NCBI GenBank assembly: GCA_021325135.1
Contig: JAJPHT010000024.1
Coordinates: 1 to 32,164 of the forward strand
From: Pseudomonadota bacterium
GTDB lineage: Archaea > Thermoplasmatota > SW-10-69-26 > JACQPN01 > JAJPHT01
Length of the DNA stretch: 32,164 nucleotides
Reading direction: 5' to 3'
A program made the position numbers and the translations under genes. Positions 1 through 32,164 of this stretch are shown one piece after another; within the stretch, counting starts at the first letter, position 1, and each line of letters begins with the position of its first letter. The notes under the pieces are model-generated. The model saw nothing but the letters and a program-made list of their open reading frames with translations. It had not been told where the DNA came from and searched no databases.

Positions 1-104
1 CCACGGCGCATCTTGGCGGCGCGCCTCCTTCGGCGCATCTTCTTCTTCCGCCACTTCCAGCGCTGGTTTCCCTTCTTCTTCCAGACTCGGGAACTCCTCT
101 TCAT
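1..104 (-). CDS. rpl41e: Ribosomal protein eL41 (L41e/eS32), archaeal long form; 3' end runs off the window
   Basis: Manual translation from ATG at 104: MKRSSRVWKKKGNQRWKWRKKKMRRRRRAAKMRRG..., matching the archaeal eL41 pattern (W-K-K-K-G-x-x-R-W-K-W-x-K-K-x-x-R-R). GAGGAT SD-like sequence upstream. Not in the ORF track because it is too short. Confidence 0.88.
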   Translation of the reverse strand, partial: MKRSSRVWKKKGNQRWKWRKKKMRRRRRAAKMRR

Positions 105-173
105 GGGATGATCCTCAACGGAGCAGATATCCCAGGGGAATCCCCCGGGGAACGAGGCGAGGATGCGATTCCC

Positions 174-188
174 CTTCTTAATGCTTTG
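174..188 (-). promoter_or_regulatory. Putative BRE/TATA promoter for rpl41e
   Basis: Minus strand CAAAGCATTAAGAAG: purine-rich BRE-like segment plus ATTAAG, an AT island in a GC-rich background upstream of rpl41e. Confidence 0.5.
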
Positions 189-205
189 GCTGGCGGGGAC
201 GCGGC

Positions 206-340
206 TCACGCCGAGGCGTCGCCGCGCGAGGAGCGCCGCCGGGCCAGGCGCGGGGCAAGCTGCGTCTTCCAGAGGCCGAAGACGCCCACGACGACCATGC
301 CGCTCAGGGACAGGACGTCCGGCGGAGGGAGGCCCATCAT
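206..340 (-). CDS. Small hypothetical membrane protein (44 aa)
   Basis: Manual translation MMGLPPPDVLSLSGMVVVGVFGLWKTQLAPRLARRRSSRGDASA: one hydrophobic segment followed by a basic tail. GGAG upstream, GC3-rich codons, fills the gap between co-oriented genes. Confidence 0.4.
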   Translation of the reverse strand: MMGLPPPDVLSLSGMVVVGVFGLWKTQLAPRLARRRSSRGDASA

Positions 341-403
341 GGCCTTCTCCTGCTCGGGGGCTTCGTTAACGCTTGTCGTGCACACATGGAAGGGTCCTCC
401 CGG

Positions 404-646
404 TCATTTCGCGGAACGCAGGCGGGCGAGCCAGTCGCGCAGCGCGTCCACGAGGGGGGAGACGTGCACCGTGCCGCTTTCGCCAGGGACGCTTTGGACG
501 AACCGCTCGGGGGGCGCGTCGGCGTCCACGCGCTCGATCTCGGCCCCGTCGGGGCGGCGGGAGGAGGTCTTGATCCCCTCGGGGGTCTCCTCGACGCGCA
601 GCAGGGTCTCGTGGCGGCCGATCATGCGGGCGAAGGCGCTGATCAC
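404..646 (-). CDS. Hypothetical protein (80 aa)
   Basis: Normal amino-acid composition, AAGGAAGGGG before the GTG start, co-oriented with neighbours. No family recognised. Confidence 0.55.
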   Translation of the reverse strand: MISAFARMIGRHETLLRVEETPEGIKTSSRRPDGAEIERVDADAPPERFVQSVPGESGTVHVSPLVDALRDWLARLRSAK

Positions 647-698
647 GCCCCTTCCTTGGGGCCCCCCGTTGAAGCCGGCTCGGGGAGGGGCCCGGGGA

Positions 699-1175
699 TC
701 AGGGGCCCAGGGGGACCTGGTTCAGCTTGCGGCAGCGGGGGCAGAACCAGCGCGCGCCGGGCGCGGCCCTCAGGGGGTGGACGGTCTTGCAGCGGCGGCA
801 CGCGAGGCAGCGCCAGCCCCGCTCGGGCGTGAGGCCGCGCAGCGCGTCGTCCGCGGCCGCGGGCGCGGGCGCCAGGGCGAGGAGCCCCCGCCGCGCGAGG
901 TCCTCGGCGAAGAGCGCGGCGCGCCCCTCCTCGGCGCCCAGCGCCTCCGCGATCCCGCGGACGCTGCGCGCGCCGTCACTGAGGAGCCAGAAGCGCGCGG
1001 CCAGCCCTTCGAGGCTCACCAGCCGCGCGTCCGGGATGGGGAAGAGGCGCGAGACGAGGCGCTCCGCGGCGGAGAGCGTCCGCGGCAGGGCAAGCACGAC
1101 GCGCCCCTCCACCTCGTCCCACGCCACGCGGCGCCTCGCGGGGTACGACTCCGCCGTCTCCACGCGCGGCGCCAA
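699..1175 (-). CDS. PqqD-family (RRE-like) protein with C-terminal zinc ribbon
   Basis: 'RLVSLEGLAARFWLLSDGARSVRGIAEAL...FAEDLARRGLL' fits the PqqD winged-helix pattern (L..lg..vW.liDG.rtv..I...L). C-terminal CRRC...CPRC pair. Confidence 0.7.
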   Translation of the reverse strand: MAPRVETAESYPARRRVAWDEVEGRVVLALPRTLSAAERLVSRLFPIPDARLVSLEGLAARFWLLSDGARSVRGIAEALGAEEGRAALFAEDLARRGLLALAPAPAAADDALRGLTPERGWRCLACRRCKTVHPLRAAPGARWFCPRCRKLNQVPLGP

Positions 1176-1205
1176 GGCGGGCGCGGGTCAAAGAGGCTGC
1201 GGACC

Positions 1206-4200
1206 TCAGACGGGCGTCCCGCTCTTCTCGTTGGAGAGGACGCTCTCGCCCGCCGCGCTCCACGCCGTGATCTTGTAGTAGTAGACCGTGCCCGCGTGCA
1301 GGCCGCCCTGGTCGTGGAACGTCAGGGTGACGCCGCTGCCCACGCTGTTGCCGTTGAAGGCGACCTCGCCGCCGGAGCTCGTGCCGCGGTACACCGTGTA
1401 GTTGACGATGGTGAGGCCCGAGGAGGGCGCCGTCCACACGAGGTCCAGGCTGTGGCTGAGGCCAGGCGTCACGGTGGCCAGCGTCGGCGCGCTGGGCGGG
1501 CCCCACGTCGTGCCGCTGGCGACGGACGAGTTCGAGCCGAAGCCGCTGTCCGAGTACGCGACGATGGAGTAGTAGCGCGTCACGTTGTTGGAGCCCACCG
1601 TGAGGTCGTCGAACGTCAGGTTCGCGCTCCCCAGGAGGGCAAGCTGCGTGAGGTTGCCGCTGGTCGTGCCGCGGTAGAGCACGTAGCCCTGCGCGGTCGC
1701 GCCGCCGCCCCAGCTCGTGGGCGCGGTCCACACGAGGGAGAGCGCGCCGGCGGTCGCGGTCTTGGCCGTGACGACCAGCGACCCGGGCGCCGTGGGCAAG
1801 CCCATGGGCGTCGCGTGCGCTTCGGTGGAATACCCGCCCTCGCCCGCCGTGCCGTTGGCGCTCACGCGGTAGTACCGGGTGGTGCCGTTGGCGACGCCGT
1901 TGTCGTTGTACGTGAGCGTGCTGCCGCTCGTCGCCGTGAGGAACGTCTCGGTGCCCGACGAGTTGGACGCGTAGACGTTGTACGCCGTGACGTGGTCCAC
2001 GCCGCTCGTGATGTCCACGCTGGTCGCCGCCGTCCACGTGAGGGTGACGCGGTTGTTGGCGGCGTCCGCCGTCGCGACGAGGGTGGGCGCGTTGGGCGTG
2101 TGGATGGAGCCGCCGCTGGCCTCCGTGGAGCGGGGCGACTCGCCGTTGGCGTTGAGCGCGCTGACGTTGTAGTACTTCGTGACGCCCGTGCCCAGCGTGT
2201 CCTGGTAGGTGGTGGCCGCGGAGTCCACGGTCGCGAGCAGCGTCTCCGTGCCGGAGGAGTCGCCGCGGTAGATGTCGTAGCCCGTCAGCGCGCTGCCGCC
2301 GCTGTTGAGGGGCGAGGACCACGAGAGCGTGGCGATCCCGACGCCCGCGACGACAGTGAGCCCCGTGGGCGCGGACGCGACGGTGCTGGGCGTGGCGGAG
2401 AGCTCGATGGAGCTCGTGCTGTTGCCCTTGGAGTTCGTCGCGGTGAGGTTGTAGTAGTACGTCACGCCGTTGGTGACGCTGGTGTCGTTGTAGCTGAACG
2501 TGGAGGGGCTGAGGCTCTTGTAGAGCGTCTCGCCGCCCGTGCTGGTGCCGCGCCAGAGCGTGTAGTTCGTGACGTTCGTCGTGCCGTTGGCCGTGGGCCA
2601 GAGCCACGAGAGCTGCACCGCCCCGTTCCACGGCGTGGCGCTGGTGGCGCGGGGCGGGCCGGGCACGACGCTGGTGGACTGCGACGCGGAGACGGCCGAG
2701 GAGCCCTTCCACACGTACATGGTGAGGCCAAGCTCGGTGTAGACGCCCGAGTTGTCGTTGGTCATGTCGATGGTCGCGGTGCGCGTCGTGACCGCGACGG
2801 GCACGTCCGTGGGCACGGTGGGCCCGAGGTCGAAGTAGAGCGCGCGGTACTTGCCGTAGGTGAGCGTGTTCGCGAAGAACATCAGCTCCTGCGTGGCCGA
2901 CATGGTGTAGGGCAGGTAGGTGGTGAGGATGACCGAGCCGTTCTGGCCGTAGGCGCCGAAGGCCCCGGTGTCGGAGACGGCGAGCAGGTCCTCGCCCGCG
3001 TTGGTCTGCACGACGCCCGTGAAGAGGGCAGAGCTGCTCCCGCCGCTGAAGTCCCACACCTTGTTGTTGGTGCCGTAGCTCGCCCAGTCAAGCTCGTTGG
3101 GCACCGAGAGGAGGGGGTGCGTGACGTCGGGCGTCGCGACGGAGGAGGAGCTTCCCGAGATGCCCACGTGCATGAGGGGCTGGAGCCACTGCGTGTTCTG
3201 CTCGCCGCCCAGCACCATGATGCGGCCGCCGTAGACGTTCACGAAGTCGCTGATGGCGCTCTTCACCTCGTTGGGCGTGAACGCGTTCTGCGCGACGTTG
3301 GAGCCCACGACGAGCATGTCGTAGTCGGGCTTCTCGAAGTTCTGGCTGAACGAGGCGAGGGGGATGGAGATGTCGTCCACGATCCACCCCTTGCCCGTCG
3401 TCGCGTCGTTGTCCGCGACCCAGTGGAACGCGACCTGCACGGTGCTCGCGTGGACGCAGGCGGCGCAGGTGCTCGCGTCGATGGTGATGGTGCGCGCGGT
3501 CCAGTTGCTCGGGAGGTTCCCCCTGGTGTCCGTGGAGGCGTGGTTGAGGCCGACGGTGCCGCTGGTCACCTGGTACCACGTCGTGCCGGAGTCGGGGGAG
3601 AGCTCGACGAAGCCGTAGTCGCCCGCGTCGCTGGAGGTGTCGACCCACTCGTTCCACGTCATGGTGGCCGTGCTCACGGAGGAGAAGTTGGCGCTGCCCA
3701 CGACGGCGCGCATCTCGCGCCCCTTGGTGTAGCCCAGGGCGGAGAAGGAGTCGAGGCTCCCGCTGGAGAGCGCGAGGGCGCGGGAGGCGGAGCCGCCCCG
3801 GACGGGGGAGACGGCGGTGGAGTTGACGAGGGCGAAGTCGTACTTGGTGTTCCCGTTGCCGTTGGAGATCGTCGTCTGCGCGATGCTGATGCCCAGGTGC
3901 GAGACGAGGTTCGAGCGCAGGAAGGAGGAGTCGTCCTCGTAGCGGTCCCCCGAGGGGGCGGCCGCGCCGTTGTAGGCGATGGGGAGCGTGTCCAGGGCGT
4001 TGGACTCGCTGAGCGCCGTGCTCGTGAACGAGCCGCCCGAGTACTGGCCGACGTAGCCCACGCGGAAGCCGGTCATGCCGATGACGCCGTAGTCCGCGAG
4101 AGTGCCCGAGAAGAGGGGCGCCGCGCGCAGGTGGAACTCGTAGCCGGAGAGGCCCAGCGCGCTCTTCGCCTCGTCGTAGTCCACGTAGCCGTTGGAGCCG

Positions 4201-4592
4201 CTCGCGGTGGACGAGCTGCCGTGGGCGAGCGCGTCGAACTTGGTCGCGTCCACGCGCGACGTCGAGCCCCCCTGGAGGATGCCCAGGCGCGCGACGGCGT
4301 CCACCGCGCTGGAGCTGGAGGCCCACGTCGAGGGGTAGCCCGACGTGCCCAGGAGCACCTGCATCGCGTGGTCGCCCGTCGCCCGGAGGTCCGCGTCGGC
4401 GAGGTTCGCCGACTGCGCGCCGGGCGGGTTGAGGGCGAAGTGGAGGAGGTAGGTCACGCCGATGAGGAAGACCGCCGCGCCCACGACGAAGGAGACGAGG
4501 GTCCCCGAGGCGCGGTCGTCGGAGCGCCAGAAGCGGGAGCGTAGCCACGCGTAGACGCGCGGCGTGGAGCTCACAGCCACCGGACGGGCCAT
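1206..4592 (-). CDS. Large secreted/surface protein with five C-terminal fibronectin type III repeats
   Basis: N-terminal charged stretch plus hydrophobic helix (DDRA-SGTLVSFVVGAAVFLIGVTYLL). Five repeats with FN3 hallmarks (P.aP..l, L.W, Y..YRG, YY...A.n..G.s). Many N-x-S/T sequons. ATG 4592 preferred (GAGGT upstream, TATA spacing); ATG 4610 is the alternative. Confidence 0.85.
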   Translation of the reverse strand: MARPVAVSSTPRVYAWLRSRFWRSDDRASGTLVSFVVGAAVFLIGVTYLLHFALNPPGAQSANLADADLRATGDHAMQVLLGTSGYPSTWASSSSAVDAVARLGILQGGSTSRVDATKFDALAHGSSSTASGSNGYVDYDEAKSALGLSGYEFHLRAAPLFSGTLADYGVIGMTGFRVGYVGQYSGGSFTSTALSESNALDTLPIAYNGAAAPSGDRYEDDSSFLRSNLVSHLGISIAQTTISNGNGNTKYDFALVNSTAVSPVRGGSASRALALSSGSLDSFSALGYTKGREMRAVVGSANFSSVSTATMTWNEWVDTSSDAGDYGFVELSPDSGTTWYQVTSGTVGLNHASTDTRGNLPSNWTARTITIDASTCAACVHASTVQVAFHWVADNDATTGKGWIVDDISIPLASFSQNFEKPDYDMLVVGSNVAQNAFTPNEVKSAISDFVNVYGGRIMVLGGEQNTQWLQPLMHVGISGSSSSVATPDVTHPLLSVPNELDWASYGTNNKVWDFSGGSSSALFTGVVQTNAGEDLLAVSDTGAFGAYGQNGSVILTTYLPYTMSATQELMFFANTLTYGKYRALYFDLGPTVPTDVPVAVTTRTATIDMTNDNSGVYTELGLTMYVWKGSSAVSASQSTSVVPGPPRATSATPWNGAVQLSWLWPTANGTTNVTNYTLWRGTSTGGETLYKSLSPSTFSYNDTSVTNGVTYYYNLTATNSKGNSTSSIELSATPSTVASAPTGLTVVAGVGIATLSWSSPLNSGGSALTGYDIYRGDSSGTETLLATVDSAATTYQDTLGTGVTKYYNVSALNANGESPRSTEASGGSIHTPNAPTLVATADAANNRVTLTWTAATSVDITSGVDHVTAYNVYASNSSGTETFLTATSGSTLTYNDNGVANGTTRYYRVSANGTAGEGGYSTEAHATPMGLPTAPGSLVVTAKTATAGALSLVWTAPTSWGGGATAQGYVLYRGTTSGNLTQLALLGSANLTFDDLTVGSNNVTRYYSIVAYSDSGFGSNSSVASGTTWGPPSAPTLATVTPGLSHSLDLVWTAPSSGLTIVNYTVYRGTSSGGEVAFNGNSVGSGVTLTFHDQGGLHAGTVYYYKITAWSAAGESVLSNEKSGTPV

Positions 4593-4626
4593 CCAGACGA
4601 CCTCGTCCATAGCCTCTCTAGGCCCC

Positions 4627-4678
4627 TTTATAAAAAGGTCTGCGGGAAATCCAAGGGTCCACGCCCAATCGTCTTAAG
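4627..4678. promoter_or_regulatory. Divergent promoter region with two TATA-like boxes
   Basis: TTTATAAAAA at 4627-4636 (reads TTTTTATAAA on the minus strand, for the FN3 gene) and CTTAAG at 4673-4678, 21 nt before the GTG at 4700. Confidence 0.6.
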
Positions 4679-4699
4679 CGATCCCCCCGTTCGCGCCCC

Positions 4700-5782
4700 G
4701 TGCACGGCGTGGACGAGCGGGCCCCCATCCTCCGCGAGGACGGCAGCGTGGACAAGGCGCGCGATCCCAACCTCCCGGACGCGACCCTGCTGCGCATGTA
4801 CCGGTCCATGCGCCTCACCCGCGTCCTGGACGAGCGCTGCATGAACCTCCAGCGCCAGGGGCGCATCGGCTTCTACGGCACCTCCACCGGCGAGGAGGCG
4901 GCCGTCATCGGCTCGGCCGCCGCGGCGCGCGAGAGCGACTGGCTCTTCCCGGCCCTGCGCCAGGGGGGCGCGCTCCTCATGCGCGGCTTCCCGCTCCAGC
5001 TCTACTTCAACCACATGTTCGGCAACGGCGGCTCCACGGAGCTTGGCCGCTCCATGCCCATGCACTTCTCGGACCGCCGCCAGAACTTCGTGACCTGGTC
5101 CTCGTGCATGGCGACGCAGCTTCCCCACGCGGTGGGCATGGCCTACGGCGCCAAGGTGAAGGGCACCGGCGAGGTCGCCATCGGCTACCTGGGCGACGGC
5201 GCCAGCAGCGAGAACGACTTCCACCACGCCCTCAACTTCGCCGGCGTCTGGAAGGCGCCCGTGGTGTTCTTCTGCAACAACAACCAGTGGGCCATCAGCG
5301 TGCCCTTCAGCAAGCAGACCGCCAGCGGCAGCGTCGCCGTGAAGGCGCGCGCCTACGGCTTCCCCGGCGTGCGCGTCGACGGCAACGACGTGCTGGGCGT
5401 GTACGCCGCGACCCACGAGGCGGTCGAGCGCGCGCGCCGCGGCGAGGGCCCCACCCTCATCGAGGCCATCACGTACCGCATGCAGGGCCACAGCAGCAGC
5501 GACGACCCCACGCGCTACCGCAGCGCGGAGGAGGTCGCCTCGTGGGCGCGCCGCGACCCTCTCGTCCGCTTCTCGGCCTACCTCAAGCAGCGCGGCGCGT
5601 GGGACGACGCCCGGGAGGCCGCCCTCGTGGAGCAGCTCAACCGCGAGATCAGCGAGGCCATCGCCGCCGCCGAGGCGACGCCCCCTCCGCCCACCGACTC
5701 CCTCGTCACCGAGGTCTTCGCCGAGGTGCCGTGGCACCTGCGCGCCGAGTACGACGCCCTGCAGGAGACCCTCCGGAGGTAG
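4700..5782 (+). CDS. pdhA: 2-oxoacid (pyruvate or branched-chain) dehydrogenase E1 alpha subunit
   Basis: LQRQGRIGFY, TPP-binding motif GDGASSENDFHHALNFAGVWKAPVVFFCNNNQWAIS, and TYRMQGHSSSDDPTRYR loop. Substrate (pdhA vs bkdA1) cannot be resolved. Confidence 0.92.
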   Translation: MHGVDERAPILREDGSVDKARDPNLPDATLLRMYRSMRLTRVLDERCMNLQRQGRIGFYGTSTGEEAAVIGSAAAARESDWLFPALRQGGALLMRGFPLQLYFNHMFGNGGSTELGRSMPMHFSDRRQNFVTWSSCMATQLPHAVGMAYGAKVKGTGEVAIGYLGDGASSENDFHHALNFAGVWKAPVVFFCNNNQWAISVPFSKQTASGSVAVKARAYGFPGVRVDGNDVLGVYAATHEAVERARRGEGPTLIEAITYRMQGHSSSDDPTRYRSAEEVASWARRDPLVRFSAYLKQRGAWDDAREAALVEQLNREISEAIAAAEATPPPPTDSLVTEVFAEVPWHLRAEYDALQETLRR

Positions 5783-5785
5783 CGC

Positions 5786-6469
5786 GTGTCCAGCCTTGAC
5801 GTCCTCGACTACCAGGTCGCCCTGGACGAGGCCATGGCGAAGCGCGGCCCCGAGGGGCGCCCCCTCCTGGAGGCGCCGTACCGCAAGCAGGCGCTCCGGG
5901 AGATCCGCCGCCTGCTGGAGGCCATGGCGTTCCGCTACGCGCTCCTCGACGAGCGCGCGCTCCCCGAGGACCTGGACTACCTGCGCGCGCTGGAGGGGCT
6001 CAAGCCCGCGCCCGAGGCGGCGCGCGTGCTCGCCCGCAAGCGCCCCGTCTACGCCCGCGCGCGGCGCCGGCGCCTCGTGACCACGTGGGTCAGCCTCGCC
6101 GTCGTCGTGCTCGCCGTCGCCGCCCTCGCGTGGGCCGCCACCAGCGAGAAGGCGGAGCGCGTCGTGGACCTCTCCACCTCGCAGACCACCAACGCGACGT
6201 TCAGCATCGGGCCCAACGTCACGCGCATCCACGTCGATGGCACCATCCTCCCCGCCAAGGGGCAGGAGGGCACCATCGACATCTTCCTCACGAGCCCCAG
6301 CGGCAAGGTCTACACGCTCTGGCCCAGCGGGGACAACCGCGACACGTACCTGCGCCGCAACTTCGAGGGGCCGCAGGTGGAGCAGGGGACGTGGCGCGCG
6401 CTCATCGACCTCAACGGCGGCCCCGGCTCGGTGTACCTCATCGTGGACGCCGTGAGCCCCGCGAGGTGA
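5786..6469 (+). CDS. Hypothetical single-pass membrane protein with C-terminal beta-sandwich (PPC-like) domain
   Basis: Helical N-terminal region, RRRR followed by a TM helix (WVSLAVVVLAVAALAWAA), C-terminal 'IDIFLTSPSGK...GTWRALI' resembling PPC/P-domain. Tightly packed in the operon. Confidence 0.7.
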   Translation: MSSLDVLDYQVALDEAMAKRGPEGRPLLEAPYRKQALREIRRLLEAMAFRYALLDERALPEDLDYLRALEGLKPAPEAARVLARKRPVYARARRRRLVTTWVSLAVVVLAVAALAWAATSEKAERVVDLSTSQTTNATFSIGPNVTRIHVDGTILPAKGQEGTIDIFLTSPSGKVYTLWPSGDNRDTYLRRNFEGPQVEQGTWRALIDLNGGPGSVYLIVDAVSPAR

Positions 6470-6473
6470 CGCG

Positions 6474-7163
6474 ATGCGCGTGCGCGTCCGCCTCTTCGCC
6501 GGCACCCGCGACGCCGTCGGCGCGCCCGACGCGCACCTCGACCTCCCCGAGGAGGCGCGCCTCCGCGACGCCCTGGACAGGCTCTGCGCCGCGCACCCGC
6601 GCCTGGCCCCCTACCGGCCCACCATGCTCCTTGCGTTGGACGGCGCGTTCGCGACGCCCGACTCGCCGCTGCACGACGGGGCCGAGATCGCCCTCATGCC
6701 CCCCGTCTCGGGCGGGGCCGAGCGCGTCGCCATCGTGGAGGGCCCGCTGCGCCTCGACCCGCTTGTCGCCGCGCTGGAGACGCAGGAGGCCGGCGCGGTC
6801 GTCGCGTTCCTGGGCCTCGTGAGGCCCACGAGCCACGAGCGCCCCCGCGCCCAGGTGGAGCGGCTCCACTTCGAGGCGCACGAGGCGATGGCCCTCTCCG
6901 AGATGGCGCGCCTGCGCCGCGAGGCCATCGCCAGGTTCCACCTCGCCGACCTCATCATCCACCACCGCCTCGGCACGCTCCCGCTGGGCGAGGCCACCGT
7001 GGCCGTCGCCGCCGCCGCGCCCCACCGCCGCGCCGCGTTCGACGCGGCCCAGTGGGTCATGGACGAGCTGAAGACGCGCATCCCCATCTGGAAGCAGGAG
7101 ATCGACCGCGACGGGAGCAAGGCCTGGGTCAACGACCCCACCCGGAGAGACGAGCATGCCTGA
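6474..7163 (+). CDS. moaX: Fused molybdopterin synthase MoaD-MoaE (MoaX-type)
   Basis: N-terminal MoaD (VRLFA...EIALMPPVSGG) runs directly into MoaE (GAVVAFLGLVR, HRLGTL..GE, PHRRAAF, MDELKTRIPIWKQE). Confidence 0.9.
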   Translation: MRVRVRLFAGTRDAVGAPDAHLDLPEEARLRDALDRLCAAHPRLAPYRPTMLLALDGAFATPDSPLHDGAEIALMPPVSGGAERVAIVEGPLRLDPLVAALETQEAGAVVAFLGLVRPTSHERPRAQVERLHFEAHEAMALSEMARLRREAIARFHLADLIIHHRLGTLPLGEATVAVAAAAPHRRAAFDAAQWVMDELKTRIPIWKQEIDRDGSKAWVNDPTRRDEHA

Positions 7164-7725
7164 CGACGACCCCTTCCACGGACGCAGCCTCGCCGCCGCC
7201 AAGGCCCGCCGCATGGCGGAGCGGGCGAAGCCCGAGCCCAGCGCCCCGCCCGCGGCCCGCGCGCCCTCCGCCGAGTCCGAAGGCCGCATGGCGGACGTGA
7301 CGGAGAAGCCCGTCGTGCCCCGCGAGGCGCGCGCGGAGGGGTTCCTGCGCCTGACGCCCGGCACGGTGGCGGCGCTGCGCGAGGGGCGCGCGCCCAAGGG
7401 CGACCCCTTCCCCGTGGCGCGCGTCGCGGGCATCCTGGCGGCGAAGCGCACGCCTGATATCATCCCCCTCTGCCACCCCATCCCGCTCACGGGCGTGGAG
7501 GTGGACCTCGCGCTGGAGGCCGAGGGCGTGCGCGTGCGGACGCGCGTGCGGGCGGACTACCGGACCGGCGTCGAGATGGAGGCGCTCACGGCCGCCAGCG
7601 CGGCGCTCCTCACGGTGTGGGACATGGCCAAGGCGCTGGAGAAGGACGCCACGGGCAACTACCCCGCGACCGCCATCGAGTCCATCCGCGTCACCAGCAA
7701 GACCAAGGGGGAGCGCGCGTCGTGA
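7156..7725 (+). CDS. moaC: Cyclic pyranopterin monophosphate synthase MoaC
   Basis: MADVTEK, KGD, AGILAAKRTPDIIPLCHPIPL, TGVEMEALT, WDMAKA motifs. Confidence 0.95.
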   Translation: MPDDDPFHGRSLAAAKARRMAERAKPEPSAPPAARAPSAESEGRMADVTEKPVVPREARAEGFLRLTPGTVAALREGRAPKGDPFPVARVAGILAAKRTPDIIPLCHPIPLTGVEVDLALEAEGVRVRTRVRADYRTGVEMEALTAASAALLTVWDMAKALEKDATGNYPATAIESIRVTSKTKGERAS

Positions 7726-8231
7726 GCGACCCGGCGCGGGAGCACAAGGCGCACGCCCCCTCGCGGCTGCGCTTCGCCATCGTCACCATGAGCGACTCCC
7801 GCGAGCGCGCGCAGGACGCCAGCGGGGACGCCATCGCGGACCTCGCCCGCGCCGCGGGGCACGAGGTGGCGCTGCGCTCCCTGGTGCGCGACGAGCCGTG
7901 GCAGATCCGCGAGGCGTTCGAGGCCGCGCTGCGCGAGCCCGGCGTGGACGTCGTCGTGGGCACGGGGGGCACGGGCGTCGCGCCGCGGGACGTGACGCCG
8001 GAGACGGTGCGGCCCCTCTTCGAGCGCGCGCTGCCGGGCTTCGGCGAGCTGTTCCGCATGCTCAGCTGGCAGGAGGTGGGGAGCGCGGCCATGGCGTCGC
8101 GCGCCGAGGCCGGCGTCGCCAACGGCAGGCTGGTGTTCCTGCTTCCGGGGAGCCCCAAGGCGTGCCGCCTCGCCATGGAGCGGCTCATCCTCCCCGAGGC
8201 GGGGCACCTGGTGGCGCTGCTGCGGCGCTGA
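7722..8231 (+). CDS. moaB: Molybdopterin adenylyltransferase MoaB/MogA
   Basis: VTMSDSR, DASG, GTGGTGVAPRDVTPE, LPGFGELFR, SRAEAG, LPGSPKAC. GTG at 7722 overlaps the moaC stop (GTGA). Confidence 0.93.
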   Translation: MSDPAREHKAHAPSRLRFAIVTMSDSRERAQDASGDAIADLARAAGHEVALRSLVRDEPWQIREAFEAALREPGVDVVVGTGGTGVAPRDVTPETVRPLFERALPGFGELFRMLSWQEVGSAAMASRAEAGVANGRLVFLLPGSPKACRLAMERLILPEAGHLVALLRR

Positions 8232-8233
8232 CC

Positions 8234-9532
8234 TCAGCCCGAGCCCTTGTCCAGGGAGAGGACCTGCACGTCGAAGGTGAGGTCCTTGCCCGCCAGCTGG
8301 TTGGGGTTGGCCGTGGTCTCCACGACGTCGGTGTCGGTGAGCGCCTTCACGGTGTAGGTCTGGGGCGCCGAGAGCTGGTTGGCGCTCTTCTGGAACTGGA
8401 GCCCGATGGCGGGCGTGTGCGTGATGGTGATGGTCGTGTCGTTCACGGCCGTGAGCACGCTCATGTTGGGCCAGTACGAGGCGTAGGTGAAGCTCTCGCC
8501 CACGGCGATGGGCGGGTCGGTGCGGAACGTGACGTTCTTGTCGTCGGCCGCGGTCACGACGCTGGAGTTCGGCCAGTACTCGTAGACCGTGTAGCGCTCG
8601 CCCACGCGCACGTCGAGGCTGAGGTTGACCGCGGTCTCCGTGATGGAGGTGATGCGGTAGCGCAGGACCTCGCCGTTGCGCGTGTTGGTCACGGTGTCGC
8701 CCACCTTGTAGTCGGTGCCGTTGCCCTGGTTGGTGCCCTGGACGTAGCTGTTGAAGTCGCTGGGCGTGAGGCTGGCGCCGGGGAGGGGCAGCGTCTCGTT
8801 GTGCGGGATGGTGACGACGCGCGGCTCGGTGCTCTCCACGGTGGCGTTGCCGTACCCCTTCTCGGGGCCGAAGGTGAAGGTGCGCGTCTCGCCGGGCTGC
8901 ATGCCCAGCATGCCCTCGTAGAAGCCCTGCACGACGCTGACGCGCGGGACCGTCTGCACGGGGAGCGGCTGCGCGTTGGCCGTGGGCGGGAAGGTGTCGG
9001 TGTGGGCGAACGACTCGCCGCCAAGCTCGGGGTCGTTGGTGCTGAACACGTTGCCCGTGTCGGCAATGCGGCCCGTGTACATGACGGTGGCCGAGTCCCC
9101 GTCCGCGAAGCCCGCGGCGGGGGAAAGGACGCGCAGGTGGAGCGCGCCGTCGCGCTCGCGCAGCGTGGCGCCCTTGTCGTCCACGACCTTGACCGCGAGG
9201 TCGAGGCTGCCGGGCGTCGCGTTGGCGGGGACCTCCACCGGCACGAACACGGTGCGGTTGCCGCCGGGGAACGCGGTGACGAGGCCGGAGCGCGCGTCGA
9301 CGCCGGGCCCGCTGAGGACGGCGCCGAGGTCCAGCGCGGCGGTGCCGCGGTTGACGATCTTCACGGCGAAGGTGACGGTGTGGCCCGGCGTCGCGTTGAG
9401 CGTGGCGCGCAGGGGCTCGGCGTTGACCGCGGCCGCCACCGACTTGTCGCCCAGCACCGCGCTCACGCCATACGAGGCGCCGGCGATGGCGGCAAGGAAG
9501 ATCAGCAGGGCGATGGCCTTCAGCGGGGTCAT
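8234..9532 (-). CDS. Secreted/membrane-anchored FKBP-type peptidyl-prolyl isomerase with N-terminal Ig-like domain
   Basis: Signal peptide MTPLKAIALLIFLAAIAG. FKBP motifs GDSATVMYTGR, VVQGFYEGMLGMQPGETRTFTFGPEKGYG and LAGKDLTFDVQV, separated by a long insert. Confidence 0.85.
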   Translation of the reverse strand: MTPLKAIALLIFLAAIAGASYGVSAVLGDKSVAAAVNAEPLRATLNATPGHTVTFAVKIVNRGTAALDLGAVLSGPGVDARSGLVTAFPGGNRTVFVPVEVPANATPGSLDLAVKVVDDKGATLRERDGALHLRVLSPAAGFADGDSATVMYTGRIADTGNVFSTNDPELGGESFAHTDTFPPTANAQPLPVQTVPRVSVVQGFYEGMLGMQPGETRTFTFGPEKGYGNATVESTEPRVVTIPHNETLPLPGASLTPSDFNSYVQGTNQGNGTDYKVGDTVTNTRNGEVLRYRITSITETAVNLSLDVRVGERYTVYEYWPNSSVVTAADDKNVTFRTDPPIAVGESFTYASYWPNMSVLTAVNDTTITITHTPAIGLQFQKSANQLSAPQTYTVKALTDTDVVETTANPNQLAGKDLTFDVQVLSLDKGSG

Positions 9533-9574
9533 CGTGGCCAACGGGTCACCAGGCGCGCGCAACGGACCGCCCCC

Positions 9575-9607
9575 TTAAAAAGGGACCGCTCGCGCGGAAC
9601 GTTTTAT
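9575..9607. promoter_or_regulatory. Divergent TATA-like boxes (FKBP gene / carS)
   Basis: TTAAAAA at 9575-9581 (TTTTTAA on the minus strand) and TTTTAT at 9602-9607, 26 nt before the carS ATG at 9634. Confidence 0.55.
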
Positions 9608-9633
9608 CCGGGCCGCCGGGCTTGCGCGGAGCC

Positions 9634-10248
9634 ATGGACGTGGGCGCCTTCCTGGCCATGCTCTGGCCCACGGTCCTCACCGCGCTCTGGCTCATGCTGC
9701 CCGCGTACCTGGCCAACATGATGCCCGTCTTCGTGGGCGGCGGCGCGCCCATCGACATGGGGCGGCGCTGGTCCGACGGCAAGCCCATCCTGGGGCCGGG
9801 CAAGACGTGGCGCGGCCTCCTCCTGGGCCCCCTCATGGCGTGCGTGCTGGTGGGCTTCCTGCGCTGGCTCGTGGTGGACACGGGCTGGGGCAGGATGGGC
9901 GCGTGGAGCACCTGGGGCCCCGCGCCGTGGTGGTTCGTCTTCGTCTACCTCATGGGGCTGGGCGCGCTGGTGGGCGACGCGGTGAAGAGCTTCTTCAAGC
10001 GCCGCACCGGGCGCGAGCGCGGCGCGTCGTGGCCCGTCTTCGACCAGCTGGACTTCGTCGTGGGCTGCATCGCCTTCGCCGCGCTGGCGGCCTTCCTCCT
10101 GCACGCCACGGGCCTCACGCCCACCAACGTCTTCCTGGACGACTGGACGTGGCCGCGCATCCTGGCCATCGTGGTCCTGACGCCGGGCTTCCACCTGCTG
10201 GTGAACGTCATCGGCTGGAAGATGGGGCTCAAGGACGTGCCCTGGTAG
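9634..10248 (+). CDS. carS: CDP-archaeol synthase (CDP-2,3-bis-O-geranylgeranyl-sn-glycerol synthase)
   Basis: LPAYLANMMPV, PID.G....DGKPILGPGKTWRG, GDAVKSFFKRR.G.ERG, DQLDF and terminal LKDVPW, the CarS signature set. Confidence 0.95.
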   Translation: MDVGAFLAMLWPTVLTALWLMLPAYLANMMPVFVGGGAPIDMGRRWSDGKPILGPGKTWRGLLLGPLMACVLVGFLRWLVVDTGWGRMGAWSTWGPAPWWFVFVYLMGLGALVGDAVKSFFKRRTGRERGASWPVFDQLDFVVGCIAFAALAAFLLHATGLTPTNVFLDDWTWPRILAIVVLTPGFHLLVNVIGWKMGLKDVPW

Positions 10249-10381
10249 AGCCCGCTTGCGCCCGTGCGCCGCAGAGCCGCACCACCGCACCGCGCCACTG
10301 TGCCTGCGCCGCGCCCGCGCGCCAACGCCGAGGCGGACGGACCGAGAGCCACGACCCGCCGGGCGGCCATGGCGCCCCCGC

Positions 10382-11725
10382 ATGCGAACCGCCATCGCGA
10401 TCCTTGCCCTGCTCGTCGGGTCCTCCGCCCTCGCGGCGCTGGCCCCCGACGCGCAGGCCGCCGGCACGCAACGCCTCGCCGTCTTCGGAGACACGGGCAC
10501 GTCAGGCAGCACGCAGGCGAACGTCAACCTCGCCCTCTCCGAGGGCGCGACAGGCTACCTCGGCCTGGGCGACTACTACTACAGCGACACCGTGGCCCAC
10601 TGGATGGCGATGCTCTCGCCCCTGACCTCCAAGGGCCACTGGCTCGCGCTGGGCAACCACGACGACTACGGCGCCCTGGTCTCGCTCATGCCCTCCGGGC
10701 CCCAGTGGAGCGTCGACATCAACGGCGCGCGCGTCGTGGCCATCAACACCGAGGCGCGCATGGACGTGGGCTCCGCGCAGTACAACGCCGTGCGCGGCGA
10801 GCTGTGCAACGCGCAGGAGAGCGTCCGCGTCCTCGTCATGCACAAGCCGTGGTGGCTCCTCTCCGGCGCTCTCCACCCCGGCACCGAGTTCCCCGGCAGC
10901 CCCTCCGCCATGGACGCCATGGTGCGCGACTGCAAGGTGAGCCTCGTCCTCTCGGGCCACGAGCACAACTACCAGCGCATGACGCGCAACGGCATCGCCT
11001 ACGCCATCGTGGGCACCGGCGGCGAGAGCCTCTACCCCGTCGCGGGCTCGCCCTCGGGCACCGTCGCGTCGTGCTCGTGCTACGGCCACCTCGTCCTCGA
11101 CCTGGGCGCCTCGGGCTACTCCGCGCACTGGGAGACGACCTCCGGCTCGACGCGGGACGCCTGGAGCTTCACCGCGCCCACGACGACCCCGCCCCCTCCG
11201 CCCTCCACCGGGAGCGCGACGTTCACGGGCGAGAGCGGCAACGAGTGGTGGGTGCAGGTCTACGTCAGCGGCTCGCCCACCGCCGTCTCCGTGCGCGACG
11301 CCACGGCCAACGGCGCGTGGACCGCGCTCGTCCACCAGTCGTGGGGCGCGTGGGCGAAGAGCGTCCACGTCCTGCCGGGCAACGCGGTGCAGTTCCAGGC
11401 GACGCTCCCCGGAGGCGCCGTGGCGACAAGCTGCGTCATGGCGCACCCCGGAGGCTCGTGCGTGGGCGGCGGCTTCGCGGCGACGTTCACGAACGCGCGC
11501 GGCAACGCGTGGTGGGTGGAGGCCGACGTGGCCGCCACAGGCGGAACGCTCGTGGGCGTCGACGCCTCGGTGAACGGCGGCCCGTGGGTCCCGCTGTCGC
11601 ACACGTCGTGGGGCTCGTGGGCGAAGAGCATCTCCGCGCCCGCGGGCTCGCAGGTGCGCTTCCGCGCGGACGCCTCCGGGGGCGCCACGTCCGTGAGCGG
11701 CTCCTACGCGTGGCCCCCGCCGTGA
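10382..11725 (+). CDS. Secreted purple-acid-phosphatase-like metallophosphoesterase with two C-terminal Trp-rich domains
   Basis: Signal peptide MRTAIAILALLVGSSALAALA. Metal motifs GDTG, GDYYY, GNHD, MH and GHEH. Pro/Thr linker, then two GNxWWV...SWGxWAKS repeats. Confidence 0.85.
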   Translation: MRTAIAILALLVGSSALAALAPDAQAAGTQRLAVFGDTGTSGSTQANVNLALSEGATGYLGLGDYYYSDTVAHWMAMLSPLTSKGHWLALGNHDDYGALVSLMPSGPQWSVDINGARVVAINTEARMDVGSAQYNAVRGELCNAQESVRVLVMHKPWWLLSGALHPGTEFPGSPSAMDAMVRDCKVSLVLSGHEHNYQRMTRNGIAYAIVGTGGESLYPVAGSPSGTVASCSCYGHLVLDLGASGYSAHWETTSGSTRDAWSFTAPTTTPPPPPSTGSATFTGESGNEWWVQVYVSGSPTAVSVRDATANGAWTALVHQSWGAWAKSVHVLPGNAVQFQATLPGGAVATSCVMAHPGGSCVGGGFAATFTNARGNAWWVEADVAATGGTLVGVDASVNGGPWVPLSHTSWGSWAKSISAPAGSQVRFRADASGGATSVSGSYAWPPP

Positions 11726-11729
11726 ACTG

Positions 11730-12641
11730 CTATCGCGCCATCGCGCGGTGGGCCTCCGCGAGCCGCCGCGCGATGGCGTCGTTCACGCCCCCGTCGGTCC
11801 AGTAATACTGGTGGGAGAGCGGGTTCCAGCTCGTCAGCGCGTTGCCGACGTTCATCTGGAGGTCCTCCTTCACGGCGCGGGCGTAGGCCTCGTTGAGCCC
11901 CTTGAGCGGGTAGCCGATGACGTCGTCCGCGTCGTAGACGTTGGTCCAGCCCGCGCCCGCGGCGGAGAGCCCCGGGTGGTGTACGTCCAGCAGCGGAGAG
12001 GGGACCGTGATGGGGACGCCGTAGTCCTTGCGCGGGTCCGCGTTGGGGTAGCGCAGGCTCCAGAGCGCGATGGGGCTGCCCAGCGTGACGAGGTGCGAGA
12101 GCGTCTCCAGCCGCTCCAGGGGCGAGTCGCCCATCTGCGCGCGAACGGGCCCCGAGAGAAGCGGCGTCTCGGGATGCTTGCGCGCGTGCTTGACGTGCCC
12201 GTGCTCGGTCTGCGCGTCGTAGACGTAGTTGCTCGCGACCACCGTTCCCAGGCTGTGCGCCACGATGCACAACGGCGCCTTGGGGCCGGCCTTCTGCGCG
12301 AGCGTGCGCAGCGTGCGCGCGACCTCGGCGTGGATGCCGTCGTAGACGTGCCGGTCGTTGGGCGTCGGCTGGTAGGCGATGGCGTCCGCCGCGAACTCGA
12401 CCATGAACTGCCGCAGCCCCTCGTAGCGCAGCGTCCCGCCCGCCTCGACGCGCCGCAGCAGCTCCTCCTCGCGCCCCTCCACGACGGGCGACCAGTAGAC
12501 GGGCTCCACCACGAGGTCCTCCGCGCGGCCCCCGTGGGCCACGAAGCGCTGCGTGAGCTTCTCCTTCATGCCGTCCGCGAAGGTGGGGGGCGTGTTGCCG
12601 ATGCCGTGGATGACGGCGACCGCGATCTTGCCGGGGGGCAT
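11730..12641 (-). CDS. Alpha/beta-hydrolase-fold protein (lipase/phospholipase-like)
   Basis: AVIHGIG oxyanion-type motif, nucleophile elbow AHSLG, VTLGSPI, W.NVYD.DDVIGYPL, and SH..YW near the C-terminus. Start at ATG 12641 (MPPGKIAV). Confidence 0.72.
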   Translation of the reverse strand: MPPGKIAVAVIHGIGNTPPTFADGMKEKLTQRFVAHGGRAEDLVVEPVYWSPVVEGREEELLRRVEAGGTLRYEGLRQFMVEFAADAIAYQPTPNDRHVYDGIHAEVARTLRTLAQKAGPKAPLCIVAHSLGTVVASNYVYDAQTEHGHVKHARKHPETPLLSGPVRAQMGDSPLERLETLSHLVTLGSPIALWSLRYPNADPRKDYGVPITVPSPLLDVHHPGLSAAGAGWTNVYDADDVIGYPLKGLNEAYARAVKEDLQMNVGNALTSWNPLSHQYYWTDGGVNDAIARRLAEAHRAMAR

Positions 12642-12705
12642 GCGGGCGCAAGGCCGGGGGGTCGCATGAAGGGCGCTGTTATTTCCTGCTCGCGCGCTCC
12701 CCGAT

Positions 12706-12767
12706 ACGACCCGAACCCACGAACCAAAGGTAAGACTCTGGTCCGGTGGTTCGTGGGTCCGGGTTGT
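12706..12767. repeat. Intergenic inverted repeat (21-bp arms, 19/21 matched, 20-nt spacer)
   Basis: ACGACCCGAACCCACGAACCA (12706-12726) versus TGGTTCGTGGGTCCGGGTTGT (12747-12767). Confidence 0.8.
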
Positions 12768-12799
12768 GGCGGGGAAAGGGGGCGCAGCCCCCAGCGGGC

Positions 12800-13942
12800 T
12801 CAATACTTCGGCACCGAGGGGTCGACCTCGTCGGACCACGCGAGGATGCCCCCGTCCAGGTTCCAGACGCGCTTGAACCCAAGCGTCTGCAAGAACTGGA
12901 GCGCCTTGGCGCTGCGCACGCCGCTCCGGCAGTAGAGGACGATGTCCTCGGTCTGCGGAAGCTCGGCGGCCCGCGCGGCCAGCTCGTGGAGCGGCACGAG
13001 CTTCCCCCCGGGGATGCGCGCAATCTCGGCCTCGTGGGGCTCGCGCACGTCCACCAGCAGCACGTCCTTGCGCGCGAGGCGCGCCTCCAGCGCGCGGGCG
13101 TCCATGGCGGGGATGCCCTCAGGCACCTCTTCCTCCTCGCCGCGGATGCCGCAGAACTCCTCGTAGTCGATGAGCTCCTTGATGGTGGCCCTGGGGCCGC
13201 AGAGGGGGCAGTCGGGGTTCTTGGCGAGGCGGAGCTTCGTGAACTCCATCTCCAGCGCGTCGAAGAGGAGGAGCTTCCCGATGAGCGGCTCGCCGCGGCC
13301 CACGATGAGCTTGATGGCCTCGGCCGCCTGGATGGAGCCCATGATGCCGGGGAGCACGCCCAGGACGCCCCCCTCGGCGCACGAGGGCACGAGGCCCGGC
13401 GGCGGGGGCTTGGCGTAGAGGCAGCGATAGCACGGCCCGCGCCTGGCGTCGAACACGCTGGCCTGCCCCTCGAAGCGGAAGATGCTGGCGTAGACGTTGG
13501 GCTTCCCCTGGAGCACGGCGACGTCGTTGGCGAGATATCGCGTGGGGAAGTTGTCGGTGCCGTCCAGGATCATGTCGTAGTCGCGCAGGATGCCGTGCGC
13601 GTTGGAGGCCTCGAAGCGCGTCTCGTGGACCTGCACGTCGATGTGCGGGTTCATGGCGCGCAGGCGCGCGGCGGCGGTCTGCGCCTTGCTCTTGCCCACG
13701 TCGTCCTTGGTGAAGAGGATCTGCCGGTGGAGGTTGCTCTCGTCCACCACGTCGAAGTCCACGAGGCCCAGCGTGCCCACGCCCGCGGCGGCGAGGTACT
13801 GCGCGGCGGGCGCGCCTAGGCCGCCCGTGCCCACCAGGAGCACCCTGGCGTCCTTGAGCTTCTCCTGCCCCTTGAGGCCCACCTCGGGCAGGATGAGATG
13901 GCGGGAGTAGTGGGCGATCTCGCGGTTGGAGAGCTTCGCCGT
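12800..13942 (-). CDS. moeB: MoeB/ThiF (UbaA-like) adenylyltransferase fused to a C-terminal rhodanese domain (MoeZ type)
   Basis: YSRHLILPEVG, GTGGLG, DFDVVDESNLHRQ, GPCYRCLY, SCAEGGVLG, CPLCG, and rhodanese DVRE...LYCRSGVRS. Start is uncertain: ACG 13942 after GGTGA, or TTG 13972. Confidence 0.93.
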   Translation of the reverse strand, partial: TAKLSNREIAHYSRHLILPEVGLKGQEKLKDARVLLVGTGGLGAPAAQYLAAAGVGTLGLVDFDVVDESNLHRQILFTKDDVGKSKAQTAAARLRAMNPHIDVQVHETRFEASNAHGILRDYDMILDGTDNFPTRYLANDVAVLQGKPNVYASIFRFEGQASVFDARRGPCYRCLYAKPPPPGLVPSCAEGGVLGVLPGIMGSIQAAEAIKLIVGRGEPLIGKLLLFDALEMEFTKLRLAKNPDCPLCGPRATIKELIDYEEFCGIRGEEEEVPEGIPAMDARALEARLARKDVLLVDVREPHEAEIARIPGGKLVPLHELAARAAELPQTEDIVLYCRSGVRSAKALQFLQTLGFKRVWNLDGGILAWSDEVDPSVPKY

Positions 13943-13946
13943 GATA

Positions 13947-14222
13947 TCACCCGCCCGCCACGCTGGGGACAATGAGGAGCGTGTCCCCCGCGCGCACGGG
14001 CGTCGAGGGGCCCTGGAGCTCGCGCACGTCGCGCTCGCCCAGGTAGACGTTCACGAAGCTGCGAAGCTGGCCGGAGTCCTCGTAGAGGTGCGTCCTGAGC
14101 GCGGGGTGCTTGGCGACGAGGGCCTGGAGCGCCTCGCCCACGCTGGCCGCCTGCACGGCGGACCTCGCCTCATGGCCCGCGTAGGCGCGCAGGGCGGTGG
14201 GGATGCGGACGGTGACGGTCAC
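13947..14222 (-). CDS. Ubiquitin-like MoaD/ThiS/CysO (SAMP-like) sulfur carrier
   Basis: VRIPTALRAYAG, LRSFVNVYLGERDVR, C-terminal VPSVAGG di-glycine. GTG 14222 lies about 23 nt after a TTTTCAAG box; GTG 14243 is the alternative. Confidence 0.9.
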   Translation of the reverse strand: MTVTVRIPTALRAYAGHEARSAVQAASVGEALQALVAKHPALRTHLYEDSGQLRSFVNVYLGERDVRELQGPSTPVRAGDTLLIVPSVAGG

Positions 14223-14286
14223 GGGCTTCCCTAGGCCCTCCACCTTGAAAAAGCCGAGTTCACGGCAAGGCGCGACCCCCGATGGG

Positions 14287-14607
14287 TCAGGAGAGCCGTC
14301 CTGCCAGCGCGTCGGCCATGCGCTGGGAGAATGCGCCTCGCGTGACCGCGACGCCCCCCAGCGCGCGGACCGCCGCCGCGCGGTGCTCCTCGACGTGGGG
14401 GTAGCAGGCGAGGATGGGCAGGGAGGGGTGCTCCGCGCGGATGGCGCGCAGCTGCTCCTCGACGCCCGGCGCGCTCACGTCGGCGACGACGCGCGCGACG
14501 CCCTCCGCGGAGCCCTGGTAGCGGATCGCGACGCCGGCCTGCTTCGCCGCCTCGTTGAGCTTGGGCTTGAAGAAGAGGTCGAACCCCAGCGCGAGGACGG
14601 CGTCCAT
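14287..14607 (-). CDS. Small receiver (CheY)-like fold protein, degenerate
   Basis: DLFF..KL..AA, VVADVS, ILACYPHV...AA...G pattern resembles stand-alone atypical receiver domains; the canonical conserved Lys is not seen. Confidence 0.6.
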   Translation of the reverse strand: MDAVLALGFDLFFKPKLNEAAKQAGVAIRYQGSAEGVARVVADVSAPGVEEQLRAIRAEHPSLPILACYPHVEEHRAAAVRALGGVAVTRGAFSQRMADALAGRLS

Positions 14608-14646
14608 GCCGTCCCCGCGAGGGCCCGTCCCGCGCTTAGCCGTTGC

Positions 14647-15822
14647 TCACCACGCGGAGCCGCCGCCGTCGCGGCACGTGAACCCGTAGCCGATGTTCAG
14701 GTCGTCGGTCGCGATCAGGCTGACGCCGAAGTTGCTGAAGCTGCACGGGCTGGTGTTGCCGCCCAGGGGCGTGCTGTACCAGGTCTCGTGGGGCGCGTTG
14801 TGGAACGCGCCCGAGGAGTCGCGGTACTGGACGGCGGGGTTCTGCTCCTCGCGGTCCACGATGGTCTTGGTCGTGTCGAGGCCGGAGACCGACGCGGAGG
14901 CCTCCGAGACGCCCGAAAGCTCGGGGCCCGTGGTGCTGGCGGAGAAGGCGTTCACCTGGGTGATCATCGTCCCGTCCCGCCAGCACTTGTACGTCGCCGT
15001 GTTGCTGCTGGAGTAGTAGGCGTAGGAGTGGGACGTGGAGCTCCATCCGTACCACGTGGCGCTGTCGCCGCGGAACTGCTGGTTGTTCTGGTCGAAGTAG
15101 TCGCAGAAGGCGCCATACTGGAAGCCCGGGCTGGGCTGGTCGTTGCAGACCTTGGTGCCGGCCTGGATGAAGGGCAGGTGGGGGCTGCCGGTCGACCACT
15201 TCTGGCTGGGCCAGCGGTAGTGGCACTCCTCGGTCGAGGACGCGAACGTGTAGGTGTCCGCGTTGTTGCTCATGGTGATGCCCCCCGAGATGCCGTAGGA
15301 GACGACGCTGCTGGACTGGAAGAGGCTGACGCCGACCTGGAGGTACTGGTCGGTGGTCACGGTGGCCGGCGTCGCGTGGCCCAGGAGGTCAGGCAGCTCG
15401 GGCACCTCGGTGGGGCGCGGGGAGGGCCCGCAGGGCGAGCCGTCGACCGCGCAGCCGACGCCGGGGAACGCGACCCAGAAGCAGTTGGGCGCGTAGAGGA
15501 GCACGACGGGCGTGGCGGCGGGCGGCGGGCTCTCCCGGGCGCAGAGGCTCGCTTCGGGGGCGACGAGCACCGAGGCGTCGGGGGTCGTGTAGAGGTAGGA
15601 CGCGCCGTCGGTGGCGACGTAGGTGCCCGGCGGGACCTGCACGTCGCGCCCCTGGAACGAGACGTGGGAGGCGACGGTCCAGGGCACGTGGGCGATCTGG
15701 GCGTCGGGATCGCCCGGGGGCGAGACGAGGGTCGGAGCTTCCAAGGGCGTCTGGGCGACGACGACGCCCAGGAGCGCAGCGGTCGCCAGCGTGGCAGCGA
15801 TCAAAATGGGGAAGGTTCGCAT
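14647..15822 (-). CDS. Secreted Cys-containing hypothetical protein (possible glutamic-peptidase-like C-terminal domain)
   Basis: Signal peptide MRTFPILIAATLATAALLGVVVA, Pro-rich N-terminal region, Ser/Thr/Tyr-rich beta-type C-terminal domain with FIQAG. GGAGG upstream. Confidence 0.7.
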   Translation of the reverse strand: MRTFPILIAATLATAALLGVVVAQTPLEAPTLVSPPGDPDAQIAHVPWTVASHVSFQGRDVQVPPGTYVATDGASYLYTTPDASVLVAPEASLCARESPPPAATPVVLLYAPNCFWVAFPGVGCAVDGSPCGPSPRPTEVPELPDLLGHATPATVTTDQYLQVGVSLFQSSSVVSYGISGGITMSNNADTYTFASSTEECHYRWPSQKWSTGSPHLPFIQAGTKVCNDQPSPGFQYGAFCDYFDQNNQQFRGDSATWYGWSSTSHSYAYYSSSNTATYKCWRDGTMITQVNAFSASTTGPELSGVSEASASVSGLDTTKTIVDREEQNPAVQYRDSSGAFHNAPHETWYSTPLGGNTSPCSFSNFGVSLIATDDLNIGYGFTCRDGGGSAW

Positions 15823-15918
15823 GTACGTCCCTGCATGCCTCCTCGCGGAGAGCGGACGCCCAAAGATGTTAGCGTCGAAATATCCTCGCAAGTAGCTTGT
15901 CGCCTGCCCGCCGGGCCC

Positions 15919-16434
15919 TCAGCGCCGCCGCAGGAGAAGCACGGCGAAGGCGGCCGCGGCGACGAGCGCCACGGCCTCGAAGCCCGGGTCGCGCGACGAG
16001 GCCGTGCTGCCCGCGGGCGTCGTCGCGCCGGCGGGCGTGGTCGAGGGCGTCGAGGCCGTGGCGGGCGGCGGCGTGCTCGCGGTCGCGTTGGCGCCGCGGA
16101 CCACGAGGAGGCCCGTCATGTGGCTCGCGTCGACGGGGTCGGCGGAGTTCGCGTGGAGCCTGCAGTAGAACTTGTACGTGCCCGGCGTCGCGGGCGCGGT
16201 GAACGTGGCGGTCTCGCCCCCCTGCTTGAGGCCCGTGTCCCAGAGGCCGTCCACGGAGGTGACGGTGTGCCCTTCGCCCTGCACGTCCACCGTGACGGTG
16301 GCGCCGGGGTCCACCTCCAGCGTCTGGGGCTCGAAGGCGTAGTTCTTGGCGACGAGATGGGGGCCCGTCTGCGGCGCGGCAAGCGGCGTGGCGCAGAGGA
16401 GGGCAAGAAGAAGGGAAAGCGCCAGGGCGCGCAT
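15919..16434 (-). CDS. Cupredoxin (plastocyanin/halocyanin-like) with PGF-CTERM anchor
   Basis: Signal peptide MRALALSLLLALL, FEPQTLEV.PG.TVT, GHTVT, PGTYKFYCRLH...HMTGLLVV (type 1 Cu ligands H, C, H, M). Thr/Pro linker and C-terminal DPGFEAVALVAAAAFAVLLLRRR. Confidence 0.9.
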   Translation of the reverse strand: MRALALSLLLALLCATPLAAPQTGPHLVAKNYAFEPQTLEVDPGATVTVDVQGEGHTVTSVDGLWDTGLKQGGETATFTAPATPGTYKFYCRLHANSADPVDASHMTGLLVVRGANATASTPPPATASTPSTTPAGATTPAGSTASSRDPGFEAVALVAAAAFAVLLLRRR

Positions 16435-16472
16435 CGGACGGGAAGCGCGCCCTGGCGCAAAAAAGCAGGCGC

Positions 16473-18086
16473 TTACGCCACCTGGATCGCGTACTCCTTG
16501 CCCAGCTCCCCGGGCAGGCCCGCGACGACGACGTGGGGCACGACGTAGAGCGTGCCGCTGGCGGGCATCGTCACGACGGCGCACCACGGGCCGGGCGCGT
16601 GGAAGCTGCCCGTCACCGTCGCGGGGCCGTTGGCGGGGTAATACGCCGTGCCCGCGTAGGACTGGAACGTCGCGTTCGCGTCGGTCGCGTGGCTCACGGA
16701 GTCCGTGTGCAGCGCGGTGTGCGGCGAGGTGAAGAGGCCCTCGCTGCGCCAGCAGAGCGTGACGTTGCTGCCCGCGGCGGCGCTGGCGGGCACGGGGCCC
16801 ACGAGGCTCACGCGCGGCGCCACGAGGATGCTGCGCTCGACGCCGGTGGTCCCGGGGAGCGACGCGCCGGGCATGACGACGTGCGCGACCATGTAGACCG
16901 CGCCGCTCTGGGGCATGGTGAGGTTCGCGCAGAAGGGGCCGGGGAGCGCGAAGCTGCCGTTCAGCGTGGCCGGGCCGTTGTTGGGGTAGATGGCGTTGGG
17001 GTACGCGCTGAACGTCGCGTTGGGGTGGCTCTGCGTGTCCCAGTGGACCGCGGTGTGGACGCTGGTGCCGGTGGCGCCGGGCGTCTCCCAGCAGACGTTG
17101 ACGACGCTGCCCGCGGGAGCGACCTCGGGGAGGTCGCTGGAGAAGTCGACGGCCGGCGGGTTCACGAGGATCACCTGCTCGCCCGAGACCGTGCCGGGGA
17201 GCGCGGCGGTCGAGGTCAGCGCGTGGGCGCGGAAGTAGACCGTCTGGTTGATGGCCTTGATGGCGCCGCAGAAGACGCCGGGGACCTGGAAGTGGCCCGT
17301 CAGCGTCGCGGGCCCGTTGTCGGGATAGACCGCGTTGGCGTAGTCCGAGAAGAGCGTGCTGTTGGGGTGGCTCGCGGGGTCCCAGTGGATGGCGGTGTGG
17401 GCGATGGTGCCCGTGCCTTCGACGCGCCAGCAGACGTTGGCGTCCGCTCCGGCGTCGACCCGCTCGGGGGCCCAGACGACCTCCACGGAGGACACGGTGC
17501 CGTTGGCCAGCGGGTTGCCGGAGATGGCGGAGATGGCAGCCTCGGGCCCGATGACGCCGGGCAGGCCGTTGAAGACGGTGTGGGGCACGACGTAGAGCGT
17601 GCCGTTGAGGGGGATCGAGACGCCCGCGCACCAGACGCCGGGCAGGTCGAACTGCCCCGTGAGGGGGGGCTGGAGGTTCTCAGGGTAGTAGGCATCGCCC
17701 GCGTAGCTCTGGAACGTCGCTCCGGCCTGGCCCGCGTGGCTCACGGTGTCCGTGTGCAGCGCGGTGTGGACCGAGGTGCCGGCGGGCCCGCTGGCCTTCC
17801 AGCACAGGTTGACGACGCTGCCGCCCACGGCCGTGGCGGGGGGCGCGTCGACCCAGCTCACCGTCTGCGACGTGCCGTTGGGCGTCGGGCTGGTGGGCGT
17901 GACGGGGGTCGTGCTCGCCGGCGTGCTGGTGACGGGGGTCGACGAGACGGGGGTGCTGCTCGCCGGGGTCGAGGAGGCGGGCGTCGACGTGGAAGGCGTC
18001 GTGGTGGTCGTGGTGTCGTTGCCCGTGCAGCCCGCCAGCGCCATGGCGGCGACGGCGAGCGCGACGAGGATCGCATGATGCTTCAT
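16473..18086 (-). CDS. Lipoprotein with four tandem His/Cys-motif repeats (putative metal-binding)
   Basis: Lipobox LAGC, Ser/Thr/Pro linker, and four repeats of about 115 aa each with CW...HTAxHxDxxSH...YPxN...FxxPGx(W/F)C...Yxx(P/A)H. Confidence 0.85.
   Translation of the reverse strand: MKHHAILVALAVAAMALAGCTGNDTTTTTTPSTSTPASSTPASSTPVSSTPVTSTPASTTPVTPTSPTPNGTSQTVSWVDAPPATAVGGSVVNLCWKASGPAGTSVHTALHTDTVSHAGQAGATFQSYAGDAYYPENLQPPLTGQFDLPGVWCAGVSIPLNGTLYVVPHTVFNGLPGVIGPEAAISAISGNPLANGTVSSVEVVWAPERVDAGADANVCWRVEGTGTIAHTAIHWDPASHPNSTLFSDYANAVYPDNGPATLTGHFQVPGVFCGAIKAINQTVYFRAHALTSTAALPGTVSGEQVILVNPPAVDFSSDLPEVAPAGSVVNVCWETPGATGTSVHTAVHWDTQSHPNATFSAYPNAIYPNNGPATLNGSFALPGPFCANLTMPQSGAVYMVAHVVMPGASLPGTTGVERSILVAPRVSLVGPVPASAAAGSNVTLCWRSEGLFTSPHTALHTDSVSHATDANATFQSYAGTAYYPANGPATVTGSFHAPGPWCAVVTMPASGTLYVVPHVVVAGLPGELGKEYAIQVA
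17880..18015 (-). repeat. Low-complexity coding repeat (S/T-S/T-T-P-A/V pentapeptides) forming the lipoprotein linker
   Basis: Encodes TTTTTTPSTSTPASSTPASSTPVSSTPVTSTPASTTPVTPTSPTP; degenerate 15-nt periodicity. Confidence 0.7.
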
Positions 18087-18120
18087 GACGCGTACCCGGC
18101 CGGCGCTATCACCGCCCCAG

Positions 18121-18134
18121 GTATATTCGTTTCG
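18121..18134 (-). promoter_or_regulatory. Putative BRE/TATA promoter for the lipoprotein-cupredoxin genes
   Basis: Minus strand CGAAACGAATATAC: BRE-like CGAAA followed by AATATA, 35 nt upstream of ATG 18086. Confidence 0.55.
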
Positions 18135-18222
18135 CCAACTAGGAACGATCGGGTAACCCACGGCTCGTGGGCCTTCCGGCGCGCCCGCAACGTTGATCAG
18201 AGGGGCCGTCGTCGCCCGACCC

Positions 18223-18285
18223 ATGCGCGTCCCCGCCCTCGCGTGCCGGAGGGGTTGTCATCACCGCTCCGTCGTCCTCGCCTAG
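18223..18285 (+). CDS. Putative his operon leader peptide (20 aa, MRVPALACRRGCHHRSVVLA)
   Basis: ATG 18223 to TAG 18285 with tandem His codons CAT CAC, ending 24 nt before the hisG start. TATA-like GTTGAT about 25 nt upstream. Confidence 0.5.
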   Translation: MRVPALACRRGCHHRSVVLA

Positions 18286-18309
18286 GGCTGCCGCGCGGAG
18301 GCTTTTCCC

Positions 18310-19176
18310 GTGCTGAAGATCGCCGTCCCCAACAAGGGGCGCCTGAGCGAAGCGACCCTCGACCTCTTCCGCAAGGCCGGCATGAAGGTGGAGTCGAGCC
18401 CGGAGCGCAAGCTCTACGCGACGGCGCTGGACCGCACCGTGCAGATCCTCTTCGTGCGCGCGACCGACATCCCCGAGTTCGTGGCCGACGGCGTCGCGCA
18501 CCTGGGCGTCACGGGGAAGGACATCCTGGAGGAGCAGCGCAAGTCCGTGCGCGAGATCCTGGACCTCCAGTACGGCTACTGCCGGCTGGTGGTGGCGGTC
18601 CCCGAGGGGAGCCCCATCCGCGACGCCAAGGACGTACCCGACGGCGCGCGCGTCGCCTCCTCCTTCCCCAACCTCACGCACCGCTTCTTCTCCGACGCGG
18701 GCCGGCACGTCAAGGTCGTCGAGGTGAGCGGCGCCACCGAGATCACGCCCCACATCGGCGTCGCGGACCTCATCGTCGACCTCACGAGCAGCGGCAGCAC
18801 GCTGGCCATGAACAACCTGCGCGAGGTGGCGACCATCGTCCACAGCACGGCGCGCGTCGTCGCCAACGAGGCCGCCCTCTGGGACGCCCGCCGCCGGCCG
18901 CAGATCGACGCCATCCTCGCCTCGCTGGAGAGCGTGGTCAATGCTCGCGGCAAGCGCTACCTCATGGCGAACGTCCCCAAGGCCAAGCTCGACGAGGTGC
19001 GCCGCATCCTGCCGGGCATCAGCGGCCCCACCATCATGGACATCCTCAGCCACCCGGAGCTCGTGGCCGCGCACGCCGTCGTGGACGAAGGGGCCCTCTT
19101 CGAGATCGTCAACAAGCTCAAGGCCGTCGGCGCGACCGGCATCCTGGTGCTCCCCATCGAGAGGCTCGTGGCATGA
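18310..19176 (+). CDS. hisG: ATP phosphoribosyltransferase (long form)
   Basis: LKIAVPNKGRL, VRATDIPEFVADG, GATEITPHIGVADLIVDLTSSGSTL, C-terminal regulatory domain (LPGISGPTI). GGAGG SD at 18297-18301. Confidence 0.97.
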   Translation: MLKIAVPNKGRLSEATLDLFRKAGMKVESSPERKLYATALDRTVQILFVRATDIPEFVADGVAHLGVTGKDILEEQRKSVREILDLQYGYCRLVVAVPEGSPIRDAKDVPDGARVASSFPNLTHRFFSDAGRHVKVVEVSGATEITPHIGVADLIVDLTSSGSTLAMNNLREVATIVHSTARVVANEAALWDARRRPQIDAILASLESVVNARGKRYLMANVPKAKLDEVRRILPGISGPTIMDILSHPELVAAHAVVDEGALFEIVNKLKAVGATGILVLPIERLVA

Positions 19177-20456
19177 GGCTCCTCGCCACGGGCCCCCTCA
19201 GGATGCTATCACCCGGCCTGCGCCAGAAGGTGCTGGAGCGCGGCGGGCTGGAGCCCGAGGTCGCGCGGGACGTGGGCGAGATCGCCCGCGCCGTGCGCGA
19301 GCGGGGGGACGCCGCGCTGCGGGAGCTGACCGAGCGCTTCGACGGCGCCAGGCTCGCCACGCTGGAGGTGCCCCGCGCCGAGTGGAGCGCCGCCCTCGCG
19401 CGGCTGCCCCGCGACGTGCAGGAGGCCCTCCGCGCCGCGCACGCCAACGTCGAGCGCTTCCACCGCGCGCTCCTGCCGAAGCCCGTCGAGGTCGAGGTCG
19501 CGCCCGGCCTGCGCGCGGGCCGCCGCGTGCTCCCCCTGGGGCGCGTGGGCGCCTACGTGCCCGGAGGCCGCGCCGCGTACCCCAGCACCGTGATCATGAC
19601 CGCGACGCCCGCCAAGGTCGCCGGCGTGCGCGAGGTCGTCGTCGCCACGCCGCCCGGCAAGGACGGCAAGGTCCCCGACGCCACGCTGGCCGCCTGCGCC
19701 GTCGCGGGCGTCGACCGCGTCTTCGCCGTGGGCGGGGCGCAGGCCGTCTTCGCGCTGGCCTTCGGCACCGACAGCATCCCCCGGGTGGACAAGATCGTGG
19801 GCCCGGGCAACGCCTGGGTCGCCGCCGCCAAGGCCGCGGTGGCCGGGCTCGTCGCCATCGACTCCCCCGCCGGGCCCAGCGAGGTGCTCGTGCTGGCGGA
19901 CGAGGCGGCGGACCCCGAGTGGATCGCCCGCGAGATGCTGGCCCAGGCGGAGCACGACCCCCGCGCCGCGTGCGTCGCCCTCGTCCCGACGCCCGCCCTC
20001 GCCGCGGCGGTGGAGAAGGAGATGGAGCGCGCGCTGGGCCCGCGCCGCGACGTCGTCGAGGCGAGCCTGGCCCGCGCCGGGGCCGTCCTCGTCGCGCAGG
20101 GGGAGGAGGCGCGCGCCTTCGCGGACGCCTACGCGCCCGAGCACCTGGTGGTCCTCACCCGCGAGCCGCGCGCGACGCTGGATTCGCTGTCGAACTACGG
20201 CAGCGCATTCCTGGGCCCCTGGAGCAGCGTGGCGCTGGGCGACTACTGCACCGGGCCCAACCACGTGCTCCCCACGATGGGCCTGGCGCGCGGCTTCAGC
20301 GGCCTCTCGGTGGACGACTTCCTGCGCCGCCCCACGCACCAGGAGGCCTCCCGCGACGCGCTGCGCGCGCTGGCGCCCGTCGCCGAGACGCTGGCCGCCC
20401 TGGAGGGGCTTCCCAACCACGCGGCCGCGCTGCGCGCCCGGAGGGAGCGCGAATGA
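19173..20456 (+). CDS. hisD: Histidinol dehydrogenase
   Basis: [70 protein letters not shown] overlap with hisG. Confidence 0.97.
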
Positions 20457-21508
20457 GCCGCTTCGCGCGCCCCGAGGTGCAGCGCCTGCACGCCTACGAG
20501 GAGGAGGCCGGCGGCGGCCTCAACCTCATGGCGAACACGAACCTCTTCGGGGCGAATCCTGCCATCGAGGCCGCGCTGGTGCGCATGAAGGGGGGCCGCT
20601 TCAGCGAGTACCCCTCCCTCACCAGCGTCGTGCTGCGCAACGCGCTGGGCAAGAAGCTCGACGTGGACCCCGCGTGCGTCGTCACGGGCAACGGCAGCAA
20701 CGACCTCATCGACGTGCTCTGCCGCACGTTCCTCTCGCCGGGCGACCGCGTCGCGTACCACTGGCCCTGCTTCAGCATGATCCCCGTCTTCCTGCGGCTC
20801 AACCACGGCGTGCCCGCCAGCGTCCCCCTGGGCCCCGACTGGTCGCTGGACCCGGACGCCCTCATCGCGGCCGACGGCAAGGTCACCTTCGTCGTGCGCC
20901 CCAACAACCCCACGGGCAACGCCTTCCCGCGACGCGACGTGGAGCGCATCGTGGAGGAGTCGCGCGGCCTCGTGGTCGTGGACGAGGCCTACGTCGAGTT
21001 CCTGGGCGGAGAGAGCTTCGTCACGGAGGTGCGCGAGGGGCGCGACAACCTCGTCGTCCTACGCACGTTCAGCAAGGCCCACGGCATGGCGGGCCTGCGC
21101 GTGGGCTACAGCGTGAGCCACCCCTCCCTCGCCGAGGAGATGACCAAGGTGCGCGGCCCCTTCCGCCTGGACACGCTGGCCGAGACGGCGGCCACCATCG
21201 CGCTGGCGGACGACCGCTATCTCGAAGGCGTCGTGGAGGGCGTGCGCGCCGAGCGCCCCAACCTCAAGCGCCTCCTGGAGGAGAAGGGGTTCACGGTCTT
21301 CCGCAGCGACGCGAACTTCCTGCTGGCGAAGCCCCCCGTGGACCCCAAGCGCCTCGCCGCCGCGCTGGCCGGGCAGGGCGTCCACGTGCGCGACTTCGCG
21401 GGGGACCTCGCGCCCTACGTCCGCATCACCGTGGGCCCGCCCTCCGCCACCGCCCGCCTCCGCGTCGCGCTGGACGAGGCGCTGCCCAAGCTCATGGGGG
21501 GCTCCTGA
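20453..21508 (+). CDS. hisC: Histidinol-phosphate aminotransferase
   Basis: GNGSNDLI, PNNPTG, VVDEAYVEF, LRTFSKAHGMAGLRVGY. ATGA overlap with hisD. Confidence 0.96.
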   Translation: MSRFARPEVQRLHAYEEEAGGGLNLMANTNLFGANPAIEAALVRMKGGRFSEYPSLTSVVLRNALGKKLDVDPACVVTGNGSNDLIDVLCRTFLSPGDRVAYHWPCFSMIPVFLRLNHGVPASVPLGPDWSLDPDALIAADGKVTFVVRPNNPTGNAFPRRDVERIVEESRGLVVVDEAYVEFLGGESFVTEVREGRDNLVVLRTFSKAHGMAGLRVGYSVSHPSLAEEMTKVRGPFRLDTLAETAATIALADDRYLEGVVEGVRAERPNLKRLLEEKGFTVFRSDANFLLAKPPVDPKRLAAALAGQGVHVRDFAGDLAPYVRITVGPPSATARLRVALDEALPKLMGGS

Positions 21509-22113
21509 TGGAGGTCGCCATCCTGGACTACGGCGTGGGCAACCTGCACAGCATCCGCAAGGCGCTGGAGCGCGAGGGCGCCACGCCCCGCCTCGTCTCG
21601 GAGCCCAAGGCCGTCCTCGACGCGCCCGCCATCGTCCTCCCCGGGGTGGGCGCCTTCGGGGACGCCGCGGCCAAGCTGCTGCCCTACCGCGACGCGCTCT
21701 TCGAGGCGCTCGACGCCGGCAAGCCGCTGCTGGGCGTCTGCCTGGGGATGCAGCTCCTCTTCGAGCGCAGCGAGGAGAGCCCCGGCGCGCGGGGCCTGGG
21801 CTACGTCCGCGGCGAGGTGCGCCGCCTGCGCCACGAGAAGCTCCCCCAGATCGGGTGGAACGTCCTCAACCACGTGGAGGGCGAGCCGCTCTTCGCGGGG
21901 CTGCCCGACGGCGCGCACGTCTACTACGTGAACAGCTTCGCCTGCGCGCCGCACGAGCCCGTCACGGTCGCGACCAGCACCTACGGCGACACCTTCACCG
22001 CCGCCATCCGAAAGCGCCATGCCTGGGGCGTCCAGTTCCATCCCGAGAAGTCCGGCGAGGCCGGGCTGCGGATGATCCGCAACTTCGTAGCGTTCGCCAA
22101 GGAGACCGCCTGA
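21508..22113 (+). CDS. hisH: Imidazole glycerol phosphate synthase glutaminase subunit
   Basis: ILDYGVGNLHS, LPGVGAF, GVCLGMQLL, PQIGWN, QFHPEKS. TGATG coupling to hisC. Confidence 0.97.
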   Translation: MEVAILDYGVGNLHSIRKALEREGATPRLVSEPKAVLDAPAIVLPGVGAFGDAAAKLLPYRDALFEALDAGKPLLGVCLGMQLLFERSEESPGARGLGYVRGEVRRLRHEKLPQIGWNVLNHVEGEPLFAGLPDGAHVYYVNSFACAPHEPVTVATSTYGDTFTAAIRKRHAWGVQFHPEKSGEAGLRMIRNFVAFAKETA

Positions 22114-22114
22114 C

Positions 22115-22840
22115 ATGGAAGTGATCCCGGCCATCGACATCCGCAACGGCGCGTGCGTCCAGCTCGTCGGGGGCGACATCACCAAGGAGAAGGTGCACAT
22201 CGACGACCCCGTCGCGCAGGCGCGGAGGTTCATCGACATGGGCGCCAAGTGGATCCACATCGTGGACCTCGACCGCGCGCTGGGCACCGGCAACAACATG
22301 CAGGTCATCCGCCGCATCATGGAGGTCCCCGGGGCCCGCTACCAGGTGGGCGGCGGCATCCGCTTCACCGAGGACATCGACGACCTGCTCGCCGCCAACG
22401 CGGCCCGCGTCGTCGTGGGCACCCGCGCCGTGACCGACGAGAAGTGGTTCGCCCACGTCTGCGAGCGCTACGGCGGCCGCGTCTTCGCCGCGGTGGACGC
22501 GCGCGGCGACGAGATCCTCATCAAGGGGTGGACCGAGAGCAGCGGCAAGAAGCTCCTCCCCTGGGCCAAGGAGGCCGACAAGCTGGGCGTGGGGGGCCTC
22601 CTCTACACCGACGTCGCGCTGGAGGGCCGCATGAGCGGCGTCAACGCCACGGCCGTGGAGGCGCTGGCCAAGAGCGTGGACGTCCCCGTGGTGGCCTCCG
22701 GCGGCGTCTCCAGCATGGAGGACCTCCAGGAGCTGTGGGAGGCCCACGCGTGGGGCGTCGTCGTCGGCATGGCCGCCTACACCGGCAAGCTCGACGTGGC
22801 GCACGCCATCCGGCACTTCGCGAGGAAGGGCGGGCGCTGA
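22115..22840 (+). CDS. hisA: ProFAR isomerase
   Basis: VIPAIDIRNGACVQL, HIVDLD, QVGGGIR, VVGTRAV, YTDV..EGRMSG, ASGGVSS. Confidence 0.96.
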   Translation: MEVIPAIDIRNGACVQLVGGDITKEKVHIDDPVAQARRFIDMGAKWIHIVDLDRALGTGNNMQVIRRIMEVPGARYQVGGGIRFTEDIDDLLAANAARVVVGTRAVTDEKWFAHVCERYGGRVFAAVDARGDEILIKGWTESSGKKLLPWAKEADKLGVGGLLYTDVALEGRMSGVNATAVEALAKSVDVPVVASGGVSSMEDLQELWEAHAWGVVVGMAAYTGKLDVAHAIRHFARKGGR

Positions 22841-22854
22841 TGCTCCGCCTCCTC

Positions 22855-22951
22855 CGCCTCTGGCGGGAAAGGACCCGGATCTCCGAATCTCCGGATCGGG
22901 TCCTTGCTGATTCCGAGATTCGGAGATTCGGGGCTCCCCGCGCCGGAGGCG
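22855..22951. repeat. Long imperfect palindrome between hisA and hisB built from 8-nt units
   Basis: Inner arms CCGGATCTCCGAATCTCCGGATC (22875-22897) and GATTCCGAGATTCGGAGATTCGG (22909-22931), 20/23 complementary. Outer stem CGCCTCTGGCG (22855-22865) / CGCCGGAGGCG (22941-22951). Confidence 0.78.
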
Positions 22952-22978
22952 CAGCGGGCCAGCCGAGGGGGACCTGAG

Positions 22979-23575
22979 ATGGAGCGCGAGACCAAGGAGA
23001 CCCTCGTGCGCGCGGACGTGAAGCGCGGCTTGGGCAAGGCGATGGTGTTCTTCGAGGGCCTCCATGCGGGCAGCGAGCCCGGCCACGACCCCGGCAAGGG
23101 GCACGTCTCGGGGCGCGCCACGTTCGCCAAGCACATGCTGGAGACGCTGGCCAAGTGGAGCGGCTACGACGTCGCCCTCCACGTGACGAGCAAGGACGGC
23201 CTGGAGCACCACGCCATCGAGGACGGCGCCATCGTCCTGGGCCGCGCGCTGCGCGCCGCCATCGACGTGGGCGCCATCGAGCGCACGGCCTCGGTGGCCA
23301 TGCCCATGGACGACGCGCTGGTCCTCGTCGCGCTGGACCTCGTGGAGCGCCCCTACTACGAGGGCCCGCTCCCCGACCCCCTCATGGACCACGTCATGCG
23401 GAGCCTCGCCACCGAGGGGGGCTTCACGCTGCACGTCCTCACGCTGCGCGGGCGCGACCCGCACCACGTCGTGGAGGCCGCCTTCAAGGGGCTCGCCCTC
23501 TGCCTGGACCGCGCGACGCGGCCCCGGGCGGACCGGCTCTCCACCAAGGGCGCGGCCGAGGTCCGGACGGGGTAG
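22979..23575 (+). CDS. hisB: Imidazoleglycerol-phosphate dehydratase
   Basis: RETKET, HML, HHAIED, PMDDAL, HHVVEAAFK, STKG. ATG 22979 preceded by GAGGGGG. Confidence 0.93.
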   Translation: MERETKETLVRADVKRGLGKAMVFFEGLHAGSEPGHDPGKGHVSGRATFAKHMLETLAKWSGYDVALHVTSKDGLEHHAIEDGAIVLGRALRAAIDVGAIERTASVAMPMDDALVLVALDLVERPYYEGPLPDPLMDHVMRSLATEGGFTLHVLTLRGRDPHHVVEAAFKGLALCLDRATRPRADRLSTKGAAEVRTG

Positions 23576-23578
23576 GGC

Positions 23579-24076
23579 TCAGCGCGGGATCATGGACGCC
23601 GCGGCCCTCTCCATGCCCGCCAAGTCGGGCTCGCTGAGGCCCAGCTGCTTCATCACGGCCCGCGTGTCGCGGAGGCGCGTCATGGAGCGGATGCGGCCCT
23701 CGGCGTCGAGGGTCGCGAAGAGCGCGCCCAGCGTGTCGACGGTCCTGCCGCGGAGCGGGAGCCTCGTCTGCCCGACGACCACGTCGTCCACGTAGGTCAT
23801 GCGGATCCTCGCGAGGGCGGAGAAGCCGTCGTTCCCCAGGAAGACGTACCTCGGCTCGATCTCCAGGTCCCCGACCGCTCCGAAGCCCCCCGCGACCCCC
23901 GAAAGGCGTCGGATGGCGTCCTTCCCGCGGATGACGGGAAGCTCCCCTTCGGTGCGGATCTCGGCGTCGTCGGCGAAGAAGGCGAGCATGCGGTCCAGGT
24001 CCCGGGACCGGGCGGCGTCCAGGAAGGCGTCGAAGTCGAAGCGCGGGCGCCCGACGGGGCGTGGTGTGGCGGCCAT
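23579..24076 (-). CDS. SnoaL/NTF2-like family protein
   Basis: F.DA...[28 protein letters not shown]...G...ATLDAEGRI...RD...VMKQLGL. Confidence 0.8.
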
Positions 24077-24154
24077 GCTCGGCGCGCCGCGCCTCCTGGG
24101 GGATCAAGGCTCTGGCCCTCCCGTCTCAAGTACCCGGACCCGCATCGCGCCGCG

Positions 24155-24919
24155 ATGCTCAAGAAGCGCATCGTCCCCTGCCTCGACGTCAAGGGGGGCC
24201 GCGTCGTGAAGGGCGTCAAGTTCGAGAACCTCCGCGACGTGGGCGACCCCGCCGAGCTGGCGGCTCGCTACTCCGACGAGGGCGCAGACGAGGTGGTGTT
24301 CCTGGACATCGGCGCCTCCAAGGAGGAGCGCCGCACCACGCTGGACGTCGTGCGCCGCACGGCGGAGCGGCTGTTCATCCCGCTCACGGTGGGCGGAGGC
24401 GTGCGCAGCGTCGAGGACGTGCAGGACGCGCTCAACGCGGGCGCCGACAAGGTGAGCATGAACACGGCCGCCGTGCTGCGCCCGGACCTGATCGCCGAGT
24501 GCAGCGAGCGCTTCGGCGCGCAGTGCGTCGTCCTCGCGCTGGACGCCAAGCAGGTCGCCGCGGACCGCTGGGAGGTCTTCACCCACGGCGGCAGCAAGGC
24601 CACGGGCCTCGACGCGGTGGGATGGGCGAAGCGCGCCGTGGAGCTTGGCGCAGGCGAGATCCTCCTCACGAGCATGGACCGCGACGGCACGCGCGCCGGC
24701 TACGACCTCGCGCTCACGCGCGCCGTCGCCGCGGCCGCGAAGGTGCCCGTCGTCGCGTCGGGCGGCGCGGGCTCGCTGGAGCACTTCGCCGAGGTGCTGC
24801 AGCCGGGCTGCGCGGACGCCGCGCTGGCGGCGACGCTCTTCCACGAGCGCGCGCTCACGGTGCGGCAGGTCAAGGAGTTCGTCGCGAAGCGCGGCGTGCG
24901 CGTGCGGGAGGGGCTCTAA
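24155..24919 (+). CDS. hisF: Imidazole glycerol phosphate synthase cyclase subunit
   Basis: [59 protein letters not shown]. Confidence 0.98.
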
Positions 24920-25528
24920 TTGGATATCGATTGGCAGAAGGGCGGCGGCCTCGTCCCCGTGGTGACGCAGGACGCGGTCACGGGCGACGTGCTGATGCTC
25001 GCCTACGTGGACCGCGAGGCGCTGGAGGCCACCCGGGCCACGGGCTTCATGCACTACCATTCGCGCTCGCGGGGCAAGCTGTGGAAGAAGGGCGAGGAGA
25101 GCGGCCACGTGCAGGAGGTCGTCGCGCTGGAATTGGACTGCGACGGCGACGCCATCCTCGCCAAGGTGCGCCAGACGGGCCCCGCGTGCCACACGGGGGA
25201 GGCGTCCTGCTTCCACAACCGGATGCACGGCTCGGGCGACGTCGTGCTGCGCGAGCTCGTGCGCGTCATGCGCGAGCGCAAGGAGCGCCCCAACCCCGCG
25301 TCGCACACGAGCAAGCTCTTCGCCAGCGAGAACCTCCGCCTCAAGAAGGTCGTCGAGGAGGCGGGCGAGGTCATCATGGCCGCCAAGGACCACGACAAGG
25401 AGCGCCTCGCCGAGGAGGCCGCGGACGAGGTGTTCCACCTCCTGGCGGTGCTGCTGGCCGAGGGCGTCGAGCCGCGCGCGGTGCTTGAGGTGCTGGCGAA
25501 GCGCCGCATGCCGCCCAAGACGGGGTAG
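24920..25528 (+). CDS. hisIE: Bifunctional phosphoribosyl-AMP cyclohydrolase / phosphoribosyl-ATP pyrophosphatase
   Basis: [32 protein letters not shown], then His[15 protein letters not shown]...EAAD..FH. TTG start immediately after the hisF stop. Confidence 0.95.
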
Positions 25529-25531
25529 GCC

Positions 25532-25981
25532 ATGGCGCGGCGCTTCCAGGTGGAGGTCCCCATCGCCGCGCCCCCCGACGCCGTGCGCGCGTGGTGGACC
25601 GACGTGTCCGACTTCGAGAGCGCGGACCCCAAGGCGCGCCCCTTCCGGCTCGTCACGCTGGAGCGCCGCGCCGACGGCTCGCGCGTGCTGGAGAGCCACT
25701 GGCGCATGATGGGGCGCGTCGTGCGCATGCGGGAGGTCTTCTTCGTCGCGGCCGACGGCTCGTGGGGCTTCGACACGACGGGCCCCTTCGGCATCGACGT
25801 GGCGGACCGCTTCTCGGTGGCGCCCGCGCCCGGGGGATCGGTCCTGCGCGTCTCGTGCGCCCTCTCGGGGCGCGACCTCGTGGGGCGCCTCGTGCTGCCG
25901 TTCTACGTCTCCAGCGCGCGGCGGCAGTTCACGCGGCAGTGGCGCGAGGCGGCCGCGAGGTGCGAGCGGGACCTCGCCTGA
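25532..25981 (+). CDS. SRPBCC (START/Bet v1-like) family protein
   Basis: N-terminal 'VEVPIAAPPDAV..WWTD', C-terminal 'APAPGGSVL' strand and long terminal helix. Confidence 0.65.
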   Translation: MARRFQVEVPIAAPPDAVRAWWTDVSDFESADPKARPFRLVTLERRADGSRVLESHWRMMGRVVRMREVFFVAADGSWGFDTTGPFGIDVADRFSVAPAPGGSVLRVSCALSGRDLVGRLVLPFYVSSARRQFTRQWREAAARCERDLA

Positions 25982-25983
25982 GG

Positions 25984-27891
25984 CTACAGCTCCACCTGGC
26001 TCCCCACCTCGATCACGCGGTCGGGGGGGATGCGGAAGTAGGCGGTGGCCTGCTGGGCGTTGCGGGCCATGAAGCTGAAGATGCGCTCGCGCCAGCGGGG
26101 CATGCCGCTGCGGCCGCTGGCGATGAGGCGCTCGCGGCCCAGGAAGAACGTCGTGTCCTCCAGGGGGAGGTTGAGCCCCTTCTCCTTGAGGTAGGTGAGG
26201 ACCTCGACGGCGTTGGGCTCGTCGAGGAAGCCGTAGCGCGCGATCACCCGGTAGAAGCCGTTGCCCAGGGGGTCCATGCTCACGCGGTTCTCGGGGGGGA
26301 CGTGGGGGACGTCCTCGGTCTGGATGGAGAGCATGGCGATCTGGAAGTGGAGGACGCGGTTGTGCTCCAGGTTCTTGATGAGGGCGCTGGGGGCGACCTT
26401 GGGGTTGCCGGTCATGTAGACGGCGTTGCCGCGCACCCGGGTGGGGCCGCGCTTCTGGATGTCCTCCAGGAAGCGCTCCATGGGTTGGCTCGTGGCGCGG
26501 AGGCGCTCGCCCAGGACGCGGCGGCCTTGGCGCCAGGTGGTCATGAGGACGAAGATGCACGCCGCGACCACCAGGGGGAGCCAGCCTCCCTGGAGGACCT
26601 TGACGAGGTTGGCGGCGAAGAAGGCGAGGTCGATGACGAGGAAGACGCCCACCAGGGCCTCGACGAGGACCGCGTTCCAGCCCCAGCGCTCGCGCGCGAC
26701 GACGGAGAAGAGGATCGTCGTGATGAGCATGGTGGAGGTGACGGCGATGCCGTAGGCGGCGGCGAGGGCGGAGGAGGAGCGGAACGCCAGCACCAGCGCG
26801 ACGGTCGCGATCATGAGCGCCCAGTTCACCTGGGGGACGTAGATCTGGCCGATCTCGCGCTCGCTGGTGTGGCGGATCTCCATGCGCGGGCTGTAGCCCA
26901 GCTGCACGGCCTGCATCGTGAGCGAGAAGGCGCCGGAGATGATGGCCTGGCTCGCGATGATGGTGGCCAGCGTGGCCAGGACCACCAGGGGCAGCACGAG
27001 GCCCGCGGGCGCCAGGTGGAAGAAGGGGTTGTCGCGCAGCGTGGGGTCGGAGAGGACCAGCGCGCCCTGGCCGAAGTAGTTGAGGACGAGGGCGGGGAAG
27101 ACGAGGCTGAACCAGGTGATGCGGATGGGGCGTCGCCCGAAGTGGCCCATGTCGGCGTAGAGCGCCTCGGCGCCGGTGACGGCCAGCACGACGGCGCCCA
27201 GGATGAGGAAGCCGTGGATGCCGTTGTGGGCCAGGAGGTTCACCGCGTGGACGGGGTTCAGGGCGGCGAGCACCTGCGGCTCCAGGAGGATGCCGCGCAC
27301 GCCCAGGATGGCGAGCACCGCGAACCAGACCACCATGATGGGGCCGAAGAGCTTGCCCACGCTGGTGGTGCCGCGGCGCTGGAGGAGGAAGAGGCCGATG
27401 AGGACGCCCACGGTGAGCGGGATCACGAAGGGGGCCAGGTGCGGCGTCTCCAATTCCAGGCCCTCCATGGCGGAGAGCACCGAGATGGCGGGCGTGATCA
27501 TGCCGTCGCCGTAGAGGAGGGCCGCGCCGAAGAGGCCCAGGGAGATGAGCACGATGGTGCGCACGCCGCGGCGCCTGCGCTTGGCCTCGGGGCCCGCGTG
27601 GCGCGGGTGGACGAGGGCCATGAGGGCGAGGATGCCGCCCTCGCCGTCGTTGTCGGCGCGCAGCACGAAGGCGAGGTACTTCACCGAGACGACGAGGAAG
27701 AGCGCCCAGAAGACCAGCGAGAGGACGCCCAGCACGTTCTCGGCGGTGACGCCGACGCCGAACTCCTGGCTGAAGCACGCCTGGATGGCGTAGAGGGGGC
27801 TCGTGCCGATGTCGCCGAACACGACGCCGAGCGCGGCGAGGGCGAGGACGGCGAAGTATCCTCGTCCCTGGCCCTGGGGGGCGTCGGTCAT
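25984..27891 (-). CDS. kup: KUP/HAK/KT potassium uptake transporter
   Basis: GVVFGDIGTSPLY, ADNDGEGG, GDGMITPAISVLSA, TGAEALYADMGHFG, GQIYVPQVNW, AYGIAV, terminal IEVGSQVEL. Start ATG 27891. Confidence 0.97.
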   Translation of the reverse strand: MTDAPQGQGRGYFAVLALAALGVVFGDIGTSPLYAIQACFSQEFGVGVTAENVLGVLSLVFWALFLVVSVKYLAFVLRADNDGEGGILALMALVHPRHAGPEAKRRRRGVRTIVLISLGLFGAALLYGDGMITPAISVLSAMEGLELETPHLAPFVIPLTVGVLIGLFLLQRRGTTSVGKLFGPIMVVWFAVLAILGVRGILLEPQVLAALNPVHAVNLLAHNGIHGFLILGAVVLAVTGAEALYADMGHFGRRPIRITWFSLVFPALVLNYFGQGALVLSDPTLRDNPFFHLAPAGLVLPLVVLATLATIIASQAIISGAFSLTMQAVQLGYSPRMEIRHTSEREIGQIYVPQVNWALMIATVALVLAFRSSSALAAAYGIAVTSTMLITTILFSVVARERWGWNAVLVEALVGVFLVIDLAFFAANLVKVLQGGWLPLVVAACIFVLMTTWRQGRRVLGERLRATSQPMERFLEDIQKRGPTRVRGNAVYMTGNPKVAPSALIKNLEHNRVLHFQIAMLSIQTEDVPHVPPENRVSMDPLGNGFYRVIARYGFLDEPNAVEVLTYLKEKGLNLPLEDTTFFLGRERLIASGRSGMPRWRERIFSFMARNAQQATAYFRIPPDRVIEVGSQVEL

Positions 27892-28028
27892 CTCGGGTCC
27901 ATCCGGCCCCGCCAAGGGGCGCCGTCGGCGAGCAGGGTGGGGGGTCAAAGCCGTTGCGAACCGCCTCGGGGGCCGTGCCACGGCACAGGTTCGCAAGGTT
28001 GAACCGGCCCGCGCGTCCTCGCGCCGCG

Positions 28029-28994
28029 ATGCGCCGCGCCCTGGCCCTCGTCGTCGTGGCCCTCCTCGCAGGGTGCGCCAGCGCGCCTGGGGGGCCCGCG
28101 ACGCCCGCCCCTCCAGCCGCGCCCGCGCGGGGCGTCGCCTTCTCCCCCGCCAGCCTCGACGGGCCCGGCGTCAGCGCGTTCTTCGACGAGGCGAAGCGCA
28201 CGGGGAACCTCGTCGCGTGGGGCGGCGACTGGATGGAGTTGGCCAAGCCGGGCAGCGGCGCCGACGTGGTCGCCACCCTGGGCGCCAAGGCCGGGCTGCA
28301 GGTGCTCGTCGAGGCCGCGTTCTTCCAGCAGCGCGACGGCAAGCTGCTGCGCCCGCTGGACGAGGCGAACCGCACGGCGTACCGCGACGCAGCCGCCTCC
28401 TTCGCGCGCTCGCACCGCGTCGCGTTCCTGGGCCTGGGCCTCGAGGTGGACATCCTCCACGAGAAGGACCCGGCCTCCTTCGACGCGTTCGCCGCGTGGT
28501 ACCCCGAGGCCTACGCCGCCGTGAAGGCCGCCTCGCCCTCGACGCTGGTCTTCCCCGTCTTCCAGCACGAGCGCCTCGCGGGGCTGCGCGGCGGCCTCTA
28601 CGGCGACGCCAGCTCCAGCGCGCCCCCCGCGTGGGACCTCCTCGACCGCTTCCCGCAGCGCGACCTCGACGCCTTCACCACCTACCCCAGCCTCCTCTTC
28701 GCGAGCCCCGAGGCGATCCCCGCCGACCTCTACGCCAACCTCACGGCCCACGCGACGAAGCCCCTCGCCTTCACCGAGACGGGGTGGCCCTCGGCCGGCG
28801 ACCCCGCCGCGCAGGCGCGCTACGTCCGGTGGCTCGCCGCGCACGCGCCCCCCGCCCGCCTCGCCGTGTGGCTCGCCCTCCACGACCCGCCCGCCCCGGC
28901 GCCGTTTGATAGCATGGGGCTCGTCGAGAAGGACGGCACGCCGCGGGCCGCCTACGCCGCGTGGCGCTCCTTCGCTGGGGTCTCCTCAGGTTAG
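28029..28994 (+). CDS. Lipoprotein with clan GH-A-like TIM barrel (putative glycoside hydrolase)
   Basis: Lipobox LAGC, GLEVD at the usual acid/base (GNE) position, FTTYP, PLAFTETGWP nucleophile motif, SMGL...DGTPR.AY..W. Confidence 0.72.
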   Translation: MRRALALVVVALLAGCASAPGGPATPAPPAAPARGVAFSPASLDGPGVSAFFDEAKRTGNLVAWGGDWMELAKPGSGADVVATLGAKAGLQVLVEAAFFQQRDGKLLRPLDEANRTAYRDAAASFARSHRVAFLGLGLEVDILHEKDPASFDAFAAWYPEAYAAVKAASPSTLVFPVFQHERLAGLRGGLYGDASSSAPPAWDLLDRFPQRDLDAFTTYPSLLFASPEAIPADLYANLTAHATKPLAFTETGWPSAGDPAAQARYVRWLAAHAPPARLAVWLALHDPPAPAPFDSMGLVEKDGTPRAAYAAWRSFAGVSSG

Positions 28995-29061
28995 GGTCCT
29001 GCGTTGGAATCGGGCGTCCCGCTCCGGGTCGCCGAGACGTGGCGGCTCCTGGGAGGACGCT

Positions 29062-29135
29062 GGTGGGAGGGTCACGTGACCGGTCACGTGACTCGCAGCG
29101 TTGCGTCACGTGACCGGTCACGTGACCCTCCCACC
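29062..29135. repeat. Perfect 31-bp inverted repeat containing four GTCACGTGAC palindromes
   Basis: GGTGGGAGGGTCACGTGACCGGTCACGTGAC (29062-29092), 12-nt spacer, exact reverse complement at 29105-29135. Lies between convergent genes. Confidence 0.92.
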
Positions 29136-29183
29136 GCCCGGCCCCCCCAGCAGAGATGACAGACCCCGCCCCCGCAGCACCAC

Positions 29184-29594
29184 TTAAGTGAGCGCGTCGC
29201 GCAGCCCGTCCGCGAGGTAAGGCAGGAAGCGCGACTCGTGGGTCTTCGCGGGGAGGAGCTCCCGCACGTCGCCCCAGGGCATGTTGACGGCGAGCAGGCC
29301 GGTGCCGCTCTCCTGGAAGGCGAAGCGGTGCTTCCGGAGGCACTCCAGCGCGGTGGGGAGGGGGACGCCGACGAAGGAGCGGTGGCAGCCCACGGAGTAG
29401 GCGAGGGCTTGCCGGTGCGCGGTGCGGTAGTCGCGCAGCTTCAGCTCCACGGCGACGACCTCCTCGCCCTTGAGCGCCAGGATGTCCGCGATGCGGCCGT
29501 TGAAGGGGACCTCGAGGAACGTGCTGTACCCCTGGGCCTGGAGGTGCCGCGCGACGGGCGCGGCCAGCTCGCGTTCGAGGCGCGGGATCAGCAC
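29184..29594 (-). CDS. Small PD-(D/E)XK nuclease-superfamily protein
   Basis: ERELAAPVARHL...GY...EV.....ADILA......AVELKL......RQALAY (E, D, ExK and QxxxY motifs). GTG 29594 follows TTTATG by about 25 nt; ATG 29621 is the alternative. Confidence 0.72.
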   Translation of the reverse strand: MLIPRLERELAAPVARHLQAQGYSTFLEVPFNGRIADILALKGEEVVAVELKLRDYRTAHRQALAYSVGCHRSFVGVPLPTALECLRKHRFAFQESGTGLLAVNMPWGDVRELLPAKTHESRFLPYLADGLRDALT

Positions 29595-29892
29595 GCCCGG
29601 GGACGAGCCGCTGCGCAGCATAAACCCACCGCGGCCGGCGGAGGGAGGAGAGGTAGGGCCCGCGGCGATCTGTGGGTCTGGGAGGACCGCGGGCCCGACG
29701 GAGGCGTCCGGGGGATAGGGTTGAGGCTTCCAGCCCCCCGAATGCAAGCCTGGTAACGGGTCGATAGGGATAACCGTGTCGTGTGACGGGGACGAAATTC
29801 ACAAGGTTTCTCCAGGAATGTCGCGGGATGTTATCCCCCGCTTTCGGAGAGGCACCTTGTCGGGTGCAGGCTGGCGGGCAGCGCCGGCGCGG

Positions 29893-30849
29893 CTAGAGCG
29901 GCGTCAGCGGGATGGGGCACTCCAGCGGCACGGGCGTCAGCAGGTTGGCGTACTCGGGGAGGTGGCCGCGGACGCTGGCCTGGAAGCGCGCCTGGATCTG
30001 CTTGGTGACGGGGCCGGGCTCGCCCTCGCCGATGGTGACGTGGTCGACCTTGCCGATGGGGCTGATCTCGACGCCGGTGCCGCAGAAGAACAGCTCGTCC
30101 GCGGTGTAGAGCTCGCCGCGCGCGATGGTGCGCACATCCACCGGGATCTTGAGGTCCTTGGCGAGGCGCATGACGTGGTTGCGCGTGACGCCGTCCAGGA
30201 TGTCGTTGCTGTAGCCGGGCGTGATGAGGTGGCCGTCCTTCACGAGGAAGACGTTGGCGCCCGAGCCCTCGGAGACGTAGCCGTTGCGGTTGAGCATGAT
30301 GGCGTCGTCGAAGCCCGCGTCGCGCGCCTCCTTGGCGGCGAGGTAGCTGTTGACGTAGCCGCCGTTGACCTTGGCCAGGGGCGGGATCACGTTGCCCGGG
30401 ATGCGGACCCACGAGGAGACCTTGACCGCCAGCGTGCTCTTGCCGAAGTAGGAGCCCATGGGCACGGCCATGATGAGCGTGCGCTGCGCCTGCGTCTTGG
30501 GGAAGATGCCGATGCCGCCCTCGCCGTAGTAGATGACGGGGCGCAGGTACACGTCGGCGTTGAACTCGTTGCACGCCAGGGCGTAGAGCTGCCACTCGCG
30601 CAGCGTCTTCCAGTCGGGTGTCTGGGAGAAGCCCATCATCTTGGCGTTGCGCTCCAGGCGCTTGCTGTGGGCGTCCAGCTCGAAGACGTTGAGCCGGCGC
30701 GTCTTCTCGTTCCAGTAGGCGCGGACGCCCTCGAAGACGGCGGTCCCGTAGAGGAAGCCGTGCGTCGAGACGTGGATCGTCGCCCGCTCCCACGGGACGA
30801 GCTTCCCATCCATGATCACGCGCGGAGAGGAGGACGTGTCACCGGCCAT
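29893..30849 (-). CDS. ilvE: Branched-chain amino acid aminotransferase (class IV PLP)
   Basis: YGTAVFEGVRAY, YLRP, AKVNGGYVNS, SEGSGANVF, ILDGVTR, DELFFCGTGVEISPI. Confidence 0.95.
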   Translation of the reverse strand: MAGDTSSSPRVIMDGKLVPWERATIHVSTHGFLYGTAVFEGVRAYWNEKTRRLNVFELDAHSKRLERNAKMMGFSQTPDWKTLREWQLYALACNEFNADVYLRPVIYYGEGGIGIFPKTQAQRTLIMAVPMGSYFGKSTLAVKVSSWVRIPGNVIPPLAKVNGGYVNSYLAAKEARDAGFDDAIMLNRNGYVSEGSGANVFLVKDGHLITPGYSNDILDGVTRNHVMRLAKDLKIPVDVRTIARGELYTADELFFCGTGVEISPIGKVDHVTIGEGEPGPVTKQIQARFQASVRGHLPEYANLLTPVPLECPIPLTPL

Positions 30850-30942
30850 CGGGAGGACACGATGGCGCTCAAGTGAAGTAGCTTTCGCTGGCGGCGCCGG
30901 TCATTCGACCAGTTTATGACCCTCCCCCGCCTCGGCCGCCCC

Positions 30943-31512
30943 ATGCGCCCCGAGACGATGCTCCTCCTGGCCGCCCTCGCGGGGGCGGGCCTCGTCGTCG
31001 CGGGCTTCACCGACGAGGCGGCGCGCGGCTCCGAGGCGCAGGTGCGCGGCCGCTGGATGGACGCCGTGCCGCAGCTCTGCGCGGCCGTCGCGGCCCTTGC
31101 CGCCTGGTGGACCCGGACGCGCGGCGACCGCGCGCCGTGGGCCTTCGCGCTGGCGAACGCCGCGCTCACCGCCATCCTCACCCACGCGACCCTGGCGCTG
31201 ACCGTGCCCCTGGCGCCGGGCGAGCCGCCCCTGGCGAAGCTCTGGACGACCCTGGATCTCGCGGGGCTCTTCCTGGTGCCCTTCGCGACGCTGGCCCTCG
31301 CGCAGCGCCCGCTCACGCGCCCGCGCCTCGTGCGCGCCGTGCAGGCCGTCGCCGTGCTCGCGGCCCTCGTCTCCGCGCGCCAGGTGGCCAACGCGGTGCA
31401 GGCGCCCGACGCGCTCCGCCTCCTGGGCGCGGCGCTGGGCGTGGGCGCCATGATCGCGTGCGTGCGGCTGGGGCAGCGCCTCGTGCCGCGACGGCGCCGC
31501 GTCAGCTCGTGA
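30943..31512 (+). CDS. Hypothetical integral membrane protein
   Basis: About six hydrophobic segments. TTTATG at 30913-30918 lies 24 nt before ATG 30943. Confidence 0.6.
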   Translation: MRPETMLLLAALAGAGLVVAGFTDEAARGSEAQVRGRWMDAVPQLCAAVAALAAWWTRTRGDRAPWAFALANAALTAILTHATLALTVPLAPGEPPLAKLWTTLDLAGLFLVPFATLALAQRPLTRPRLVRAVQAVAVLAALVSARQVANAVQAPDALRLLGAALGVGAMIACVRLGQRLVPRRRRVSS

Positions 31513-32164
31513 CGTCGCGCTGCCGGAACACGACGGCGCAGACCGCGGCGAAGACGATGGCGTAGCCGGCGACGAGAAGGCTTGCGTCCGCCAGCGGCTG
31601 GGCCGCCGTCCCGCCGCCCGTGAACGTCCCGAGCACGAAGTTGGGGAGCCACCGGGTCGCGTCCTTCCAGACCAGCGAGACGATCCCCTCGCCCACGAGG
31701 AGATAGCCCACGCCCACGCCGATGGCCGACGCGGAGGAGCGCAGCAGGATGGCGAGGGCGGCGCCCAGGAGGCCGCGCGTGGCGTCCGCGACCCACATGC
31801 GCGCCACGAGGCCCGCGGCGTTCTGCCACGCCGAGGCCGTCCACCACGCGCTGGTGGAGATGCCGCGCGCGCCCGCCATGAGCAGCGCCGCGAGCGTCTG
31901 GATCGCGAAGGCGGAGAGGATCGCGACGGCGAGGAACGCGCCCAGGGCGACGAGCTTCCCCGCCAGGAGGACGAGACGGCGCGGCTCGCGGGAGAGGAGG
32001 ACCTTGAGCGTGCCTTCGCGGTATTCGCTCCCCAGGGCCTGCGCGAAGAGCACGAGGGAGATGACGCCCAGGAGCCCCCCGGAGAACTGGAAGACGCGCG
32101 TGAAGCCGTCCTTCGCGAGGGCCTCCGTCGTGGGAAGGCCCTGCTCGCCGCCCCCCGGGCCCGG
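31502..32164 (-). CDS. ABC-2 type transporter permease (5' end outside the window)
   Basis: GSEYREGTLKVLLSREPRRLVLLAGKL, LLRSSASAIG, WLP, terminal FRQRDVTS. Frame stays open to the window edge. Confidence 0.88.
   Translation of the reverse strand, partial: PGPGGGEQGLPTTEALAKDGFTRVFQFSGGLLGVISLVLFAQALGSEYREGTLKVLLSREPRRLVLLAGKLVALGAFLAVAILSAFAIQTLAALLMAGARGISTSAWWTASAWQNAAGLVARMWVADATRGLLGAALAILLRSSASAIGVGVGYLLVGEGIVSLVWKDATRWLPNFVLGTFTGGGTAAQPLADASLLVAGYAIVFAAVCAVVFRQRDVTS

Follow-up and report, generated by a model that had tools for sequence, protein, structure and literature searches.

A conserved histidine-codon open reading frame ahead of hisG in uncultured Thermoplasmatota: a candidate amino-acid-sensing leader linked by reading frame to its operon

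Ribosome-mediated sensing of amino acids by leader peptides is a textbook bacterial mechanism. A full-text literature search returned no archaeal case, and the his genes of most Euryarchaeota are not even organised in operons (PMC9413887). The locus described here, part of a 32,164-nucleotide stretch of Thermoplasmatota DNA (the window), raises the question of whether an archaeal his operon can be controlled in this way: hisG, the first gene of a hisGDCHAB unit, is preceded by a short open reading frame (ORF) that contains two adjacent histidine codons. If the ORF is a sensor, a second question follows, namely how a ribosome waiting at these codons would act on hisG. The initial annotation of the sequence proposed mutually exclusive RNA pairings around the hisG Shine-Dalgarno sequence (SD).

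Organisation of the leader and its promoter

The leader ORF and its tandem CAT CAC were correctly placed upstream of hisG in the initial annotation (Table 1). The ORF ends 24 nt before hisG, of which the first 24 nt are near-invariant within the genus at the nucleotide level. Gene junctions in the his unit read ATGA, ATGA, TGATG and TGACATG. A SnoaL-like gene on the minus strand breaks the cluster after hisB; beyond it, hisF and hisIE (24155–25528) have their own leaderless-type promoter, in the region of which no small ORF was found. Between the hisG SD and its start codon lies a short T tract. A run of T4 or longer directly after the SD is found at hisG alone among the 553 SD-bearing genes of the genome, and it can pair with GAAGA of hisG codons 3–4, giving a predicted small hairpin over the initiation region.

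Table 1. Features of the hisG leader region and his unit, in window coordinates
Feature	Position	Strand	Basis or remark
TATA-like box TTGATCA, predicted his operon promoter	18193–18199	+	Begins 30 nt before leader ATG
Leaderless-type 20-codon leader ORF (0 frame; ATG at 18223), in frame with hisG	18223–18285	+	Equivalents in relatives
Internal SD-like element GGAGGGG	18248–18254	+	Anti-SD binding; position in relatives
Tandem His codons CAT CAC, proposed sensor and shift site	18259–18264	+	Conservation; codon rarity
+1 frame path from His codons to TGA (18314–18316) overlapping hisG codons 2–3	18260–18316	+	Open for 18 codons
0-frame stop TAG of leader ORF	18283–18285	+	Read from sequence
GC-alternating pre-SD block and hisG SD (GGAGG, 18297–18301)	18291–18301	+	Block kept across genus
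T tract between hisG SD and start	18303–18306	+	T4–T5 kept in genus, G007 and G011
hisG (ATP phosphoribosyltransferase, long form), GTG start	18310–19176	+	Pfam HisG and HisG_C
hisD, hisC, hisH, hisA, hisB (rest of unit after leader)	19173–23575	+	NCBIfam and Pfam

The TATA-like element reported upstream of the leader is present, but its spacing from the ATG is 30 nt and not 25. Of the 16 related leaders, 10 have an AT-rich 7-mer at a distance of exactly 30 nt upstream and five others have one at 29–36 nt; for L003, a homologous TTGATCC at −30 escaped the automatic choice of 7-mer. Genome-wide, AT content peaks at −29 to −26 from the start codons of first genes, and we conclude from this that leaderless mRNAs are the norm in this genome. 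[quoted passage not shown]

Three features of the leader, the internal SD-like element, the choice of rare codons and the frame relation to hisG, formed no part of the initial annotation.

Conservation of the ORF and its histidine codons

Within a single genome, chance occurrence of such an ORF is not negligible, since a His pair is present in 17 of the 1184 intergenic short ORFs of this genome (1.4%). The others that were examined precede unrelated genes, as do other short ORFs with tandem codons. The caution in the initial annotation that two His codons may arise by chance holds to this extent, but the conservation among relatives exceeds chance, and because equivalents are kept across these relatives we regard the leader ORF as more than a chance occurrence.

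The search that was suggested for short His-codon ORFs upstream of hisG in related archaea did find them. Equivalent ORFs of 13–25 codons are seen in 15 related long leaders from the same archaeal order, with in-frame His codons 24–42 nt from the start. Counted by species genome, a His-codon ORF precedes hisG as a long leader in 10 of the 15 genomes of the order and in a short, overlapping form in 3 further ones; it is also found in five of six additional assembly contigs, and His-codon ORFs likewise precede hisG in four other Thermoplasmatota families. The leader is absent from two members of the order (G010 and G014) and from the sister family f6, and in L126 the His codons have been lost. 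The relatives have 1–3 clustered His codons, always in frame with the 5′ start, and the distances from start to His codons vary solely by multiples of three. Conservation within the ORF is limited to its start, the His codons and the core that precedes them; elsewhere the peptide varies. The 0-frame stop follows 1–10 codons past the His codons, always 5′ of the hisG SD. An antisense gene was considered as the cause of the 3-nt indels and set aside; the leader is intergenic, and a GC3-based gene caller placed no gene on either strand across the gap before hisG.

The combination of SD-like element and His codons was found nowhere but at hisG when the intergenic DNA of the genome was searched for it in a comparable setting. 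The trpE gene is leaderless, with no Trp ORF found upstream, and hisS is operon-internal. A metagenome scan with the hisG alignment retrieved only relatives of ≤55% identity and is therefore uninformative for the order; bacterial poly-His leaders surfaced in it.

The His codons lie within a distinctive sequence context. In every member of the genus the first His codon is CAT, which accounts for only 4.8% of His codons in this genome, and the changes seen at the His codons in relatives are restricted to C/T at the third position. The neighbouring GGT and TGT codons are also rare (1.5% and 1.9% of their codon families). The genome has a single tRNA-His, with anticodon GTG, which would have to decode CAT by wobble, presumably slowly. 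Just upstream, the GGAGG of the internal SD-like element (18248–18252) is 6 nt before the first His codon and 3 nt before the codon that precedes it. Its predicted anti-SD binding equals that of the real hisG SD when a standard anti-SD sequence is used, the 16S 3′ end being missing from the MAG. Of 16 leaders, 9 have an SD-like element between −8 and −12 relative to the first His codon, and a tenth has one between −14 and −17; none was found in the leaders of the other families. The core before the His codons consists of conserved N-G-G triplets in which the first base varies, and we conclude that it is conserved as nucleotides and not as peptide.

Frame relation to hisG and RNA structure of the leader

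The small ORF is in frame with hisG in 14 of the 15 long leaders, the His codons being 48, 51, 54, 57, 60, 63 or 81 nt from the hisG start. The naive p value for this bias is 2e-6, or ∼1e-4 with about 11 independent events; p values given here are rough, because the sequences are MAGs and mutually related. Stop-codon read-through was considered as the cause of the in-frame bias and rejected: the leaders use all three stop codons, and in G004 one stop directly follows another. Exceptions to the frame rule or its geometry are L006, which is out of frame and has its +1 stop 11 nt into hisG, L168, in which the +1 stop is 34 nt inside hisG, and L174, in which the ORF's own stop overlaps the hisG start.

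In an arrangement of this kind, a ribosome that moved into the +1 frame at the His codons would be carried to the beginning of hisG. The +1 frame is open in all 16 leaders, and every one of the 15 long leaders has the same +1 path. An open frame by itself says little, because open frames are common at the 72% G+C of this genome and the chance of an open +1 path is 0.5–0.9 per leader. In the 15 long leaders, the first +1 stop falls 1, 4, 7 or 11 nt past the first base of the hisG start; it is TGA in 14 of them and TAA in L006. A stop within +1 to +7 is found for 31% of genes overall, the +4 form for 1.2%, and a stop within this range is present in 2 of 7 relatives that do not have the small ORF. 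The leader in the window contains no ATG, GTG or TTG in its +1 frame from the 5′ end onward, and it is one of 8 long leaders out of 15 with no +1-frame start codon anywhere. The hisG gene uses CTG before AAG, whereas the genome prefers CTC, by 72% to 22%, before codons that begin with A; it is through this choice of CTG that the +1-frame TGA exists. Genes in this genome most often meet in a 4-nt overlap (272 cases), with hisG/hisD and hisD/hisC among them.

Other forms of the leader bring the two frames together in different ways. In the three short variants (G006, G012 and G013) the hisG ATG overlaps a His codon as C-ATG, so that hisG itself is the +1 frame. In other families, the ORFs of L167 and L172 are in frame with hisG and have an ATGA overlap. 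The open +1 frame of L170, L171 and L176 is hisG, and in the assembled sequence of L176 this hisG has no ATG, GTG or TTG at all. L126 apparently reads the +1 frame, as judged by a shared GTTCAC motif, and stops at the hisG ATGA.

The RNA pairings proposed in the initial annotation present a different picture. The sequence elements themselves are correctly described, with CGGAG at 18247–18251 and 18296–18300, CTCCG at 18267–18271, the GGAGG of the hisG SD, and GTCCT and AGGGC at 18274–18278 and 18284–18288. Both of the alternative pairings of CTCCG, on which the attenuator was to depend, are weaker in the window than the mean composition-matched shuffle (z +1.5 and +0.6), and alternative pairings of this type have mean z values of −0.3 and 0.0 across the 15 leaders. 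Nor does RNAalifold find a set of mutually exclusive hairpins of the kind expected. Leaders taken as a whole are no more stably folded than dinucleotide shuffles (mean z −0.24), and the segment after the His codons has a mean z of +0.47. The idea that a stalled ribosome frees the hisG SD likewise finds no support in modelling. The predicted opening energies of the hisG initiation region average 11.9, 12.2 and 12.8 kcal/mol in three ribosome states, being unchanged with one ribosome at the His codons and slightly higher with the whole 5′ part covered, and the SD is no more unpaired in the modelled stalled state. The stated absence of a hairpin terminator is borne out, since there is no conserved hairpin and just a T4–T5 run that is missing in several relatives. 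Comparison with Rfam gave no match, RF00514 included, either at the gathering threshold or at E values up to 10.

Some longer-range pairings were also considered. The pre-SD block is complementary to the first 6–8 nt of the transcript, with cognate pairs scoring above non-cognate ones (permutation p 0.002) and weakly above shuffles (mean z −0.7). In the predicted minimum-energy fold of the window's leader, nt 2–22 pair with the SD and start codon, and RNAalifold pairs the G-rich core with hisG codons 2–7, with one-sided consistent changes. Neither the helix of 5′ end and pre-SD block nor the pairing of the G-rich core with hisG codons was taken further, as support for both is weak.

A proposed output step, its alternatives and its relatives among known systems

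The leader ORF probably serves as a His-tRNA sensor for the operon. As its output step we tentatively favour, at slightly less than even confidence, a +1 shift with coupling to hisG. The his operon mRNA would start directly with the 20-codon sensor ORF, and a ribosome loaded on the 5′-terminal AUG would meet a slow spot, where a rare CAU and then CAC depend on a single tRNA-His and the SD-like GGAGG, 3 nt behind the P-site codon, would pull on the 16S rRNA tail as at the bacterial prfB site. With ample His-tRNA the ribosome would keep its frame and terminate six codons on, 24 nt before hisG; translation of hisG would then rely on the gene's own initiation region, which is predicted to be partly paired, and would be weak. 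When His-tRNA runs short, the ribosome waiting at the His codons would slip into the +1 frame, possibly aided by a second ribosome queued on the ∼36-nt stretch from the start; it would then cross the spacer, the SD and the start codon, end at the TGA overlapping hisG codons 2–3 and reinitiate on hisG, much as may happen at the many ATGA junctions of the genome. In the short variants and some other families, in which the +1 frame is hisG, the shift would yield HisG directly.

The observed features are the conserved ORF with its promoter geometry, the rare His codons, the SD-like element and the frame rule; from these we infer translation of the ORF, stalling, the shift and reinitiation. The codon before the His codons varies, being a Cys, Arg, Leu, Ser or Gly codon, and could re-pair in the +1 frame at 1–2 of 3 positions at best; without good re-pairing, the shift would therefore have to proceed without P-site slippage. 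Both a slow codon in the A site and a short SD spacing are well known to favour +1 shifts, and ribosome collisions affect frameshifting (PMC5009743, PMC6815119). The archaeal ribosome footprint is 27 nt (PMC7261190), so that a distance of 33–42 nt from start to His codons fits exactly one queued ribosome. Coupling would matter only if the small hairpin predicted over the hisG initiation region is inhibitory, the SD of hisG itself being strong.

Several alternatives must be weighed against a +1 shift. Paused, and perhaps queued, ribosomes might remodel the RNA and so free the SD without any recoding, the frame relation then being incidental. Such remodelling is compatible with the same conserved ORF, His codons and SD-like element (here as a pause site), could draw on the three longer-range pairings described above and has a precedent in a mycobacterial poly-Cys leader (bioRxiv 10.1101/834739). 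We consider it rather unlikely, given that a stalled ribosome neither lowers the modelled opening energy nor unpairs the SD, that the candidate pairings are near the shuffled expectation in leaders no more structured than shuffles, and that the 3-nt steps in spacer length and the +1 stop on the hisG start are left unexplained. At the other extreme, the leader might not be translated at all, the G-rich core and CATCAC being an RNA or DNA site for some regulator and the ORF a by-product of high G+C. The conservation of the core as N-G-G nucleotide triplets and the frequency of open frames at this base composition would suit a binding site, but this explanation appears extremely improbable when every leader has AUG or GUG at its predicted 5′ end in a genome with leaderless mRNAs as the norm, start-to-His distances step by three, and an early 0-frame stop occurs in every leader though stops are rare; in addition, there is no Rfam family match, and the motif is absent elsewhere in comparable intergenic settings.

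The remaining explanations accept translation but place its consequence elsewhere. Initiation might occur internally at a near-cognate ATC (18260), which is ATG in some relatives, to give a second small ORF coupled to hisG and modulated by occlusion. The SD-like element is 7 nt before the ATC, an ideal spacing; G013, G006 and G012 use the same element as the SD for the hisG ATG located there, and G008 and G011 have a +1-frame ATG just 5′ of the His codons. ATC is a very poor start codon, however, and the ATG of G008 and G011 adjoins the SD-like core without a spacer. Since a His-stalled ribosome would cover the site, starvation would also lower hisG expression, the wrong direction for a biosynthetic operon, and the maintenance of the His codons in frame with the 5′ start would remain unexplained; we regard internal initiation as quite unlikely. 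The leader could instead be translated but not respond to histidine, as the relic, for example, of a bacterial-type attenuator that came in with hisG or of an older N-terminal extension of hisG; it would at most set a constant hisG level. This class of hisG does group, with support 95, with a bacterial clade that has classical poly-His leaders and hairpin terminators, G010, G014 and f6 have no leader, and L126 has lost its His codons. A relic of this kind is nevertheless unlikely, as the rare CAT, the SD-like spacing, the 30-nt TATA distance and the frame relation persist despite many indels and hisG protein identities of only about 60%, and other families show the same design although their leader sequences are unrelated. 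The T4–T5 tract, lastly, might be an oligo-T terminator whose efficiency is set by the position of the leader ribosome, termination by archaeal RNA polymerase at oligo-T needing no hairpin. Its uniqueness among the SD-bearing genes, its retention in the genus, G007 and G011, and a 40–50 times enrichment of T5+ runs outside coding regions are in keeping with this. Attenuation at the tract is still very doubtful: the tract is missing in G003, G005, G008, G009 and L130, no conserved hairpin precedes it, and the distance to it from the ORF stop varies from 16 to 34 nt, which argues against a fixed ribosome-polymerase geometry. A ribosome stalled far upstream would, if anything, promote termination, again the wrong direction, and pairing with hisG codons 3–4 explains the tract equally well.

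Comparison with known systems places the proposed sensor and its +1 shift between several precedents. As in the enterobacterial hisL attenuator (RF00514), a short ORF with cognate His codons heads the predicted his transcript and the ribosome is the proposed sensor, and the closest bacterial hisG genes, from Gemmatimonadota and Myxococcota (L035–L038, L043–L045), themselves carry poly-His leaders. Such bacterial leaders have 5–7 His codons, in contrast to 2–3 in the archaeal ones, and those of the bacterial relatives have folding energies of about −80 kcal/mol and a T7–8 terminator, whereas the archaeal leader has neither competing hairpins nor a terminator. It is also leaderless-type and in frame with hisG, a relation seen in just 1 of 12 poly-His leaders of the bacterial sister clade. 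The mycobacterial poly-Cys leader (bioRxiv 10.1101/834739) and the leaderless leader peptides of Deinococcus deserti (PMC4007540) resemble it in having an ORF at the mRNA 5′ end (predicted here), cognate codons and control of a downstream operon without a terminator (proposed here). In these bacterial systems, stalled ribosomes block a duplex that hides the ribosome-binding site, while modelling of the archaeal leader finds no such duplex relieved, and they have no frame relation to the downstream gene.

The closest parallel to the proposed shift is prfB. Both have an internal SD-like element 3 nt before the P-site codon, a position that most leaders of the order retain, and in both a stop soon closes the 0 frame. 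A slow A-site codon in prfB signals that the regulated factor is short, a role that the presumably slow His codon would play here, and the product comes directly from the +1 frame, as it would in the short variants, L170, L171 and L176. The slow codon of prfB is a stop whereas here it is a sense codon for His; the slippery P-site codon of CUU-U type has no counterpart in the archaeal leaders; and while the +1 frame of prfB encodes the product, in the long archaeal form it would deliver the ribosome to a stop-start overlap. The likeness to stop-start coupling concerns the +1 frame only, whose stop overlaps or adjoins the hisG start in long leaders. Frameshifting at hungry codons, in which one limiting aminoacyl-tRNA at a rare codon favours a +1 shift (PMC5009743), and its alteration by a trailing ribosome at a stall site (PMC6815119) have been regarded as errors or laboratory phenomena, the E. 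coli pheL case being “apparently incidental”. The archaeal arrangement, by contrast, looks as though it has been selected for regulation.

With greater reserve, we suggest as a possibility that in several archaeal lineages the hungry His codons of a leaderless mini-ORF act as an amino-acid sensor through programmed +1 frameshifting, the shifted ribosome either reinitiating at hisG or translating HisG directly; the HisG proteins of L176 and G172, without a start of their own, would be made only in this way. The locus provides a conserved, sequence-defined candidate leader in uncultured Thermoplasmatota, and its connection with bacterial hisG genes that are preceded by classical poly-His leaders gives a rare glimpse of a regulatory device rebuilt across domains. 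If the +1 shift is real, it would be the first case in which amino-acid supply is read out by programmed recoding, and some hisG genes would be mis-annotated, having no start codon of their own. It would also show that attenuation is possible where the RNA polymerase makes no use of hairpin terminators, by way of a recoding-based, hairpin-free counterpart to bacterial attenuation.

The his locus and its leader ORF

The MAG that holds the window (3.77 Mb, 72% G+C) encodes ribosomal protein S3Ae, and its close relatives carry the names Thermoplasmata archaeon or Thermoplasmatota archaeon; we conclude on both grounds that the host is an archaeon. The hisG gene is the first of a unit hisG-D-C-H-A-B, with junctions ATGA, ATGA, TGATG and TGACATG within it. 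The 4-nt stop-start overlap is the commonest same-strand junction in this genome, with 272 cases against 24–46 for other small spacings. Because a minus-strand gene interrupts the cluster, hisF-hisIE has its own promoter; no small ORF precedes it. In one member of the genus (G001, contig C121; L031 / L007) the hisG match is split in two, with ~48 extra nt after codon 39, either inserted within the gene or due to misassembly there. Elsewhere in the host genome, on contig C35, leaderless trpE has a perfect 14-nt palindrome (AGAATGC/GCATTCT) immediately 5' of its TATA box and a half-site-like GGAATGC after the box; the palindrome looks like a putative operator of a trp repressor or activator, and a Trp leader ORF is absent before this trpE.

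Coordinates of features in the window and of comparison loci
Feature	Location	Strand	Remarks
Lipoprotein-like gene	start 18086	minus	Divergent neighbour upstream of hisG
TATA-like TTGATCA	18193-18199		Begins 30 nt before the leader ATG
Leader ORF	18223-18285		
CAT CAC	18259-18264		His codons of the leader ORF
SD GGAGG	18297-18301		SD of hisG
hisG	18310-19176	+	GTG start; Pfam HisG and HisG_C
SnoaL-like gene	23579-24076	minus	Splits his cluster between hisB and hisF
hisF-hisIE	24155-25528		Leaderless-type promoter, TATA-like box ~30 nt before ATG
Leader of a relative	L003:1414-1521	+	Example
Leader of a relative	L004:2341-2454	minus	Example
hisG region of G172	L176:170-340	minus	Family f23
trpE palindrome	L147:4703-4716		Contig C35

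The initial annotation had correctly placed the leader ORF, its two His codons, three 5-mers able to pair, an inner stem and the hisG SD. Its TATA-like element is also present, but 30 nt rather than ~25 nt before the ATG. Its caution that adjacent His codons can arise by chance is well founded: a His pair occurs in 17 of 1184 intergenic short ORFs of the genome (1.4%), those checked preceding, for example, a flagellin gene and a cobalamin adenosyltransferase gene. A lone occurrence in one genome is therefore weak proof, and in our view the evidential weight rests on conservation. The order is represented by 15 species genomes and the class by 21. An equivalent ORF, of the conserved kind that the annotation proposed to seek in relatives, is found in 10 of the 15, as a long leader of 13–25 codons ending before hisG (G000–G005, G007, G008, G009 and G011). 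Three have a short form whose His codon overlaps the hisG ATG (G006, G012 and G013), and in two hisG is leaderless (G010 and G014). Six more contigs of relatives, obtained via the protein database, add five long leaders (L123, L124, L125, L130 and L131).

The peptides have in common only their Met-Arg start, their His codons and the core that precedes these. Twelve of the 15 long leaders carry a tandem His pair or triple, two His-x-His or His-x-x-His and one a single His; these codons vary only by C/T changes at the third position. An AT-rich 7-mer starts exactly 30 nt before the ORF in 10 of 16 leaders and at a distance of 29–36 nt in five others; for the remaining one (L003) the automatic pick missed a homologous TTGATCC at -30. 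The first ATG/GTG of the expected zone is in frame with the His codons in 13 of the 16. Across the genome, the DNA upstream of genes preceded by a gap has an AT peak at -29 to -26 relative to the start codon, indicating that leaderless mRNAs are the norm in this organism. The small ORF has the geometry of a leaderless gene, and on that basis its translation would be hard to avoid.

Reading frames and the sequence around the His codons

The small ORF and hisG share a frame in 14 of the 15 long leaders. The His-to-start distances take seven values (48, 51, 54, 57, 60, 63 and 81 nt), all multiples of three; the sole out-of-frame leader is L006, at 89 nt. The bias has a naive p of 2e-6, or ~1e-4 with about 11 independent length changes, and in the bacterial sister clade only 1 of 12 poly-His leaders shares the hisG frame. 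Stop-codon read-through could be proposed from this shared frame, but is unlikely because the leaders make use of all three stop codons and in G004 two stops stand in tandem. The in-frame relation appears to gain its meaning through the +1 frame, that of a ribosome slipping one base at the His codons.

This +1 frame is open from the His codons in all 16 leaders, and in 8 of the 15 long leaders, the window's included, ordinary initiation cannot enter it, since it holds no ATG, GTG or TTG anywhere. Counted from the first base of the hisG start, its first stop lies at +4 (TGA) in the genus, at +1 (N-TGA) in L009, L010, L014 and L130, at +7 in L013 and, as TAA, at +11 in L006. A +1-frame stop falls within +1 to +7 in 31% of the genome's genes and takes the +4 form in 1.2%; N-TGA, which needs only an A after the start codon, occurs in 29% of predicted genes. 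Relatives without a small ORF have a +1-frame stop at +1 to +7 in 2 of 7 cases. The +4 form requires CTG before AAG, where the genome prefers CTC (72% vs 22%), and CTG is avoided before A-starting codons (22% vs 37% overall). In the three short forms hisG is itself the +1 frame of the leaderless ORF. The sixth added contig (L126) has an ORF without His, apparently in the +1 frame as judged by a shared GTTCAC motif, that stops at the ATGA of hisG.

The conserved core consists of two or three N-G-G triplets (first base variable), then G-R-T, a free codon and CAT CAC. Scored with an anti-SD sequence that we take to be that of this organism, its MAG having no 16S 3' end, the core is predicted to equal the true hisG SD in strength; in most of the order's leaders it begins 11 nt 5' of the first His codon. 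With this codon in the A site, GGAGG lies 3 nt behind the P-site codon, the same spacing as at the prfB shift site. Every member of the genus has the rare CAT as its first His codon (4.8% of His codons in the genome), and the neighbouring codons, GGT or GAT and TGT or CGT, are likewise rare and T-ending. The genome has one tRNA-His, with anticodon GTG, so CAU is read by wobble. The T tract after the hisG SD is unique among 553 SD-bearing genes of the genome.

Other Thermoplasmatota and bacterial relatives

In a sample of 250 Thermoplasmatota genomes, hisG was present in 78, and 40 upstream regions were read. Among these, the low-G+C families f8 and f41 have short SD leaders and no small ORF. 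Four genomes of f41 (L157-L160) share a nearly identical ~70-nt block, 40–110 nt before hisG, spanning the TATA box and 5' UTR; a GGGTTATCAT motif at its end, abutting the hisG ATG, is similar to the core that precedes the window's His codons.

Leaderless His-codon ORFs, unrelated in sequence, also occur in four other high-G+C families. At L167 and L172 the ORF shares the hisG frame, and its +1 frame overlaps hisG as ATGA; at L169 and L168 it is also in frame, with the +1 stop 10 and 34 nt into hisG respectively, the latter a weak case. At L170, L171 and L176 hisG itself is the open +1 frame, and L174 has a different design, with the hisG start overlapping the stop of the ORF itself. The leaderless ORF of L176 has 24 codons and a Trp-Asp-x-Val-His core resembling those of G011 and G005; at this locus the hisG frame offers no ATG, GTG or TTG from the upstream stop to the conserved N-terminal strand. 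Barring a MAG error or indel, or a non-canonical start, this HisG would require a +1 shift from the small ORF. Overall, 11 of 13 roughly independent lineages comply with the frame rule (p ~1e-4 under a null of ~31% compliance). A further locus, L173 (G185, family f47), has, ~80 nt before the conserved hisG N-terminus, an SD followed by a mini-ORF of four codons whose TGA shares bases with the GTG (as GTGA) of a hisG with an N-terminal extension; it appears to be a different, His-free form of upstream coupling.

In the hisG tree, a bacterial clade (100) joins the order and its sister family f6 in one supported clade (95). The bacterial members, among them Gemmatimonadota and Myxococcota, have classical poly-His attenuators. 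The window's hisG is closer to these bacterial genes (54–57% identity) than to f6 (48–52%). A transfer between domains, in either direction, is likely. The archaeal leader would be either a descendant of a bacterial attenuator or of independent origin. Unannotated classical his attenuators lie ~80–115 nt before the closest bacterial hisG genes (L035-L038, L043-L045, L047, L055, L061, L062 and L065; Gemmatimonadota, Myxococcota and metagenome contigs). Each has 24–31 codons, 4–6 of them His; a conserved hairpin directly follows the His run, and the terminator has a long stem and T7-8. These leaders fold to about -80 kcal/mol, and three tested against Rfam RF00514 gave no match.

Functionally closest among known systems are the bacterial his attenuator, mycobacterial leaderless poly-Cys ORFs (bioRxiv 10.1101/834739), the leaderless leader peptides of Deinococcus deserti (PMC4007540) and prfB. 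Our literature search found no report of a leader-peptide sensor in archaea, and a large recoding review lists few archaeal frameshift cases, none linked to amino-acid sensing (PMC5009743).

Hairpin switch or frameshift

The initial annotation had proposed that CTCCG pairs alternatively with an upstream CGGAG or with the SD, and that a ribosome stalled at the His codons frees the latter. Both pairings in the window are weaker than the mean composition-matched shuffle (z +1.5 and +0.6), and across 15 leaders they stand at shuffle expectation (mean z -0.3 and 0.0); what they reflect is a G-rich SD together with flanks of the His codons that are G-rich on the 5' side and C-rich on the 3' side. 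Whole leaders show no extra stability against dinucleotide shuffles (mean z -0.24), and the segment from the His codons to the SD is, if anything, less stable (mean z +0.47). A 27-nt footprint, the archaeal size (PMC7261190), placed at the His codons changes neither the predicted SD pairing nor the opening energy of the initiation region, and covering the entire 5' part tends to raise the predicted opening energy. Rfam has no family matching the leader. Two other pairings may be genuine but are not decisive: the transcript's first 6–8 nt are complementary to a GC-alternating pre-SD block (cognate vs non-cognate p 0.002; z -0.7 against shuffles), and RNAalifold pairs the G-rich core with hisG codons 2–7. 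The shuffle, stability and footprint comparisons do not support the CTCCG-based switch.

A +1 shift followed by reinitiation is our favoured but tentative explanation of the leader, and it has weak points: there is no slippery P-site codon, the SD that hisG itself carries is strong, a G+C content of 72% makes open frames common, three loci deviate, and the frame statistics rest on MAG sequences of related organisms. Starting from the observed ORF, with its geometry, cassette and frames, we infer four steps: loading, waiting, shift and reinitiation. A ribosome would load on the 5' AUG of the leader and, under a shortage of charged tRNA-His, wait at CAU-CAC. The short SD spacing would favour a +1 shift, as possibly would a queued second ribosome; the start-to-His distance of 33–42 nt fits one extra 27-nt footprint, and ribosome collisions alter frameshifting (PMC6815119). 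The shifted ribosome would pass the 0-frame stop, melt a small predicted hairpin over the hisG initiation region, in which the SD and T tract pair with hisG codons 3–4, stop on the hisG start and reinitiate there. With ample histidine, the ribosome would end 21–62 nt upstream, leaving hisG to its own initiation region.
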